The notes under the pieces: model-generated
What the model was told of the DNA's origin: nothing
Databases searched by the model: none
What the model saw: the letters and a program-made list of their open reading frames with translations, nothing else
Made by a program: the position numbers and the translations under genes
Shown here: positions 1 to 64,000 of the stretch, one piece after another
Numbering within the stretch: the stretch's first letter is position 1
Layout: every line of letters begins with the position of its first letter
DNA from: a virus
Strand: one strand, 5' to 3'
Length of the DNA: 64,000 nucleotides
Virus record (IMG/VR): IMGVR_UViG_3300008107_000012

Positions 1-1
1 A

Positions 2-148
2 TACGTTGACCGTATCCTTGATAACATGAGCACCAAAGATTTGATGCGAATTGTTGGAGACCAACTGGATGAAAACTTCAGTTCTTATAGTGATGAAGAA
101 CTGATTGCTGAAATTACTGAATACTACCCTGAATTGCTTGAGGAGTGA
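2..148 (+). CDS. 5'-truncated small acidic early protein (YVDRILDNMSTKDLMRIVGDQLDENFSSYSDEELIAEITEYYPELLEE)
   Basis: Open frame from the window edge to TGA at 146-148; resembles the ORF at 2230-2457. Confidence 0.7.
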   Translation, partial: YVDRILDNMSTKDLMRIVGDQLDENFSSYSDEELIAEITEYYPELLEE

Positions 149-154
149 GAACTG

Positions 155-227
155 ATGTGCCAGTAATTCTTCTGGCACATTACACTCCCCAAACCCCACC
201 TGTCCCTGCTATACTGAACACAGTTCA
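155..227 (+). promoter_or_regulatory. Early promoter cassette: inverted repeat ATGTGCCAG-N8-CTGGCACAT, C-rich spacer, extended -10 TGcTATACT
   Basis: 9-bp IR at 155-163/172-180; -10 at 210-215; same layout at 984-1056. Confidence 0.7.
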
Positions 228-237
228 ACAAACGACC

Positions 238-654
238 ATGCCTGTGACTTTCACCGACAACTACAAAGAAGTTTTCGCAACCGAAACTGTTGAGAAAATT
301 GAAGAACTGCTGGAAGATAACTATTGCCTGGAAGACATCCTTGAGTTTATTGACCAAAATACGGAAGAAGATTTCCGTGACTATTATGAAGAGTATGTGA
401 CTGCTGGTGAGGATTATGGTTACAGTGCAGTCGATGCTTTCATTGAAGAGTTTGGACTTGATTGTGTTTCTTCCTTTACCGAATCTTACCAAGGTGAGTA
501 TTCGAGTGAGGCACAGTTTGCAGAACAGTTCTGCGAAGACATGGGTTATGAAGTTCCTTCCTTTGTAATTGTTGATTGGCAAGAAACTTTTGATTACAAC
601 CTGCAGTATGACTATTCCTATGTGAATGGTTATGTCTTCAACAAAAACTTCTGA
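238..654 (+). CDS. ardA: ArdA-like antirestriction (DNA-mimic) protein
   Basis: Very acidic; C-terminal YQGEYSSEAQFAEQF...VDWQETF...DY...GYVF resembles ArdA domain 3; start moved to ATG 238, downstream of the promoter. Confidence 0.65.
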   Translation: MPVTFTDNYKEVFATETVEKIEELLEDNYCLEDILEFIDQNTEEDFRDYYEEYVTAGEDYGYSAVDAFIEEFGLDCVSSFTESYQGEYSSEAQFAEQFCEDMGYEVPSFVIVDWQETFDYNLQYDYSYVNGYVFNKNF

Positions 655-661
655 GTGAAGT

Positions 662-703
662 GAATCAGCACCTTATTTCTTTGAGGTGCTGATTCTTATT
701 TTT
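662..703 (+). terminator. Rho-independent terminator-like hairpin
   Basis: GAATCAGCACC...GGTGCTGATTC followed by TTATTTTT. Confidence 0.6.
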
Positions 704-722
704 CCACATTCCTCTTCTTTTA

Positions 723-971
723 ATGTTTAATCAACTTACATTTGTCCCGCATTGTATTCCAAATGCAGTGCAAGGAAAGTACAAGTTTTCCAATGGTTGG
801 GAGATTAGTGTAGTCTCTGGTGATGCTAAGTCTGGTCTATACGGTCGAATTGCTGAGTTTACTTATGAAGTTGCAATCTTTCGACCGAATGGAAACATGA
901 CTGAAGATGTAAGTGGTTGGAATACTAAAGAAGAAGTATCTGCGATGATGTGGGTACTGTCTCAACTCTAG
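723..971 (+). CDS. Hypothetical early phage protein
   Basis: ORF; FSNGWEISVV...YEVAI motif typical of small phage proteins. Confidence 0.7.
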   Translation: MFNQLTFVPHCIPNAVQGKYKFSNGWEISVVSGDAKSGLYGRIAEFTYEVAIFRPNGNMTEDVSGWNTKEEVSAMMWVLSQL

Positions 972-983
972 TCTCTTATACCG

Positions 984-1056
984 TGTGCCACTTGTTGAAG
1001 TGGCACAGTCAACCCCCCAGACCCCCCTCCCCCGTGGTAGACTGAACGGAGTTCAG
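984..1056 (+). promoter_or_regulatory. Early promoter cassette: TGTGCCACTT-N4-AAGTGGCACA, C-rich spacer, extended -10 TGgTAGACT
   Basis: 10-bp IR at 984-993/998-1007; -10 at 1038-1043, the same 31-nt gap from TGGCAC as copy 1. Confidence 0.7.
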
Positions 1057-1065
1057 GGATGAGAG

Positions 1066-1242
1066 ATGACCACTGCTCAACGGATGGAAAGGCAATTCTT
1101 CCTCAAAATGATTGCTCTTGTGAATGAAGTGCAAAGTGATAAAACCATTCTCAAGTCGCAATCTGGTTCTTATCGCAAATCTGCTTGGTGCAAGACGATT
1201 AAGAATCCCAAGCAAGATCAATCTGCACTTGCTTCTGTCTGA
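1066..1242 (+). CDS. Hypothetical 58-aa early protein (MTTAQRMERQFFLKM...)
   Basis: ATG just after the promoter with a GA-rich RBS; below the ORF-track cutoff. Confidence 0.6.
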   Translation: MTTAQRMERQFFLKMIALVNEVQSDKTILKSQSGSYRKSAWCKTIKNPKQDQSALASV

Positions 1243-1267
1243 GTTCTTTCTTTAACAACAAACCAAA

Positions 1268-1456
1268 ATGTGCTGCTTTCACACTGAACAAGAACCTGCA
1301 TTTGGACACTACACTTTTCGACACTACACTTTTCAGGTGTCGCAAGTATCCCGTGAAGATGCAATCGAACTGGCAAATGTTCTGAGGCAATCTGATTCTG
1401 AGTTCATCCGTAGGTTCGGACTTGAGATTGAATCTGAACTGATGGAACTGACATAG
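1268..1456 (+). CDS. Hypothetical early protein
   Basis: ORF in a tandem early cluster. Confidence 0.6.
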   Translation: MCCFHTEQEPAFGHYTFRHYTFQVSQVSREDAIELANVLRQSDSEFIRRFGLEIESELMELT

Positions 1457-1487
1457 ATTGTTTCTTTCTAACTCTTTTCTTCTACCA

Positions 1488-1673
1488 ATGATGAAACTCA
1501 CTAAAGCACAAAAAGAGATTCTTCTCACTCTTGAAAATGGTGATGAAGTTCTTAATTATGCACAACGTATGCGAGCACTTCAACCACTCATTGATGCTGG
1601 TATTGTTTACATTAAGGTGACGAATGATAAAAATGGTATCACAGAAGATGTAAGAGTTGCACTGGTTGATTAA
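1488..1673 (+). CDS. Hypothetical early protein (possible small winged-helix)
   Basis: MMKLTKAQKEIL...ALQPLIDAGIV pattern; start refined. Confidence 0.6.
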   Translation: MMKLTKAQKEILLTLENGDEVLNYAQRMRALQPLIDAGIVYIKVTNDKNGITEDVRVALVD

Positions 1674-1707
1674 ATCTTTCTTCCATCTGTCCCACATAAA
1701 CAATTTC

Positions 1708-1827
1708 ATGAACGATTCCACACTCGATCTCTTCACTGAACATGAAGATACACAAGATGCAACAATCGAAGAACTTGCTGCAGAACTTGAAATCACCGTT
1801 GATTATTACATCGCAGAGTTTATGTGA
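1708..1827 (+). CDS. Small acidic cyanophage-type protein (...EELAAELEITVDYYIAEFM)
   Basis: 39-aa ORF; the motif looks like small cyanophage early proteins. Confidence 0.6.
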   Translation: MNDSTLDLFTEHEDTQDATIEELAAELEITVDYYIAEFM

Positions 1828-1897
1828 TGATGTATGTGATGATGAGTATGATTCGATTCTAGAATCCTCTCCCACTGATTGGTTCTCTTTTTCTTCA

Positions 1898-2080
1898 ATG
1901 ACTCAAATGGACATCAACAACGCAATCTCTGCTGCACTTGCAAATCTCTCCAATCTGAATGAGCAAGTTTATGACTACTGGGTCACTGAACTTTATACTG
2001 ATGATGGTGAAATGATTGATGAGATGTGGAATGAGCAAACACTTTGTGAAATGGAAAAGGATGTGATGTATAACTTCTGA
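1898..2080 (+). CDS. Hypothetical acidic early protein
   Basis: 3' part of ORF 1742-2080; start refined to MTQMDINN. Confidence 0.55.
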   Translation: MTQMDINNAISAALANLSNLNEQVYDYWVTELYTDDGEMIDEMWNEQTLCEMEKDVMYNF

Positions 2081-2104
2081 AATCCAAATTAACTTCATTT
2101 CATT

Positions 2105-2233
2105 ATGATTAAGTACACTTTCGACATTCACACTCAACAACCAGTTTATGTTGTGTGTGATGTGAATCATCAAGCACTGATGATTACAACCAACATCTGC
2201 ACTGCAATCAACAAACTTCAACAATCCAAATGA
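2105..2233 (+). CDS. Hypothetical 42-aa protein
   Basis: ORF with ATGA overlap into the next gene. Confidence 0.5.
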   Translation: MIKYTFDIHTQQPVYVVCDVNHQALMITTNICTAINKLQQSK

Positions 2234-2457
2234 CTCTAACTCCTCAACAATTTGATGATCTTGTTTCTCTTTATGCTGAGAAACTTGTCGATGGAATGGA
2301 CATGAAAACTATGGAACAATTTGTCTATGACACTATTGTTCATAATGTGGAATGTATGTCAGAAGGTGATCTAATCAATGAGGTTGCTAATTATTTTGAT
2401 GATGAATTGCCCGAAATGATTAAATCTATTGGTGCTGATCCTGATACTATTCTCTGA
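2230..2457 (+). CDS. Small acidic early protein, paralog of 2-148
   Basis: ORF; shared Y-x3-[IL]-x-D-x-M-x2-K...S-x2-[DE]LI-x-E pattern. Confidence 0.7.
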   Translation: MTLTPQQFDDLVSLYAEKLVDGMDMKTMEQFVYDTIVHNVECMSEGDLINEVANYFDDELPEMIKSIGADPDTIL

Positions 2458-2462
2458 CGATT

Positions 2463-2669
2463 ATGATTTTTCAAGTTACTGAAATTGAGTTTGATTTCAC
2501 TGATGATCTTGATGAAGAAGCATTAGATCAAGAAACACAAGATGAGATTTATGATGAAGTTATCGGTCAAATCTGGGAAGCAGATGATGAAGATGATCTA
2601 GTTGAAGAGATTACTTGTGCTACAGGTTGGTGCATTAAATTCATTGATTATCGACACATTCTAGAATGA
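2463..2669 (+). CDS. Highly acidic cyanophage-type hypothetical protein
   Basis: IEFDF...WEADDEDDLVEEIT..TGWCI motif. Confidence 0.7.
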   Translation: MIFQVTEIEFDFTDDLDEEALDQETQDEIYDEVIGQIWEADDEDDLVEEITCATGWCIKFIDYRHILE

Positions 2670-2872
2670 CACTCTCAAATCAAACATTTCATAAACTCTC
2701 ATCTGCACTTAAAGATGAAGTTGTTGAGTTCATTATTTCAGATGAACGTTATGCAGAGTTCATGCTTCAAGAGATGATTCCTGAAGCAATTCAATCAAAA
2801 CTTGGTCCTGTAGATGATGAAGTATTGATGCAACTTTCCTTCTGTATTTTCGACCTGATTATCCTTCAATGA
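2666..2872 (+). CDS. Hypothetical early protein
   Basis: ATGA-coupled ORF. Confidence 0.7.
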   Translation: MTLSNQTFHKLSSALKDEVVEFIISDERYAEFMLQEMIPEAIQSKLGPVDDEVLMQLSFCIFDLIILQ

Positions 2873-3036
2873 CACAATACACTTATACTGTTATTGGTGG
2901 TACAAATGAGTATGAATGTGATGTTGCATCACTTCAACTGTTTGATCGAAAATCACAAGCACAACAGTATGCAGAAGATATAGAAAAGATGTGGGGTTAT
3001 GAGTATGTTTCTATTTCTGTAAAGGAGATTCAATGA
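2869..3036 (+). CDS. Hypothetical 55-aa protein (MTQYTYTVIGG...)
   Basis: ATGA-coupled on both sides; below the track cutoff. Confidence 0.6.
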   Translation: MTQYTYTVIGGTNEYECDVASLQLFDRKSQAQQYAEDIEKMWGYEYVSISVKEIQ

Positions 3037-3122
3037 AGAAGAAAAAGAAAGAAAAGATTGAACTACTGTCTAAAGCACAAGATGGTAATGAACTTCTTAT
3101 TATTCTCAAAGCACTGAAATGA
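3033..3122 (+). CDS. Hypothetical 29-aa basic peptide (MKKKKKEKIELLSKAQDGNELLIILKALK)
   Basis: AAGGAG RBS; ATGA overlaps at both ends. Confidence 0.5.
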   Translation: MKKKKKEKIELLSKAQDGNELLIILKALK

Positions 3123-3358
3123 ATCTTTATATCATCAATGATGTTCTTTATGATTACACTGCAGGAATGTGTGTAATTGCTGCTGAATCTCTACAACGTT
3201 GCGAACAAGTTTTTATGAAAGAATTTACATGTGATGATGACAGTAATTATACTAAACAGGAAAGGCAAAATGAGTTTGATGTTGCAGGAATTAAAGTGAT
3301 TGAGAATGTTCCTTACGAGAAGGAAGAAGTTGTATCCTATGTTTATGGTGGAGGTTGA
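3119..3358 (+). CDS. Hypothetical early protein
   Basis: VLYDYTAGMCVIAAES...YVYGGG. Confidence 0.7.
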   Translation: MNLYIINDVLYDYTAGMCVIAAESLQRCEQVFMKEFTCDDDSNYTKQERQNEFDVAGIKVIENVPYEKEEVVSYVYGGG

Positions 3359-3362
3359 TAAA

Positions 3363-3560
3363 ATGACTCTTCCATCTTACAATGCAATCTCTTTTCATTC
3401 TGAAGAAGAACATCAAGCAGCACTGTATGATGCTTGTCTGTTGATTGTGAATACTTACAACCAAACAGATATGCTGGATGGTTATGATGATCGTGCTTTA
3501 ACTTCATACGACTTTATGAAGTTTGCTCGTCGTATTATTAACAATTACGATTGCAACTGA
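3363..3560 (+). CDS. Hypothetical early protein
   Basis: GGAGG upstream; start refined to MTLPSYN. Confidence 0.65.
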   Translation: MTLPSYNAISFHSEEEHQAALYDACLLIVNTYNQTDMLDGYDDRALTSYDFMKFARRIINNYDCN

Positions 3561-3561
3561 A

Positions 3562-3720
3562 ATGACTACTACCTACCAACTGATTGAGATTCTTCAAGAA
3601 AAGTGTCTTGAAGATAATGATTTAATGTTTACAATCATTGATGAGTATGTTTCCTCTATGAATGAAGATGAATTAAAGACGTTGGAAGATTTTGTTGTGA
3701 ACAATTTTGGAGATGATTGA
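3562..3720 (+). CDS. Hypothetical acidic protein
   Basis: Start refined to MTTTYQLIE. Confidence 0.6.
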   Translation: MTTTYQLIEILQEKCLEDNDLMFTIIDEYVSSMNEDELKTLEDFVVNNFGDD

Positions 3721-3810
3721 ATGAAAGTATAACAATAACGTTATATTAAAAAACGTATTAAAAAACATATATTACTGTTTTATCTCTTTGTGTTGATTTG
3801 ATGACTAATG

Positions 3811-3900
3811 CCTTCTAGGTCTTGATTCTTATGTTCTATAAACCCTTCTAGACCTTGATTCTTATAATCAATTAAATGCGTCTGGGTCTTGTGATCTTAG
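3811..3900. repeat. Three ~22-bp direct repeats, period 33-35 bp (CCTTCTAG[GT/AC]CTTGATTCTTAT)
   Basis: Copies at 3811-3832, 3844-3865 and a degenerate one at 3879-3900. Confidence 0.7.
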
Positions 3901-3905
3901 CCCGC

Positions 3906-3934
3906 ACTCTATCACATCTCCGCACAAAAGTCAA
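3906..3934 (-). promoter_or_regulatory. Leftward sigma70-type promoter TTGACT-N17-TAGAGT (TG extension)
   Basis: Reverse complement of 3929-3934 and 3906-3911; no ORF downstream. Confidence 0.55.
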
Positions 3935-4108
3935 GTACCCCCAGGACACATAAAAAACCCCCACACCCCACATTATAACAATATCACACTTCTGTTATAT
4001 CTTATAACACACTCCCAGACATTCATATAACACTTCACCAGACACTTCTGTATGCCCCTGTAAGGCACTCATAAACTCTCTCAGGGGTCATAGTACTGAA
4101 TTGCCATC

Positions 4109-4681
4109 CTAAAGTATAAAGTTAGAAAAGTCCGGTAGTTTCTTATCATCCTTAAGATTACTTTTTTGATTTTTTACTTGTGCCCTTATATTCTCTTTTC
4201 TTTTCTCTAAGTTGATTTCGTTAATGCTTTTATTTTCAATTACTTTGTTTTGACATAGTTTTTCTTCTAATTCACAGTCCATAGAACTAATAAAATCAAT
4301 AAAACTTTCTCTAATCTTTTTATATTCACTTAAAGGAAGTTTTTCAAGTTTCTTTATCTGTGTGTTTTTCCATTCTAAATGAGTTAGAAGATTGCTTTGT
4401 TGTTTTAATAACTCAGCAAAAGTATTATCAATCCATTCATTTATAGAATTGATGGTATTATCTTTAGTTTTCTCTTTTTGATAGATTATATCTTCAGTAT
4501 CACTTTTTGATATTTTTAATATTTCTGTTTTATTTTTAATAATATCTCCAATTCCTTTTTTACGATTGAGATTGAAAGTGGAGATTGAATTGAATTCTTT
4601 TTTAATGTCCTCTATTTGGATATAATCTAATCCATCAACATTAAAGACTTCATTTAACTTTTTACAGTTAAAGTGTTCCAT
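4109..4681 (-). CDS. Orphan Lys/Ile/Glu-rich, probably coiled-coil protein; only credible minus-strand gene
   Basis: 190-aa ORF in very AT-rich DNA with a dedicated late promoter (TATAAATA on - strand, 4708-4715). Confidence 0.7.
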   Translation of the reverse strand: MEHFNCKKLNEVFNVDGLDYIQIEDIKKEFNSISTFNLNRKKGIGDIIKNKTEILKISKSDTEDIIYQKEKTKDNTINSINEWIDNTFAELLKQQSNLLTHLEWKNTQIKKLEKLPLSEYKKIRESFIDFISSMDCELEEKLCQNKVIENKSINEINLEKRKENIRAQVKNQKSNLKDDKKLPDFSNFIL

Positions 4682-4687
4682 ATCTGT

Positions 4688-4787
4688 TCTGTTTGGGTTG
4701 CAGAAGTTATTTATATTAAAGGGAGCAGAGAGAATCTAACTCTGCTCCCCGTCTGTAAAGTGCAACCCAAACAGACATTATATTTAT
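4688..4787 (-). promoter_or_regulatory. Dual late promoters with nested inverted repeats (candidate antisense sRNA and its target 5'UTR)
   Basis: 15-bp IR 4688-4702/4761-4775; 10-bp IR 4721-4730/4740-4749; late boxes at 4708-4715 and 4781-4787. Confidence 0.65.
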
Positions 4788-5013
4788 CAAATACCCAGTA
4801 TTGATAAATATCATAAAACCCTGATAATTGTATATAATTGAATATTAAGTATATAAATAACCGAGTATGAAATACAATAATTAGGATTGAACTTAAAGTA
4901 AATTTCTATTCCAAGAGAGCACAATAGGCAGTTCACCTGATGAGATAAGTCTTTCGCACAGGACAAATAGAAATCTCTGCTACTTTCAGTAATGATTATT
5001 GTTTATAGTATAA

Positions 5014-5330
5014 AAAGTTCATTCGTTATTAGATAATTGATGTATAATATTATCACATAATCATTATATTATAAATTGAATTAAAAGTTCATTCGTGATT
5101 AGATAGATTTCGTATGCTTTCTTATAATAGAAGAGCACTACGCATTATCATCACAAAGTTCATTCGTGATTAGATATGCTTCGTATGAGATTTTCACATA
5201 TAAGCATAGAACAAGATTGACTTTTGTGATTGATTCGTGTATAATAGAATTCGTTTATAAGAATAGACTTTGACCTTTTATAAAGAAGTGTTTATAAGGG
5301 GTTGATTCGTTGTGTCTATGAGTTCGTGTA
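5014..5330. repeat. Array of five ~71-bp-period units; core AAAGTTCATTCGT[T/G]ATTAGATA, degenerating to TTGATTCGT
   Basis: Near-identical 22-mers at 5014, 5084, 5155; TTCGT cores at 5022, 5092, 5163, 5234, 5306. Confidence 0.8.
5217..5245 (+). promoter_or_regulatory. sigma70-type promoter TTGACT-N17-TATAAT
   Basis: Near-consensus boxes, 17-bp spacer. Confidence 0.65.
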
Positions 5331-5341
5331 AGATATAACAC

Positions 5342-5370
5342 TTGACAGGGGATATAATTCCTGGTAGGAT
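5342..5370 (+). promoter_or_regulatory. sigma70-type promoter TTGACA-N17-TAGGAT (extended -10)
   Basis: Consensus -35 and 17-bp spacer upstream of ORF 5403. Confidence 0.65.
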
Positions 5371-5402
5371 AACGTTAAGCAGTTAGTTCTTCTCATCGAC
5401 TT

Positions 5403-5570
5403 ATGGCTAGTTCGTACCTCTTAGCACAAAAGAATAAGTATCGTATCACGTTAGAACTTGACGTTCTGGGTGATTTCGACCCTCATCAGATTGATTGGAA
5501 GAAACTCTTTGAACTTGAGCATAATGAATCAGTCAAGAGTTATGTAGAAGACCTCTCTGTGCCCTGGTAA
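5403..5570 (+). CDS. Cyanophage-type hypothetical 55-aa protein (MASSYLLAQKNKYRITLELDVLGDFDPHQIDWKKLFEL...)
   Basis: ORF with its own promoter; below the track cutoff. Confidence 0.7.
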   Translation: MASSYLLAQKNKYRITLELDVLGDFDPHQIDWKKLFELEHNESVKSYVEDLSVPW

Positions 5571-5983
5571 TAGTAATACTATCAGTACTTTCAGTTGATA
5601 TAATTATACTTTGCGTCGTTCTTTATACATTCTTCGTGTCAGTTGTTTAGATTTTATCGACAATGTGCTGGCAGTTGATATAAAGAATGGTGTAAAATAT
5701 AATTATATCGTGGAAATGTTCGTGTTGGCAGTATAAACAACTGCACTGATGTATTATAATACACTAGAAGATGGGGGCAGTTGATGTAAAATAGACGAAT
5801 AACTATACTTTATTCGTTGTCAGTTTGTTATTCGTTATAGCAGTTATTTGATGTTGTTTGTTATTGTTTATATTTTGCGTTGCCGTTGCCCCCCGTATAT
5901 AAAAACCCAAACTACCCTAACCTACAGAGGTGACAAATCGACCTCTAAATATCACTCTCATAAAATTTTTCCGGACCTATAAG

Positions 5984-6127
5984 ATGAAAAGAAAACCCCC
6001 CTATTGGAATTTCTGGAAGGTAGTCTTTGCGGGATGGTTAATACGATATCCTGGAAAAATGTTTAGAATTATCGGAGTCCCCCTCGGAATTCTCATAGTG
6101 GTAATATATAATGCATTGACGAAATAA
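5984..6127 (+). CDS. Small membrane protein (47 aa)
   Basis: Hydrophobic C-terminal helix; late box TAAATA at 5946-5951. Confidence 0.6.
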   Translation: MKRKPPYWNFWKVVFAGWLIRYPGKMFRIIGVPLGILIVVIYNALTK

Positions 6128-6148
6128 AAAAATTCCGGAAAAAATTTT

Positions 6149-6349
6149 ATGGAAAATACTGAAAAATTATATCACATCTACGCAAAGGATCGGTGCATTT
6201 ATCACAGTTTACCAGAGAACAAATTCTCTGAGACCTGGGATATGCTGCACAGAATGGTTGACTTATTAGGTGCGAATATTTCAAAGGAAGATTTACAATA
6301 TGAAGAAGTGACTGTCAATAGACTCATAGCACAAAATGCCTCATATTGA
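6149..6349 (+). CDS. Cyanophage-type hypothetical protein
   Basis: YHIYAKDRCIYHSL motif; directly upstream of the GT-like gene. Confidence 0.75.
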   Translation: MENTEKLYHIYAKDRCIYHSLPENKFSETWDMLHRMVDLLGANISKEDLQYEEVTVNRLIAQNASY

Positions 6350-6374
6350 CAAATACTAAATAGGACGATAAAAT
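6346..6374 (+). promoter_or_regulatory. Composite promoter: TTGACA-N17-TAAAAT with an embedded late box TAAATA (6357-6362)
   Basis: Direct motif match. Confidence 0.6.
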
Positions 6375-6397
6375 TGATCTGAAGGTTAATTTAACTT

Positions 6398-7165
6398 ATG
6401 GCAAAAGGATTTACAGTAAAAGCAACAGCACCAAAACCCAAAGAACAAGAATGGGATATTGATGCAATCAAAGAAAGAATGAAAGGGAAGTCAATTGTAT
6501 TCTGTCTTCCAGGTCGTGGTTGTTCTTTCATTTTTCTCAAAGCATTTGTACAACTCTGTTTTGACCTTGTACAAAACGGAATGAGTATTCAGATTTCTCA
6601 AGATTACTCATCAATGGTGAACTTTGCCCGTTGTAAGGTTCTTGGGGCAAATGTACTTCGTGGTCCCAAACAAATTCCTTGGGATGGTAAACTAAACTAT
6701 GATTATCAACTCTGGATTGATAGTGACATTGTTTTTGATTCTAACAAATTCTGGCAACTCTGTGATGTTGCTCTTCCTGCTGAAGGAGATGAGAAAGAAA
6801 TTGTTGCAGGTTGGTATGCAACCGAAGATGGTGTCACAACATCTGTCGCACATTGGTTAGAGGAAGATGATTTCCGTAAAAACGGTGGTGTGATGAATCA
6901 TGAAACCGTGGAATCAATCTCCAAGCGTAGAAAGCCTTTCACAGTTGACTACACTGGTTTTGGTTGGGTTCTGATTAAGAACGGTGTCTTTGAGAATCTT
7001 GAATATCCTTGGTTTGCTCCTAAGATGCAAGTCTTTGAATCTGGTGCAGTTCAGGATATGTGCGGAGAAGATGTATCATTCTGTCTTGATGCAAAAGAGG
7101 CAGGTTTTGAAATCTGGTGCGATCCTCGTATCAGAGTTGGACATGAGAAAACTCGTATTATTTGA
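6398..7165 (+). CDS. GT-A fold glycosyltransferase-like protein (conserved in cyanomyoviruses)
   Basis: WIDSDIVF DxD motif; GFGWVLIK..VF, GEDVSFC, RVGHEK. Confidence 0.75.
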   Translation: MAKGFTVKATAPKPKEQEWDIDAIKERMKGKSIVFCLPGRGCSFIFLKAFVQLCFDLVQNGMSIQISQDYSSMVNFARCKVLGANVLRGPKQIPWDGKLNYDYQLWIDSDIVFDSNKFWQLCDVALPAEGDEKEIVAGWYATEDGVTTSVAHWLEEDDFRKNGGVMNHETVESISKRRKPFTVDYTGFGWVLIKNGVFENLEYPWFAPKMQVFESGAVQDMCGEDVSFCLDAKEAGFEIWCDPRIRVGHEKTRII

Positions 7166-7185
7166 TTTTATTTTGGAGGTAATTT

Positions 7186-7326
7186 ATGGCTAAAGGTGGA
7201 TCTAATAAGACTCTGTTTGAACCCGGAGCACCTAAGAAAACTCGTCAAGGACGTTCTCCTCGTACATTACTCAGTGCTACTTCTCGTAATGGACGTAAGA
7301 AGAAATATAGGGGACAAGGTAAATAA
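7186..7326 (+). CDS. Small basic 46-aa protein (MAKGG...KKTRQG...KKYRGQGK)
   Basis: GGAGGT RBS at 7175-7180; below the track cutoff. Confidence 0.75.
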   Translation: MAKGGSNKTLFEPGAPKKTRQGRSPRTLLSATSRNGRKKKYRGQGK

Positions 7327-7332
7327 TCCTTT

Positions 7333-7560
7333 ATGATACAATTAAATCCTCAAATCCCAGTTATTACTCCAAAGGGTAATGGTTGGGCTTTTTTTGTAAT
7401 TGATAGATCTCAAGAACATGATCTTGAATGGGTTGTTTTTCTAGATAGTAATGGTGAATGTTGGACATTTAAAAATTCCGACATACGAATTCAAAAAAAT
7501 TATACATTACATAGAAACAACCCATCAGGATTCAACTCATGTACTACTCAGATCCAGTAG
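7333..7560 (+). CDS. Hypothetical protein
   Basis: ORF; late box TAAATA at 7320-7325. Confidence 0.7.
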   Translation: MIQLNPQIPVITPKGNGWAFFVIDRSQEHDLEWVVFLDSNGECWTFKNSDIRIQKNYTLHRNNPSGFNSCTTQIQ

Positions 7561-8186
7561 ATGAATGGAATTCAATTCTCGAAGAAGATCTATGGGTTTA
7601 CAATAAACTATTTCTAAATCGTCGTTTGGGGCATCTCTGTGGACCTACAGGATGCCCCGTTCCACATCCAGGTCATTATATAGTTCGACCAAGTATCAAT
7701 TTACTCGGTATGAGTCGATTTTCTCGTATAGAATGGATTGATAAATCTACAGATCATTTACATCCATCAGAATTTTGGTGTGAAATTTTTGTTGGAGAGC
7801 ATTTAAGTGTCGATTTTTTTCAAAAAATACCAAGATTAGTTGTTTTAGGTGAAAGAAACTCTCAAGATCCATTGTATAAATGGAAAAAATGGTCCAAAAT
7901 TGATCGAGACATCAACTTTCCTTCAATATTAAATAGTTTAAAAGGTAATTATGAGTGGATTAATTGCGAATTTATTAATAATAACCTCATAGAGGTGCAT
8001 TTTAGACAAAATCCTGACTTTAGATTCGGAAATTCTGTTGCTTTTCCTCTTTGGAAAGGAGAAAATCAAATAAAAACTGATGATTTGGAGTTTATAACTG
8101 ATGAAGATTACTTAAGAAAGGGATTTTACATTGATAAACGGGATAGGAACCCCGTAAAAAGTTCTGATTTAACGAATCAGGAGTAA
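7539..8186 (+). CDS. ATP-grasp-like protein
   Basis: YIVRP..NL.GM loop, WCE.F.GEH.SVD, INCEF...LIEVHFR (ExN/HxR-like) pattern. Confidence 0.5.
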   Translation: MYYSDPVDEWNSILEEDLWVYNKLFLNRRLGHLCGPTGCPVPHPGHYIVRPSINLLGMSRFSRIEWIDKSTDHLHPSEFWCEIFVGEHLSVDFFQKIPRLVVLGERNSQDPLYKWKKWSKIDRDINFPSILNSLKGNYEWINCEFINNNLIEVHFRQNPDFRFGNSVAFPLWKGENQIKTDDLEFITDEDYLRKGFYIDKRDRNPVKSSDLTNQE

Positions 8187-8189
8187 AAA

Positions 8190-8351
8190 ATGGATCAAAA
8201 AATGCTTAGAGAAATCTTTAATGATGATTTAACACCAAAAAAGCATAATTTTGAAGTTCAAAACGAAATTCACGAGAAAATTCGTAATGATGATGACTAT
8301 GATGATTGGGAGTATGGAACTGAACCTCTTTATGAATCAAAAAAACCATAA
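8190..8351 (+). CDS. Small acidic 53-aa protein (MDQKMLREIFND...DDDYDDWEYGTEP)
   Basis: AGGAG RBS; precedes gp25. Confidence 0.7.
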   Translation: MDQKMLREIFNDDLTPKKHNFEVQNEIHEKIRNDDDYDDWEYGTEPLYESKKP

Positions 8352-8378
8352 TAAATAAGATAGATTTATTAATTTTTT

Positions 8379-8780
8379 ATGCCTGTAGAACGGGTAAGTA
8401 AGGGTTTCAAAGACATAAGTATGACTTTTCAGGTTAACCCTGTAAATTATGACCTTATTGGTCTTAAAAATGAAACCGCTATTTCCCGTTCTATTCGCAA
8501 TTTAGTCTTTACTCTTCCTGGTGAAAGATTTTTTAATCCAAACCTAGGTTCAAGAGTAAGTAGACAACTTTTTGAAAATATGGATGCAGTTTCCGCATCA
8601 ATTATTGAGGATGAAATTAGAGATACTATTAATAAGTATGAGCCAAGAGTTAGACTTATTAATGTAGAAGTAACACCAAATTATGATGAAAATGAATTTA
8701 ATGTAACAATTACATATAGAATAGTTGGAATTGATGTTTTACCTCAACAACTAACATTTGCACTACAGCCAACACGATAA
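8379..8780 (+). CDS. gp25: Baseplate wedge subunit gp25
   Basis: GERFFNPNLGS, YEPRV motifs; late box at 8352-8357. Confidence 0.92.
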   Translation: MPVERVSKGFKDISMTFQVNPVNYDLIGLKNETAISRSIRNLVFTLPGERFFNPNLGSRVSRQLFENMDAVSASIIEDEIRDTINKYEPRVRLINVEVTPNYDENEFNVTITYRIVGIDVLPQQLTFALQPTR

Positions 8781-10697
8781 ATGGCATTAGTTAATTTTAC
8801 CAATTTAGATTTCGATCAAATAAAAAGTTCTCTTAGAGAATATCTAAGATCTAATTCAAATTTTACTGACTATGACTTTGAAGGTTCAAATCTTTCAACA
8901 ATCATAGACCTTCTTGCATATAATACATATATTTCCTCATACAATGCTAATATGATTAGCAATGAGGTCTTTATTGATAGTGCAACTCTTAGAGAAAACG
9001 TTGTTTCTCTTGCAGGACATATTGGTTATGTTCCAAGATCTAAAACATCAGCAAAGGCAAATATATCATTTTTTATAGATACCTCGAATTTCACTACAAA
9101 TCCAAAAACAATTACTTTACAGAGAGGTACAGTGTGTTCCTCTTCAAATAATTTTGGGTCTCAGAGTTACACATTTTCAATTTTAAACGATATTACAGTT
9201 CCAGTTACAAATAATATTGCTTTTTTTGAAAATATTGATGTATATGAAGGAACTTATTTACTTGAGAGATTTGTTGTAGACAGCAATAATAAAAATCAAA
9301 GATTTATTCTTTCAAATGCAAATATTGACACATCATCAATAGTTGTTGAAGTAAGAAATTCTTTTGAAAGTACTGTAATTAGAAAATTTAACATTTGTAC
9401 GGATTTTTGTGCTGTAGATGCTGAATCTAGAGTTTTCTTTATCAAAGAAATAGAAGATCAAAGATATGAGATTGTTTTTGGTGATGGAATTTTTGGTAAG
9501 AAATTAGATAACAATAATATCGTTGAAGTATATCACGTAGTAAGTAATGGTGGTGAAAGTGCCAATGGAATAACATCATTCAATTTTAGTGGTAGATTAT
9601 TTGATAATAATGGTAGAATTGTTTCCACTGGAATATCATTAATTACTTCAAATTCTCCTTCTCAGGGAGGAAGAGAAATTGAATCCGTAGAGTCTATTCG
9701 TAAGTTTGCTCCTCGTTTATACTCCTCACAGAAAAGAGCAGTAACAACCGAAGATTATGAAACCATTGTTGCTTCTTTATATCCAGAAGCAGAGTCTGTT
9801 TCTGTATTTGGGGGAGAGGAACTTGATCCTCCTAAATATGGAAAAGTTTTCATCGCAATAAAACCAATTTCCGGAGATTTTCTTGCAAATTCTATTAAGG
9901 AAAATCTAAAAAATCTACTAAGAAAATACAGTGTTGCTGGTATTGTAACTGAAATAGTAGATTTAAAATATCTCTATATTGAATTTGACTCTTCAGTCTA
10001 CTATAATACTAATCTATCACAATCTTCAAGTAAACTTCAAACAAGAGTCATTAACAATATAATTAAATACTCGGATTCATCAGAGTTAAATAAATATGGT
10101 GCTAGATTTAAATATAGTAAATTCTTAAAAGTAATTGATGAGACTGATAGATCAATAACATCAAACATTACTAATATAGTAATGAGAAGAGATCTAAGAG
10201 CAGTTTTAGGTCAATTCTCAGAATATGAAATTTGTTTTGGAAACCAATTTAATATTAATGATTCGAAGGGTTATAATATAAAATCTTCTGGATTTAGATT
10301 GAATGGATATAATTATGACTTATATCTTTCTGATATTCCAAATTCAAATTTAAAGAACGGAACTATAATATTTTTCCGTATTGATACAGAGACATCAACT
10401 CCAATAATTGTAAATAACAATGCAGGGACAATAAATTATGAAAAAGGAGAAATTATAATCTTTCCAACAAATCTAATATCAACTTCAAAACAAAAATCAA
10501 ATGAACCAATTATAGAAATATCAGTTACTCCGTATTCAAATGATATTATTGGTCTTCAGGACCTATATTTGCAATTAGATATTGAAAATAGTAATGTAGA
10601 TATGATTGTGGATACTATTTCTTCCGGATCGGATGTTTCTGGGTCAATATATAAAACATCATCTAGTTATACTACACGGGAATTTATAAGAAAGTAA
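8781..10697 (+). CDS. gp6: Baseplate wedge subunit gp6
   Basis: LDFDQIK, FTDYDFEGS, FGDGIFGK, RAVT.EDY motifs. Confidence 0.93.
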   Translation: MALVNFTNLDFDQIKSSLREYLRSNSNFTDYDFEGSNLSTIIDLLAYNTYISSYNANMISNEVFIDSATLRENVVSLAGHIGYVPRSKTSAKANISFFIDTSNFTTNPKTITLQRGTVCSSSNNFGSQSYTFSILNDITVPVTNNIAFFENIDVYEGTYLLERFVVDSNNKNQRFILSNANIDTSSIVVEVRNSFESTVIRKFNICTDFCAVDAESRVFFIKEIEDQRYEIVFGDGIFGKKLDNNNIVEVYHVVSNGGESANGITSFNFSGRLFDNNGRIVSTGISLITSNSPSQGGREIESVESIRKFAPRLYSSQKRAVTTEDYETIVASLYPEAESVSVFGGEELDPPKYGKVFIAIKPISGDFLANSIKENLKNLLRKYSVAGIVTEIVDLKYLYIEFDSSVYYNTNLSQSSSKLQTRVINNIIKYSDSSELNKYGARFKYSKFLKVIDETDRSITSNITNIVMRRDLRAVLGQFSEYEICFGNQFNINDSKGYNIKSSGFRLNGYNYDLYLSDIPNSNLKNGTIIFFRIDTETSTPIIVNNNAGTINYEKGEIIIFPTNLISTSKQKSNEPIIEISVTPYSNDIIGLQDLYLQLDIENSNVDMIVDTISSGSDVSGSIYKTSSSYTTREFIRK

Positions 10698-10698
10698 T

Positions 10699-13600
10699 AT
10701 GAAGAACTCAATTAAATTCTATTCAATTGTAGAAAGTCTCGTACCAGAGTACGTTAAAATAGAATTTCCGTTAGTTATAGAGTTTTTATCACAATATTAT
10801 AAATCTCAAGAAAATCAAAGTGCTGCTCTTGATATAATTCATAATATTGACAAGTATGTTCAAATTGATAGTGTTACAAATTTAGATTTAACAACGACAC
10901 TCACATACCCATTAGACTTTGAAAATGAAGTTTTTATATACTCAAGTAAAGATCTTCCAAAAAATTATGGATTAATTAAAATTGATAACGAAATTATTTG
11001 GTATGAAAGATTAGTAGAAGATACTATAACAACGGCAACATTTACAATAGAAGTAGGGTCAACTTCTATTGTTTCTTCAGATGTTAATGAGGATTGGATA
11101 GGAAAGATACTTATTATTAAAGACAATCAAGGAAATATTGTAAATACTACAAAAATTTTATCCATCGAAGATGGATTAAGTGTTCTTACAGATTCTCCTT
11201 TAATTATTGATACTGAAGTTAGTGTTTATAATTCATCAAATACATATACCTGCGAAATTAATGGAAATAAACTTACAAATTGTACTAGAGGATTTAATGC
11301 TACTGTAGCATATGATTCAGATAATACAACAGATGAACTTGTCTATGAAGAAACTTCAATTGACAGTCACGTATTAGGGTCAGAAATAACCAATTTAAGC
11401 ATAATATTTCTTACAGAATTCTTCAAAAAAATCAAAATTCAACTTGCTCCAGGATTTGAAGATGAAGAATTTTATGACCAAATCAATGAAGCAACATTTA
11501 TTCGCAATATAAAGCAATTTTACCAATCAAAGGGATCTGATTGCTCCTTTGAACTTCTTTTCAGAGCACTCTTTGGTGAAGATGTAAGTATCATTAGACC
11601 AAGAGATTTTGTTATTCAGTCTTCAGATGCTCAGTATAATGTTTTTAGAGATTTAGTTGTTGAACAATTTGAAGGAGACCCAGAAGATCTAGAAAACTTA
11701 ACTTTATATCAAGACGAATATCTTAACATCCCACAATCAAAGGGAACAATTGCTAAGGTAGAAAAAATTCAAAGAGGAAGTAACTTTTACTATACTATAA
11801 GTTTAGATCAAACAAAAGAAAATACTTATAGTTCAAATCTAGGGGAATTTACTATCCATCCAAAATCAAAAACTACAATAGATATCAGTTCTGGTAGTGA
11901 TTTTATTGATGTAGATTCAACTATAGGATTTCCAGACTCTGGTGAACTGTTAATTCAAAAAATAGATGGAACAACTTTTGTAGTATCTTACTTATCAAGA
12001 ACATCTACTCAATTTTTAGATTGCAGTGGTATAGTTCAAGATATTAGTGTAAATTCTACTATTAGATTAAATACTTTCGCTTATGGATACAATGGTTCTG
12101 AGCAGATTAAAGTTTTTGTAGGTGGGGTTTTATCTTCAGTAAATATTGAATCAACTCCATATTATTCATCCATAAATGAAAGAATAAAAATTAAAACTCT
12201 AGGCAAGAATTTAGAAACTGTAAAGTCTGAAAATTGGTTTTATAACATAACAACAAAATATAAATTAGAAAAAATTTCTTTAGTTGATACTGCTAATTTA
12301 GTTTATGAAGTTGTTTTATATGATGACAATATTTTAAAAGTAGGAGATTCTGTTACTTTATTATACAGTGAAGGATCTCCAAAAAATGGAACCATAGTAG
12401 GGCAATCAAACAAAAAAACATTTTTTGTTGTCGGATTTGAAGATGTAAATGAATCTATTAGTTATACATTAAGAAAAAATATTTTAAAAGTTAATTCGAT
12501 AAATTACCCAGAACTTTCAAAATATTCTACAAATGTTCAAAACGTTTATATTGATAAAGAGCAAAATATTTTTGTAAATTCGCAATCATTGCCAAATTAT
12601 ATTTTTGAACCATTATTAATAACTGATAGATCAGTGACTTTTTCTGGTTCATATATTGAATCTGAAATAATTAATGCAATTTCTCATAGATTTTACACTG
12701 GTGATGCTGTTGTTTATGTGCCAGGAGATAATAACAATAAGTTAGATCTTAAAAAAGGAATTTATTTTGTTTATGCTGTAGATCAAAATAATATTAAACT
12801 TGCTAGAAGTAGAGAAAATATCTACACGCAAAACTTTGTTAAAGTGACCGGTAGTGTTACAAATAATAAATTTGTGTTAGAATCATTTACAAATTCAACT
12901 CTTGACACTAAAAAATTACTACCTCAAAATATTTTTAGAGAACTATCAACTCCTAAAATTCCTGATAACAATTCTAACGTAGAAACTTTTCCAGGAACAA
13001 CTGGAATTTTTGTGAATGGAGTTGAGTTATTGAATTATAAATCTAAAGATGTTTTATATTATGGAGAAATAGAAGACATTTTTCCAACCGCATCAGGGAG
13101 TGGATATGATATTATTAATCCACCAGTATTAAGTATTGAAGATGATAATGGTTTTGGTGCAAATGGATACTTATCAATCAATGGATCTTTAGAAAGAGTT
13201 GATATTATTGATCCAGGTTTTGATTTCACAGAAACTCCTACTGTTATTATATCCGGTGGTAATGGAAAAGAAGCACAAGTTTCTTTGAACTTAGTATCAA
13301 TAGATTATTCAGCATCTTTTAATGCAAAGACAGGAATCAATACAGTAACTAATACTGTAGGTTTTACTACCTACCATAAATTTAGAAATAATGAAGTTGT
13401 TCTTTATGATCCACAAGGGCAAACTAAAATATCAGGGTTAAGTACAAATTCTCAATACTATGCATCTGTTATTGATGCATTTACGGTTAAATTATATAAT
13501 AATTTAGATGATGCTTCTATTGGAATCAATACTGTTAATTTGATTGGTATAGGTACTGGTAGACATTTGTTTAAATCTCTTTCAAAGAAAAAACAAATTG

Positions 13601-16600
13601 GGTCGGCACAAGTAATTAATTCTGGTTACGGATATGAGACAAAAAAAAGAACCGTTTCTCCTGTGGGAATTAATACATTTTCTGGAATAATTACTATAAA
13701 AAATCACGATTACCGTGAAGGAGAAATAGTAACTTATACTTCGTCAAATACTGATATTGGAGGTCTTGTATCAAATTCCTCATATTACGTAACAGTTGTT
13801 GATAAAAATAATTTTAAATTATCCAACGTTGCTTTAGGAACTACTGAAAAGGATTTCTTCTATAAAACTAAAAATTATATTAATTTTAACTCCACCGGTT
13901 TAGGGACTCATTCGTTTAACTATGAACCAATAACAATAACGGTAATTGGCAAAACAGGAATAGGTAGTACCTATTCAAATCAAGTAGATTTAAGACCAAT
14001 ATTTACGGGAAAGATTACTTCGGTCCACTTAGAAAACAAAGGATCTTCATATGGATCTGAGATTCTCAATTATAATAGACAACCTGTTATAACTGCATTA
14101 ACTGGCAAAAATGCCCAGGTAAAACCAATAGTATCAAATGGGAAAATAGTAGATGTTATAGTAATCAATAGTGGGACTCAATATTATTCGACACCAAAGA
14201 TAAGTATTGTTGGAACTGGATCAGGTGCTGTTCTAACTCCAATTATAGAAAACAATTCTTTAAAAAGAGTAAAAGTAATTTATGGTGGTGGAGGATACGA
14301 AGAAAATACTTTAATTAATATAGTTCCTGCAGGAGCAGAATCTAAATTTGAGGCAAAAATTAAAACTTGGAGATTTAATTTCTTTGAAAGACTTTTTACA
14401 AATAATCAAATACCTCCTGATGATGGTGTTCTTTATGAAGGAAAAAATGATAAAAATGGATTAGAATATACCCATTTATATGCTCCAAGAAAATTAAGAT
14501 CTTCAGTTCTTGGACAGAGAAGTCTTAATGGAAAATTAGTTTATAATTCAGATTTAGAATTAATCAATGGTGTAGAATCAACATCATTAACACATTCTCC
14601 AATCATTGGTTGGGCATACGACGGAAATCCAATTTATGGACCTTATGGTTATGCCTCTATTACTGGTGGTTCAGTTAAGCAAATGATTTCTGGTTATGAA
14701 CTTACCAATAATTTATTAAATAGACCAAATTATCCATCAGGTTCTTTTGTAGAAGATTATTCTTTTACAAATAGTGGTGACTTAGATGAGCATAATGGAA
14801 GATTCTGCGTAACTCCAGAATTCCCAAATGGAGTATATGCATATTTCTGTACTGTTGATGACGGTCTTCCTCAAAATAATGAACCATTTCTTAATTATAA
14901 AAAACCACAATTCCCTTATGTAATAGGAAATACTTATAAGTCAGTTCCTATAAAATTTAATTTCTTATCCACATCGAATTTAAATAAATTTAATCTAAAT
15001 GAATCTTCTCTATTGAGAAATACTTCTCCATATGGATTATTAAAAAAATATACAACCTATGATCAATTAACTAATCCAAATGAAATTAAATCCCAAATAT
15101 CAAGAATAAAATCAATTTCTTCAGGAAAAATTAATTCTATTGGGATTGTGACAGGAGGCAATTCATACTATGTTGGAGAAAAAATTAACTTTTCTGACGG
15201 TAAGACAAGTGCGTTTGTAACTCAAATAGAAGGAAAACCTGTTGATTTTATTAACGCATCCACAACTACTATTTCTGATGTAGAATTTATTAATAATTCC
15301 GACAACTATACGGGATTTTCATCTATTCCCCATAACTTAATTGATAATGATTTAGTGGTCTTAACTTCATTGGTTGACTACAATATATTTGGAAATATAT
15401 CAGTAAAAAATCATTCTTTGGTCCTTAGATCTGGTATAGAATCATCTTCAATAACGGGGATTGTTACTTATTTGAATGTTTCCGGATCTCTTGAAGAATC
15501 AAAAATAAGAGAAAATGATATATATTATCTTGGAAATGAGCAAATAAAGATTTTAAATATAGATCCACAAAAATCTCAATTAAGAATATTAAGAAACCAA
15601 TATGGAACAATAGGGGTTTCTTCTATTCCTGTAGGTACTGCTATAACAGAAAATCCAAGAAAGTTTGAAATTAACTTTGGAATTACGACTTCATATAACT
15701 ATATTTCCAATAAAGAATTATATTTTAATCCCATATTATCCGTAGGTTTGGGAACTACTGCTGGTGTTGGAATTAATTCTACACTATTTTTAAGTACAAA
15801 TAATTTTAAACACCCAGTATCAATAGGGACTGGTAGCACTACGTTTTTATATTTCTCTGATATTAAGGATATTCAAGAGTATACTGGTGGAGGATACGTT
15901 GATTTAGTAGATTCAACCAATCCATCATTTGATATATCTAAGAAAAAAATAGTTTCCATAGGAGAAACTTCAATTGGAATTGATTTTAATAGTTCTGCCT
16001 TATCTGGAATTGGAGTAACTTCATATGTAAACAAATGGGTTATTAAACAGATTCCAACTCAATCAATTTATCTACAAAATCACAATTTAAATACAGGAGA
16101 CTCTTTAAGTTACTCATCAAATGGAGGAACCAGAGTTTCAGTTTCTACTAATGGTATTTCTAATTTCCAATTGAACGAAAACTCAACTGTTTATGTTGCA
16201 AAAATTTCCAATGATTTAATTGGGATTTCTACAATAAAAGTTGGTTTAGGATCTACAGGAACTTTTGTTGGTGTTGGTTCAATTTCTTCTTCAATTTTAT
16301 ATTTTACTTCAGTTGGAACAGGAGATACTCATAGTTTTACTACTAATTATGAAAACATTTTAGTTGCCGATATATCAAAAAATGTTGTAACTGTACAAAC
16401 AAAAGATCTCCACGGTTTGACTAGAAATGATATTATAGATATTTCTGTTTTTTCGGGAGTAAGTACTTCTATCAAGTTAATATATAATAAAAAACATAGA
16501 AGAGTTTTAGTTAATCCAAGAAACTTTGTTGCATCTGATGTTGATTTAATAAAAAATACAATAACAATTTATGGTCATAACTTAAAAACAGGACAAAAGG

Positions 16601-19600
16601 TAATTCACACTTGCACTGGATCTCCTACAGGAGGGTTACTAAATGATAATATTTACTATGCGATTGTTATAGATCAAAATAAAATCAGATTGTCAAATAC
16701 TTTATATGATTCGATAAAGTCTTTACCAAATTATATTAAATTTACTTCAACATCCTCTGGAACTATATCAAAGATTAATTCTGAAATTAATGTGACAGGG
16801 AATTCTGAAATATCTTTTGATCTTTCGGATTCATCATTATCTTTTACTAATAATTCAAAAAATTATCCAGCATTTGAGTTAGATTTCTATACTGATCCTT
16901 TATTTACAGATAAATATGAAAATTCTGGATTAACAAAAATATTTGATGTTACTAGATCTGGAGTAGTTGGAATTGATACTTCAGCAAAAGTATCTTTAAA
17001 CTTAAAAAATTCACCTCAAATTCTATATTATAAACTCAATCCAATTAACACTAAAATTAATTCAAAAGAAAATTTAGAAATAATTATTGATAGTGATGTA
17101 ACAAACTTTAATAAAATTATTATAAATCAAAGTTTGTATAATGGAATTCAAAAAATAGTTGGAGTTGGTAGCACAACATTTACATTTAATCTAAACAAAA
17201 ATCCAGAATCTTCTTTATATTCATCAAATTCTTCAGATATTAAGTATTATGTTAATTCCCCCACAAGTGCAGATGGTCCAATTTCTAAAATTCAAATTGA
17301 ATCTTCAACTAAAAAATTAACTTCTTTACCAAAAATTTTAGATGTTCAAAATAAAGGTGCAATATTATATGCTGATGGAAAAGAAATAGGATCGGTTAAT
17401 GAAAAAAATATAGAGATAATAGATATTGGATTTAATTATTCTTCAGATTTTTCAATTAGACCTACAGCAAAATTCTCTTCTATATTTGAAATAGATTCAT
17501 ATTCAACTATAGAAAATATTCTTGTTACTTCTACTGGCAAAAAATACTCAGTAAAACCAGATTTAATTCTTTTTGATACATTTACAAAAACTCAAATTGA
17601 TGATGTAGTTCTTGATTATGATATCAATAGACATACAGTATCAATACTTAAAAATACTAATAAAATTACAGGAAATTATACTCCAAAAATCATTCCAATA
17701 AACAATAGTAATGGAATTGGAATCAATTCAATTTCTTATAATTCTACAAATAAAACAGTAACTGTTGGACTTGCAAAATCTTACAGTGATATAGATGATT
17801 TTCCTTTTGTTACTGGAGATAATGTAATTATTGAAAATGTAAGTGTTGGTATTGGGTCAACATTAAAAGGGTATAACTCATCAGAATATGAATATAATTC
17901 ATTTGAAATTATAAGTATAGATCCAAATATTGGTGGATTTGGAGGTACTGTAACTTACAGTATGAGTAAGTATCTTGAAAATGGAGTTATCTTAGGTACT
18001 TATGATTTATTAAATTCTTCCGCAAGGATAATCAATTCGAAAGATTTACCTTCTTTTGAATTAAAAATCAAGAAAAAACAATTCTTGAAAGATGAAAAAA
18101 TAGTGTCTAATGGTTCTATAGGTATAATTGAAAATCATGATGTTGATAGAGATATTATCAAAGTATCTACCGTTGATGATTTTTATGTTGGTAGAACAAT
18201 TAGAGGTTCTTCTTCAAATACTATAGCAAAAATAAAAAAAATACAAGAGTTTGATTTAAACTACAATGTATCTTCTTCATCTATAGTCAACAAAGGTTGG
18301 TCTAAAGAAACTGGATTTTTAAATTACAATACACAGAGAATACACGATAGTGATTATTATCAGTATTTTTCATATTCAATTCAATCAAAAGTTGAGTATG
18401 ATAAATGGAATGAAAATGTTAGTAAGTTAACTCATACATCAGGATTTAAAAAATTTAGTGATTTAATCATAGATTCAAATTCAAATTATTCTGGTATGAA
18501 TAAAGACCAGAACTCTAGTAATATAACAGGAATATCTGATGTTTATAATATTGCAAATGTGAATTGTTACTATGACTTTGATCTAGTCAAAGAAAATAGT
18601 ATTGAAACCAATTTAAAAATGGGATCTAATGAAATAACATTTAATTCAAAAATACTTCAAGATTACATAGAATCTATTGGCAATCGAGTCTTAAATATTG
18701 ATGACATCTCAAAGTCTTTCAACAGCACTTCAAGAATAGATAAATTTAGTGTTGTTGATAGTTTTGATATTTCGTCCGATCCATTTCTTTCTACAAGGTA
18801 TAAAAAGTATTTCTTTAGTATACAGGACAAAGTATTTTTAGACCCTGTTGAGGTTGGTTTAGTATCACTTTTACACGATGACAATTTTGGATATTTAAAT
18901 CAATATGGATTTGTTCACACTGAACAACCTTTAGGAAGTTTTGACTTTTCAATTAGTTCCGGATTTGGACAGTTGAAGTTTTTCCCATATAATTTTTCAG
19001 ATAATATTTACGAAGTAAAATTATTTTCTATTGATTTCCCCAATATTGCTTCTGGATTAGGAAGTACTAGTATAGGTAACATTGTTAATATAACTTCAGA
19101 TTATTCCAAAGTAAGTACTGCAACTACAACTTCTATAGTCAGCATTGCCTCTACATATAGATCGTCAAAAGTTTTAGTTCAAATTGGATCTACTGATGGA
19201 AATTACTATGAAATAAATGAATTTACATTATTGAATGATGGTACTAATGTAAATTCATTAGAATATGGAATGTTGAATACAAATTCATTAAATTCATATT
19301 CTACTACAGGAATAACAACTTTTAATTTCAGTCTTTCTGGAGGAAATTTAAATGTTGAGTTAAATCCAGTAATTGGATATGGATCTAGTTTAAATGTGAA
19401 TACTTTTGTAGTTTCCATAGGGAACAGTGCTTCTACAGGAATTGCTACAGAACGTTATTCTGCTGGGTATATTAATTCTAAATTAAAAACAATATCATCA
19501 TCTCCATCTCCAACAGCAAATGTAGTTTCAAGTTTTGAAAGTGATTCAATTGGAGCTTATTACATAGCTTCAGTTGAGGACTTGACTAATAATGAATATC

Positions 19601-22600
19601 AGACTTGTGAACTTATAATTTCCAGAAGTGATACTAATTCTTCAATTTCCGAATTTGCTGTTATTCAAACTAATGATAGTCTTGGAGAATTTACTTCTGA
19701 TATTTCCGGATCAAATTGCAGATTATTGTTTACTCCTTCTCCAAATATTGAAGTTCAAGTTAGAGTTTGTGAATTTTTAATCACAGAATTAGACGAAGTT
19801 TATCCCACAGATCTTGATTTTGGAAACGGGTTTAATATAATTTATTCATCATCAGAATACTTGGGCACAAATATAGATGTAAGAAAGTCTTTTGATTTAA
19901 CATATAAGCAAAATCCAATTTTCCAAAAAACTTTTAGTGGGGTATCTACTAGTGTAATTTCTATCTTAGATAACACTATAGAAATACCTGGACACTATTT
20001 TGTAACTGGAGAAGAAGTTGAATACTCTTATTTAAATTCAGATGAATCCACTCAAAATGCAATTGGAATAGCAACGACTTCTATTATTGGTATAGGCAAT
20101 ACTAACAAATTACCAAACACTCTTTATATTGTAAAAGTAAATGATTTAAAAGTTAAAGTTTCTGCTTCTGCATCAGAAGCACTTCTTACTATACCAAAAG
20201 TATTAGATATAACTTCTGTTGGAGTGGGAACTAATCACAAATTCACATCTAAAAAACAAAATTCAAAGTGTTTGATTTCTATAGACAATATCATACAATC
20301 ACCAATTGTTTCTACATCCGTTACAACTGGAGTAACAACTTCTTTATCCAAAACTACAAATATAATAAAAATTTCAAGTACTGATGATTTATATGGAGGT
20401 GATTTTATTAAAATTAATGATGAGATTATGAAAATTAAATCTGTAGGTTTTGGTAGTACAAATTCAATTTTGGTACAAAGACCTCTTTTAGGAACTATTG
20501 TACAAAGTCATAATTTAAATGATACGGTTACAAAAATCTCAGGTAATTACAACATAATTGATAATACTTTACATTTTTCAGAAGCACCTTTTGGAAACAT
20601 AGAATTTTTGAATTCAAACAATAGAGGTGACGAGCAAGATTATTATAAAATAGACAGTAGATCTAAGTTTAATGGAAGAGTTTTTATAAGATCTGGTGTA
20701 GAAAATTCTTTAGAAGAAACTTATGCAAAAAATTATATTTTTGATAGTATATCTCTAAGTTTTACTGGATTTACAACTGCCTTTACATTATCTTCAAATA
20801 ATTCTAATGTTAGTGGAATTGTGACATCAAATGGAATTGTTTTAATTAATAATGTTTTTCAATTGCCAAATAAAATTACAGGAACTATTGAAGAAAATCA
20901 ATATACATTAACTGAGTCTTCTGGTATTACAACTATTGTCTTTGAACCAAGCACTTTAATTAATTATGATTCTGATATTAATAAAACTAGTTTACCCAGA
21001 GGTGGAATTATACTTTCTGTTGCTTCTACTGAAGGATTTGGATATCAACCTCTTGTTGCTGCTGGTGGAACTGCTGTTGTGTCTTTAGCAGGAACTATTC
21101 AATCTATAAGTATCGGGAATAGTGGTTCTGGTTATAGATCTGGAATACAAACAACCGTCAATGTTAGTGTAGCAACATCAAGTACAGGAATAATTAATAT
21201 TAATAAAATAGGTACTGCTACTGTAAGTAATGGAAATATTGTAAGTGTTGCTATTACAAATCCAGGAACAGGATATACTTCTACAAATCCTCCTATTGTT
21301 GTATTTGAATCCCCTTTACCTTATTACAATATTCCTTTGATTTATAGTTCACTTTCTTCTGGCATTGGTACTGGGGCAAAAGTCAATATTATCGTTGGAC
21401 AAGGTTCTAGTGTTATTAACTTTGAAATTTCTAACTATGGATTTGGATATCAAATTGGTGACATATTGACCATAAATGTTGGAGGATCAACAGGAATTCC
21501 TACAAATACATCTTTACCATTTAAAGAATTCAATCTTACAATAGATCAAATTTATAATGATACTTTCTATGGGTGGTCTATCGGAACTCTTCAGGTTTTA
21601 GATTCAGTAGAAAACTTAATAGATGGAAATCGTAAATTATTTCCAATTAAAGTTGATGGACAACAAATTTCTATTAGAGCAAGAAAAGGATCTAGTATAG
21701 ATATTCAATCAACATTATTAGTGTTTATAAATGATGTTCTGCAAGTTCCCGGAGAAGGATATACTTTTAATGGAGGAAGTATTATTGAAATTAGTGAACC
21801 TCCAAAAGAAGGAGATAAATTAAAGATTCTTTTCTATAAAGGAACGGGAGATGTTGATACTCAAAGTATAGATATATTAGAACCAGTAGAAACAGGTGAT
21901 ATAGTAAATATAAATTCAACAGATTTACTTCTTGATCAAACAGATAGGTTAGTTGAACAAATTAATAATAGTGATTTAATAGTAACAAATTCTTATTTTG
22001 GAGTGGGAGTTTCATCAAATACAATACTGAAGAGACCAATTACATTATGCAGACAAACAGAGGATAGATTTGTTGATGGAAGATATGTTTCTAAAGATAG
22101 AAACATATATGAACCATTGATTTTCCCAATAACAAATATTATTGAAAACGTTAGTACGTCTTCAACAACAATTTTTGTTGAAGGGGTAAAAACTTTCTTT
22201 GATAACGCAAAAGAATATGTACAAAATAATGTCGATAATGTTCCACAAAAATCTATAAGGATTTTATCTCAAACAACAACATCTGCCGCAATTGCTACAG
22301 CAGTAGTTTCTGCTGCTGGCAGCATATCCTCAATAATAATTTCAGATGGTGGTGTTGGATATTCAACAAATCCTTCAGTAATTGTACAAAATCCAGTAGG
22401 ATCTGGGGTAACAGTTGGCATTGGAACAACGGCATTGGCATCTTCTGTAATATCAATTGGAGGAACAGTTTCATCAATAATCATTACAGATTCCGGAATT
22501 GGTTACACAACAGCAAATCCACCAGTAGTAATAATAGAACCACCATCTGCAACATATGAAGATATTACTAATGTCTCATATACTGGAGACTTTGGAATTA

Positions 22601-23127
22601 TAGTTGGTGTTGCTACTACATCTATTGCAGGAGTAGCTTTGACTGGTATAACTTTTGACTTATTTGTACCTACATCATCTGCTCTTAGAAATACATCAAT
22701 AAATGTAGGTATTGCTACTACTGGAATAAGTGGTATTCAAACAAATTATCTTTTTGTTGTAAATAATTCTAATATTGGGAACGGTGTAACTTCATTGAAT
22801 TCTTCAGGTTCTATTGTTGGGGTAGGTTCTACTTTCTTAGATGGGATTTATAGTGCGGTTAAAGTTTCCACAGCACAAACATCAGTTCCTGGAATTGGAA
22901 TTACAAATGTTTCTAGAGTTGTTGTAAGTGTTCAAAGTTATAATGGATTAACTGGAACTGGTTATAGTGAATTCTTTGGAAATTATTCTTGGGGATTAAT
23001 CTCAAATTTAACAAGAAAAACTCCACAATCATTTGCTGCAAACATAAATGGGTACTCTGGAATTGTTACATCTCCAATTGTTATTAGATCCAAATCTCTT
23101 AAATATATTGGTTACTCTACCACATAA
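10699..23127 (+). CDS. gp7: Giant baseplate wedge initiator gp7-like virion protein with YHYH domain and internal repeats (4142 aa)
   Basis: Position between gp6 and gp8; FYQSKG..SF.LLFR.LFGE; DSDYYQYFSY; HSPIIGWAYDGNPIYGPYG...GDLDEHNGRF. Confidence 0.8.
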   Translation: MKNSIKFYSIVESLVPEYVKIEFPLVIEFLSQYYKSQENQSAALDIIHNIDKYVQIDSVTNLDLTTTLTYPLDFENEVFIYSSKDLPKNYGLIKIDNEIIWYERLVEDTITTATFTIEVGSTSIVSSDVNEDWIGKILIIKDNQGNIVNTTKILSIEDGLSVLTDSPLIIDTEVSVYNSSNTYTCEINGNKLTNCTRGFNATVAYDSDNTTDELVYEETSIDSHVLGSEITNLSIIFLTEFFKKIKIQLAPGFEDEEFYDQINEATFIRNIKQFYQSKGSDCSFELLFRALFGEDVSIIRPRDFVIQSSDAQYNVFRDLVVEQFEGDPEDLENLTLYQDEYLNIPQSKGTIAKVEKIQRGSNFYYTISLDQTKENTYSSNLGEFTIHPKSKTTIDISSGSDFIDVDSTIGFPDSGELLIQKIDGTTFVVSYLSRTSTQFLDCSGIVQDISVNSTIRLNTFAYGYNGSEQIKVFVGGVLSSVNIESTPYYSSINERIKIKTLGKNLETVKSENWFYNITTKYKLEKISLVDTANLVYEVVLYDDNILKVGDSVTLLYSEGSPKNGTIVGQSNKKTFFVVGFEDVNESISYTLRKNILKVNSINYPELSKYSTNVQNVYIDKEQNIFVNSQSLPNYIFEPLLITDRSVTFSGSYIESEIINAISHRFYTGDAVVYVPGDNNNKLDLKKGIYFVYAVDQNNIKLARSRENIYTQNFVKVTGSVTNNKFVLESFTNSTLDTKKLLPQNIFRELSTPKIPDNNSNVETFPGTTGIFVNGVELLNYKSKDVLYYGEIEDIFPTASGSGYDIINPPVLSIEDDNGFGANGYLSINGSLERVDIIDPGFDFTETPTVIISGGNGKEAQVSLNLVSIDYSASFNAKTGINTVTNTVGFTTYHKFRNNEVVLYDPQGQTKISGLSTNSQYYASVIDAFTVKLYNNLDDASIGINTVNLIGIGTGRHLFKSLSKKKQIGSAQVINSGYGYETKKRTVSPVGINTFSGIITIKNHDYREGEIVTYTSSNTDIGGLVSNSSYYVTVVDKNNFKLSNVALGTTEKDFFYKTKNYINFNSTGLGTHSFNYEPITITVIGKTGIGSTYSNQVDLRPIFTGKITSVHLENKGSSYGSEILNYNRQPVITALTGKNAQVKPIVSNGKIVDVIVINSGTQYYSTPKISIVGTGSGAVLTPIIENNSLKRVKVIYGGGGYEENTLINIVPAGAESKFEAKIKTWRFNFFERLFTNNQIPPDDGVLYEGKNDKNGLEYTHLYAPRKLRSSVLGQRSLNGKLVYNSDLELINGVESTSLTHSPIIGWAYDGNPIYGPYGYASITGGSVKQMISGYELTNNLLNRPNYPSGSFVEDYSFTNSGDLDEHNGRFCVTPEFPNGVYAYFCTVDDGLPQNNEPFLNYKKPQFPYVIGNTYKSVPIKFNFLSTSNLNKFNLNESSLLRNTSPYGLLKKYTTYDQLTNPNEIKSQISRIKSISSGKINSIGIVTGGNSYYVGEKINFSDGKTSAFVTQIEGKPVDFINASTTTISDVEFINNSDNYTGFSSIPHNLIDNDLVVLTSLVDYNIFGNISVKNHSLVLRSGIESSSITGIVTYLNVSGSLEESKIRENDIYYLGNEQIKILNIDPQKSQLRILRNQYGTIGVSSIPVGTAITENPRKFEINFGITTSYNYISNKELYFNPILSVGLGTTAGVGINSTLFLSTNNFKHPVSIGTGSTTFLYFSDIKDIQEYTGGGYVDLVDSTNPSFDISKKKIVSIGETSIGIDFNSSALSGIGVTSYVNKWVIKQIPTQSIYLQNHNLNTGDSLSYSSNGGTRVSVSTNGISNFQLNENSTVYVAKISNDLIGISTIKVGLGSTGTFVGVGSISSSILYFTSVGTGDTHSFTTNYENILVADISKNVVTVQTKDLHGLTRNDIIDISVFSGVSTSIKLIYNKKHRRVLVNPRNFVASDVDLIKNTITIYGHNLKTGQKVIHTCTGSPTGGLLNDNIYYAIVIDQNKIRLSNTLYDSIKSLPNYIKFTSTSSGTISKINSEINVTGNSEISFDLSDSSLSFTNNSKNYPAFELDFYTDPLFTDKYENSGLTKIFDVTRSGVVGIDTSAKVSLNLKNSPQILYYKLNPINTKINSKENLEIIIDSDVTNFNKIIINQSLYNGIQKIVGVGSTTFTFNLNKNPESSLYSSNSSDIKYYVNSPTSADGPISKIQIESSTKKLTSLPKILDVQNKGAILYADGKEIGSVNEKNIEIIDIGFNYSSDFSIRPTAKFSSIFEIDSYSTIENILVTSTGKKYSVKPDLILFDTFTKTQIDDVVLDYDINRHTVSILKNTNKITGNYTPKIIPINNSNGIGINSISYNSTNKTVTVGLAKSYSDIDDFPFVTGDNVIIENVSVGIGSTLKGYNSSEYEYNSFEIISIDPNIGGFGGTVTYSMSKYLENGVILGTYDLLNSSARIINSKDLPSFELKIKKKQFLKDEKIVSNGSIGIIENHDVDRDIIKVSTVDDFYVGRTIRGSSSNTIAKIKKIQEFDLNYNVSSSSIVNKGWSKETGFLNYNTQRIHDSDYYQYFSYSIQSKVEYDKWNENVSKLTHTSGFKKFSDLIIDSNSNYSGMNKDQNSSNITGISDVYNIANVNCYYDFDLVKENSIETNLKMGSNEITFNSKILQDYIESIGNRVLNIDDISKSFNSTSRIDKFSVVDSFDISSDPFLSTRYKKYFFSIQDKVFLDPVEVGLVSLLHDDNFGYLNQYGFVHTEQPLGSFDFSISSGFGQLKFFPYNFSDNIYEVKLFSIDFPNIASGLGSTSIGNIVNITSDYSKVSTATTTSIVSIASTYRSSKVLVQIGSTDGNYYEINEFTLLNDGTNVNSLEYGMLNTNSLNSYSTTGITTFNFSLSGGNLNVELNPVIGYGSSLNVNTFVVSIGNSASTGIATERYSAGYINSKLKTISSSPSPTANVVSSFESDSIGAYYIASVEDLTNNEYQTCELIISRSDTNSSISEFAVIQTNDSLGEFTSDISGSNCRLLFTPSPNIEVQVRVCEFLITELDEVYPTDLDFGNGFNIIYSSSEYLGTNIDVRKSFDLTYKQNPIFQKTFSGVSTSVISILDNTIEIPGHYFVTGEEVEYSYLNSDESTQNAIGIATTSIIGIGNTNKLPNTLYIVKVNDLKVKVSASASEALLTIPKVLDITSVGVGTNHKFTSKKQNSKCLISIDNIIQSPIVSTSVTTGVTTSLSKTTNIIKISSTDDLYGGDFIKINDEIMKIKSVGFGSTNSILVQRPLLGTIVQSHNLNDTVTKISGNYNIIDNTLHFSEAPFGNIEFLNSNNRGDEQDYYKIDSRSKFNGRVFIRSGVENSLEETYAKNYIFDSISLSFTGFTTAFTLSSNNSNVSGIVTSNGIVLINNVFQLPNKITGTIEENQYTLTESSGITTIVFEPSTLINYDSDINKTSLPRGGIILSVASTEGFGYQPLVAAGGTAVVSLAGTIQSISIGNSGSGYRSGIQTTVNVSVATSSTGIININKIGTATVSNGNIVSVAITNPGTGYTSTNPPIVVFESPLPYYNIPLIYSSLSSGIGTGAKVNIIVGQGSSVINFEISNYGFGYQIGDILTINVGGSTGIPTNTSLPFKEFNLTIDQIYNDTFYGWSIGTLQVLDSVENLIDGNRKLFPIKVDGQQISIRARKGSSIDIQSTLLVFINDVLQVPGEGYTFNGGSIIEISEPPKEGDKLKILFYKGTGDVDTQSIDILEPVETGDIVNINSTDLLLDQTDRLVEQINNSDLIVTNSYFGVGVSSNTILKRPITLCRQTEDRFVDGRYVSKDRNIYEPLIFPITNIIENVSTSSTTIFVEGVKTFFDNAKEYVQNNVDNVPQKSIRILSQTTTSAAIATAVVSAAGSISSIIISDGGVGYSTNPSVIVQNPVGSGVTVGIGTTALASSVISIGGTVSSIIITDSGIGYTTANPPVVIIEPPSATYEDITNVSYTGDFGIIVGVATTSIAGVALTGITFDLFVPTSSALRNTSINVGIATTGISGIQTNYLFVVNNSNIGNGVTSLNSSGSIVGVGSTFLDGIYSAVKVSTAQTSVPGIGITNVSRVVVSVQSYNGLTGTGYSEFFGNYSWGLISNLTRKTPQSFAANINGYSGIVTSPIVIRSKSLKYIGYSTT

Positions 23128-23146
23128 ATAGATAAAAAACCGTAAA

Positions 23147-24718
23147 ATGTCTGCAATTATAACTGATCAATTAAGAATATTGAATGCGAAGAATTTTGTT
23201 TCCTCGGCAACAACTTCTTCTAATTCATATTATGCTTTTATCGGTCTCCCAAATGCAACTGAATATGATGCTAATTGGGATAAAAACCCACCTGCACCAA
23301 AAGATAGTTTTGATGATGAAAATGATTATTGGGATAGTATAATTGCATTAAAAAAAATTAATTCGGAAGATGTTAAGCAGGTAATTAGAAAAGTTTCTTG
23401 GCAATCTGGAATTACTTATGATATGTACCGTCATAAGATTTCTAGAGACAATTTATCATTACCCTCTCAAGCAACTAACTTATATTCAGCAAATTATTAT
23501 ATAGTTAATAGTGAATACAAAGTTTATATTTGTATTCATAATGGAGCAGATCCAGAAAATCCCGAAGGAAGACCGTCATTAGATGAACCAACATTTGTCG
23601 ATTTAGAACCAAGACCAGCTGGAACAAGTGGGGATGGATATATTTGGAAATATTTGTATACTATTTCTCCAAGTGATATTATAAAATTTGACGGAATTAA
23701 CTACATTCCTGTTCCTAAAAATTGGGGTGAAGATTCTTCAACGTCAATTATTAAAGAAAATGCAAAAACAAGTACTCAAATTAAAAATATAATTATAAGA
23801 AGCAGAGGAGATAATCTTGGTTCTCCGGGAATTTATTCTAATGTTCCAATTAAAGGAGACGGAACTGGAGCAGAGGCAACTATTGTTATTAATGATAATT
23901 TTCAAGTCGAATCAATTACCGTATCTAATGGTGGATCTGGTTATACATATGCATCAGTTGACATTGAATCAAGTGATATATCAACTACAGAAGTTGGGTT
24001 TTCTTCACCACTTTTTGAAGTTGTAATTCCACCTGTAGGAGGTCACGGATATGATATCTATAGAGAACTTGGAGCTTACAACGTTTTAGTTTATTCCAGA
24101 GTTGAAAATGATTTGGAAAATCCAGATTTTATTTTAGGGAATCAAGTAGCAAGATTTGGAATTTTAAAAAATCCCATTGCATATGGGTCGGAAGAAATTT
24201 TAAATGAAGACAAAGTTAGTGCAGTATATGCAATAAAACTTTCTGGAAATTTTCAAGACGCAGAATATACATCAGATAGTTTAATTACTCAAACAATTTC
24301 AACCGGAACAACGGCAATTGGAAAGGTTATTTCATATGATTCAAATACTGGAGTTTTGAAATATTGGCAAGATAGAACATTATATGGATTTAATTTTGAT
24401 GGTACTGATAATTTGAATCCAACTTATGGATTTCAGAATATTTCATTTACTTCTTCACCGGGAACTGGTGGAAATTTATCTATAGTTGGAGATCAATATT
24501 CATTATCTATAGATACATCTTTTGGCAGTGAGTCTTCACCTGCATCAAGTACAACTATAAATAATAAAACATACTATCTTGGACAAGAGTTTGTAGAGGG
24601 ATTATCAAATCCCGAAGTAAAAAAACATTCTGGAGATATTATTTACGTTGACAATAGACCCTCAATTACCAGGTCTCAAAATCAAAAAGAAGATATCAAA
24701 GTCATTTTGCAATTTTAA
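23147..24718 (+). CDS. gp8: Baseplate wedge subunit gp8
   Basis: MSAIITDQ, DGYIWKYLYTI, SGDIIYVDNR..ITR...QKEDIK; late box at 23125-23130. Confidence 0.9.
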   Translation: MSAIITDQLRILNAKNFVSSATTSSNSYYAFIGLPNATEYDANWDKNPPAPKDSFDDENDYWDSIIALKKINSEDVKQVIRKVSWQSGITYDMYRHKISRDNLSLPSQATNLYSANYYIVNSEYKVYICIHNGADPENPEGRPSLDEPTFVDLEPRPAGTSGDGYIWKYLYTISPSDIIKFDGINYIPVPKNWGEDSSTSIIKENAKTSTQIKNIIIRSRGDNLGSPGIYSNVPIKGDGTGAEATIVINDNFQVESITVSNGGSGYTYASVDIESSDISTTEVGFSSPLFEVVIPPVGGHGYDIYRELGAYNVLVYSRVENDLENPDFILGNQVARFGILKNPIAYGSEEILNEDKVSAVYAIKLSGNFQDAEYTSDSLITQTISTGTTAIGKVISYDSNTGVLKYWQDRTLYGFNFDGTDNLNPTYGFQNISFTSSPGTGGNLSIVGDQYSLSIDTSFGSESSPASSTTINNKTYYLGQEFVEGLSNPEVKKHSGDIIYVDNRPSITRSQNQKEDIKVILQF

Positions 24719-24724
24719 AGAATT

Positions 24725-27700
24725 ATGCCACAGGAAACTAACCTCAACGTATCACCATATTTTGATGATTTTGATCCAGAAAAAAATTATCATAAGGTTC
24801 TTTTCAAACCAGGGTATCCAATCCAGGCTAGAGAATTAACCACATTACAATCAATTCTCCAAAATCAAATTGAGCAACAAGGAAAACATTTATTTCAAGA
24901 AGGATCTGTTGTAATTCCGGGAAAAGTTAGAATTGACAGTCCTTTATCCGCAGTAGAAATTGAAAGTACTTATATAGGAACACCAGTATCTTTGTATTTT
25001 GATAAACTTTTAGGAAAAAAACTAAAAGGATCATCAAGTGGAGTTTTGGCTGAAGTTGTTTATACGTTAAGGTCAGTTGATTCTCAAAGAAATAACTTTA
25101 CTTTATATTTAAAGTATCTTGAGTGTGGTGGTCCTCAATTAGAAAATAAGACTTTTTTTGATGGAGAGACTTTAATTTTACAATCTTCTTTGACTTACGG
25201 AGAATTAGGATTTACTATTCAATCTGGAGAAGGAATTTGTAATACTATAAGCAATAATTCAAATTCGTTTGGATCATCAGCAATAGTTTCTGATGGTGTT
25301 TATTTTGCTCGTGGACATTTTGTATCTGTAAAAGAACAAAGAATATTATTAGATCAATATAGTTCTTCACCATCTTATAAAATAGGTTTTAATGTAGTAG
25401 AAAGTATAGTCTCTTCAGACGATGATTCTTCACTTTTAGATAATGCAAAAGGTTTCTCAAATTACACTGCTCCTGGAGCAGATAGATTAAAAATTGAACT
25501 AATCCTTGAGAAAAAAGGTATATTAGAATCCTCCGACAATTTTATTGAAATTATTAGAATTGAAAACGGAAATCCAATTTTTAAAAAAGAATCAACTCAA
25601 TATAGTTTAATCAGAGATGAGTTGGCAAGAAGAACATATGATGAGTCCGGTGACTATTTTGTAAGACCATTTACAGTTTTTGTTAGAGATACTTTAAATG
25701 ATAGAACTAGAACTGATGGATTATATTATAAAAATCAATTAACTTCTACAGGTGTTGCTCCATCCGACGATTTGATGATTTATCAAATTGGACCAGGAAA
25801 AGCTTATGTAAATGGTTACGATATTGAAAAAATATCTTCAACAGAAGTTATAGTAGAAAAACCAAGAACCACAAAAACTATAGAAAATGAAGTTCTTAGG
25901 TATGATGCCGGAACTTCATTGGTTTTGAATAGAGGGTATGGATCTCCGGTTGTTGGTTTAGGAACAACATCATATGTCGAATTAAAAGATTCTAGAATTG
26001 GTGTATCTTCTCATAGTGCTTCAGGAAATACTATTGGTGTTGCTAGAGTATATGATTTTGTTCCAGAAACGGATTATGTTAATAACACAAGTAGACTTAA
26101 TGTAAGATTATTTGATATTCAAACTTATACAAAAGTTGGATTAACTACTAATATTTCTTCATTATCAACTCCAGCTTTAATTAGAGGTAAAAAAAGTAAA
26201 GCTTCTGGATACTTGTCTTCAAGTATAAGTAATTCAAGAATTTTAACACTTTATAATGTTTCTGGTTCATTTTTAGAGAATGAACCAATTTCAATTAATG
26301 GAATTGATGATGGTAGACTTATTAATGAAGTAATCGACTATAATATAACAGATATAAAATCAATATACTCCACAACTGGAATTTCAACATTTAATGCGGA
26401 TGTTGTATTATCACAGAAAACTCCAATTGCACCCCTCGGAACCAAGTTTAAAATAACAGGTTCTTCTTCTGGCATCAGTACCGTATCTGCCGGAATTGAC
26501 GTTGTTTTTACTAATCAAATTAAAGTTGGAGATATAGTTTCATATGCTAGCACCACATTAACTGGAGACACTATATACAATAAAGTTGAAAGTGTTTCTA
26601 ATGATGGTCTTTCTTTCAATATTTCAGGAATTACAACGATATCTGGAATATGCAATGGTTCTCTACCATCATCTACCGTAGAAGTCAACAATATCATTAA
26701 GGTATTTGGATTATCAGATTCTACAAATTCATCTTTAATGACTAAATTGAGATTTGAAAATATTTCAAATGTAAATTTAGAAAATCAAGAAATTTTACAA
26801 AGAAGATCATTTAATAATATATCTTTTTCTGGCAATTTTATTAGGTTAACTATCACCGAACCAGATTTATATTTTGCATCCTTCGATGAGGATAGATTTA
26901 TTATTACATACTCAGATGGTATTATTGAACCAATGAGAATTGATAAGTATGATTTGGACACAACTGGCAAAATATTAACCTTCTATGGTTTGACAAAAGC
27001 AAGTGGCACTGCAAATGTAATTACTACGGTAAGAAATGTAAAACCAAGTTATAAGATTAAAAAATTAAACAAGGCATCAACTTTAGTTGTAAATAAATCA
27101 ATTAAAACTTCATCTGGAATAGGAACAACAACTTTAAATGATGGATTGACTTATAGTAATGTTTATGGTCTACGAGTTCAAGATCAAGAAATTTGCCTCA
27201 ATGTTCCAGATGTAGTAAGAGTTGTTGCTGTTTTTGAATCTACTAATAGTCAAGATCCAACTTTACCAAAAATTCAACTCACTGGATTTACAGGATCGTT
27301 TAACAGCAATCAAGACTTTATAATAGGTGAGCAAATAATTGGGGAAAGTAGTGGAGCAGTTGCATTAGTTGTAAATCGTTCGGCATCCGATTCTTTAGAA
27401 TATGTCTATCTAAACGATAGTCAGTTTACTGTGGAAGAAAGAATTACTGGAGAACAATCAAGTAATAGTGCCATAATTACTAGTGTAATTCTAACATCAT
27501 CTAAAGATATAACTCAGAATTTTTATCTTGATGATGGTCAAAGACCATCATTCTATGATTATGGCAGAATAATTAGAAAAGAGAATACTGAAAATCCAAT
27601 AGGAAAACTCAAAATAGTATTTCAAAATTATACTATTGATTCTGGAGACACTGGAGAGTTAATAATAGTAAATAGCTATCCTGCAGATGGATTTAAATAT

Positions 27701-30700
27701 GATATACCAAGTTATGGAAATTCCAGATCATCCGATTATATTGATTTAAGACCTAGAGTTTCCGCCTTTACTTCTAGTTCGTATTCACCATTTGAATTTT
27801 CAGCAAGACGTTTTGATGGAGAAGGTCAATATTCAAAATATACATTATGTCCAGATGAAAATATTATAATATCATATTCCTATTACTTGCCTAGAACTGA
27901 TTTATTATACTTAACTCCGGGAGGAAACTTTGAGGTTGCCAAGGGAACTCCAAATGAAATTCCAGTTGCTCCAAATCTACCAACAAATACTTTAGATATC
28001 GCAAGAATAACTATTCCACCATATCTATTTAATGTTGAAAATATAAAAGTCGATATATCTCAGCATAAGAGGTATAGAATGAGTGATATATCACTTTTAG
28101 AGGATAGGGTTGATAGACTAGAAAAATATACTACTTTATCAATGTTGGAATCTAAAACTGAAAGTTATTTAATAAAAGATGCTGCAACTGGATTAGATAG
28201 ATTTAAGAGTGGTTTCTTTGTTGATAATTTTAGCTCTCACGTATATCACGATTTAGAAAATCCATTATTTAGATGTTCTATTGACACTAGTTCAAATACT
28301 CTTAGACCTCCACATTATACCACATCATTAGATCTTCAACTCGGTACAGAATCTATTAATGGATTTACTGATGAATATTCTTCAAATTCCGATCAAAGTT
28401 ATCCAACTAACTTAGGATCAACTCAGGTTAGAAAAACCGGAGATTTAATCACTCTAAATTATAATGAAATATTATATTCATATCAGAATCTTGCATCAAC
28501 TACTGAAAATGTAAACCCTTATATTGTTGGTTATTGGGAGGGATCTATTACACTTAGACCCAGTTTTGAAAATTGGATTGAAGAAAAACTGGTTACCATA
28601 GAAAGTAAAGTAGATAAAACTTATACAAATGGAGTTACTATTCCCGGATCAAATACTGGTTTAAATAACTCTGATAATATACCAGTTTATAACAATTCAC
28701 CAAGTCATAATCAAGGAATTCCTGCTTTTGATTGGATTGCAAATGCCAAAGATGTGTTTGGAGATACACTTTTATTAGGAAGACATTCTAAACTTAATAG
28801 AAAGGGTAGTTCAATCTATACAGCATGGAAGCGTAATAAGCATCTTGGAATTGGAAGTAAATACAATAGAAAATCAATAGAACTAATTTCTCGTGATTTG
28901 GTTGATAGGAAATTAAGTTCCGGAATCGTGAATGGAAATACCATTCATATGGAATGGAACAAAAAAGTTCGCAATGCTGATGCTTTCTTTGATATTGTAA
29001 ATAAAGTTTTTCCACCAGATATAGCAAAAGATTTTCGTAGAAGAATTGAGACCTCTAGGACAAAGAAAAAACAAATTATTTCTGCAGAATATACTCCAAA
29101 TCAAGGTACTGGAATTAATCCTAATACCAATATAGGTGCAGGTAATGGTACTGGATCCGGATCAAACTCTGGTGGAGGATCTATCGCAAATGATGGAATA
29201 ACTATTATTGAAACAACGGAAACTACAGAATCAAATTACACCGAACAAATCAATTATTTGAGAAGTAGAAATATTGAATTTGATATTACTGCATTAAAGC
29301 CAAGAACCAAATTTACCCCATTCTTTGAGTATGTGGATGTTTCTAGTTACATTATACCAAAGCTTCTTGAAATTAAAATGGTTTCTGGAGCATTCCAAAT
29401 TGGAGAAACTGTAGAGAGTGACCCTCATTTTACTAGTTCTTTTATTAAGTTTAAGTTATGTGTACCTAATCATAAAACTGGAGCACATAACTTACCCCAG
29501 GAAACATACACATTAAATCCATATAATCAAACTTTATTCGAGACTGCATATTCACAATCTTCAACAGTATTAAATGTTGATACAAGATCTTTACAATTAA
29601 CTACTGAAGATTTTTATGGATCGGTCTCACCTGGAATGACTTTAAGAGGAAAATCTTCTGGTGCGGTTGCAAAAATTACTGAGGTTCGTCTAATTTCAGA
29701 TAATTCGGGAAGATTAATAGGTTCTCTCTTCATTCCAGATCCATCTGTAGTTGGAAATCCAAAATGGACTAATGGAGAAAACACTTTTAATGTAGTTGAC
29801 ACTGATAGTAGTGCATCTACACAGTTTACTTCTTCAGGAAGACTTGATGTTACTGAAAGAAATATTGTTACTACTAGAAATATTATTATAAGACCAACTC
29901 CACCCCCACCCCCAACTCCTACACCTACCCCAACTCCTACACCTACCCCAAGACCAACTCCTACACCAATAACTCCAGTTATTCCTGATACTCCTACTCC
30001 TGTTATTCCTGTCGAACCAGAACCACCAATACCTCCAGTAGGTCCTACTGTATCAAATATTGATGCTTATTGGGATATTAGTAGCCCAAGCTCCGGTAGA
30101 TATACTGTTGATCTTGTTGTAACAGGAACAGGAACTGCTAGAATTTCTATTAGGCAAAAAATTGATGACGATCCAAATGTTGCAGGTCAAATATATAGAA
30201 ATCCACTCAGAATACCTTCACCAATATCCGATACCCTCTCATTCCCATGGAAATCTTCTGAAGATGTAACTAAGGATGCTAAATTTACCCCAGGTAGATA
30301 TAGAATATTTACTATCAATGCAAAAGGAGAAAAAATAACAGAAATTCCATTTCAAAAATCACCGCAATATGGTAGAACTGATGATGGTGATAGGAATAAA
30401 AGAGTATTGATACTTAGAGATGGTTCTGGTAATGATACTAATGGAAGTTTTAGAATTACACGTATAGAACAACTTCCAATTAGTCAAAATGCAAATCCTA
30501 ATTTCTGTAGAACTGATCCTCTCGCACAATCATTCTTTGTTGATGATGAAACTGGAATATTTGTAACTTCTGTTGATGTATTTTTTGAAACTAAGGATGA
30601 AAGTGTTCCTGTTACTTTACAACTTCGTCCAATGATTGCTGGTGTTCCAAGTAATGTAGTAATTCCATTCTCTGAGGTTACTTTAGATCCTGATGCGGTG

Positions 30701-33010
30701 ACTGTATCTGCAGATGGAAGCATTGCGACTAGATTTGAATTCCCATCTCCAGTATATCTTTCCGGTCCACAAAAACAGGTCACTAGATTTGGAGATTTTG
30801 AAAAGGACCAGTCTTCAGAATATTCTATTGTTTTACTGTCTAATAGTCCAAATTATAGAGTTTTCATTTCCCGTCTAGGTGAAGTAGATATTTCTACGCA
30901 AAATAGAATATCTACTCAACCAACACTAGGAAGTTTATTTAAATCCCAAAATGCTACTACTTGGACTCCTTCTCAGTTAGAAGATCTTAAATATAACCTA
31001 TATCGTGCTTCCTTTGGCACTGAAGGTCTTGTCAGATTCTTTAATCCAAAACTCTCTGTAGGAAATCAAAAATCTACGGTGACTTCTGTAAACAGTTTTA
31101 TCCCACTATCAAAGACAATTATTGTTGGATTGGGATCTACTGGATATAACACCACCAATGTAATCCCTGGAGTTACCCTATCTCAGGGATCAGCAACAGG
31201 AAAACTTATTGGAATTGGTGCAAGTGCTAATCAAGCAATAGTATCAAATGTTGGAATTGGTTATAGTATTGGAACTTACACCAGCATTTCACTTGAAACT
31301 GAGACAGGTTATGGAAGAGGAGCATTAGCAACAATTGGAATTACTACTGTAGGAATATCTACTGTTACTATTACTTCGGGTGGATTTGGATACAGAATTG
31401 GAGACAGTGTAAAAATTCCAAGAATTCAAAATCTTGGGTATGGTGGTAGAGCAACTATTACATCAATAGGATCAAGCAACACATTCATTATTGATGAAGT
31501 TCAGGGAACATTTAATTCTGGAATTTCAACAATTAATTATATTGATTCTTCCGGAATTACAACTCAAACAGGAATTGGTGTTACAATATCTTCCATATTT
31601 GAAGATCAATACAATGATGGTCTTCATATGAAAGTTCTTCATATGAATCATGGAATGCATTCTACGGAGAATTATGTTAAAATTGACCAATTTAGACCAA
31701 CTTCAGATGAAGTTAATTCTGCCTTACTTGAAGAAGTTTTAGTTGATGATACTACAATTACATTACAATCTGGTGCGGGGATTGGATTTACTTATTTTGA
31801 AGGATCTGCGGTAAGTGCATCAAATCCTGGATATGTAATTATTGGCAATGAGATTATTGGATATACTTCAGTTTCTGGAGATATTCTCGTTTCTTCTTCC
31901 ACATTAAGAGGAATTGATGAAACATCAATCGAGTCATATGCTATTGGTTCTCCTGTATTTAAATATGAATTTAATGGAATCTCTTTGAGAAGAATTAATA
32001 AAGTTCATAATTTTGCTGAAGTCGATGTAAATAATCATCCTATAGATCTCCATAGTTATTATATTAAGATTGATACAAGTGATACTGATTTTGATGGTGT
32101 TGGCATAGGGTCAAATCGATCAAATAATCTATATTTTAAGAAAACTACTCAATCAGGAAGAGCTGGAACTATTTTATCAAATAATATTCAATATGAAGTT
32201 CTAGCACCAAAGATTAATAGTATTACCCCAGCTGGATCTGATATGACTTCTAGAATAAGAACATTTACGGGGACGAGTATTGGTGGAAATGAAAAATCTT
32301 TTGTTGATGCCGGATACCAAGATCTCCCATTAAATGCTAGACTTTATTTCCAATCTCCAAGGATTATTTGTTCAGATATTAATGAGCAAAAGTTTATTAC
32401 AGAATCTCCAGAAAGAAGATCATTTAGTATGGATGTCATTATGACATCCACCGATGAAAGAATTTCTCCCGTAATTGATCTTGTTCCACCACCATCTTTA
32501 ATATTAACTTCAAATTTACTGAATAACCCCGTTGGTTTAGAAGATGTCTCATTATATGCAACTGATGAAAAGGTAAGAGGAACTGAAAATGATCCGCATT
32601 CTGCAGTTTATGTTTCAAAACCAATCAATTTAGCAATCCCAGCAAATTCCATTAAGGTTATTCTTTCTGCCAATAAAAATGAAACTAATGACATTAGAGT
32701 TTTATATAAGATTTATAGACCAGACGCAACATTTGATGAAGAAAGTTATGAATTATTCCCAGGTTATTCAAATTATAAATTGAATGGAGTTGGAAATACT
32801 GTAATTGATCTTTCATTAAGTGATGGATCTTCAGATTTGTTTGTTAAAGAATCAAATGATGGAGAATTTAAGGAATACAATTATACTATTGATGGATTGC
32901 CAGACTTTACTGCATTTGCAATTAAAATTGTTATGATAGGAACAAATCAGGCTTCCCCACCTCTAGTTTCTCAATTGAGAGCAATTGCAACTGCACTACC
33001 TAGGATTTAA
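24725..33010 (+). CDS. VrlC-like (DUF4815-type) large virion/baseplate protein
   Basis: NLNVSPYFDDF, QARELT.LQSILQNQ, APGADRLKI, DRFKSGFFVDNF, DPLAQSF motifs. Confidence 0.85.
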   Translation: MPQETNLNVSPYFDDFDPEKNYHKVLFKPGYPIQARELTTLQSILQNQIEQQGKHLFQEGSVVIPGKVRIDSPLSAVEIESTYIGTPVSLYFDKLLGKKLKGSSSGVLAEVVYTLRSVDSQRNNFTLYLKYLECGGPQLENKTFFDGETLILQSSLTYGELGFTIQSGEGICNTISNNSNSFGSSAIVSDGVYFARGHFVSVKEQRILLDQYSSSPSYKIGFNVVESIVSSDDDSSLLDNAKGFSNYTAPGADRLKIELILEKKGILESSDNFIEIIRIENGNPIFKKESTQYSLIRDELARRTYDESGDYFVRPFTVFVRDTLNDRTRTDGLYYKNQLTSTGVAPSDDLMIYQIGPGKAYVNGYDIEKISSTEVIVEKPRTTKTIENEVLRYDAGTSLVLNRGYGSPVVGLGTTSYVELKDSRIGVSSHSASGNTIGVARVYDFVPETDYVNNTSRLNVRLFDIQTYTKVGLTTNISSLSTPALIRGKKSKASGYLSSSISNSRILTLYNVSGSFLENEPISINGIDDGRLINEVIDYNITDIKSIYSTTGISTFNADVVLSQKTPIAPLGTKFKITGSSSGISTVSAGIDVVFTNQIKVGDIVSYASTTLTGDTIYNKVESVSNDGLSFNISGITTISGICNGSLPSSTVEVNNIIKVFGLSDSTNSSLMTKLRFENISNVNLENQEILQRRSFNNISFSGNFIRLTITEPDLYFASFDEDRFIITYSDGIIEPMRIDKYDLDTTGKILTFYGLTKASGTANVITTVRNVKPSYKIKKLNKASTLVVNKSIKTSSGIGTTTLNDGLTYSNVYGLRVQDQEICLNVPDVVRVVAVFESTNSQDPTLPKIQLTGFTGSFNSNQDFIIGEQIIGESSGAVALVVNRSASDSLEYVYLNDSQFTVEERITGEQSSNSAIITSVILTSSKDITQNFYLDDGQRPSFYDYGRIIRKENTENPIGKLKIVFQNYTIDSGDTGELIIVNSYPADGFKYDIPSYGNSRSSDYIDLRPRVSAFTSSSYSPFEFSARRFDGEGQYSKYTLCPDENIIISYSYYLPRTDLLYLTPGGNFEVAKGTPNEIPVAPNLPTNTLDIARITIPPYLFNVENIKVDISQHKRYRMSDISLLEDRVDRLEKYTTLSMLESKTESYLIKDAATGLDRFKSGFFVDNFSSHVYHDLENPLFRCSIDTSSNTLRPPHYTTSLDLQLGTESINGFTDEYSSNSDQSYPTNLGSTQVRKTGDLITLNYNEILYSYQNLASTTENVNPYIVGYWEGSITLRPSFENWIEEKLVTIESKVDKTYTNGVTIPGSNTGLNNSDNIPVYNNSPSHNQGIPAFDWIANAKDVFGDTLLLGRHSKLNRKGSSIYTAWKRNKHLGIGSKYNRKSIELISRDLVDRKLSSGIVNGNTIHMEWNKKVRNADAFFDIVNKVFPPDIAKDFRRRIETSRTKKKQIISAEYTPNQGTGINPNTNIGAGNGTGSGSNSGGGSIANDGITIIETTETTESNYTEQINYLRSRNIEFDITALKPRTKFTPFFEYVDVSSYIIPKLLEIKMVSGAFQIGETVESDPHFTSSFIKFKLCVPNHKTGAHNLPQETYTLNPYNQTLFETAYSQSSTVLNVDTRSLQLTTEDFYGSVSPGMTLRGKSSGAVAKITEVRLISDNSGRLIGSLFIPDPSVVGNPKWTNGENTFNVVDTDSSASTQFTSSGRLDVTERNIVTTRNIIIRPTPPPPPTPTPTPTPTPTPRPTPTPITPVIPDTPTPVIPVEPEPPIPPVGPTVSNIDAYWDISSPSSGRYTVDLVVTGTGTARISIRQKIDDDPNVAGQIYRNPLRIPSPISDTLSFPWKSSEDVTKDAKFTPGRYRIFTINAKGEKITEIPFQKSPQYGRTDDGDRNKRVLILRDGSGNDTNGSFRITRIEQLPISQNANPNFCRTDPLAQSFFVDDETGIFVTSVDVFFETKDESVPVTLQLRPMIAGVPSNVVIPFSEVTLDPDAVTVSADGSIATRFEFPSPVYLSGPQKQVTRFGDFEKDQSSEYSIVLLSNSPNYRVFISRLGEVDISTQNRISTQPTLGSLFKSQNATTWTPSQLEDLKYNLYRASFGTEGLVRFFNPKLSVGNQKSTVTSVNSFIPLSKTIIVGLGSTGYNTTNVIPGVTLSQGSATGKLIGIGASANQAIVSNVGIGYSIGTYTSISLETETGYGRGALATIGITTVGISTVTITSGGFGYRIGDSVKIPRIQNLGYGGRATITSIGSSNTFIIDEVQGTFNSGISTINYIDSSGITTQTGIGVTISSIFEDQYNDGLHMKVLHMNHGMHSTENYVKIDQFRPTSDEVNSALLEEVLVDDTTITLQSGAGIGFTYFEGSAVSASNPGYVIIGNEIIGYTSVSGDILVSSSTLRGIDETSIESYAIGSPVFKYEFNGISLRRINKVHNFAEVDVNNHPIDLHSYYIKIDTSDTDFDGVGIGSNRSNNLYFKKTTQSGRAGTILSNNIQYEVLAPKINSITPAGSDMTSRIRTFTGTSIGGNEKSFVDAGYQDLPLNARLYFQSPRIICSDINEQKFITESPERRSFSMDVIMTSTDERISPVIDLVPPPSLILTSNLLNNPVGLEDVSLYATDEKVRGTENDPHSAVYVSKPINLAIPANSIKVILSANKNETNDIRVLYKIYRPDATFDEESYELFPGYSNYKLNGVGNTVIDLSLSDGSSDLFVKESNDGEFKEYNYTIDGLPDFTAFAIKIVMIGTNQASPPLVSQLRAIATALPRI
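29894..30046 (+). repeat. Pro/Thr-rich hinge with an 18-bp tandem repeat (CCAACTCCTACACCTACC)
   Basis: Encodes PTPPPPPTPTPTPTPTPTPRPTP... Confidence 0.85.
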
Positions 33011-33015
33011 TTTTT

Positions 33016-33240
33016 ATGAATCATATAAAAGTAAAGGATAAAAATAACTTATCCAGAGATATCAGTACCAATGCTATTATTAGTACTGATATGAAAGGTT
33101 ATAATGAATACAAAGAAAATTACAAAAGACTGTATAATCAAAATCAAAGACTCAATGATCTTGAAAATAATGTGAATGAAATTAAAAGTGATTTGGGTGA
33201 AATTAAAAACTTACTGAGGAATTTGGCAAATGGATCCTGA
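33016..33240 (+). CDS. Cyanophage-type small coiled-coil protein
   Basis: L.RD..TNAII; C-terminal coiled coil. Confidence 0.8.
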   Translation: MNHIKVKDKNNLSRDISTNAIISTDMKGYNEYKENYKRLYNQNQRLNDLENNVNEIKSDLGEIKNLLRNLANGS

Positions 33241-33400
33241 TAAAATCTCTCTAGAAACAATGACAAAAATGTTTGAATATGAAAAACTATCTAGAGATAT
33301 AGATAGTATAAGTGATATTGAAACTTTGAGAGAACTTGCAAAATCATACATTAAACTATATTTTAGTCAACAAGAAGTAATTTCTAGTCTTAGAATCTAA
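33230..33400 (+). CDS. 56-aa NblA-like (phycobilisome degradation) candidate
   Basis: MDPDKISLETMTKMFEYEKLSRDIDSISDIETLRELAKSYIKLYFSQQEVISSLRI; GAGG RBS; TAATG coupling to gp13. ORF is solid, NblA assignment tentative. Confidence 0.5.
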   Translation: MDPDKISLETMTKMFEYEKLSRDIDSISDIETLRELAKSYIKLYFSQQEVISSLRI

Positions 33401-34254
33401 TGGCACAACCATCTACCCGACAAGAATTAATTGATTACTGCAAGAGAAAACTTGGTGCTCCAGTTTTAGAAATAAATGTTGCAGATGAGCAAATTGAAGA
33501 TTTGGTAGATGATGCAATTCAATTTTTTCAAGAGAGACATTTTGATGGGGTATACCCAACTTTTTACAAATATAAAGTAACCCAGAATGATATTGATAGG
33601 GGTAGAGCAGGTTATGGAGGAAGTTCAACTACTTCTGCTGGAATTTCAACTACAACAGTGACATCAAATATAGTTGGAACTGCTACAACATTTACATACT
33701 ATGAAAATAGTAATTATTTGCAGATGCCTCCTAACATTATTGGGGTAAATAAAATTTTTACCTTTGACGGAGCAAATACAATTACCCATAATATGTTTAG
33801 TGTTAAATATCAGTTATTTTTGAATGATATTTACTATTGGGGAACTACAGAACTTTTAAGTTATGCTATGGTTAAAACATATTTGGAAGATTTGGATTTC
33901 CTTTTAAATACACATAAACAAATACGATTTAACAAAAGACAAGATAGATTATATTTAGATATAGACTGGGGATCTGTAACTAAAGATCAATATTTTGTAA
34001 TAGATTGTTATTCAACATTAGATCCAAATGATTATTCTAGAGTTTGGAATGATTCCTTTCTAAAACCATACTTAACTTCATTGATCAAGAAGCAATGGGG
34101 TCAGAATATGATGAAATTTACTGGAGTAAAACTTCCAGGTGGAGTTGAGCTAAACGGTAGACAAATGTACGATGATGCTCAAAGAGAAATTGACATTTTA
34201 ATGGAGAAAATGTCAAGCACTTACGAACTTCCACCTCTAGATATGATAGGTTAA
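33400..34254 (+). CDS. gp13: Neck protein gp13
   Basis: RKLGAPVLEINV, KKQWGQN..KF.GV.LPGGV.LNG. Confidence 0.93.
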   Translation: MAQPSTRQELIDYCKRKLGAPVLEINVADEQIEDLVDDAIQFFQERHFDGVYPTFYKYKVTQNDIDRGRAGYGGSSTTSAGISTTTVTSNIVGTATTFTYYENSNYLQMPPNIIGVNKIFTFDGANTITHNMFSVKYQLFLNDIYYWGTTELLSYAMVKTYLEDLDFLLNTHKQIRFNKRQDRLYLDIDWGSVTKDQYFVIDCYSTLDPNDYSRVWNDSFLKPYLTSLIKKQWGQNMMKFTGVKLPGGVELNGRQMYDDAQREIDILMEKMSSTYELPPLDMIG

Positions 34255-34258
34255 TCAT

Positions 34259-35680
34259 ATGCTTAATCCTTTTTTTCTTCAAGGATCAAAAACAGAGCAA
34301 AGTTTAATACAAGATCTTATCAACGAACAGTTGAGAATGTATGGCATTGAAGTTCATTATTTGCCAAGGCAATATATTACTGAAAAAACAGTTATAAGAG
34401 AAGTTATTGAATCCGAATTCAACAATGCATATCCAATAGAGGCATATGTAAATACTTATGAAGGTTATTCGGACAATCCAACTATTTTATCAAAATTTGG
34501 AATACAGGCTCTTAATGAAATAACACTAACGATATCTAGAGAAAGATTTAAAACTTATATTTCTCCATTACTTCAAAATCAACCAAATATTAAGTTATCG
34601 TCAAGACCTAAAGAAGGGGATTTAGTTTATTTTCCATTAGGAAAAAGATTGTTTGAAATAAAGTATGTAGAACACGAAAAACCTTTTTATCAACTTCAAG
34701 GTTTATATACTTATGAATTAAGATGCGAATTATTCCAATATGAAGATGAATTAATTGATACTGGAATTACTGACATTGATGACTTAGGTGATACTGATGA
34801 AAATGGAACTGGTATTTCTACATCATTTAATCCTTATGGAAATATTACAAATCTTACAATGGTCGGATTTGGTATTACTGCAACTGCAAGTTCTTCTATC
34901 GTAAATGGTGGTGTAAGATTTATAACAGTAACTAATAGAGGAGGAGGTTATACAAGCACTCCTTTAGTAGGATTGTCTTCCGCACCATCAGGTGGTCAAA
35001 CTGCAAGTGCAGTTGCTGAAATGATTGGGGGTATTGTTGTATGTAATGACAACGTAAATCCCCAAGCAAAATCAGTACAAAGAGTTCAAATTGTAAATGC
35101 TGGTTATGGATACACTGTAACTCCGGGTGTTAGATTTATTGGAGGTGGTGGCAGAGGAGCAACAGCTACTGCAACAATTGGTGATGGAATAGTTGGAATT
35201 ATCACGGTAACAAATTCAGGATCTGGTTATGTAATCCCCCCTTCAATCACATTTACTGGCATATCTTCAGTTTCTGCTGCCGCAACTGCATTAATATCTG
35301 CTTCAGGAAATATTAGTGCAATTTATATTACAAATGCAGGTCTTGGATATTCAGTGCCTCCAAGCATTACAATATCAGCACCATCATTAAATTCTACAGG
35401 AAACTTTATCTTTAATGAAGTGGTGACTGGTTCTCAGAGTGGTGTAACTGCGAGAGTTAAATCTTGGAACTCTGTAACTAATGTTTTACAAGTTTCTCAG
35501 GTTAATGGCAGTTTTATTCCTGGAGAAAATATAGTTGGATCTGCATCAAGTGCATCTCATTACTTGCGTTCTATAGATGTATATGCCGCAAGAGATGGTT
35601 ATAATGATAATGAAAATATTGAAGAAGAAGCAGATCAGATAATAGATTTTAGTGAGGTTAATCCATTTGGAATGCCATAG
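34259..35680 (+). CDS. gp14: Neck protein gp14 with inserted beta-repeat region
   Basis: EQSLIQDLINE, RPKEGDL.YFP, DFSE.NPFG. Confidence 0.9.
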   Translation: MLNPFFLQGSKTEQSLIQDLINEQLRMYGIEVHYLPRQYITEKTVIREVIESEFNNAYPIEAYVNTYEGYSDNPTILSKFGIQALNEITLTISRERFKTYISPLLQNQPNIKLSSRPKEGDLVYFPLGKRLFEIKYVEHEKPFYQLQGLYTYELRCELFQYEDELIDTGITDIDDLGDTDENGTGISTSFNPYGNITNLTMVGFGITATASSSIVNGGVRFITVTNRGGGYTSTPLVGLSSAPSGGQTASAVAEMIGGIVVCNDNVNPQAKSVQRVQIVNAGYGYTVTPGVRFIGGGGRGATATATIGDGIVGIITVTNSGSGYVIPPSITFTGISSVSAAATALISASGNISAIYITNAGLGYSVPPSITISAPSLNSTGNFIFNEVVTGSQSGVTARVKSWNSVTNVLQVSQVNGSFIPGENIVGSASSASHYLRSIDVYAARDGYNDNENIEEEADQIIDFSEVNPFGMP

Positions 35681-35716
35681 ATATATAAATACTAATTAAG
35701 CAAATGAGTTAATTGT

Positions 35717-36718
35717 ATGTTTGAATACTTTTATCACGAAATTTTAAGAAAAACTGTTGTATCATTTGGATCTTTATTCAATAATATATCCATCAAACAT
35801 ACAAATAACTCTGACCAAGTTGTAAGTGTAATAAAAGTACCTCTTGCATATGGTCCAACGCAAAAATTTCTTGCTAGACTTAATCAATCTCCAAATTTAA
35901 GTAAACCAATTCAAATAACATTACCAAGAATGTCATTTGAATTTACTGGGTTAACATATGATGCATCAAGAAAAGCAACTACAACTCAATCTTTTTTAGT
36001 AAAGTCTGAAGTTGATGGAACTGATGTAAGAAAAGCATATCTTCCAGTTCCTTATAATATGCAATTTGAACTTAGTATAATGTCTAAGTTAAATGATGAT
36101 GCTCTTCAAATTGTAGAGCAAATTTTGCCATATTTTCAGCCCGCATATACATTGACTGTCGATTTGGTTGATACTATTCGGGAAAAAAGAGATATTCCAG
36201 TTGTATTAGAGAATATCACTATGCAAGATGATTATGAAGGTGATTTTACTACAAGAAGAGTTTTAATATACACTTTAAGATTTACTGCAAAGACTTATCT
36301 GTTTGGTCCAGTTTCTTCTGCCTCCAAAGATATTATCAAGAAGGCATCTGTTGGATTTATTGCTGGAGATGTTACAACCACTCCAACAAGAGAAGTTGTT
36401 TATTCAGCAGAACCAAGAGCTATCAGGAATTACACTGGAATTATACTTACTAATATATCAAATGACATAACAACATCAGATCAACTTATTACGGTAAATG
36501 ATGCCAGTTCCATTTCCGTCAATACTTATGTTGATCTAGATGGAGAAGAGTTACTTGTGTTATCTAAATCTGGAAATACATTAACAGTTGAGAGAGGAAA
36601 AGATGGCACAACAATAACTTCTCACTTGGCAGGAGCACCAATTAAATCTATTACTTCTGCAGATAATGATTTAATAGAAGTTGGTGATGATTTCGGATTT
36701 AGTGGAGAGTTTCTCTGA
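35717..36718 (+). CDS. gp15: Tail sheath stabilizer/terminator gp15
   Basis: YFYHEILRK, VPLAYGP.QKFL, LPRMSFE, EQILPYFQP; late box at 35684-35691. Confidence 0.93.
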   Translation: MFEYFYHEILRKTVVSFGSLFNNISIKHTNNSDQVVSVIKVPLAYGPTQKFLARLNQSPNLSKPIQITLPRMSFEFTGLTYDASRKATTTQSFLVKSEVDGTDVRKAYLPVPYNMQFELSIMSKLNDDALQIVEQILPYFQPAYTLTVDLVDTIREKRDIPVVLENITMQDDYEGDFTTRRVLIYTLRFTAKTYLFGPVSSASKDIIKKASVGFIAGDVTTTPTREVVYSAEPRAIRNYTGIILTNISNDITTSDQLITVNDASSISVNTYVDLDGEELLVLSKSGNTLTVERGKDGTTITSHLAGAPIKSITSADNDLIEVGDDFGFSGEFL

Positions 36719-36724
36719 TAAGTT

Positions 36725-37150
36725 ATGAAAATGACAAAAAAATTTGATAAACTTAATGACACTTTTAATGTAGAAAGTGAGATAGTCCCTGTTAAACCAG
36801 AAAAAGTTTCTGAAGAAATAGAAAAATATTCTGCAACTGCAGATGACATTAAAAAGGATTATGAATATGCAAGAGGAAACTTATATTCTCTAGTAGAAAA
36901 AGGTCAAGAGGCAATTAATGGTATTCTTGAATTAGCTCAAGAAAGTGAAATGCCCCGAGCATATGAAGTTGCAGGACAATTAATAAAAAATACCAGTGAA
37001 ATAGCAGAAAAGTTGATGGCACTTCATAAGATTAAAAAGGACGTTGAAGAAGAAAAACAAAAAGGACCAACTACAGTTAATAATGCTCTTTTTGTTGGTT
37101 CTACCGCAGAATTAGCAAAATTACTTAAACAGCAAACGCAAGAACAATAA
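36725..37150 (+). CDS. gp16: Terminase small subunit gp16
   Basis: DYEYARGNL, PRAYEV, NNALFVGST.EL. Confidence 0.92.
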   Translation: MKMTKKFDKLNDTFNVESEIVPVKPEKVSEEIEKYSATADDIKKDYEYARGNLYSLVEKGQEAINGILELAQESEMPRAYEVAGQLIKNTSEIAEKLMALHKIKKDVEEEKQKGPTTVNNALFVGSTAELAKLLKQQTQEQ

Positions 37151-37175
37151 ATAAATAAAGGTTCTTTTTATATTA

Positions 37176-39092
37176 ATGGCAAAAATCAAGCCTCATAAAA
37201 CTGTTGAGCAAATTGCAAAGAAGCATCGTCTTGATGTTTCTTTCATACAGAAGCAACTTGATATGGGAGAACCTATTGAGCATGAGCATACTAAAGATCA
37301 TACATTAGCAATGGATATTGCTCTTCAGCATCTAGATGAAATTCCAGATTATTATACTCGTTTGAAGAAAATGGAAGCAGATGCTAAAAAACATCATAAA
37401 AAATTTAAGGATGTAAAAGAAGAAACCAAGTCTGGAGATGAAGGTCTTCATGATTGGTTTAATAAATCAAAGTCTTCTAATGGCAAAAAAGGGTGGGTTC
37501 AATTAGGTGGTAAATGGGCAGGAAAACCTTGTGCCCGTCAACCAGGTCAAACTTCCACACCAAAATGTGGAAGTTCTAAAATGTCTTCAAATTTATCAGA
37601 TTCTGAAGAAGAAAGGGCAAGACGTAGAAAAAATAGATTAGATCCAAATCAACCAGAAAAAACTGGTGGAGCAAAACCAACTAACGTAAGAACTGAAGAA
37701 ATGGAATTACAGGAAGTAAAAGACAGACCTGGAAAAGGTAGTGGTAAAAAAGATGCTTGCTACAAAAAAGTAAAATCACGTTATGACGTTTGGCCAAGTG
37801 CTTATGCATCTGGAGCACTAGTCAAATGCCGTAGAGTTGGTGCTGCAAACTGGGGAACTAAATCGGAGGCAACTATGCACGAAGAAGAAAGATATTGTCC
37901 TTTATGCGATAAAAGAGAAACTAGATCTGAGTGTTCTTACGGTGGAAAAGCTTGGGATAAAGTTTCAGTAAAAGATCACGAATATTCAATGGTTCGTTCT
38001 GAGTTAGAAACTCTTATGAATGCTGCAGAAAGACTTAAAGTAAAAGTAGAAAAAGGTGAAGGTAGTCTTGAAGCATGGGTTCAGTCAAAGATTACCAAAG
38101 CAGCAGATTATCTTGATACTGCAGCAGACTATGTTGCAAGTGGGGAAATGGAAGAAGAAATGAAGATAACGGTAAGAAGAGGAATATTAAAAGGTTCTCA
38201 AACTCAAATTAAAAAATCAAGTGGTGCATCTGCATTAACTCCCGATGCTGCACAACAACTTGGTCCTAAAGCACAAAAATTACAAAAGAAAGCAGCATCA
38301 AAAGTAGATATTCCTAGATTTGAAGAAAAATTGGTTGATAAAATTACAAAAGAAATCTTAGATGAAAAGTGTTGGACTGGATATAAAAGAAAAAAAGGAA
38401 CTACTCCATACGAAAAAGGTTCTTGTGTAAAAGCAGAAAATGTAACTATTGAAGATGTAGATGGTAATACATTTGCCGAAATAGTTGATATTATCAAACC
38501 AGAACCAATTAAGGGTTTTAAATCTCAAGTTAACGAGGCAACAAGATTGCAAGCACAAACAGGTAATGTAATTGGAGTTACTTTAAACTGGAGAGGAAAA
38601 TATTATTCACTTAAAATGTTTTTCCCGCAAGTAAAACTTCCAACTCGCAAAGAAATTAATGATGAACTTCAAAAAGTTTATCCTGGATGCAATGTAATTT
38701 ATCATTCAGTTTCCGAAATTCAACCAGGACAACCTTTAATTCAAGCATTTGGACCTCAAGGAGGAAGTTCTGCAAAACCGGGACCAAATAGAAATTATAT
38801 AAGACCGATGGGAGAAGAGTTTGAAGTTGATGAAGATTGGCAAAAAGTCAATCGTAAAGATAAGACTGATGGGTTAAGTCAAAAGGCAGTTAATACATAT
38901 CGGCGCGAGAATCCAGGTTCCAAACTACAAACTGCAGTGACTGAAAAAAATCCTACTGGCAAGAGAGCAGATCGACGTAAATCTTTTTGCAGCAGAATGA
39001 GTGGTATGAAAAAAAGATTAACATCCGCAGAAACTGCAAGAGATCCAGATTCAAGAATCAACAAAGCCCTTCGTCGTTGGAATTGTAACTAA
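37176..39092 (+). CDS. Modular basic head-associated protein (DUF5661-like N-terminus, DUF6321-like C-terminus)
   Basis: EHEHT..A.DIALQHL.E.PDYY.RL; RENPGSKL...RRKSFC.RM; late box at 37148-37153. Confidence 0.65.
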   Translation: MAKIKPHKTVEQIAKKHRLDVSFIQKQLDMGEPIEHEHTKDHTLAMDIALQHLDEIPDYYTRLKKMEADAKKHHKKFKDVKEETKSGDEGLHDWFNKSKSSNGKKGWVQLGGKWAGKPCARQPGQTSTPKCGSSKMSSNLSDSEEERARRRKNRLDPNQPEKTGGAKPTNVRTEEMELQEVKDRPGKGSGKKDACYKKVKSRYDVWPSAYASGALVKCRRVGAANWGTKSEATMHEEERYCPLCDKRETRSECSYGGKAWDKVSVKDHEYSMVRSELETLMNAAERLKVKVEKGEGSLEAWVQSKITKAADYLDTAADYVASGEMEEEMKITVRRGILKGSQTQIKKSSGASALTPDAAQQLGPKAQKLQKKAASKVDIPRFEEKLVDKITKEILDEKCWTGYKRKKGTTPYEKGSCVKAENVTIEDVDGNTFAEIVDIIKPEPIKGFKSQVNEATRLQAQTGNVIGVTLNWRGKYYSLKMFFPQVKLPTRKEINDELQKVYPGCNVIYHSVSEIQPGQPLIQAFGPQGGSSAKPGPNRNYIRPMGEEFEVDEDWQKVNRKDKTDGLSQKAVNTYRRENPGSKLQTAVTEKNPTGKRADRRKSFCSRMSGMKKRLTSAETARDPDSRINKALRRWNCN

Positions 39093-39108
39093 TAGGTAGG
39101 TTTTTATT

Positions 39109-40758
39109 ATGTCAAATGATGTATATCTTGGTAATCCGTTACTAAAAAAGGCAAATACAACTCACGAATTTACAGAAGAACAAGTTATAGAGATCGTTAA
39201 GTGCATGAACGATCCTGTTTATTTCGCTAAAAATTATGTTAAAATTGTAACCCTTGATCATGGATTACAAACTTTTCAACCTTATCATTTCCAAGAAAAA
39301 TTAATTAATAATTTCCACAAGCATCGATTTAATATTTGTAAGATGCCTCGTCAGACTGGTAAGTCTACAACTGTGGTATCTTTTTTACTTCACTATGCAG
39401 TTTTTAACGACAATGTAAACATTGGTATTCTAGCAAACAAGGCGGCAACTGCTAGAGAACTTTTGGATAGATTACAAACTGCTTATGAGAATCTTCCTAA
39501 GTGGATGCAGCAGGGTATTATATCTTGGAACAAAGGTTCTCTTGAACTTGAAAACGGTTCTAAGATTTTAGCAGCATCAACATCTGCGTCTGCTGTTCGA
39601 GGAATGTCTTTTAACATTCTATTCTTAGACGAATTTGCTTTCGTTCCAAATCACATTGCAGATTCTTTCTTTGCGTCTGTTTATCCCACAATTACTTCAG
39701 GTAAACAAACAAAAGTAATTATAGTTTCTACCCCACATGGTATGAATCACTTCTACCGAATGTGGCATGATGCTGAGAAGGGTAAAAATGAATATATTTA
39801 CACAGATGTTCATTGGTCGGAAGTTCCAGGTCGTGATGAAGAGTGGAAAAAGCAAACTATTGCTAATACTTCAGAAAATCAATTTAAGGTTGAATTTGAA
39901 TGTGAGTTTTTAGGGTCTGTTGATACATTGATTGCACCTTCAAAACTTAGAGCACTCGTTTATGATCATCCACAAAAAAGTAGTGGCGGATTAGATGTTT
40001 ATGAAAATCCTACAAATAATCACGATTATTTAATTACGGTCGATGTTGCAAGAGGTGTTGGCAATGATTACTCTGCATTTACTGTAGTTGATATTACTAC
40101 TTTTCCACATCAAGTTGTAGCAAAGTATAGAAATAATGAAATAAAACCAATGCTTTTCCCTAATATTATTGTGGATATAGCAAAAAATTACAACAATGCT
40201 TATATTTTATGTGAAGTTAATGATGTTGGTGATCAAGTAGCATCGATTATTCATTATGATTTAGAATATAATAATCTTCTTATGTGTTCTATGAGAGGAA
40301 GAGCTGGTCAAATCGTAGGTCAAGGTTTTTCCGGAAAGAAAACACAACTTGGTGTCAAAATGTCTAAGACAGTAAAAAAAGTTGGATGCCTTAATTTGAA
40401 AACAATGATCGAAGAGAATAAACTTCTTTTTAAAGATTATGATATTATGAGTGAGTTAACTACCTTTATTCAAAAACACAATTCTTTTGAAGCAGAAGAG
40501 GGTTGTAATGATGATTTAGCAATGTGTTTGGTAATTTATGCTTGGTTAGTTGCACAAGATTACTTTAAAGAATTAACAGATCAAGATGTTAGAAAACGTT
40601 TATATGAAGAACAGAAGAATCAGATAGAGCAAGATATGTCTCCATTTGGATTTATATCAGATGGATTAGATGATAGTAGTTTTACTGATGAGGATGGGGA
40701 TAGATGGTTTGTGGATGAGTATGGAGATCGTGCATATATGTGGGAATACATACACTAA
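39109..40758 (+). CDS. gp17: Terminase large subunit gp17
   Basis: PRQTGKST Walker A, FLDEFAF Walker B, DVARG and DDLAM nuclease motifs. Confidence 0.97.
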   Translation: MSNDVYLGNPLLKKANTTHEFTEEQVIEIVKCMNDPVYFAKNYVKIVTLDHGLQTFQPYHFQEKLINNFHKHRFNICKMPRQTGKSTTVVSFLLHYAVFNDNVNIGILANKAATARELLDRLQTAYENLPKWMQQGIISWNKGSLELENGSKILAASTSASAVRGMSFNILFLDEFAFVPNHIADSFFASVYPTITSGKQTKVIIVSTPHGMNHFYRMWHDAEKGKNEYIYTDVHWSEVPGRDEEWKKQTIANTSENQFKVEFECEFLGSVDTLIAPSKLRALVYDHPQKSSGGLDVYENPTNNHDYLITVDVARGVGNDYSAFTVVDITTFPHQVVAKYRNNEIKPMLFPNIIVDIAKNYNNAYILCEVNDVGDQVASIIHYDLEYNNLLMCSMRGRAGQIVGQGFSGKKTQLGVKMSKTVKKVGCLNLKTMIEENKLLFKDYDIMSELTTFIQKHNSFEAEEGCNDDLAMCLVIYAWLVAQDYFKELTDQDVRKRLYEEQKNQIEQDMSPFGFISDGLDDSSFTDEDGDRWFVDEYGDRAYMWEYIH

Positions 40759-40988
40759 TGGATTTAGATAAACAAATAAAATTAGGACATCTATTACTTA
40801 CTGATAGAAAGTGTAGGGTTTGTGGGGAAATGAAAAATTTGATCGATGGATTTTATAGAACAAGAAAAGATAGAGGTCCAGTTTCATCATCATATTCTTA
40901 TGAATGTAAAGAATGTACTGTAAAAAGGATTATTAGTTTAAAAAATAAAAAATTAATTTCATCTAAATGGGAGTATCCTGATTGGTAG
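40758..40988 (+). CDS. Small Zn-finger protein (CxxC...CxxC)
   Basis: RKCRVCGEMK...YSYECKEC; TAATG-coupled to gp17. Confidence 0.75.
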   Translation: MDLDKQIKLGHLLLTDRKCRVCGEMKNLIDGFYRTRKDRGPVSSSYSYECKECTVKRIISLKNKKLISSKWEYPDW

Positions 40989-41065
40989 TTCACGTCTTAT
41001 TTCCCCTACGTAAAGTCAGGTTTTAATAAATAATTTTTAGTTAAACTGAGATTACGGAGAAAAAC

Positions 41066-43264
41066 ATGGCGACTCCTCAATTATCTCCTGGTGTACTTAT
41101 CAGAGAGGTTGATTTAACTGTAGGAAGAGCTGATAATGTTTTAGATAACATTGGAGCTATTGCGGGTCCTTTTGCAATTGGTCCAGTCGATGAAGCAGTT
41201 GATATTACTACAGAAAGAGAACTTATTAATGTTTTCGGAAAACCAATTTCGACAGATGCTCAATATGAATATTGGATGAGTGCATCATCATTTCTTTCAT
41301 ATGGGGGTGTTCTTAAGGTTGCTAGAGTAGATGGATCTAATCTAGTAAACGCAAATGCCATTCGCAACTCTTCTGGTGTCTCTACAGCAGGAGAACCTTC
41401 ACTTAAGATCAAAAATTTTGATGACTATCAAGCAAATTATGCGGATGATATTGCAAACTATATTTTTGCAGCAAAAACTCCAGGCTCTTGGTCAAATGAT
41501 CTGAAAGTATGCGTAATTGATGATAAGGCAGACCAAATTCTTAATGTAGGAGCAGCAATTACTACTCAAGCAACAGTTGGTATGGCTGTCACAACAGCTC
41601 TTACAAATGTTGTTTCTGCAGGAGTAGGAACTACTTCCGTATTCAATGGATATCTAAAGAGTATTATTACTGGGATTGGAGCAAGCACTCTTGATGTAAA
41701 GATCACTTCCGTAGTTAGCACAGGTGGAGTAGAAACTCCAGTAACTTACGCACAAAAATCTAGACTAAGATCCTTTACTCCTGCAACTGGTGGTGGATCA
41801 ATAACAGTTGCTTTAATAGATTCTTCTGGTGCTGAAGTTGACACTGCAACCATTAATACCGGATCCAATCCAATTAGAGATTGGTACGATCAACAAGTCC
41901 TTACTTTAAGTAATACTGCAATTTATTGGAATTCTATTGCACCTAAACCAGGTACATCACAATACGCAGTACAAAGAAATGGGAAGAGTGATGAAATTCA
42001 CGTAGTTATTGTTGACGATACTGGCACAGTTACTGGTACTCAAGGAACACTTTTAGAAAAGCATATTGGTTTGTCAAAGGCAACTGATGCAATTTCTGCA
42101 GTCAATTCACCTCAAAAAATATGGTGGAAAGATTACTTAGCTCAGTACTCAAACTATGTTTACGTTGGAGATAATCCTTCAGACGAATTAAATGTTAATG
42201 AACCAGTTTCTGCAACTGGATTCTCAACTGCATTTACAGAATATACCAATTCCGAAGGTCTTTGGAATAAAGATGCTCAAGACAGAACATACAGTGCTCT
42301 TGGAAATGTAACTTATAATCTCAGTGGAGGTAAAGATTATTCAAATAGTGGTGGAATGACTGCTACTTTAGGGGATTTAATTACCGCTTATAATCTTTTC
42401 AATAATAGAGATGAAATTCAAGTTGATTATTTAATTATGGGTCCAGGACTTGGTAATAAATTTGAATCCCAAGCAAAAGCAAATCACTTAATTTCTCTTG
42501 CAAATCAAAGAAAAGATTGCGTCGCAGTAATTTCTCCACATCGTACTGATGTTGTAGATGTCACAAATACTGATACTCAAACTGATAATGTTTTAGAATT
42601 TTTCTCCCCACTTTCATCATCTTCTTATGCAATATTTGATGCTGGGTATAAGTACACTTATGATAGATTCAATAATAAGTTCCGTTATATTCCTTGTAAC
42701 GCGGACGTTGCAGGTCTTTGTGTAAGAACTTCAATCTTTGCATATCCTTGGTTTTCACCTGCAGGTCAGCAAAGAGGAATCCTGAATAATGCGATTAAAC
42801 TTGCGTACAATCCATCTAAGGCACAAAGGGATCAACTTTATCCACAGAGAATTAACGCAATTATAAATCAACCTGGAATTGGAATTCTTCTCTTTGGAGA
42901 TAAAACTGCTCTTGGTTATGCTTCTGCGTTTGACAGAATTAATGTTCGTCGTCTATTCCTAACTGTTGAGCAAGCTCTTGAGAGATCTGCACAAGCACAA
43001 CTCTTTGAACTGAACGATGCTATTACGAGAGCAAACTTTGTCAACATTGTAGAACCATATCTCCGTGATGTTCAGGCAAAGAGAGGTCTTTATGGTTTCC
43101 TAGTTGTTTGCGATGAATCAAATAACACCCCAGATGTTATTGATAATAATGAATTCAGAGCAGACATTTATCTGAAGCCTGCGAAGTCTATTAACTATGT
43201 AACTCTAACATTCGTGGCAACCAGAACTGGTGTTGCGTTTGAAGAAGTTGTTGGAACTGTTTGA
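41066..43264 (+). CDS. gp18: Tail sheath protein gp18
   Basis: SPGVLIREVDLT, PWFSPAG..RG, FDRINVRRLF; late box at 41027-41032. Confidence 0.97.
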   Translation: MATPQLSPGVLIREVDLTVGRADNVLDNIGAIAGPFAIGPVDEAVDITTERELINVFGKPISTDAQYEYWMSASSFLSYGGVLKVARVDGSNLVNANAIRNSSGVSTAGEPSLKIKNFDDYQANYADDIANYIFAAKTPGSWSNDLKVCVIDDKADQILNVGAAITTQATVGMAVTTALTNVVSAGVGTTSVFNGYLKSIITGIGASTLDVKITSVVSTGGVETPVTYAQKSRLRSFTPATGGGSITVALIDSSGAEVDTATINTGSNPIRDWYDQQVLTLSNTAIYWNSIAPKPGTSQYAVQRNGKSDEIHVVIVDDTGTVTGTQGTLLEKHIGLSKATDAISAVNSPQKIWWKDYLAQYSNYVYVGDNPSDELNVNEPVSATGFSTAFTEYTNSEGLWNKDAQDRTYSALGNVTYNLSGGKDYSNSGGMTATLGDLITAYNLFNNRDEIQVDYLIMGPGLGNKFESQAKANHLISLANQRKDCVAVISPHRTDVVDVTNTDTQTDNVLEFFSPLSSSSYAIFDAGYKYTYDRFNNKFRYIPCNADVAGLCVRTSIFAYPWFSPAGQQRGILNNAIKLAYNPSKAQRDQLYPQRINAIINQPGIGILLFGDKTALGYASAFDRINVRRLFLTVEQALERSAQAQLFELNDAITRANFVNIVEPYLRDVQAKRGLYGFLVVCDESNNTPDVIDNNEFRADIYLKPAKSINYVTLTFVATRTGVAFEEVVGTV

Positions 43265-43296
43265 TTATTATAAATTAACCTAGGAGGATCCAAAAA

Positions 43297-43887
43297 ATGG
43301 CACACTCAATTCAAGACTTCAAAAAGGCACTTATTGGTGGAGGTGCAAGACCTAATCTATTTGAAGTTGCTATTCCAACTCTCCCAAATGGAGTTGATTT
43401 TGGAGGCACTGAAGGTCAAGATAACTTTAGTATGTTATGTAAAGCAGCAGCACTTCCAGCATCTAATATTGCATCAATCGACGTTCCTTTTAGAGGACGT
43501 ATTATGAAAGTTGCTGGTGACAGAACATTTGATACTTGGACAGTAACTGTTATTAATGACGAAAACTTTGCCATTAGAAATGCGATGGAAATTTGGATGC
43601 AGAAAATTGGACAATATGGAGACGCAAGTGGTGATACCAACCCTGCAGATTATATGGTTGATGCATATGTTAAACAACTGAAAAGATCTGCATCTGCTAC
43701 TGGATTTAATTCTGCAACTGGTGGAGGACTACAGGCAGCTGCTCTGTATAAATTTTATTCAATCTTCCCAACTAATATTGCTGCAATTGATCTTTCTTAT
43801 GATACTTCTGATACGATTGAAGAGTTTACTGTAGAATTCCAAGTTCAGTACTGGACTCCACAAGGCCCACAAGAGGCTTGGCAATAA
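43297..43887 (+). CDS. gp19: Tail tube protein gp19
   Basis: GGARPNLFEV, AGDRTFD.WT.TV.ND, IEEF.VEFQ. Confidence 0.96.
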   Translation: MAHSIQDFKKALIGGGARPNLFEVAIPTLPNGVDFGGTEGQDNFSMLCKAAALPASNIASIDVPFRGRIMKVAGDRTFDTWTVTVINDENFAIRNAMEIWMQKIGQYGDASGDTNPADYMVDAYVKQLKRSASATGFNSATGGGLQAAALYKFYSIFPTNIAAIDLSYDTSDTIEEFTVEFQVQYWTPQGPQEAWQ

Positions 43888-43922
43888 GGATAAATATATC
43901 AAGATACGTTTAGACTTTAATA

Positions 43923-45611
43923 ATGGCAAAGTTATTTGGATTTTCTATTGAAGATACAGAACCACTGTCTCCGGGTGTCGTTTCTCCTGTTCCAGAGAAT
44001 AGAGAGGACGAATCAGATTACTACCTGAGCAGTGGTTTTTTTGGCTCTTATGTAGATATTGAAGGGGTATATAGAACAGAATTTGATTTAATTAAAAGAT
44101 ATCGTGAAATGGCACTTCATCCAGAATGTGATAGTGCCATTGAAGATATTGTCAATGAAGCTATTGTCAGTGATACAAATGATTCACCTATAGAAATTGA
44201 GCTATCTAATTTAAATGCTAGTGATGGCATCAAAAATAAAATACGACAAGAATTTAAATATATTTTATCTTTGTTAGATTTTGATAAAAAATCTCACGAA
44301 ATTTATAGGAATTGGTATGTTGATGGAAGACTATATTATCATAAGGTTATTGACTTAAAAGATCCTCACGCAGGGATTCAAGAGTTGAGATATATTGATC
44401 CAATGAAAATGCGTTATGTGAGGCAGCAGAAAAAAACAGAAAAGCAAAATAAAGTTTACAGACTATCAGGATCAAATTCAGACGATCCTATGAATTATGA
44501 ATTTCCTCAAATTGAGGAATACTTTATCTATAACCCAAAAATGAATTATCCAACATCAAATCCTTCTTCTATGGGAGGAACTGGTGGGGTTAAATTTACT
44601 AGAGATTCTATTACTTATTGCACTTCAGGTTTAGTAGATAGAAATAAAGGTTCAACACTATCATATCTGCATAAGGCAATTAAATCTCTCAATCAACTAA
44701 GAATGATTGAGGACTCTCTTGTAATTTATAGACTTTCCAGAGCACCAGAACGTCGTATTTTCTACATCGATGTAGGTAATCTTCCAAAAGTAAAGGCAGA
44801 GCAATATCTTCGTGATGTTATGATGCGTTATCGTAATAAACTTGTGTATGATGCAAATACCGGAGAAATTCGTGATGATCGTAAGTTTATGGCAATGCTT
44901 GAGGACTTCTGGCTTCCTCGTCGTGAAGGGGGTAGAGGCACTGAGATCTCTACACTTCCTGGTGGTCAAAATCTTGGAGAAATTACTGATATTGAATACT
45001 TTAAAAAGAAACTTTATCGTTCTTTGAATGTTCCTCCATCAAGAATGGACGGAGAAGGTGGGTTTAATCTCGGTCGTTCTTCCGAAATTCTTCGGGATGA
45101 AGTTAAGTTCAGCAAATTTGTTGCTCGTTTAAGAAAAAGATTTTCTTATATGTTCCACGATATGCTAAAAACTCAACTAATTCTTAAAAATATTATTACT
45201 CCAGAAGACTGGAATACAATGGAGGAACATATTCAATATGACTTTTTATATGACAATCACTTTGCGGAACTTAAGGATGCTGAACTTCTAAATGAAAGAC
45301 TGAATATGGTTCAGATTGCCGAACCATATGTTGGCAAATATTTCTCTCAAGATTATCTGAGACGTAAAATTCTTCGTCAGACTGATGAAGAGATTCTTGA
45401 GCAAGATAAAATTATGAAAAAAGAAATTGAAGATGGAATCATTCCTGATCCTAATGCTCCAGTAGATCCTACAACTGGTATGCCTTTGGGACCAGAAACC
45501 GCACAAATGGATCTTGGTCAACCAGTAATGGAACCAAATCTTGATGCACAAGGAAAAGCAACTCAAGTAGATGCTAAAGTTGCAGAAATGCCCAAGGGTG
45601 GGGAAATATAA
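43923..45611 (+). CDS. gp20: Portal protein gp20
   Basis: YRLSRAPERRIFYIDVGNLPK.KAEQY, EDFWLPRREGGRGTEI. Confidence 0.98.
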   Translation: MAKLFGFSIEDTEPLSPGVVSPVPENREDESDYYLSSGFFGSYVDIEGVYRTEFDLIKRYREMALHPECDSAIEDIVNEAIVSDTNDSPIEIELSNLNASDGIKNKIRQEFKYILSLLDFDKKSHEIYRNWYVDGRLYYHKVIDLKDPHAGIQELRYIDPMKMRYVRQQKKTEKQNKVYRLSGSNSDDPMNYEFPQIEEYFIYNPKMNYPTSNPSSMGGTGGVKFTRDSITYCTSGLVDRNKGSTLSYLHKAIKSLNQLRMIEDSLVIYRLSRAPERRIFYIDVGNLPKVKAEQYLRDVMMRYRNKLVYDANTGEIRDDRKFMAMLEDFWLPRREGGRGTEISTLPGGQNLGEITDIEYFKKKLYRSLNVPPSRMDGEGGFNLGRSSEILRDEVKFSKFVARLRKRFSYMFHDMLKTQLILKNIITPEDWNTMEEHIQYDFLYDNHFAELKDAELLNERLNMVQIAEPYVGKYFSQDYLRRKILRQTDEEILEQDKIMKKEIEDGIIPDPNAPVDPTTGMPLGPETAQMDLGQPVMEPNLDAQGKATQVDAKVAEMPKGGEI

Positions 45612-45639
45612 ATAGAAAAAATTACTTTAGGTATTAAAA

Positions 45640-45801
45640 ATGGATGATCTTTTAGATATGATTGCTGCTGATGAATCTCCTTCTCAGATCAGTGATAAAA
45701 TTAAAGAATTAATTTTTACACGAACTGCAGAAAAAATTGATGAATTAAGACCTACAGTAGCAATGAGTATGTTTGGGCAAGAAACACAAACCGAGGAATG
45801 A
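45640..45801 (+). CDS. Small prohead core protein (gp67-like)
   Basis: 53-aa acidic ORF right after portal with TATAAATA at 45607-45614; below the track cutoff. Confidence 0.6.
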   Translation: MDDLLDMIAADESPSQISDKIKELIFTRTAEKIDELRPTVAMSMFGQETQTEE

Positions 45802-45802
45802 T

Positions 45803-46123
45803 ATGAAATCTTTCAAGCAATTTATATCTGAATCAGTTAATATTGCTGGAGATTTTACAGGAAATCTTTATATCAACTCACAACCAGAACACCAACAACA
45901 AGTTGGTGAGGAATATGTTGCCGATGTAATGTGGCAAGGAAGTTTATATCGTTTAGAACTTATTACTAAAACAGGAATTCCTTCTCCAAGAGATCTTGGT
46001 GAACAACTGCAATCTGATTATCCCGGAGCAGTTGTTCACCAAATTTATCCAGTAACAGAAAAAAATTTAAACATCAAGAATGCACAAAGATACCACCCAT
46101 CAAAATTAGAATGGATTGATTGA
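45803..46123 (+). CDS. Putative internal head protein with capsid-targeting sequence MKSFKQFISE
   Basis: N-terminus matches the T4 internal-protein CTS pattern (MKTYQEFIAE); GAGG RBS. Confidence 0.7.
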   Translation: MKSFKQFISESVNIAGDFTGNLYINSQPEHQQQVGEEYVADVMWQGSLYRLELITKTGIPSPRDLGEQLQSDYPGAVVHQIYPVTEKNLNIKNAQRYHPSKLEWID

Positions 46124-46126
46124 TAA

Positions 46127-47464
46127 ATGGCTCAGTGGAATATAACTACTCAAGATTATTTAAATCAAGAAAGATCCCTCTTTGAGGTTTATATGAGGGC
46201 TAATAAGTATGGGGAAATTTATGAAGATTTAGGACAAGGATTTTCTGGAGATGCTTTCGGAAGACTGAGAACATCAACTCCTTTCACTCTTGGAGATTAT
46301 AAGCATCTTTATTCTATTGATCCTGACTTTATAGATGTGAAGGTAGGAACTGGAGCAACTGTAACTTTTGATGGTAATCAGGCAGCAGCAATTTTAAGTT
46401 CTGGTATCAGTACTGATGGATATTGTATTCATCAGACAAAGAGATATCATCATTATATGCCTGGTAAATCTCAGGTCATTTATTCAACATTTAATTATGG
46501 TGCAGCACAACAAAATGTATATAAGAGAACTGGGTATTTTGATGATAGGGATGGGATCTTCTTTGAGCAAGCACCAGATGGCACTTTGAGTTTTGTGATC
46601 AGATCTTATGTAACTGGAATTGCTTCAGATAGGAGAGTTATTCAATCTGAATGGAATAAGGATACACTGGATGGAAATGGTCCTTCTGGATTTAATCTGG
46701 ACATTACCAAAACTCAATTATTCATGACTGATTTTGAGTGGTTGGGTGTTGGTAGAGTTCGTTGTGGATTTAGTATAGACGGATATAATATTATTGCTCA
46801 TGAATTTTATAATGCAAATCATCTTCCAACAGTTTATATGTCTAATCCAAACCTTCCAGTAAGGTGTGAGGTTAGAAATACTGGAGCCCAAGTAGGTGCT
46901 GGAGGATCTTTTATTCAAATTTGCTCTACTGTAATGAGTGAGGGTGGATATACAGAGTCTGGTAGAGAATATTCACATACATCAAATCTCAGAACTGTTG
47001 GGGTTGGCACTACTGTTCCTATTCTGGCAATTAAACTTAAAAATTCATTTAAGGGTTATCCAAATAGAGCAACGGTAAAACTTGAAGATGTTTCAGTATT
47101 TTCAAATGGTGCGAATGTAAAATATGAAGTCGTAAAGTTAAGAAGTTCTGCTGCACTTGCTGGAGTAGGAACTTGGATTTCTGAGAATGATGAGTCTGTT
47201 GTTGAATACAATCAATCTTTAACTGGAATTAGCACTGCATATTTTGAAGACTTTATGGGTGGTTTTGCTGTAGGAGAAAGTCAAAATTCACAAAAACCAT
47301 CTGCAACAACTGCGGATACTCAGTCAGGTCCAACTTCAAAAAAAAATTATCTCTCCCAAAATTATGATTCTACAGATTCTGAGATTTTTTCAGTTCGTGT
47401 AACAAATATAGGTGATGCTAGCACTAATGTTGGAGTATCTTTAAGGTGGAGGGAGATTTACTAA
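46127..47464 (+). CDS. Hypothetical beta-rich virion-associated protein
   Basis: DAFGRLR, YMPGKS, EWLGVG.VR.GF motifs; located in the head gene block. Confidence 0.6.
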   Translation: MAQWNITTQDYLNQERSLFEVYMRANKYGEIYEDLGQGFSGDAFGRLRTSTPFTLGDYKHLYSIDPDFIDVKVGTGATVTFDGNQAAAILSSGISTDGYCIHQTKRYHHYMPGKSQVIYSTFNYGAAQQNVYKRTGYFDDRDGIFFEQAPDGTLSFVIRSYVTGIASDRRVIQSEWNKDTLDGNGPSGFNLDITKTQLFMTDFEWLGVGRVRCGFSIDGYNIIAHEFYNANHLPTVYMSNPNLPVRCEVRNTGAQVGAGGSFIQICSTVMSEGGYTESGREYSHTSNLRTVGVGTTVPILAIKLKNSFKGYPNRATVKLEDVSVFSNGANVKYEVVKLRSSAALAGVGTWISENDESVVEYNQSLTGISTAYFEDFMGGFAVGESQNSQKPSATTADTQSGPTSKKNYLSQNYDSTDSEIFSVRVTNIGDASTNVGVSLRWREIY

Positions 47465-47498
47465 TTTAATAAATAACTAAAAGTTTATTATACGAATA

Positions 47499-48050
47499 AT
47501 GGCTCATAGACCAGTTGGATCTGGTGCATCAGTTGCATTTACTGCAGGGGCTGCATCAACATCATCCTCATTTTCAGTTCAATCAAGTGTTTTGAGAGTA
47601 GTTGCCGTTGGTGGTGGTGCTCATATTTCAGTTGGTGCAACTCCTACTGCAACAAATACAGATTATTATGTTCCCTCTGGAGGAACTGCAACTCTTGCAC
47701 TTTCAAAGGCATCAAACCGTGTTGTTGGAGTTACAACTGGTACTACTACAACAATTATTGTTCCAGAGGGAACTCAAGTTCCATTTGAAGTTGATGAGTA
47801 TGTTTCTCTGGTTGCAGTTGGGCAGTCTTATTATGACTTCACTCACCAAAAAGTTTTATCTGTAGATACAACTTCGGGAGTTAATGGATACCATCAAACT
47901 AGAATGACTGTTAATCATAACACGAGTGGTATTGCTACTGCATTTTCTGCAATTGATGCCACAATTATTAGATCAAATAAAGTTTCTGTATATGGCGTAG
48001 GTTCAGGAACACTTTATTATCAACAAGTTCAAATCTCAGGAGATGCCTAA
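47499..48050 (+). CDS. Hypothetical Thr/Ser/Val-rich virion protein
   Basis: Late box at 47470-47475; just upstream of gp21. Confidence 0.65.
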   Translation: MAHRPVGSGASVAFTAGAASTSSSFSVQSSVLRVVAVGGGAHISVGATPTATNTDYYVPSGGTATLALSKASNRVVGVTTGTTTTIIVPEGTQVPFEVDEYVSLVAVGQSYYDFTHQKVLSVDTTSGVNGYHQTRMTVNHNTSGIATAFSAIDATIIRSNKVSVYGVGSGTLYYQQVQISGDA

Positions 48051-48704
48051 ATGAAACTCATCACAGAAGAAATTGAAAAGGTAGAAGTAATTACCGAAGG
48101 TACAGGAAAGGACAAAAAACTTTTTATTCAAGGACCTTTTCTTCAAGCAGAATGCGTAAATCGTAATGGACGTATGTATCCAATGTCCATTATGGAACGT
48201 GAAGTAAAAAGATATACTGAGCAATATATTAATAAAGGTCGTGCTCTTGGTGAACTTGGACATCCAGATGGCCCTACTGTAAACCTGGATAGAGTTTCTC
48301 ATAAAATTATGGCTCTTACTCAAGAGGGAAATAATTTTATCGGTAAAGCACAAATTCTCTCTACCCCAATGGGTAAGATTGCAGAATCACTTCTAAAAGA
48401 AGGTGTTTGTCTAGGCGTTTCTTCTCGTGGAATTGGTTCTCTAAGAGAAAACATTAGGGGTGGATACAAAGAAGTAGGTGAAGATTTTATGCTTGCAACT
48501 GCTGCAGATATTGTTGCAGACCCTTCAGCTCCAGACGCATTTGTTCAGGGGATTATGGAAGGTAAAGAGTGGATTTGGGATGGTGGAGTACTAAGAGAAA
48601 AAGCAGCAGAAAATACAAAACATAGAATAAATACTCTAGTAGATCAAGGTATTTTGGAAGATTATAAATTATCCTTATTCAGTGAGTTTTTAAATAATCT
48701 TTAA
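48051..48704 (+). CDS. gp21: Prohead protease gp21
   Basis: NRNGRMYP, ALGELGHP, GVSSRG.GS, ADPSAPDAFV. Confidence 0.97.
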   Translation: MKLITEEIEKVEVITEGTGKDKKLFIQGPFLQAECVNRNGRMYPMSIMEREVKRYTEQYINKGRALGELGHPDGPTVNLDRVSHKIMALTQEGNNFIGKAQILSTPMGKIAESLLKEGVCLGVSSRGIGSLRENIRGGYKEVGEDFMLATAADIVADPSAPDAFVQGIMEGKEWIWDGGVLREKAAENTKHRINTLVDQGILEDYKLSLFSEFLNNL

Positions 48705-48770
48705 TACACTGCAATTTATTAATTTATAAATAAATATAGTTTATAACTAAAGGTTAAACGGAGAGTTCAA

Positions 48771-49943
48771 ATGTCTCGTGGAGATTTACAAGAAATGGAA
48801 GTAGGCACTAAGCAATCCAAAACCGCTGTTAATGCTAATGCCAAAGCAGCGGAAGCGATGCCAAAACTAACTACAGGTATTCCCGATGGTCAAACTGCGG
48901 GATGGGAAGATCTTGGAGGTCCTGATCCTTCAAACTATCGTCCAGATGATGATTCAGCAAAATTAAAAACACCTGGAGCAACTCTTAAGCAAGTTAAAAA
49001 CGTTGTCAATAAAGGGGCAAGTGCTGCTGACGCAATGAAGGGTCTTCATAAGGAAGAAGAAGAACTAGAAGATGAAGATCTAATTGAAGAAGAGAATGAT
49101 GAAGAACTCTTAGAAGCTAAAGATAAGGAAGAAGAGGAAGAAGGCGAAGAGGAAGAGGAAGAAGAAGGCGAAGAGGAGGAAGAGGAAGAAGGTGGTAAGA
49201 AGAAGAAAATGGAAGAAGAGTTTGACATCGATGAAGATGTCAATGCTCTTCTAGAAGGTGAAGAGCTTTCTGAGGAATTCCAAGAGAAAGCAAAAATTAT
49301 TTTTGAAGCTGCTATTCGTTCAAGAGTTTTAGAAATTAAAGAATCTCTTGAAGAAGAATATGCTGTTGCTCTTGCTGAAGAAGTTGAAGAAATTAAGACA
49401 GTACTCGAAGAGCGTGTAGACGCTTATCTTGAGTATGTTGCTGAAGAATGGATGCAAGAGAATGAATTAGTCATTGAGCAAGGTCTTAAGTCAGAAATGA
49501 CTGAATCATTCCTTGCTGGAATGAAAAATCTTTTTGAAGAACATTATGTATCAATCCCTGAAGAGAAATATGATGTGTTAGAGAGTATGGTAGAAAAACT
49601 TGATGAAATGGAGACAAAACTCAACGAGCAAATCGAGAAGAATGTTTCCCTAAACAAACGTCTCGCAGAGGCAGTTGCTGAGGGAATTTTTGAACAAGTC
49701 TCTGATGGTCTTGCAGACACTCAGAAAGACAAGCTCGCTTCACTTGCTGAAAGTGTTGAGTTTGAAAGTGAAAAAGAATATCGTGAAAAACTGGAGACTT
49801 TGAAGGAATCATATTTTCCTTCAAGAGTAGTTTCTCCTTCGACTAAAACTGAAACTCTTTCAGAAAGCACTGAAGTAGTTCAAGAACCAGTTTCTGACTC
49901 AATGGCTGCTTATCTGAGAACTCTTTCAGCATTTAGTAAATAA
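48771..49943 (+). CDS. gp22: Prohead core scaffold gp22 with Glu-repeat tract (49128-49193)
   Basis: LSEEF.EKAK.IFEAA, YL.YV.EEW..EN; TATAAATA at 48725-48732. Confidence 0.93.
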   Translation: MSRGDLQEMEVGTKQSKTAVNANAKAAEAMPKLTTGIPDGQTAGWEDLGGPDPSNYRPDDDSAKLKTPGATLKQVKNVVNKGASAADAMKGLHKEEEELEDEDLIEEENDEELLEAKDKEEEEEGEEEEEEEGEEEEEEEGGKKKKMEEEFDIDEDVNALLEGEELSEEFQEKAKIIFEAAIRSRVLEIKESLEEEYAVALAEEVEEIKTVLEERVDAYLEYVAEEWMQENELVIEQGLKSEMTESFLAGMKNLFEEHYVSIPEEKYDVLESMVEKLDEMETKLNEQIEKNVSLNKRLAEAVAEGIFEQVSDGLADTQKDKLASLAESVEFESEKEYREKLETLKESYFPSRVVSPSTKTETLSESTEVVQEPVSDSMAAYLRTLSAFSK

Positions 49944-49997
49944 TTGAATTTAATATAATTCAAACACAAAAACACAATTAGTAAAAGGTAAACGCAA

Positions 49998-51425
49998 ATG
50001 TTTCATTCAGAACATCTGCAGGAAAAGTGGGCACCTCTTTTAGACTATCAGGGTCTTGATCCAATCAAAGATTCTCATCGTAGAGCTGTTACCGCTGTCC
50101 TGCTCGAAAACCAAGAGAGATTTTTAAGAGAAGAAACAGCTTTTAATTCAGGTGGCATTGGCAACCTGATGGAAGCACCAAATATGAATACTGGTAGCAC
50201 CGTAAGTGCTGCTGGTTTCGGTGGTAGTGCTGCTGCTGGTGGTCCTACCGCAGGTTTCGATCCAGTTCTAATTTCACTCATCCGTCGTTCAATGCCTAAC
50301 CTGGTCGCATATGACCTGGCTGGCGTTCAACCAATGAGTGGTCCTACTGGACTCATCTTTGCGATGCGTTCACGTTACACCAACCAGTCCGGAACTGAAA
50401 CCTTCTATGATGAAGTAGATTCAGCATTCTCCGGTCAAAATGCAGGATTTGGTAACACTGCATTTACTGATGTTGGTGCTGGTATGGGTACTACTTCACA
50501 AAGTGGAACCAACCCATCAGTTCTAAACCCAGTTTCTGCTGGTACTTCAACATCTTATGATGTTGGTCAGGGTATGTATACCCAAGAGGCAGAAAACCTT
50601 GACGGTAATGCAGGAAGTGCCTTCAACCAGATGGCATTCTCCATCGAGAAGGTCACTGTTACTGCCAAGAGCCGTGCTCTGAAAGCAGAATACAGCCTTG
50701 AGCTTGCTCAGGACCTGAAGGCAATCCACGGTCTGAATGCAGAAGCTGAGTTGGCAAACATTCTGTCAACTGAGATTCTTGCTGAAATCAACCGTGAAGT
50801 CATCAGAACCATCTACAAGGTTGCTGAACAGGGTGCTGCTCAAAACGTAGCAACTGCTGGTGTATTCGACCTTGACGTTGACTCCAACGGTCGTTGGTCA
50901 GTTGAGAAGTTCAAGGGTCTTCTTTTCCAAATCGAGCGTGATGCAAACGCAATTGCACAAAGAACTCGTAGAGGAAAGGGTAACATCATCATGTGCTCTG
51001 CTGACGTTGCTTCAGCACTGACCATGGCTGGTGTTCTCGACTACACCCCTGCACTTAATGCAAACCTTTCAGTTGATGATACTGGCAACACTTTTGCTGG
51101 TACTCTGATGGGCAAATTCCGTGTCTATATTGATCCATATGCTGCTAACCTGACTTCAGGTAATGCCACTAGTGGTAATCAGTACTACGTTGTAGGTTAC
51201 AAGGGTTCCAGCCCATATGATGCTGGTCTCTTCTACTGCCCATATGTTCCTCTCCAAATGGTACGTGCCGTTGGTGAGAACTCCTTCCAGCCCAAGATTG
51301 GCTTTAAGACCCGTTATGGTCTTGTTGCTAACCCATTTGCTGAAGGCAAAACTCAAGGTCTCGGTGCTCTTACTGTTAATAGCAACCGTTATTACAGAAG
51401 AGTTGCTGTAAAAAATCTTATGTGA
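49998..51425 (+). CDS. gp23: Major capsid protein gp23
   Basis: GVQPMSGPTGLIFAMR, SRALKAEYS.ELAQDLKA.HG, FYCPYVPL, FQPKIGFKTRYG. Confidence 0.99.
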   Translation: MFHSEHLQEKWAPLLDYQGLDPIKDSHRRAVTAVLLENQERFLREETAFNSGGIGNLMEAPNMNTGSTVSAAGFGGSAAAGGPTAGFDPVLISLIRRSMPNLVAYDLAGVQPMSGPTGLIFAMRSRYTNQSGTETFYDEVDSAFSGQNAGFGNTAFTDVGAGMGTTSQSGTNPSVLNPVSAGTSTSYDVGQGMYTQEAENLDGNAGSAFNQMAFSIEKVTVTAKSRALKAEYSLELAQDLKAIHGLNAEAELANILSTEILAEINREVIRTIYKVAEQGAAQNVATAGVFDLDVDSNGRWSVEKFKGLLFQIERDANAIAQRTRRGKGNIIMCSADVASALTMAGVLDYTPALNANLSVDDTGNTFAGTLMGKFRVYIDPYAANLTSGNATSGNQYYVVGYKGSSPYDAGLFYCPYVPLQMVRAVGENSFQPKIGFKTRYGLVANPFAEGKTQGLGALTVNSNRYYRRVAVKNLM

Positions 51426-51446
51426 ATTATTTCACATAAATTATTC

Positions 51447-51472
51447 AGAGACCCGAAAGGGTCTCTTTTTTT
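51447..51472 (+). terminator. Rho-independent terminator after gp23
   Basis: AGAGACCC-GAAA-GGGTCTCT followed by a T run. Confidence 0.9.
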
Positions 51473-51492
51473 ATCTAAATATTTAAAAAAAG

Positions 51493-52050
51493 ATGACTAA
51501 AGGACAAATTGAGAATAGAAATTATCTATCTCCAACAGGGTTTAAATTCTCTTTGGTAAGAGAACCCAAAGTTGCCTTTTTTTGTAATCAAGCAAACATA
51601 CCAGATCTAAATCTTGGGATTGCTATTCAACCCACATATACAAAAATGCTCCCAACTCCAGGAGATATTATTGAGTTTGGAGATTTAAATTTGCGTTTTC
51701 TTGTCGATGAAAATCTTGAAAACTATATGGCAATTCAAAATTGGATACGTGGTCTTGGATTTCCAGAAAGATTAGAGCAATTCGGTCAGTTAGAAAAGCA
51801 AGGTTCTGTATCAGGAAATTATGTAAAAGATCGGCAAAATGTTTACTCTGATGGAACTTTACAAGTTCTTACAAGTAGTCAAATACCAAATTTTAAAATA
51901 ATTTTTAGAGACTTATTTCCATATACATTATCTACACTAACTTTTGATGCCACAGATACTGACATTCAGTACTTTACGGCAGAGGTAAGTTTCAAGTATA
52001 CTATCTATGATATTGTAGATTTGAGTGGAAAACCACTATATGGATATTAG
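51493..52050 (+). CDS. gp3: Tail tube terminator gp3
   Basis: NYLSP.GFKF, FLVDE.LENY..I..W; late box at 51476-51481. Confidence 0.88.
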   Translation: MTKGQIENRNYLSPTGFKFSLVREPKVAFFCNQANIPDLNLGIAIQPTYTKMLPTPGDIIEFGDLNLRFLVDENLENYMAIQNWIRGLGFPERLEQFGQLEKQGSVSGNYVKDRQNVYSDGTLQVLTSSQIPNFKIIFRDLFPYTLSTLTFDATDTDIQYFTAEVSFKYTIYDIVDLSGKPLYGY

Positions 52051-52477
52051 TCTAGATAAAATTCAAGAGATGTGGGAAAAAGATTCTAATATAGACATTG
52101 ACAATCTTCACACAGAATCTTTGAATATACCCATTCTTCATGCCAAGTATTTTGATTTATATAACACTATTTTTCTCCTAAGAAAAAAAGCAGAGCAGCA
52201 AAAAAGAAATATTAGACACGAAAGGTATGAATATTATTCAGGAAAAGCAGATCCTGATGTATATGTAGAAAATCCATTTCCTAAAAAAATTAGAGATAAA
52301 GATACGATGCAAAAGTACCTTGATGCCGATGAAAAACTTTCCACAGTTTGTTTAAAAATAGACTACTACGATACAATGTTAGTTTATATTGAGAGTATTC
52401 TTAAGATGATTCAGAATAGAACTTATCAGATTAAGAATTCAATTGAATTTATGCGATTTAATGCTGGATTAGGGTAA
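52040..52477 (+). CDS. uvsY: Recombination mediator UvsY
   Basis: W.KDS.ID, IP.LHAKY, R.YQIKN.IE; synteny. Confidence 0.9.
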   Translation: MDISLDKIQEMWEKDSNIDIDNLHTESLNIPILHAKYFDLYNTIFLLRKKAEQQKRNIRHERYEYYSGKADPDVYVENPFPKKIRDKDTMQKYLDADEKLSTVCLKIDYYDTMLVYIESILKMIQNRTYQIKNSIEFMRFNAGLG

Positions 52478-52492
52478 ATAAATACTCATAGC

Positions 52493-53977
52493 ATGATGAA
52501 TGTTATGAGTGACGTAATTATTGAAAAGAAAAATGAAGTCTTCGTAAAACTTCATTGCGAGCCACATATCCTTTACGAACTTCAACCATATTTTACATTT
52601 GAGGTTGAGTCTGCGAAATTCATGTCCCAGTATAGAAGCAGACACTGGGATGGAAAGATCAGACTCTTAAGCACTCATACTGGAGAGATTTACGTCGGAC
52701 TACTTGATAAAGTAATCGACAAACTTTCTCTGCATAATTATACTTACGAATTTAGAGAAAATAAATTCTACGGGCAACCATATGAGATCAATGAAACCAT
52801 CTCATATGAAGGGGTCAAGGATTATATGAGCTCCATATGTTCTCATTCTCCCAGACAATACCAAATTGAGGGAGTATATGATGCTCTAAGACACAACCGA
52901 AAACTGCTGATATCACCAACTGCCTCAGGCAAATCTCTGATGATTTATTCAATAGTGAGATATTATGTAGATAAAGGGCAAAAAATTCTTTTAGTTGTTC
53001 CGACGACATCGCTAGTAGAGCAGATGTATAAGGATTTTCAGGATTATGGTTGGGATGCTGACTCATACTGCCACCGAATCTATTCTGGTAGAGAAAAAAC
53101 AAACGAACATCCCGTCACAATTACAACTTGGCAATCTGTCTATAAATTAGAACGTTCATTCTTTGAAGATTATGGTGTGATTATAGGTGATGAAGCTCAT
53201 TTATTCAAGAGTAAGTCACTTGTAGAAATCATGACAAAACTTCACCATGCAAAGTATCGTTTTGGATTTACTGGAACTCTGGATGGAACTCAGACACATA
53301 AGTGGGTTTTGGAAGGATTGTTTGGCCCATCTTATAAAGTTACAAAGACTGATGAACTGATGCGTCAAGGACATCTTTCTCAGTTGGATATTCAGTGTAT
53401 TGTTCTGAAACATCCTCCTCAGAAATTTGAGAAGTATGAAGATGAGATTCAATATCTAATTTCACATGAACAAAGAAATAAGTTCATTACAAATCTTTCC
53501 TTAGATTTAAAGGGAAATACTCTTGTACTGTTTTCCAGAGTAGAAGCACACGGAGCAATACTCTACGAAAAGATAAATAATATTAAGCGAAATGACCGTA
53601 AAGTATTTTTCATTCATGGTGGTGTGGATACTGAAGAGAGAGAATTAGTTAGAGAAATAACAGAAAGGGAAACTAATGCAATCATCGTTGCTTCTTACGG
53701 CACTTTTTCTACTGGTATTAACATTAGAAATCTACATAATGTCATCTTTGCTTCCCCTAGTAAATCAAGAATCCGAAACCTCCAATCAATCGGACGAGTA
53801 CTGAGAAAGGGAAAAAATAAAACAAAAGCAGTCCTTTATGATATTGCTGATGATTGCACATACAATTCAAGAAAAAATTATACACTCAATCACCTCATAG
53901 AAAGAATCAAAATCTATAATGAAGAAAACTTTAACTATGAAATAATCACTATACAACTTAAGAAAAATGGGAATTGA
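52493..53977 (+). CDS. uvsW: SF2 helicase UvsW
   Basis: SPTASGKS, DEAH, TGT, LQSIGRVLR. Confidence 0.96.
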   Translation: MMNVMSDVIIEKKNEVFVKLHCEPHILYELQPYFTFEVESAKFMSQYRSRHWDGKIRLLSTHTGEIYVGLLDKVIDKLSLHNYTYEFRENKFYGQPYEINETISYEGVKDYMSSICSHSPRQYQIEGVYDALRHNRKLLISPTASGKSLMIYSIVRYYVDKGQKILLVVPTTSLVEQMYKDFQDYGWDADSYCHRIYSGREKTNEHPVTITTWQSVYKLERSFFEDYGVIIGDEAHLFKSKSLVEIMTKLHHAKYRFGFTGTLDGTQTHKWVLEGLFGPSYKVTKTDELMRQGHLSQLDIQCIVLKHPPQKFEKYEDEIQYLISHEQRNKFITNLSLDLKGNTLVLFSRVEAHGAILYEKINNIKRNDRKVFFIHGGVDTEERELVREITERETNAIIVASYGTFSTGINIRNLHNVIFASPSKSRIRNLQSIGRVLRKGKNKTKAVLYDIADDCTYNSRKNYTLNHLIERIKIYNEENFNYEIITIQLKKNGN

Positions 53978-54362
53978 AGAAGACTTTTATGCAACAGTAA
54001 AATTAAAAACTGGTGAAGAAATCTTTGCTAAAGTTGCAGCTTCTGAGGAGGAAGATAGGACAATATTAATTATTTCAAATCCAATCACTATAGGGGAACT
54101 TAAGGGAAGAAATGGAATAGTAGGATATAAAATAGAACCTTGGTTAAAAACAACCACAGAAGACATGTTTATCCTTAACTTAGATGATGTTTTAACTATG
54201 TCAGAATCTTCGGATATAGAAATGATAATGATGTATCAAAATTATATTAGACAATCATCCAAAGATAGAAACAATCATTCCCAGATTAATCGTAGAATGG
54301 GATATATTGCAAATGTTAATGATGCTAAAGAAATACTAGAGAAACTTTATAAGAATAGTTAG
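53967..54362 (+). CDS. Conserved cyanophage protein (Sm-like pattern)
   Basis: VKLKTGEEIFAKV; located between uvsW and gp55. Confidence 0.7.
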   Translation: MGIEEDFYATVKLKTGEEIFAKVAASEEEDRTILIISNPITIGELKGRNGIVGYKIEPWLKTTTEDMFILNLDDVLTMSESSDIEMIMMYQNYIRQSSKDRNNHSQINRRMGYIANVNDAKEILEKLYKNS

Positions 54363-54391
54363 TACTAATCTTTTCAACCTCGACAAAGGTT

Positions 54392-54442
54392 ATTGTACAG
54401 ACTTTGAGGTAGGTTGTCAAGTATTTATCGTAGTGTTATAAT
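54392..54442. promoter_or_regulatory. Overlapping divergent sigma70 promoters sharing TTGTCAA
   Basis: + strand TTGTCA(54414)-N17-TATAAT(54437); - strand TTGACA(54420-54415)-N17-TACAAT(54397-54392). Confidence 0.6.
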
Positions 54443-54467
54443 ACCTACATATTAATGATAAAAACTA

Positions 54468-54962
54468 ATGATAAGCACCGCAGTCATGACCAAAAGAAAG
54501 AGGTCAGAGCATTACGTCAATAACAAAGAGTTTCTCGCTGCTCTCATTAAGTATCGTGAGGACATTGAAATTGCACAACTTCAAGATAAACCAAAACCAC
54601 CCATTCCTAGATACATTGGTGAGTGTTTTTTGAAGATCGCAAATCATCTCTCCTTTAAACCAAACTTCGTAAACTATATGTTTAAGGAAGATATGATTTC
54701 TGATGGAATTGAAAACTGCGTTCAGTACATTCATAATTTCAATCCCGAAAAGTCACAAAACCCATTTGCATACTTTACTCAAATCATTCATTATGCCTTT
54801 CTTCGTCGTATTCAAAGAGAAAAACGTCAATTAGAAATTAAAAATAAAATTCTTGAACGTTCTGGTTATTCAGAAGTATTTGAGGACAACTCTATTGACG
54901 GAAGTAACTATAGTGACTACAATTCTATCAAAGATAATATTCACTCTAAACTTAGATACTGA
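54468..54962 (+). CDS. gp55: Late transcription sigma factor gp55
   Basis: HYVNNKEF, NF.NY...EDMISDGIENC, NPFAYFTQI..YAF.RRI. Confidence 0.96.
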   Translation: MISTAVMTKRKRSEHYVNNKEFLAALIKYREDIEIAQLQDKPKPPIPRYIGECFLKIANHLSFKPNFVNYMFKEDMISDGIENCVQYIHNFNPEKSQNPFAYFTQIIHYAFLRRIQREKRQLEIKNKILERSGYSEVFEDNSIDGSNYSDYNSIKDNIHSKLRY

Positions 54963-55996
54963 TGCGTATTGCTTTGATTAACGACACACACTATGGTGCT
55001 CGTAAAGGTTCTAAATTATTTCATGATTACTTTGAACTCTTTTATAAGAATGTATTCTTCCCGACGCTGGAACAGTACGGGATTACAACAGTCATTCATA
55101 TGGGAGATGCTTTTGATAGTCGTAAATCAATCGATTATCAAAGCTTAGAGTGGGCAAAGAGAGTTGTATTTGATCCTCTTTCTAAGTATGAAGTTCATAT
55201 GATTATTGGTAATCATGATTCTTATTATAAAAATACCAATAATACCAATTCACCTCAACTTCTTCTTAAAGATTATCCAAACGTAAAAACATACTCCATT
55301 CCAACAGAAATTAATATAGAAAATCTTGATATATTACTTCTTCCTTGGATTTGTGCGGACAATCAAGATCAATCTTTGAAGATAATTCAAAAGACTAAAA
55401 CAAAAGTTGCTATGGGTCATTTGGAACTTCATGGATTTAGAGTAAATCGAAATATAATTATGGAGCACGGATTAGATTCGAAAATTTTTAATAAATTTGA
55501 TAAAGTATTTTCTGGACATTATCATACTCGTTCTAATAGGGGAAATGTATTTTATCCCGGAAATCCTTATGAAATTTATTGGACTGATGTAGAAGATACT
55601 CGTGGATTTACTATATTTGATACTCAAACTTTAGAACATCAATTTATTGATAATCCTTATAGAATGTTTTATAACATTTATTATGAAGATATTGATTATA
55701 AAACTTTTAATACTAAAGAATATGAGAATAAAATTGTAAAAGTAATTGTACGTAAAAAAACGGACACTAAACAGTTTGAAAAATTTATTGATAAATTATA
55801 CTCTTCTGGTATTGCAGAACTTAGTATCGTTGAAAACTTTCAAATTCAAGAAGCAACTGAATTTGAAGATTTTGAATCAGAAGATACACTTTCGATCTTG
55901 AATAGATATATTGAGGAGGCAGAAGTAAATCTTGACAAATTCGTAGTTCAAAGAATACTTCAGGAAGTTTATCAAGAAGCATGTGAATTAGTTTGA
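54962..55996 (+). CDS. gp47: Mre11/SbcD-like recombination nuclease gp47
   Basis: DTH, GD.FD, GNHD, SGHYH phosphoesterase motifs. Confidence 0.95.
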   Translation: MRIALINDTHYGARKGSKLFHDYFELFYKNVFFPTLEQYGITTVIHMGDAFDSRKSIDYQSLEWAKRVVFDPLSKYEVHMIIGNHDSYYKNTNNTNSPQLLLKDYPNVKTYSIPTEINIENLDILLLPWICADNQDQSLKIIQKTKTKVAMGHLELHGFRVNRNIIMEHGLDSKIFNKFDKVFSGHYHTRSNRGNVFYPGNPYEIYWTDVEDTRGFTIFDTQTLEHQFIDNPYRMFYNIYYEDIDYKTFNTKEYENKIVKVIVRKKTDTKQFEKFIDKLYSSGIAELSIVENFQIQEATEFEDFESEDTLSILNRYIEEAEVNLDKFVVQRILQEVYQEACELV

Positions 55997-56271
55997 TGTT
56001 TATTCTAACAATTAACGGCAGAGAAAAAGAAGGTGCATACTCCGTTATGAATGATGAAGGAGAACATATCCTTTATTTGTTCCAAGAGGAGGATGATGCA
56101 ACAAGATATGCTATGATGTTAGAAGATGATGGATATCCAGAAATGCACGTAATTGAGATTGAAGATGAAGTAATGATAAAGACTTGTGAACTTCACGATT
56201 ATCAATATACATTAATTACTCCCGATGACATTGTTATTCCTCCAAGTAATGTGACTCATGATTTTATTTAA
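55993..56271 (+). CDS. DUF3110-like protein
   Basis: EG.YS...LF.EEDDA.RYA..LE...P pattern. Confidence 0.6.
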   Translation: MMFILTINGREKEGAYSVMNDEGEHILYLFQEEDDATRYAMMLEDDGYPEMHVIEIEDEVMIKTCELHDYQYTLITPDDIVIPPSNVTHDFI

Positions 56272-57970
56272 AACTATTCGTTGGAAAAATTTTCTTTCTA
56301 CGGGAAACCAATTTACTGAAGTAGATTTTACAAAAAACTCAACGAATCTTATTATTGGGTCTAATGGTGCAGGAAAAAGTACAGTTCTCGATGCACTAAC
56401 TTTTTCTTTGTTCGGAAAACCATTTCGTAAAATTAATAAACCTCAACTAATCAATTCAGTAAACGATAGAGACTGTAGAGTTGAGGTTGAGTTTGATATT
56501 GGAAGTGCTTCTTGGAAAGTTGTTAGAGGTATCAAACCCAATATCTTTGAGATCTATCGTGATGGTTCACTCTTAGACCAATCTTCTGCTGCTTTGGATC
56601 AACAAAAGTGGATGGAACAAAATGTTCTTAAAATGAACTATAAGTCATTCACTCAGATTGTGATTCTGGGTTCAAGTACTTTTGTTCCTTTTATGCAACT
56701 TTCTGCTGCACATCGTCGAGAAGTGATTGAGGACTTGCTTGACATTAAAATCTTCTCTTCCATGAATACTGTAATTAAAGAAAAGATTCGTGCAGTTAAA
56801 GAAGAAATCAAAACTCTTGAACTGAAGAAAGAATCTCTTAACGATAAAGTTAAGATGCAGAAAGAGTTTATTGAAGAACTTGAGAATCGCGGAAAGGATA
56901 ATATTAATAATAATAATCGGAAAATTTCCGATTTAATGTCTGAAGTTGAACTTTATATGAAAGAAAACTCTCTGACTGAAGAGAAAGTATTTAAGTACAC
57001 TAAGGAACAGGAATATGTGACTGGTGCTTCCGATAAACTTCGTAAACTTGGAAACCTAAAAGGTAAAATCTCTCAGAAAGTATCTACGATTACAAAAGAG
57101 CATAAATTTTTTACTGAGAATACGGTTTGTCCTACTTGCACTCAAGAGATTGATGAGACCTTTAGAATAAATAGAATTACAGACGCTCAAAATAAAGCAA
57201 AAGAGTTGCAATCTGGTTATAAAGAACTGGAGGAGGCAATTAAAGAAGAAGAAGAGCGAGAGCGTCAATTCCTTGCTCTCTCTAAGGAGATTACAAAACT
57301 CACAAATGAAATTTCTCAAAATAATATTAAGATCAATGGATGTCAACGACAAATCCGAGATCTTGAATCGGAAGTTCAAACTATTACCACTCAACTTGAA
57401 AACAGAAATTCTGAACATGAGAAGTTAGAAAATTTCAGAAACAATCTCCAAACTACATACGAAGAACTAGCCTCTAAAAAGGATTCAGTTAACTACTACG
57501 ATTTCACTTATAGTTTGCTTAAGGACGGGGGAGTAAAAACTAAAATCATCAAGAAGTACCTACCGCTGATAAATCAGCAAGTAAACCGTTATCTTCAGAT
57601 GATGGATTTCTACATTAACTTTACACTTGATGAGGAGTTTAACGAAACCGTCCAATCACCTATTCACGAAGATTTCTCTTATGCATCTTTTAGTGAGGGT
57701 GAGAAAATGAGGATTGACCTTGCACTCCTTTTCACTTGGAGAGAAGTTGCAAGGTTTAAAAACTCAGTCAATACAAACCTTCTGATTATGGATGAGGTGT
57801 TTGATAGTTCACTTGATGGATTTGGTACAGAAGAGTTTCTCAAAATCATTCGTTATGTGATTAAGGATGCTAATATATTCGTCATCTCTCATAAGACTGG
57901 TTTAGAGGATAAATTTGAAAGTGTCATAAAGTTTGAGAAAGTCAAAGGTTTTTCTCGTATGGTGTTCTGA
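56258..57970 (+). CDS. gp46: Rad50/SbcC-like ATPase gp46
   Basis: GSNGAGKS, CPTC zinc hook, FSEGEK, DEVFDSSLD. Confidence 0.97.
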   Translation: MILFKTIRWKNFLSTGNQFTEVDFTKNSTNLIIGSNGAGKSTVLDALTFSLFGKPFRKINKPQLINSVNDRDCRVEVEFDIGSASWKVVRGIKPNIFEIYRDGSLLDQSSAALDQQKWMEQNVLKMNYKSFTQIVILGSSTFVPFMQLSAAHRREVIEDLLDIKIFSSMNTVIKEKIRAVKEEIKTLELKKESLNDKVKMQKEFIEELENRGKDNINNNNRKISDLMSEVELYMKENSLTEEKVFKYTKEQEYVTGASDKLRKLGNLKGKISQKVSTITKEHKFFTENTVCPTCTQEIDETFRINRITDAQNKAKELQSGYKELEEAIKEEEERERQFLALSKEITKLTNEISQNNIKINGCQRQIRDLESEVQTITTQLENRNSEHEKLENFRNNLQTTYEELASKKDSVNYYDFTYSLLKDGGVKTKIIKKYLPLINQQVNRYLQMMDFYINFTLDEEFNETVQSPIHEDFSYASFSEGEKMRIDLALLFTWREVARFKNSVNTNLLIMDEVFDSSLDGFGTEEFLKIIRYVIKDANIFVISHKTGLEDKFESVIKFEKVKGFSRMVF

Positions 57971-57982
57971 TTTACTAAAAAA

Positions 57983-58204
57983 ATGCAAGTCCCAAACTGG
58001 AAGCATCATTCCAAAAAAGAACAAAAACGAAAACTTAAACCACAAGCATTACGGCAAGCAAAAGAACGATTGAAACAATTTAAAAAGCGTCACATAGGTC
58101 GTCCAAAAGACGACCTTTTGTTTTATGATTCATTCATACGAAACAAAACCGATGCCTGTTCGACACGAAATCAAATCCCAACTTGCGAAACTGCTTGCCA
58201 CTGA
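57983..58204 (+). CDS. Small basic cyanophage-type protein (PNW.HHSKKEQKR)
   Basis: ORF; the C-terminal part overlaps the next gene and may be non-functional run-on. Confidence 0.6.
   Translation: MQVPNWKHHSKKEQKRKLKPQALRQAKERLKQFKKRHIGRPKDDLLFYDSFIRNKTDACSTRNQIPTCETACH
58096..58124 (+). terminator. Terminator-like hairpin
   Basis: AGGTCGTC-CAAAA-GACGACCT followed by TTTGTTTT. Confidence 0.55.
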
Positions 58205-60344
58205 GGACCTGGTTGTTGAGCATAAGAAAGTAGAGACTGCTTGCTTCAACGTTCATACTCGTGTTCTTACTCTTCCTCTGTGGGAGAAGGCTAGCGGGAC
58301 CGTCTACGACCTTCTGGTGGGTCACGAAGTGGGTCACGCACTCTTCACTCCCGATGAAGACTGGACAAAGACTGTCAAAGTCCCCCCACAGTTTGTGAAT
58401 GTGGTGGAAGATGCCCGTATTGAAAAATTGATGAAACGTAAGTATGCTGGTCTTGCTAAAACGTTCTTCAATGGTTATAAAGAACTGAATGAAGAGGATT
58501 TCTTTCAACTAGAAGACGAAGATATTTCTACCTTTAATCTTGCAGATAAAGCAAATCTTTACTATAAAATTGGCAATTTTCTTCCTCTGGATTTCACTCC
58601 AGAAGAGAAAGAGATTGTTGACCTGATTGGTTCTACTGAATCTTTTGCAGATGTTCTAATTGCTGCTGAAGAACTTTATAAGTATTGTAAGAAAGGGCAA
58701 GAGCAACAGCAAAAAGTTGCTGATTTTGATTCTCACGAAACTCAAGATTCTTCTAAATCTCCTAATGGAGAAGATGTAGAAATGGAGCAACCTCAAGATG
58801 AAGAGGAAGGACAATCTAATGAGTCAGAATCTACTCAAAGTGAATCTGTAGAAAATAGTGATGGAAATGCTCAAAATGAGCAAAATACTATTGCACCTTC
58901 CAACACTCAAGAAGAACCTGAAGTTCGTACTGTAGATTCTCTGGAGGATAAACTTCGCAATCTTGTGAATCGAGATGGTGCTGATAATGTTTATGTGGAG
59001 ATTCCTAAAGTAAATCTTGACACCATTATTGCTAAAAATTCTGAGATTCACGAAGACATTGACAAGTGCTTTAATCTCCAACAAAAGACTATTGATGGTA
59101 TTAATTCTTCAAACAATAAATCTTCAATGAATCTATTTGAAAAAGTAGATTTTGAATTTCAGAAGTTCAAACTGTCTGCACAAAAAGAAGTCAACTATCT
59201 TGTGAAAGAGTTTGAGTGCCGTAAAGCAGCAGATGCTTATTCCCGTGCTTCTACTGCCCGTACAGGTGTTCTTGATACTGGTCGTCTTCATTCTTATAAG
59301 TTTAGTGAAGACATTTTCAAGAAAGTAACTGTTCTTCCTGATGGTAAAAATCACGGTCTGATTTTTATTCTAGACTGGAGTGGTTCTATGCAGAATGTCC
59401 TTCTGGATACTTGCAAGCAACTCTTCAACCTTATTTGGTTCTGTAAGAAAGTCTCCATTCCTTTTGAAGTTTATGCTTTCACAAATGAATGGAACCGTCC
59501 TTACTATGACCCTACTGTGGGTGATTATAAAGCAGCAGATAGGGTTTCTCACTATGAGAAAAAAGAAGGGGTTCTTGTGATTGATGAATCTTTCTCTCTA
59601 ATGAATCTTCTTACCAGTAAAGTTTCTGGTAATAAACTAGAGCATCAGATGAAGAACATTTGGAGGATTGCAGCATATTTTGATAATGTGTATCGTATTC
59701 CTTACACTGTCTCCCCACGTTTGTCTCTTTCTGGAACTCCTTTGAATGAGTCTCTGGTCTGTCTTCACCAGATTATTCCCCAATTCCAAAGTCAAAATAA
59801 ACTACAGAAAGTTCAGTGTATTGTTCTGACTGATGGTGAAGCACCTCCTCTTCCTCATCACGTTGAAGTCAAACGTCACTGGGAAAAAGAACCTTATATG
59901 GGTGTTCGTCACGTTAATCCTGAGACTTCTTTTCTTCGTGATAGGAAAACTGGAATGACTTATAAGTTTAATTATAACTACAATGGATACACTGATACTC
60001 TTTTGAAGAATCTGAAGGACAAGTTTCCTTCTGTTAATCTGATTGGTATTCGTGTTCTTGCTAATCGTGATGCAAACCGATTCATTCAACTTTATCATTC
60101 TTGGAAGGATAAGAAGTATGATGTAATCCAGAGTGACTGGAAAAAGAACAAAAGTTTCACCATTACCAATTCTGGTTATGATGCTTACTTTGGTATTTCT
60201 TCCTCTGCTTTGTCTCAAGATTCTAACTTTGCGGTTTCTGATGATGCCACAAAAGCACAAATCAAAACTGCTTTTGTGAAATCTCTAAAGACTAAAAAAC
60301 TAAATAAAAAAGTTCTTGGTGAGTTTATTCAATTGGTTGCTTGA
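58152..60344 (+). CDS. Metallopeptidase-VWA protein (CobT-like partner of the AAA+ ATPase)
   Basis: HEVGH (HExxH), EDARIEK, MIDAS DWSGS, TDGE; start refined to MPVRHEIK. Confidence 0.85.
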   Translation: MPVRHEIKSQLAKLLATEDLVVEHKKVETACFNVHTRVLTLPLWEKASGTVYDLLVGHEVGHALFTPDEDWTKTVKVPPQFVNVVEDARIEKLMKRKYAGLAKTFFNGYKELNEEDFFQLEDEDISTFNLADKANLYYKIGNFLPLDFTPEEKEIVDLIGSTESFADVLIAAEELYKYCKKGQEQQQKVADFDSHETQDSSKSPNGEDVEMEQPQDEEEGQSNESESTQSESVENSDGNAQNEQNTIAPSNTQEEPEVRTVDSLEDKLRNLVNRDGADNVYVEIPKVNLDTIIAKNSEIHEDIDKCFNLQQKTIDGINSSNNKSSMNLFEKVDFEFQKFKLSAQKEVNYLVKEFECRKAADAYSRASTARTGVLDTGRLHSYKFSEDIFKKVTVLPDGKNHGLIFILDWSGSMQNVLLDTCKQLFNLIWFCKKVSIPFEVYAFTNEWNRPYYDPTVGDYKAADRVSHYEKKEGVLVIDESFSLMNLLTSKVSGNKLEHQMKNIWRIAAYFDNVYRIPYTVSPRLSLSGTPLNESLVCLHQIIPQFQSQNKLQKVQCIVLTDGEAPPLPHHVEVKRHWEKEPYMGVRHVNPETSFLRDRKTGMTYKFNYNYNGYTDTLLKNLKDKFPSVNLIGIRVLANRDANRFIQLYHSWKDKKYDVIQSDWKKNKSFTITNSGYDAYFGISSSALSQDSNFAVSDDATKAQIKTAFVKSLKTKKLNKKVLGEFIQLVA

Positions 60345-60348
60345 TATT

Positions 60349-60534
60349 ATGAAAACAAAATTTCCCTACGAACACGTTATTAACTACGAAACCAAAGAAG
60401 TTTGGATTTCCTGCAACAGTGCCACTACTGCTTTAGGTATTCCTGCACTTATGAAAAAATATTATCCTGGATATATTGGTCGTATTGGTAGTAAAGAGTA
60501 TCTTGACACTCTTCGAAACCAGTTGGCACACTGA
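60349..60534 (+). CDS. Hypothetical protein
   Basis: MKTKFPYEHVIN...KYYPGY. Confidence 0.65.
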   Translation: MKTKFPYEHVINYETKEVWISCNSATTALGIPALMKKYYPGYIGRIGSKEYLDTLRNQLAH

Positions 60535-60585
60535 CCACTGAGGGGTCATTGAGACCTCTTTTTGCCTTATAATTACTTCAGTTAA
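60519..60585 (+). promoter_or_regulatory. Degenerate early promoter cassette (CCAGT-N7-CTGACCAC ... TATAAT-N6-AGTTAA)
   Basis: Same spacing as the cassettes at 155 and 984. Confidence 0.5.
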
Positions 60586-60597
60586 ACAAACCACATT

Positions 60598-61716
60598 ATG
60601 TCCCGCATTGAAATGACCGACGACCAAATTCTCAACGACCTTAAATCTACATTTGGTAAAGAATTTACTGCTGCAGATGTTCGTGGATACTGCGCTTCTA
60701 AAAACATCTCTTATCAAACGGTCACAAAACGACTGGAGGATTTTAAAGTCGGTCGTGGTAAGTGGAATCTTGAAGTGACTCAAAAGAAAGTGGAGGAAAT
60801 CGAACGTTCTTTCAATAACGTTGCTGTTCTTCCTGAAGTTCATCAAAACCTTATTCCTGATAAAGATGATACCTTCGTCAAGTTTGGTAACTTTAACGAT
60901 ATTAAAAAGATTATTCAGTCCCGTCTTTTCTATCCTACGTTCATTACGGGTCTTTCGGGTAATGGTAAAACGTTCTCTGTGGAGCAAGCTTGTGCTCAAC
61001 TGAAACGTGAATTGATTCGTGTCAACATCACGATTGAGACTGACGAGGATGACCTAATTGGTGGTTTCCGTCTTGTGAATGGTGAGACTGCTTGGCACAA
61101 CGGTCCTGTGATTGAAGCACTTGAGCGTGGTGCAATTCTTCTTCTGGATGAGATTGACCTTGCTTCTAACAAAATCCTGTGCCTGCAATCTGTTCTGGAA
61201 GGTAAAGGTGTCTTCCTGAAGAAGATTGGTAAGTTCGTCAAACCTGCTGCTGGGTTCAATGTGATTGCCACGGCAAACACTAAGGGAAAGGGTAGTGATG
61301 ACGGTCGTTTCATCGGTACTAATGTCCTTAATGAAGCATTCCTGGAACGTTTCCCTGTGACCCTTGAGCAGTCCTATCCTGCCCCTACCACTGAGCAACG
61401 TATTCTTGAGGGGGTTGCTCTGGACCTTGGAGTAGAGGACCGTGACTTCTGCAAACGTCTGGTGGATTGGGGTGATATTATCCGCAAGACCTTCTATGAT
61501 GGTGGTATTGAGGAAATCATCAGCACCCGTCGTCTGGTTCATATCATCCGTGCCTACAGCATCTTCCAAGACAAGGCAAAGGCAATTCAAGTGTGCGTGA
61601 ATCGTTTTGATGACGAAACCAAGCAAGCATTCCTTGAACTCTATGATAAGGTTGATGCTGATTTCCAGATGCCTGTTCAAAACGAACTTAACGTTGACGA
61701 AAAGCAAGCAAACTGA
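60598..61716 (+). CDS. cobS: MoxR/CobS-type AAA+ ATPase
   Basis: GLSGNGKT Walker A, LLLDEID Walker B, ATANTKG.G, NEAFLERF, ISTRRL. Confidence 0.9.
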   Translation: MSRIEMTDDQILNDLKSTFGKEFTAADVRGYCASKNISYQTVTKRLEDFKVGRGKWNLEVTQKKVEEIERSFNNVAVLPEVHQNLIPDKDDTFVKFGNFNDIKKIIQSRLFYPTFITGLSGNGKTFSVEQACAQLKRELIRVNITIETDEDDLIGGFRLVNGETAWHNGPVIEALERGAILLLDEIDLASNKILCLQSVLEGKGVFLKKIGKFVKPAAGFNVIATANTKGKGSDDGRFIGTNVLNEAFLERFPVTLEQSYPAPTTEQRILEGVALDLGVEDRDFCKRLVDWGDIIRKTFYDGGIEEIISTRRLVHIIRAYSIFQDKAKAIQVCVNRFDDETKQAFLELYDKVDADFQMPVQNELNVDEKQAN

Positions 61717-61752
61717 TAGAATATGAGGAGGTAAAAAGTGCCTCCTCTTTTT
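61694..61752 (+). promoter_or_regulatory. sigma70 promoter TTGACG-N17-TAGAAT overlapping terminator hairpin GAGGAGGT...GCCTCCTC-TTTTT
   Basis: Direct motif match. Confidence 0.6.
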
Positions 61753-62106
61753 ATGACTGAATCAACTTTTACTATTACTATGAGTGAAACAACAAATCAT
61801 CTTTGGAAATATAACGAAGATAAAATCCTAAAAGATATTCAAGACTATGTGACTAGCACCTATGGAAGTCACTATTGTGGGCATCAGCAAGAATATCAAA
61901 ATGTCCAGACTATTGATTTGATGGCAGCAAAAGAACTTGCATCTGCTTTCTGTCAAGCAAACATCATTAAATATGGTTCTCGTTATGGTGATAAGGATGG
62001 TCGTAGCAAACGTGATTTGATGAAGGTCATTCACTATGCTATGCTACTTCTTCATTTTGATGGGCATTACAATCGTCAAGAAAATGGTCTCTCTGAATTT
62101 CGTTGA
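61753..62106 (+). CDS. DUF3310-like protein (possible nucleotide kinase family)
   Basis: HY...TIDL...FCQANIIKY.SRYG.K.G...DL.K..HY; start uncertain (61753 or 61780). Confidence 0.65.
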   Translation: MTESTFTITMSETTNHLWKYNEDKILKDIQDYVTSTYGSHYCGHQQEYQNVQTIDLMAAKELASAFCQANIIKYGSRYGDKDGRSKRDLMKVIHYAMLLLHFDGHYNRQENGLSEFR

Positions 62107-62111
62107 ATATT

Positions 62112-62777
62112 ATGAAACTTTCTGATAAAACTCTTTCGGTTCTCAAGAACTTCTCTGGCATTAATCAATCCATTCTGTTTAAGGAAGGAAATAAACTTCG
62201 CACAATCAGTGTGATGAAAAACATTCTTGCTGAAGCAACGATTACTGAAGAGTTTCCCCGTGACTTTGGTATCTATGACCTGAACCAGTTTCTGAATGGT
62301 CTTGGTCTTCACAAAGCACCTGAACTAGACTTTGGGAATGATGGTTATGTCGTCATTCGTGAAGGTAAAATGCGGTCCAAGTATTTCTTCGCAGACCCTA
62401 GTGTGATTGTTACTCCTCCAGACAAAGCAATCAATCTTCCCAGCGAAGATGTCTGTTTTGAACTCTCTACGGAGCAAATGGATAAACTTCTGAAAGCAGC
62501 AGCAGTTTATCAACTTCCTGACATTTCTGCTGTTGGTGAAGCAGGTGTTGTGAAACTGGTTGTTCGTGACAAGAAGAACGATACTTCCAACGATTTCTCT
62601 ATCGTTGTTGGTGAGACTGATAGTGAGTTTGTATTTAACTTTAAGGTAGAGAACATCAAGATTCTTCCTGGCACTTATGAGGTGGTTGTGTCGCAAAAAC
62701 TTTTGTCACGGTTCCAATCTAAGAACCACGACCTGTGCTATTATATTGCTCTGGAACCTGATTCAACATTCGGATGA
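62112..62777 (+). CDS. gp45: Sliding clamp gp45
   Basis: MKLS..T..LKNF..IN.SI, FGIYDLN.FL, YYIALE.DS. Confidence 0.95.
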   Translation: MKLSDKTLSVLKNFSGINQSILFKEGNKLRTISVMKNILAEATITEEFPRDFGIYDLNQFLNGLGLHKAPELDFGNDGYVVIREGKMRSKYFFADPSVIVTPPDKAINLPSEDVCFELSTEQMDKLLKAAAVYQLPDISAVGEAGVVKLVVRDKKNDTSNDFSIVVGETDSEFVFNFKVENIKILPGTYEVVVSQKLLSRFQSKNHDLCYYIALEPDSTFG

Positions 62778-63286
62778 ACATTTTTGTAACTTCTCCCTGG
62801 CCTGCCGAAAGTGCTATCTGCCTTCCCGACAAGCATATTGTTAAGATGCCCCTGGAGTGCTGTCAAATGCTCTCCATTGTTGCATCTGATAAATGGGGTC
62901 ACGGGTACGGTTATCTTTATAAATCTGATGAGACACCTTACAAAACTGAGAAGGGTGCGTTTCGTAATCATCCCTGCACCAAATGGGCACTGGAAAATAT
63001 CCATAATGCCTATTGGTTGATTAAACACGGATTGAACTTGTGTGATGAGTACACCTTGCGTTATAATAAAGTTCATTCGTGCTACAAGACACTTGTAGAT
63101 GCTTACTATCTTTTCCCAAAAGGTAAGATTACTGAAGTAACTCCATTTGCCCGTGCGATGCCAGATGAATTTAAACTGGACACAACTATTGACACTTTTA
63201 CTGCTTACAAGATGTACATTAGCAGCAAACCTTGGGTTGCATTTAATTATCTTCGTATGCCAGAACGAAAACCTGATTGGATTTGA
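62774..63286 (+). CDS. Pyrimidine-dimer DNA glycosylase-like protein (DenV/PDG family)
   Basis: MNIF...DKHIVKMPLE..QML, NHPCTKW, EY..RY.K.H, F..AMPD. Confidence 0.7.
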   Translation: MNIFVTSPWPAESAICLPDKHIVKMPLECCQMLSIVASDKWGHGYGYLYKSDETPYKTEKGAFRNHPCTKWALENIHNAYWLIKHGLNLCDEYTLRYNKVHSCYKTLVDAYYLFPKGKITEVTPFARAMPDEFKLDTTIDTFTAYKMYISSKPWVAFNYLRMPERKPDWI

Positions 63287-63288
63287 TT

Positions 63289-64000
63289 ATGACAAGTGAA
63301 TTTCTTTTTGTGGAGAAATACCGTCCTCAAGTAATTGATGACTGTATTCTTCCTGATGATACTAAAAAAACCTTTAAGGAGTTTGTGGAGAAGGGTGAGA
63401 TTCCGAATCTCCTTCTTGCTGGACCTCCTGGTATTGGTAAAACAACAATCGCAAAAGCATTATGTAATGAGTTAGGAGCAGACTTTTATGTCATCAACGG
63501 ATCCGACGAAGGACGTTTCTTGGATACTGTACGGAACCAAGCAAAGAACTTTGCTTCGACCGTCTCACTTACGGGATCTTCTAAACACAAAGTCATCATC
63601 ATCGATGAGGCTGATAACACAGGAAACGACGTACAACTCCTTCTACGGGCAAATATTGAGGCATTTTATAACAACTGTCGATTCATCTTCACCTGTAACT
63701 ACAAAAACAAGATTATTGAACCTCTTCACTCCCGATGTGCCGTCATCGACTTCACAATCAAAGGGAAGCAAAAAGTTCAACTTGCTGGAAGTTTCTTTCA
63801 ACGCCTTCAGACAATCTTGGATGTTGAAAAAATTGAGTATGAGCAAAAAGTCCTTGCAGAGTTGGTATCAAAGCACTTCCCAGACTTTCGTAGGGTCCTT
63901 AACGAGTGTCAGAGGTACGCTACGGGAGGAAAAATCGACTCGGGCATTCTTGCATCTTTCTCAGACATCTCTGTAAATGAACTCGTCAAGAACCTTAAGG
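63289..64000 (+). CDS. gp44: Clamp loader large subunit gp44 (3'-truncated by the window edge)
   Basis: EKYRP, PNLLLAGPPGIGKTT, IIDEAD, PLHSRC, FPDFRR; absent from the ORF track because it has no stop in the window. Confidence 0.95.
   Translation, partial: MTSEFLFVEKYRPQVIDDCILPDDTKKTFKEFVEKGEIPNLLLAGPPGIGKTTIAKALCNELGADFYVINGSDEGRFLDTVRNQAKNFASTVSLTGSSKHKVIIIDEADNTGNDVQLLLRANIEAFYNNCRFIFTCNYKNKIIEPLHSRCAVIDFTIKGKQKVQLAGSFFQRLQTILDVEKIEYEQKVLAELVSKHFPDFRRVLNECQRYATGGKIDSGILASFSDISVNELVKNLK

What the first reader, a model, noticed from the sequence alone, without database searches (positions are those of the whole stretch)
4109..4790. Candidate sRNA-guarded orphan gene: two tandem late promoters, one for an antisense RNA and one for its target mRNA
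Seen on the minus strand: late box ATAAATA (4787-4781), then GUCUGU-uuggguugcacuuu-ACAGAC (a 6-bp hairpin with an exposed loop), then a 10-bp GC-rich hairpin GGGAGCAGAG/CUCUGCUCCC plus UUU (terminator-like, 4749-4718). A second late box TATAAATA (4715-4708) follows, then a ~21-nt leader containing UGCAACCCAAACAGA, and then the ATG of the 190-aa orphan. That 15-mer is the perfect complement of the 5' part of the upstream ~60-nt unit (4688-4702 vs 4761-4775). Knowledge: T4 blocks early translation of late genes such as e and I-TevI with cis hairpins, but there the upstream promoter is early or middle. Here both promoters are late-type and are separated by a terminator-like stem. Inference: a self-contained module in which a short RNA silences in trans (type I toxin-antitoxin-like), or switches in cis, the translation of a possibly toxic orphan protein. 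It is the only counter-oriented gene, and it sits next to the repeat array. This is my best candidate for an undescribed system.
Basis: partly seen in the sequence, partly recalled or inferred. Interest (0 to 1): 0.85.

Follow-up and report, generated by a model that had tools for sequence, protein, structure and literature searches.

The report
Two-promoter RNA cassette gating a phage gene
The stretch is one copy of a roughly 100-base RNA control cassette, found in hundreds of related cyanophage contigs and usually in front of selfish nuclease genes, in which an upstream RNA unit pairs with the first 15 bases of the gene's messenger and probably keeps its translation low.

Summary
It is not a one-off. 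I collected 210 distinct copies from viral contigs.

The architecture runs: late box, 5 nt, 5' stem-loop, GC hairpin with U-tract, consensus TATAAATA, 4-5 nt, leader complementary to the stem-loop, AUG.

- **Usual cargo:** homing-endonuclease genes. Of 148 downstream genes, 71 carry NUMOD3 and 10 carry GIY-YIG.
- **This copy:** it fronts a 190-aa ORFan with no recognisable domain.
- **Pairing is selected at RNA level:** cognate duplexes average -23 kcal/mol against -10 for non-cognate ones. There are 201 G·U pairs against 2 A·C mismatches. A 43%-identical homologue keeps the design with different letters.
- **Upstream box:** present in all 101 cassettes found without asking for it.

The hairpin with an embedded late promoter is a known device (T4 e, I-TevI; Aeh1 mobE; marine endonuclease genes, Dassa 2009). 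The universal upstream late box, the 5'-terminal stem-loop and the internal terminator are not explained by that cis model. Together they predict a discrete RNA of about 59 nt. Whether it exists and acts in trans is untested. I rate this a new variant of a known kind. The type I toxin-antitoxin reading is not supported.

The parts
4781..4788 (-). Box 1, a late-promoter-like GATAAATA (putative P1)
   Evidence: TAAATA is invariant in the homologous loci apart from one degenerate copy (L038). It is present in 101 of 101 cassettes found without demanding it, against a background of 0.8%. The same N[A/C]TAAATA forms precede structural genes in the window.
4751..4776 (-). 5' stem-loop of the upstream unit: a 6-bp stem (4776-4771 with 4756-4751) and a 14-nt loop. 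Bases 4775-4761 form the 5' arm.
   Evidence: The closing pair changes G-C, G-U, A-U among homologues. 194 of 210 family members have a 5'-terminal hairpin of at least 5 bp, with 76 distinct stems.
4718..4750 (-). GC-rich hairpin plus UUU, terminator-like but weak in this copy
   Evidence: The stem covaries among homologues. 167 of 210 family members have a T run of 4 or more just before box 2. The simple scan does not call this copy a terminator.
4718..4776 (-). Predicted RNA of about 59 nt from P1 (an anti-leader RNA). This is inferred, not observed.
   Evidence: Inferred from box 1 spacing, where the hairpin starts 4-6 nt after the box in 200 of 210 cassettes, together with the terminator-like end.
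4708..4715 (-). Box 2, consensus late promoter TATAAATA (P2), lying between the two arms
   Evidence: NATAAATA in all homologues. TATAAATA in all five genome copies.
4688..4702 (-). 3' arm, which is the first 14-15 nt of the predicted P2 mRNA and complementary to 4775-4761
   Evidence: I3. Duplex energy -26 kcal/mol. Covariation shown. In the family, leader pairing starts 4 nt after box 2 in 145 of 210 and ends 1-7 nt before AUG.
4109..4681 (-). 190-aa ORFan (P0001), the regulated gene
   Evidence: Homologues of 77-41% identity occur on phage-like metagenome contigs, always behind the cassette. No Pfam, PHROG or phage tblastn match. GC content is 24-29%.
4653..4672 (-). Conserved hairpin in codons 4-10 (6-bp stem, 8-nt loop)
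   Evidence: Synonymous sites of Phe, Asn and Leu are invariant in all seven variants.

Best explanation
This is a late-gene 'anti-leader' cassette of the kind that accompanies homing-endonuclease genes in this cyanomyovirus lineage, here attached to a mobile-looking ORFan. Box 2, a consensus T4-type late promoter, starts the mRNA at about 4702/4701. The whole leader up to 7 nt before the AUG can pair with the 5' stem-loop of the unit encoded just upstream. That unit has its own late-type box at the same 5-nt spacing, begins with a protective stem-loop that displays the complementary bases, and ends in a GC hairpin. It is therefore most likely made as a separate RNA of about 59 nt late in infection. 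Pairing occurs in trans with P2 transcripts, and in cis on any transcript that reads through the hairpin. It covers the ribosome landing site and keeps translation of the gene low or delayed. Shown: the anatomy, its conservation, RNA-level covariation of both the long-range pairing and the 5' stem-loop, universality of box 1, and the association with nuclease genes. Inferred: that box 1 fires, that the RNA ends at the hairpin, that it acts in trans, and that the effect is repression.
For: The cassette is conserved in all 7 variants of the ORFan locus, while the 5-nt spacers and the flanks vary. A 43%-identical homologue keeps the design with different arm and stem letters, and the two classes do not cross-pair: -20 to -26 against -10 to -15 kcal/mol. 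There are five copies in this genome and 210 distinct copies with 113 different leader starts. On 33 diverse copies, 82% of cells pair against 65% in shuffles (0 of 500 as high), and the covariation score is 0.45 against 0.17 shuffled and 0.08-0.21 slid. Cognate duplexes average -23.1 and non-cognate -10.1 kcal/mol. There are 201 G·U pairs against 2 A·C mismatches, so selection acts on RNA of this strand. Box 1 is present in 101 of 101 cassettes retrieved without it in the query. The same box variants precede structural genes. A 5'-terminal hairpin is present in 194 of 210. The duplex runs from the leader's start to 1-7 nt before AUG. At this locus there is no co-directional upstream gene and no good sigma-70 promoter to supply the 5' arm.
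Against: The terminator of this copy is weak, with three U and a 9-nt loop, so much of the P1 transcription may read through, and the pairing would then be intramolecular. Box 1 is less canonical than box 2: 30% of copies read CTAAATA. In 44 of 181 cases its TAA serves as the stop codon of the upstream gene, which gives it a possible second reason to be conserved. Most cassettes (85 against 12 scorable) do lie behind a co-directional gene, as the classical cis model expects. Cassettes sharing a locus cross-pair less often than random pairs, but not significantly (1% against 4.7%, p = 0.09).
Confidence: 0.5

Rival explanations
1. A purely cis device, as in T4 e, I-TevI and segB and in Aeh1 mobE. 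The upstream arm silences any transcript that enters from upstream, the GC hairpin terminates most of those transcripts, and only P2 transcripts are translated. Under this reading box 1 is not a working promoter. It is retained as AT-rich stop-codon-bearing DNA at the junction of the element.
For: The mechanism is established in T4-type phages and was proposed for marine endonuclease genes. Box 2 lies between the arms in every copy. 85 of 97 scorable cassettes follow a co-directional ORF, often within a few bases. Box 1's TAA is the upstream stop codon in 24% of cases.
Against: It does not explain why TAAATA is present in 101 of 101 cassettes at a fixed spacing of about 5 nt, mirroring box 2. 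It does not explain why the 5' arm is folded into its own covarying stem-loop that starts at the predicted +1. It does not explain why the design is maintained, with compensatory changes, where no upstream gene reads into it: this locus, and L038 against L039 with different neighbours.
Confidence: 0.3
2. The upstream RNA is made and pairs in trans, but it acts positively or neutrally on expression. A duplex at the extreme 5' end of the mRNA could protect it from 5'-end-dependent RNase E or RNase J decay, or create a processing site.
For: The duplex begins at the predicted first nucleotide of the mRNA. The leader alone has little structure to be opened.
Against: The duplex reaches to 1-7 nt from the AUG and covers the purine-rich stretch where a ribosome would bind, which in every studied T4 case reduces translation. 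No inhibitory leader structure exists that pairing would relieve.
Confidence: 0.1
3. A DNA-level element: the inverted repeat serves recombination or shuffling of gene modules, like PeSL motifs, or forms a cruciform or protein-binding site.
For: The cassette is repeated in the genome and precedes unrelated genes. The same arms occur before different genes. The ORFan sits at different positions relative to its 55-aa neighbour.
Against: The 100-to-1 excess of G·U pairs over A·C mismatches shows selection on single-stranded RNA of this strand, not on duplex DNA. The arms are the most variable part, which is poor substrate for homologous recombination. Shuffling may be a side effect.
Confidence: 0.05

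Closest known systems
T4 gene e, soc, 49, I-TevI and segB, and Aeh1 mobE: an RBS-sequestering hairpin with a late promoter inside it (PMC2988022, PMC3014915)
   Same: An RNA helix covers the translation start region. A TATAAATA late promoter lies between the two strands, so late transcripts lack the 5' strand. The device is typically attached to homing-endonuclease genes.
   Different: Here the helix is split by a GC hairpin with a U-tract. The 5' strand forms its own stem-loop. A second late-type box sits 5 nt upstream of that stem-loop in every copy. At this locus no early or middle transcript is expected to supply the 5' strand.
Hairpins with TATAAATA in the 5' UTRs of metagenomic GIY-YIG and Vsr-like endonuclease genes ('fractured genes', Dassa et al. 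2009, PMC2677866)
   Same: The source is aquatic metagenomic, phage-like contigs. Two complementary conserved motifs form a stem upstream of the endonuclease ORF with an embedded late-promoter element. This is probably the same or a sister cassette.
   Different: It was read as a cis hairpin only. The held text mentions no upstream box, 5' stem-loop or internal terminator, and I could not compare sequences because the figures are not held. The present copy fronts a non-nuclease ORFan.
PeSL composite terminator / early-promoter motifs of T4-type phages (PMC2839356, PMC4122927)
   Same: Short composite promoter-plus-stem-loop cassettes, repeated through a genome and flanking variable ORFs in plastic regions.
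   Different: PeSLs carry sigma-70-type early promoters and have no leader-complementary arm. Their proposed role is recombination, not RNA pairing.
Adjacent, non-overlapping sRNA/mRNA pairs such as IstR-1/tisB or OhsC/ShoB (type I toxin-antitoxin), from my own knowledge
   Same: A short RNA encoded next to its target, complementary over about 15-20 nt to the target's 5' UTR.
   Different: Those toxins are small hydrophobic peptides and the RNA genes are divergent. Here the two units are in tandem on one strand under the same promoter class, and the protein is 190 aa and hydrophilic.

Membership tests
T4-type late-promoter-in-hairpin translational control | An RNA helix covers the ribosome-binding region of the gene | tested here: met
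   The duplex spans the leader from about +1 to 7 nt before AUG. In the family it ends 1-7 nt before AUG.
T4-type late-promoter-in-hairpin translational control | A late promoter lies between the two strands, so late mRNA lacks the 5' strand | tested here: met
   Box 2 at 4708-4715 lies between the arms at 4775-4761 and 4702-4688. The same holds in all copies. The transcription start itself was not mapped.
T4-type late-promoter-in-hairpin translational control | The 5' strand is supplied by early or middle read-through transcripts from upstream genes | tested here: not met
   This is a divergent intergenic region with no co-directional upstream gene and only a 9-of-12 sigma-70-like match about 350 nt away. 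The cassette has its own late-type box and a hairpin with U-tract between the arms. Elsewhere in the family the feature is often met.
Endonuclease-gene 5' UTR hairpins of Dassa et al. 2009 | Sits in the 5' UTR of a free-standing homing-endonuclease gene | tested here: not met
   P0001 has no nuclease or NUMOD domain. The family as a whole meets the feature: 71 NUMOD3, 13 I-HmuI-like, 10 GIY-YIG, 1 HNH and 1 EndoVII among 148 genes.
Endonuclease-gene 5' UTR hairpins of Dassa et al. 2009 | Two complementary motifs form the stem, with TATAAATA inside | tested here: met
Type I toxin-antitoxin system | The toxin is a small hydrophobic membrane peptide | tested here: not met
   The protein is 190 aa, rich in Lys, Glu and Asn, with no hydrophobic segment. 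The model shows long helices at low confidence.
Type I toxin-antitoxin system | An antitoxin RNA is expressed and pairs with the toxin mRNA | tested here: inconclusive
   Complementarity and covariation are shown. The existence of the RNA was not testable.
PeSL motifs | A stem-loop coupled to a sigma-70-type early promoter | tested here: not met
   Both boxes are late-type TAAATA, and no -35/-10 pair lies in the cassette.
Any Rfam 15 family | A covariance-model match | tested here: not met
   No match at E up to 1 in window 1-12000.

The most novel reading that the evidence does not exclude
Cyanomyoviruses encode a large family of late small RNAs of about 55-60 nt, one per mobile gene cassette. 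Each has its own seed displayed in a 5' stem-loop and acts in trans on the 5' end of the cognate endonuclease or ORFan mRNA. This would be a built-in, sequence-addressable governor for selfish genes, and the first trans-acting regulatory RNA class in T4-type phages.
Probability: 0.42. Interest if true: 0.8.

Novelty: new variant of a known kind. Interest (0 to 1): 0.62.

Why it matters
Homing endonucleases and the genes that travel with them shape phage genome mosaicism, and how phages restrain them is known only from a few coliphage cases. [quoted passage not shown] If the upstream unit is a real small RNA, it would be an abundant, easily recognisable family absent from Rfam, with hundreds of natural orthogonal seed/leader pairs. 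That would be useful both for understanding late-gene control in ecologically dominant cyanophages and as a set of ready-made RNA regulators. If it is only cis, the finding still extends the T4 hairpin paradigm to a composite hairpin-terminator design and shows that non-nuclease ORFans can capture it.

Tried and rejected
- **RNA families:** Rfam gave nothing and there are no tRNAs.
- **The protein:** Pfam, PHROGs and tblastn against phage records gave nothing significant for P0001. AlphaFold2 on 6 sequences gave pLDDT 59 and pTM 0.22, so I ran no fold search. The protein atlas gave only sub-threshold leads.
- **Exact-word scan:** the exact 16-mer of the 5' arm hit 32 viral loci, but only 3 were true cassettes and the rest were chance or other genes. 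That arm sequence was seen only before homologues of this ORFan.
- **Orthogonality:** the test among cassettes sharing a locus gave a trend only (p = 0.09).
- **Other targets:** a search of the 95-kb record for other targets of the loop found none in a sense orientation.
- **Rejected readings:** type I toxin-antitoxin (the protein is unsuitable); PeSL (no early promoter); DNA cruciform or recombination site (G·U asymmetry); attenuator or riboswitch (no alternative to the terminator stem, since the 3' arm lies downstream of it).
- **Papers not held:** Gibb & Edgell 2007. A search for Syn9 start-site data found nothing.

Full report
**1. What is there**

The window comes from a T4-like cyanomyovirus. 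The only DNA-level matches are to Synechococcus and Prochlorococcus myophages, over ORF 6398-7165. From about 8.4 kb onward the window is a plus-strand structural module.

- Box 1 lies at 4788-4781.
- A 6-bp hairpin pairs 4776-4771 with 4756-4751.
- A 10-11 bp GC stem pairs 4750-4740 with 4730-4721, followed by UUU.
- A consensus TATAAATA lies at 4715-4708.
- A 15-nt stretch at 4702-4688 is perfectly complementary to 4775-4761 (I3).
- The ATG is at 4681 and opens a 190-aa ORF.

The 141-nt region folds to -46 kcal/mol with z = -6.6.

**2. The ORF and its relatives**

P0001 has no Pfam, PHROG or phage tblastn match. It is nonetheless a real, conserved gene. Homologues of 77-41% identity occur on short phage-like contigs from freshwater and marine (TARA) metagenomes.

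All of them carry the cassette. In the alignment both TAAATA boxes, the 5' unit and the leader are conserved, while the two 5-nt spacers and everything upstream of box 1 vary. Two gene calls (P0002, P0004) run their N-terminus through the cassette, which is an annotation artefact.

The most distant homologue (P0007, 43% identity) has the same design written in other letters. It shows compensatory changes in the long-range arms, in the small hairpin and in the GC hairpin. The two classes do not cross-pair: cognate duplexes are -20 to -26 kcal/mol and cross-class duplexes -10 to -15. Two contigs of that homologue diverge exactly at box 1, so the cassette and the gene travel together.

**3. It is a family**

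I verified this on the 95-kb record. Four further copies lie upstream of my window on the plus strand, with the same order of parts and different arms.
- Two of them precede NUMOD3 proteins.
- One precedes a protein with a GIY...YIG-like N-terminus.

In total I collected 210 distinct cassettes with 113 different leader starts.

Of 148 downstream genes, 71 carry NUMOD3, 13 carry an I-HmuI-type NUMOD domain and 10 carry the GIY-YIG domain. Single genes carry HNH or endonuclease VII. The cassette is therefore the usual 5' region of free-standing homing-endonuclease genes in this lineage.

One cultured phage, S-SRM01, carries it before an annotated HNH endonuclease.

**4. What is selected**

- **Long-range pairing.** On 33 diverse copies, 82% of cells pair against 65% in shuffles (0 of 500 as high). 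There are 90 double-change cells against 30. The covariation score is 0.45, against 0.17 shuffled and 0.08-0.21 for slid partners. Cognate duplexes average -23.1 kcal/mol and non-cognate -10.1.
- **RNA, and this strand.** There are 201 G·U pairs against 2 A·C single mismatches.
- **The 5' stem-loop.** 194 of 210 copies have a hairpin of at least 5 bp starting within the first four transcribed positions. There are 76 different stems and the median loop is 15 nt.
- **Box 1.** I scanned with only the terminator plus box 2, so box 1 was not part of the query. All 101 distinct cassettes retrieved had TAAATA about 5 nt before the hairpin: 81 by script, and the other 20 visible in the printed sequences. 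The background is 0.8% of windows.
- **Geometry.** The hairpin starts 4-6 nt after box 1 in 200 of 210. Leader pairing starts 4 nt after box 2 in 145 of 210 and ends 1-7 nt before the AUG.
- **Box variants.** The forms seen at box 1 (NATAAATA and NCTAAATA) also precede structural genes in the window.

**5. Mechanism**

The core of the cassette is a helix over the translation start with a late promoter between its strands. That is the device established for T4 e, soc, 49, I-TevI and segB and for Aeh1 mobE. It was also noted in the 5' UTRs of metagenomic endonuclease genes by Dassa et al. 2009.

That cis model does not account for three universal features: the upstream late-type box, the self-folded 5' arm, and the hairpin with U-tract between the arms. 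Together these three look like a small RNA gene, with a promoter, a 5' stem-loop presenting a seed, and a terminator. At this locus nothing else could transcribe the 5' arm, because the region is divergent and lacks a good sigma-70 promoter on that strand.

I therefore favour a late 'anti-leader' RNA of about 59 nt (4776 to about 4718). It would occlude the leader of P2 transcripts in trans, and that of read-through transcripts in cis (confidence 0.5).

The pure cis reading remains viable (0.3), for four reasons:
- This copy's terminator is weak.
- Box 1 doubles as a stop codon for the upstream gene in 24% of cases.
- Most cassettes do follow a co-directional gene.
- No transcript data could be obtained.

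A stabilising role for the duplex (0.1) and a DNA-level role (0.05, disfavoured) are minor rivals.

**6. The orphan**

Several features fit a mobile gene that has captured, or kept, an endonuclease-type cassette:
- GC content is 24-29%, against 35-40% around it.
- It is counter-oriented to its neighbours.
- Its position varies relative to the conserved 55-aa neighbour.
- In two relatives a c3-like endonuclease gene lies directly downstream.

Its 5' unit closely resembles units that precede endonuclease-like genes, for example L168 and L174. Its function is unknown. The model is low-confidence and helical. Nothing supports a type I toxin.

**7. Novelty**

No Rfam family matches. [quoted passage not shown] PeSL motifs are a different, early-promoter composite.

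The finding is a new variant of a known kind. The tandem late promoter and small-RNA reading is the new, testable part.

Noticed in passing
window 3906-3934 (minus strand), with L041:3760-3800 and L046:2560-2600: A sigma-70-like TTGACT-17-TAGAGT promoter lies downstream of the ORFan. It is conserved in relatives, where a c3-like GIY-YIG gene follows on the same strand. In the window no ORF follows, so this is either a relic of a lost endonuclease gene or a non-coding transcript.
   Followed up: partly
window 4653-4672 (minus strand): A 6-bp hairpin lies inside codons 4-10 of the ORFan. The synonymous positions of Phe, Asn and Leu are invariant across homologues down to 43% identity, which suggests an RNA-level constraint just after the start codon.
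   Followed up: partly
window 4777-4814 and 4852-4859: Box 1 is one arm of a 14-nt inverted repeat (4777-4790 with 4801-4814), which places a mirror GATAAATAT box on the plus strand. A further plus-strand TATAAATA lies at 4852-4859, sharing 11 nt with box 2 and its flanks. These may be divergent late promoters. The arrangement is not conserved in the closest relative, L001.
   Followed up: no
genome record outside the window (G000 about 94657-94553, 83835-83740, 75165-75064, 72126-72025; loci L055-L058): Four further cassettes of the same architecture lie before endonuclease-like genes. Copies 3 and 4 differ by a two-base swap in the loop that is mirrored in the leader.
   Followed up: yes
window 5014-5204: There are three copies of a roughly 70-nt periodic repeat with a shared 22-mer, in very AT-rich DNA between the divergent genes (D1).
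   Followed up: no
window 4055-4087 (minus strand): A 6-bp GC hairpin with a 21-nt loop lies 22 nt after the ORFan's stop codon. A similar sequence is present in L041. It may be the mRNA 3' end structure.
   Followed up: no
L001 and L002 (proteins P0002, P0004): Public gene calls extend these homologues by about 29 residues at the N-terminus by reading through the cassette. The conserved start is the MEHFNC-type methionine.
   Followed up: yes
210 cassettes in loci L055-L265: In 44 of 181 cases the upstream ORF ends on a TAA inside box 1, so the cassette abuts or supplies the stop codon of the preceding gene. This fits insertion of the mobile unit directly at gene ends.
   Followed up: partly

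Follow-up and report, generated by a model that had tools for sequence, protein, structure and literature searches.

A phased array of two-part TTCGT sites among the promoters of uncultured T4-like cyanophages, possibly a docking array for a DNA-binding protein

In the DNA analyzed here, a stretch of 64,000 nt (hereafter, the window), a phased row of two-part sites carrying the pentamer TTCGT lies among host-type promoters upstream of a 55-aa gene. We count 41 distinct arrays of this kind, all of them in contigs of uncultured T4-like cyanophages and each with 2-5 regular units. The array family is undescribed, and a literature search for the core string returned nothing relevant. The anatomy of the array, its conservation and spacing, its distribution (one locus per genome), and the geometry of the promoters around it are all directly observed. 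Based on these observations, we tentatively propose, with slightly less than even confidence, that the array is operator-like, that is, a docking array for a putative, probably phage-encoded, sequence-specific DNA-binding protein that would time an early operon.

Genomic setting and anatomy of the array

The window comes from a 95-kb IMG/VR record (completeness estimate, 44%) and is a fragment of an uncultured T4-like cyanomyovirus genome, the nearest cultured relatives of which are the Synechococcus phages S-SM2, Bellamy, S-SCSM1, and SynMITS9220M01. The array sits in a 720-nt non-coding gap between a leftward 190-aa ORF (4109-4681) on its left and the rightward 55-aa gene on its right, with gp25, gp6, and a giant gp7-like baseplate protein among the genes downstream. 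The features referred to below are the following (labels such as L013 denote other loci used for comparison; promoter scores are out of 12).

4930-4960, + strand: relic unit, decayed; by eye, its box 1, linker, and box 2 can be matched to the variant cores of L082 and L014
4968-4996, + strand: weak promoter-like site, TAGAAA-17-AATGAT, with the -10 starting 31 bp before the first TTCGT; relatives have a strong sigma70-type promoter here
5014-5083, + strand: unit 1; the variable position of box 1 (core 5019-5035) is T, and a GTATAAT-type sequence stands in place of box 2
5084-5154, + strand: unit 2; box 1 TTCGT at 5092, box 2 TTCGT at 5109, and an embedded promoter-like TAGATA (5100)-17-TATAAT (5123-5128)
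5100-5128, + strand: the sigma70-type site in unit 2, 10 of 12
5155-5225, + strand: unit 3; box 1 at 5163 and box 2 at 5180
5217-5245, + strand: near-consensus sigma70-type promoter, TTGACT-17-TATAAT, 11 of 12, with the -10 TATAAT (5240-5245) between TTCGT 5234 and 5250
5226-5297, + strand: unit 4; promoter-type; two TTCGT boxes, spaced by 16 bp, flank the -10 box
5298-5341, + strand: unit 5; degenerate and immediately before the last promoter; TTCGT at 5306 and 5323
5342-5370, + strand: proximal promoter of the 55-aa gene, TTGACA-17-TAGGAT, 10 of 12
5403-5570, + strand: 55-aa gene, the constant downstream neighbor of the array; phrog_12516, no assigned function
5776-5850, + strand: second TTCGT module, after the 55-aa gene; an ACGAA 5795 / TTCGT 5813 inverted pair around a -10-like TATACT (5804-5809), and a further TTCGT at 5831

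Each array site consists of two parts, box 1 (a 17-mer, 5089-5105 in the window, with G or T at one position) and box 2 (TTCGTAT). A 22-mer recurs at 5014, 5084, and 5155 with at most one mismatch and occurs nowhere else in the 64 kb (0 copies expected), and the + strand carries nine TTCGT boxes (5022, 5092, 5109, 5163, 5180, 5234, 5250, 5306, and 5323). Pairs of TTCGT spaced 15-19 bp start to start number seven in the window vs. 0.22 expected. An earlier, sequence-only reading of the window had described the three 22-mers, a TTCGT phase with periods of 70, 71, 71, and 72 bp, and a second TTCGT downstream in four units, all of which we confirm, the second box lying 17, 17, 16, and 17 bp away. 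The possible further unit that it placed at 4953 corresponds to the relic unit, which is common to L013 and L021, upstream of their arrays; the unit-1 type of first unit is found in these two as well as in L004 and L026. All array boxes are on the sense strand, the sole exception noted being the inverted ACGAA at 5795 in the downstream module, which is kept after the 55-aa gene in all lineages examined. Tandem Repeats Finder did not call the array because its spacers are unrelated.

Regarding the neighboring genes, the 55-aa gene adjoins the array in every related locus whose fetched piece includes that gene, and is also present in the cultured phages S-SM2, SynMITS9220M01, Bellamy, S-SCSM1, P-TIM68, and S-B05, none of which has the array upstream of it; in these array-less phages, one or two plain TTGACA-17-TATAAT promoters precede the gene. 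Its presence there argues against the 55-aa protein as the specific binder of the array, a role that we further disfavor based on its acidic composition and an AlphaFold model (pLDDT 77) that is almost without secondary structure and uninformative. The sequence-only reading had suggested the adjacent orphan protein as the partner of the array. However, the 190-aa ORF is absent from every related array-bearing locus and hence represents an insertion rather than a partner, which rules it out. The small, basic, membrane-like ORF 5930-6127 probably starts at an internal ATG and then encodes 48 aa, basic at the N-terminus and hydrophobic at the C-terminus; 21 related loci have it beside the array, and the six array-less isolates lack it in the syntenic region. 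As the only neighbor gene restricted to array-bearing phages, it represents a candidate, albeit weak, lead on the binder.

Distribution among phages and prokaryotes

The exact core 19-mer was found in 24 IMG/VR contigs, 22 of which carry the 55-aa gene just downstream; L018 has the same array on a fetched piece that ends at the start of that gene, and L024 is a lone core match outside any array. A motif-independent scan of IMG/VR for two successive TTCGT pairs yielded about 45 further array contigs, while the remaining matches of the scan were unrelated 17-bp tandem repeats. The core is confined to the array in the 95-kb record, and likewise in each of five related records (71-121 kb). In 596 Gb of prokaryote genomes, it gave 41 scattered single matches, at or below a rough chance estimate, none of them titled Synechococcus or Prochlorococcus. 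Hence, the array is a phage-specific, single-locus cis element, and a host transcription-factor site is rejected based on the same lack of enrichment. By eye, the core does not fit the NtcA, Pho-box, LexA, HLR1, Fur, or DnaA consensus.

A few observations from these searches are reported here in their own right. L112 is an unrelated giant-virus fragment, very rich in A+T, that carries three paralogous NCLDV major-capsid genes; at 5662-5989 it contains 19 tandem copies of a 17-bp unit. Fifteen bases of this unit are identical to box 1 (T-variant) plus linker, and its period matches the 17-bp box spacing; the likeness may be coincidental. Unrelated tandem repeats of 17-bp period that start with TTCGT were also seen in L081, L083, L086, L098, L103, and others, several of them in giant-virus bins. 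Among the array-less isolates, L028 (S-SM2; 2240-2300) and L033 (S-SCSM1; 900-925) carry, upstream of the 55-aa gene, a TGTGGAAAA-type word as short direct repeats; this word resembles the reverse complement of the cyanobacterial DnaA box. A conserved GTGATCT...TCTATCA module is found further upstream in array-less isolates, and in L014 and L026 as well.

Conservation of the core, drift of the spacers

A sequence logo of 65 non-redundant units resolves the two-part site. Across the 41 arrays, about 95% of units keep a distance of 17 bp between box 1 and box 2 (TTCGT start to start), a few have 18 bp, and in the variant linker of L082 (and partly of L094) one base has, by eye, been lost and one gained, with the 17 bp kept. 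The array period ranges from 69 to 73 bp, with values clustering at 69-70 and at 72-73 bp. The cores of an array are 0.74-1.00 identical, vs. 0.55-0.62 for its spacers, the latter being the alignment baseline. Unit orthology is traceable between the nearer lineages (e.g., window unit 2 is orthologous to unit 3 of both L013 and L021, and window unit 3 to unit 4 of L013 and unit 6 of L021), and the spacers are unrecognizable in the deeper ones. The latter divergence fits neutral drift because a neighboring 255-aa gene shows a third-codon identity of only 60-73% between lineages. Spacer length is also preserved in spite of indels: unit 2 of L005 vs. that of L006 shows eight gap columns, yet both are 45 nt long. 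That is, the core, the 17-bp internal spacing, and the unit length are kept while the spacers drift; hence, all three are under purifying selection, without spacer turnover of the CRISPR kind.

Comparing relatives for the gain or loss of units, as the sequence-only reading had proposed, revealed one duplication: units 4 and 5 of L021 are identical, representing a recent duplication of a whole unit, spacer included. This event shows that unit duplication occurs and, together with the degenerate last units and the relic, would be compatible with a decaying tandem duplication that has no function of its own. We consider this explanation highly improbable since the core has been kept in 41 distinct arrays while spacers and synonymous sites are near saturation, and the spacing has been kept by compensated indels. 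The earlier reading had named missing transcription, missing protein binding, and missing periodicity in relatives, taken together, as the mark of such decay; within each of the 41 arrays, the period is nearly uniform.

The geometry of the array, i.e., repeats of about 32 nt, unique spacers of 38-41 nt, and a period nearly uniform within each array, is like that of CRISPR arrays, and a processed guide or decoy array was among the possibilities initially raised. Unlike CRISPR arrays and phage repeat mimics, however, the repeats here are degenerate at both ends rather than near-identical along the whole array (box 2 is missing from the first unit, upstream of which a relic lies, and the array ends in two promoter-type units), no hairpin is found in the repeat, and the spacers are inherited vertically and drift, a unit being copied together with its spacer. 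No Cas1 was found in this record or in four related partial records, in agreement with the earlier observation that the window has no cas genes. The search of the spacers against phage genomes that had been suggested gave no convincing protospacer: the AT-rich spacer of unit 1 weakly matches Bacillus phages (E 0.02), and the other two spacers have no match. A CRISPR or guide array is, therefore, rejected based on the degenerate end units, the inherited and drifting spacers, the whole-unit duplication, and the results for Cas1 and protospacers. It is important to note that CRISPR-like geometry can thus arise in a non-CRISPR element, which matters for automated array calling in viral metagenomes.

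Promoters in and around the array

In L004, L005, L026, and L014, a promoter scoring 10-11 of 12 places its -10 box 31-32 bp before the first box of the array; the window, L013, and L021 are without a strong promoter directly upstream of the array. The promoter at 5217-5245 has counterparts scoring 12 of 12 in L013 and L021, in the same place and with the same TTCGT bracketing, and the proximal promoter of the 55-aa gene is kept as TTGAC(A/G)-17-TAnnnT in all lineages and in the cultured relatives. There are 46 promoter-like sites in the 95-kb record, and TTCGT is found in the spacer/start region of the array's two sites and of one other. Hence, TTCGT is a local signal and not part of the general promoter architecture. 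A general promoter class (e.g., a middle-promoter box) is rejected on similar grounds, with the core at one locus per genome and the other promoters without TTCGT. An ECF-sigma promoter was also rejected: despite the likeness of box 2 to CGTATA, no AAC-type -35 lies at the right distance.

Alternatively, the units might form a tandem promoter cluster, each of them binding host RNA polymerase about one polymerase footprint from the next and thereby capturing polymerase early in infection. Three promoter-like sites scoring 10-11 of 12, at 5100, 5217, and 5342, are in line with this idea, as are a -10-like hexamer (at least 5 of 6) located 29-39 bp after box 1 in 40% of the 65 units vs. 17 +/- 5% in spacer shuffles and a TAnnnT between the boxes in 81% of the units of one clade. 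The enrichment of the former, however, seems to come largely from one widely kept unit type, that of window unit 2, and the latter is lost in the L082-type core. Further, the best-conserved bases are not promoter elements, as the core coincides with neither the -35 nor the -10 hexamer; 60% of units are without a good -10 box at the right distance, sigma70-type -35/-10 pairs at 16-18 bp are present in some units rather than in every one, and where these phages have true promoters, the sequence is plain TTGACA-17-TATAAT and the core is absent. A fixed period would also serve no need if the promoters were independent. We regard a promoter cluster as a rather unlikely explanation of the units. The locus is like the tandem early promoters A1-A3 of T7 in that several strong host-type promoters about 117-125 bp apart head an early operon, and unlike them in that the conserved repeat core is no promoter element and is interleaved between the promoters.

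RNA structure and an RNA-level role

The sequence-only reading had assigned each unit its own stem-loop. The stems exist as letters; however, folding better than shuffled sequence is restricted to one or two of the five units. Specifically, whole-unit fold z-scores on the + strand are 0.18, -2.47, -1.64, 0.45, and -0.63 for units 1-5, so that unit 2, and weakly unit 3, beats its shuffles, with unit 2 alone having a significant hairpin. Over 35 units of eight lineages, the mean z-score is -0.8 on the + strand and -0.7 on the - strand, and RNAalifold on 29 aligned units returned no structure, with an energy of 0.0 on both strands. A strong stem in unit 4 of L005 is broken in the L006 orthologue, an Rfam scan matched no family, and a tRNA scan found none. 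A hairpin in every unit is thus rejected based on the fold z-scores and the lack of a structure shared among relatives, and a structured RNA repeat is not supported, there being neither conserved structure or covariation nor an Rfam family, at z-scores near those of shuffles.

Another possibility is an RNA-level element: the array would make up the body of an abundant early leader RNA whose repeated, single-stranded UUCGU pairs attract or sequester an RNA-binding protein or a nuclease (as sponge, stabilizer, or decoy), or which is cut into pieces of about 70 nt. The sense orientation of all array boxes speaks for such an element, as do the upstream promoter of L004, L005, L026, and L014, which would start transcription about 20 nt before unit 1, the occurrence of TTCGT in 5' UTRs of relatives, and the CRISPR-like unit size and geometry. 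On the other hand, the lack of conserved structure, covariation, and Rfam matches weighs against it, the rigid 17-nt spacing and the compensated indel are more typical of duplex recognition, the inverted box of the downstream module would not be the same motif in RNA, and three of the loci, the window included, have no strong promoter directly upstream. Taking both sides together, we consider an RNA-level element unlikely. A particular version of it seems to us more doubtful still: transcribed from a strong upstream early promoter, the array would yield a multivalent leader RNA, the 4-8 UUCGU pairs of which soak up a host RNA-binding factor (a nuclease or a defense protein) in the first minutes of infection. 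If true, such an RNA would act as a non-coding sponge against the host, for which no counterpart has been described in T4-like phages. Overall, recognition of the sites as double-stranded DNA is favored by their rigid two-part geometry and the compensated indel, by the box inversion in the downstream module, and by the absence of RNA structure.

A proposed docking array for a DNA-binding protein

The hypothesis that we favor, i.e., that of an operator-like docking array, is consistent with a short, asymmetric site that is under purifying selection with fixed geometry, and with the position of the sites relative to the promoters, as they bracket the -10 at 5240-5245 and abut the -35 at 5342, and do likewise in relatives. 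From these features we infer protein binding, action on DNA, and an effect on repression or timing, which could proceed as follows. A putative phage-encoded protein would bind the co-oriented two-part sites on double-stranded DNA, within a cluster of strong host-type early promoters that would drive the operon of the 55-aa gene. The strong upstream sites would load the protein first, and the weaker TTCGT pairs, around the -10/start of the internal consensus promoter and abutting the last promoter, would fill thereafter. With these sites filled, the promoters may be silenced or timed, and transcription entering from the promoter upstream of the array may be stopped. HTH_3, RHH_1, and Sigma70_r4 models found no match in five records that are 34-59% complete; the binder may be encoded in unsampled parts of the genomes or be of unknown fold.

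Some features argue against a docking array. At 17 bp start to start, the two direct-repeat boxes do not share one face of the B-DNA helix, an unusual arrangement for a simple dimer, and periods of 69 vs. 72 bp differ by about 100 degrees of twist, meaning that strict same-face cooperativity along the array is not kept. In addition, sense-strand boxes that begin about 20 nt after the start site of a strong promoter, as in some relatives, fit an RNA-level signal equally well. No clear peak at 10-11 bp in A/T periodicity, a sign of DNA wrapping, was found in the spacers.

To our knowledge, how T4-like cyanophages turn off their early genes and progress through the infection program is not understood. 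These phages are without the MotA and AsiA switch of T4 (PMC5780444). The array provides a strongly selected, locus-specific handle on early-gene switching, with its 27-bp core available as bait for the regulator and the promoter cluster available to test that regulator.

Among known systems, the C repressor operators of phage P2 consist of one repeat pair about two helical turns apart that flanks the -10 of the early promoter. The boxes at 5234 and 5250 around TATAAT 5240-5245 are like these direct-repeat half-sites; unlike in P2, the boxes here are 16-17 bp apart, 4-8 pairs stand in a phased row, most pairs are not around a real -10, and a candidate repressor is lacking whereas that of P2 is known. 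The stoperators of mycobacteriophage L5, a temperate phage, are 13-bp asymmetric single sites, bound by gp71, that are oriented with transcription, block elongating polymerase, and are dispersed genome-wide. Here too, asymmetric sites are all oriented with transcription, albeit in one phased array and in a lytic T4-like phage. In centromere-like arrays (the 43-bp sopC repeats of F, R1 parC, and the omega heptads), a short protein site lies within a longer repeat and loading is cooperative, and some of these arrays double as promoters or operators. The tandem organization and the short conserved core embedded in a longer unit are shared with the array described here, which differs in its longer period, its non-identical spacers, the absence of partition genes, and the lytic lifestyle of the phage.

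The last rival explanation is a replication origin, in which the units would be iterons for an initiator or would aid R-loop priming by the transcript of the upstream early promoter, as at T4 origins. The sequence-only reading had proposed iteron-like initiator sites with single-stranded hairpins, and while the hairpins are not supported, binding sites as such are compatible with the asymmetric core, rigid spacing, constant period, and single locus. The evenly spaced direct repeats, present in one copy per genome and next to an early promoter, are indeed like iteron origins and the repeat cluster of T4 oriE, which requires an early promoter and contains repeats at even intervals without a known role (PMC3016281), and the spacers are AT-rich (72% A+T vs. 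about 67% genome-wide), with no distinct unwinding element. Nonetheless, the period of 69-73 bp is far from the approximately 11 or 22 bp of classical iterons, the site is in two parts, and no initiator-like gene or domain is found in the neighboring ORFs. There is also no GC-skew switch, the skew being positive over nearly all of the 95 kb, and the divergent look of the locus is due to the leftward gene, an insertion missing from all relatives. The parallel to T4 oriE is loose, and we reject it, as the T4 repeats are coding repeats spaced by 24 bp inside gene 5. An origin is, in our assessment, fairly improbable.

Additional features flanking the array

Further downstream, the stretch 5570-5930 is a second motif-dense, non-coding region that follows the 55-aa gene. 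It includes three copies of a CAGTTGAT-type motif (5590, 5670, and 5776), from which promoter-like sites at 5675 and 5781 take their -35 boxes, and a 31-nt inverted repeat (5597-5627 / 5679-5709; 84% complementary) with a weak chance match to a plant miRNA model. On the other side of the array, the 5' end of the leftward 190-aa ORF coincides with a long nested hairpin at 4673-4775, made of a 14-bp outer stem and a 10-bp GC-rich inner stem. Finally, a conserved module that the window lacks is found in L005, L004, and L026, some 125 bp before their arrays and flanked by two strong TTGACA-17 promoters (in L005, -574 to -448 relative to the start of the 55-aa gene). This module would give a transcript of about 100 nt with two CCGAAGG-containing, hairpin-like stretches, and is a possible candidate for a small RNA.
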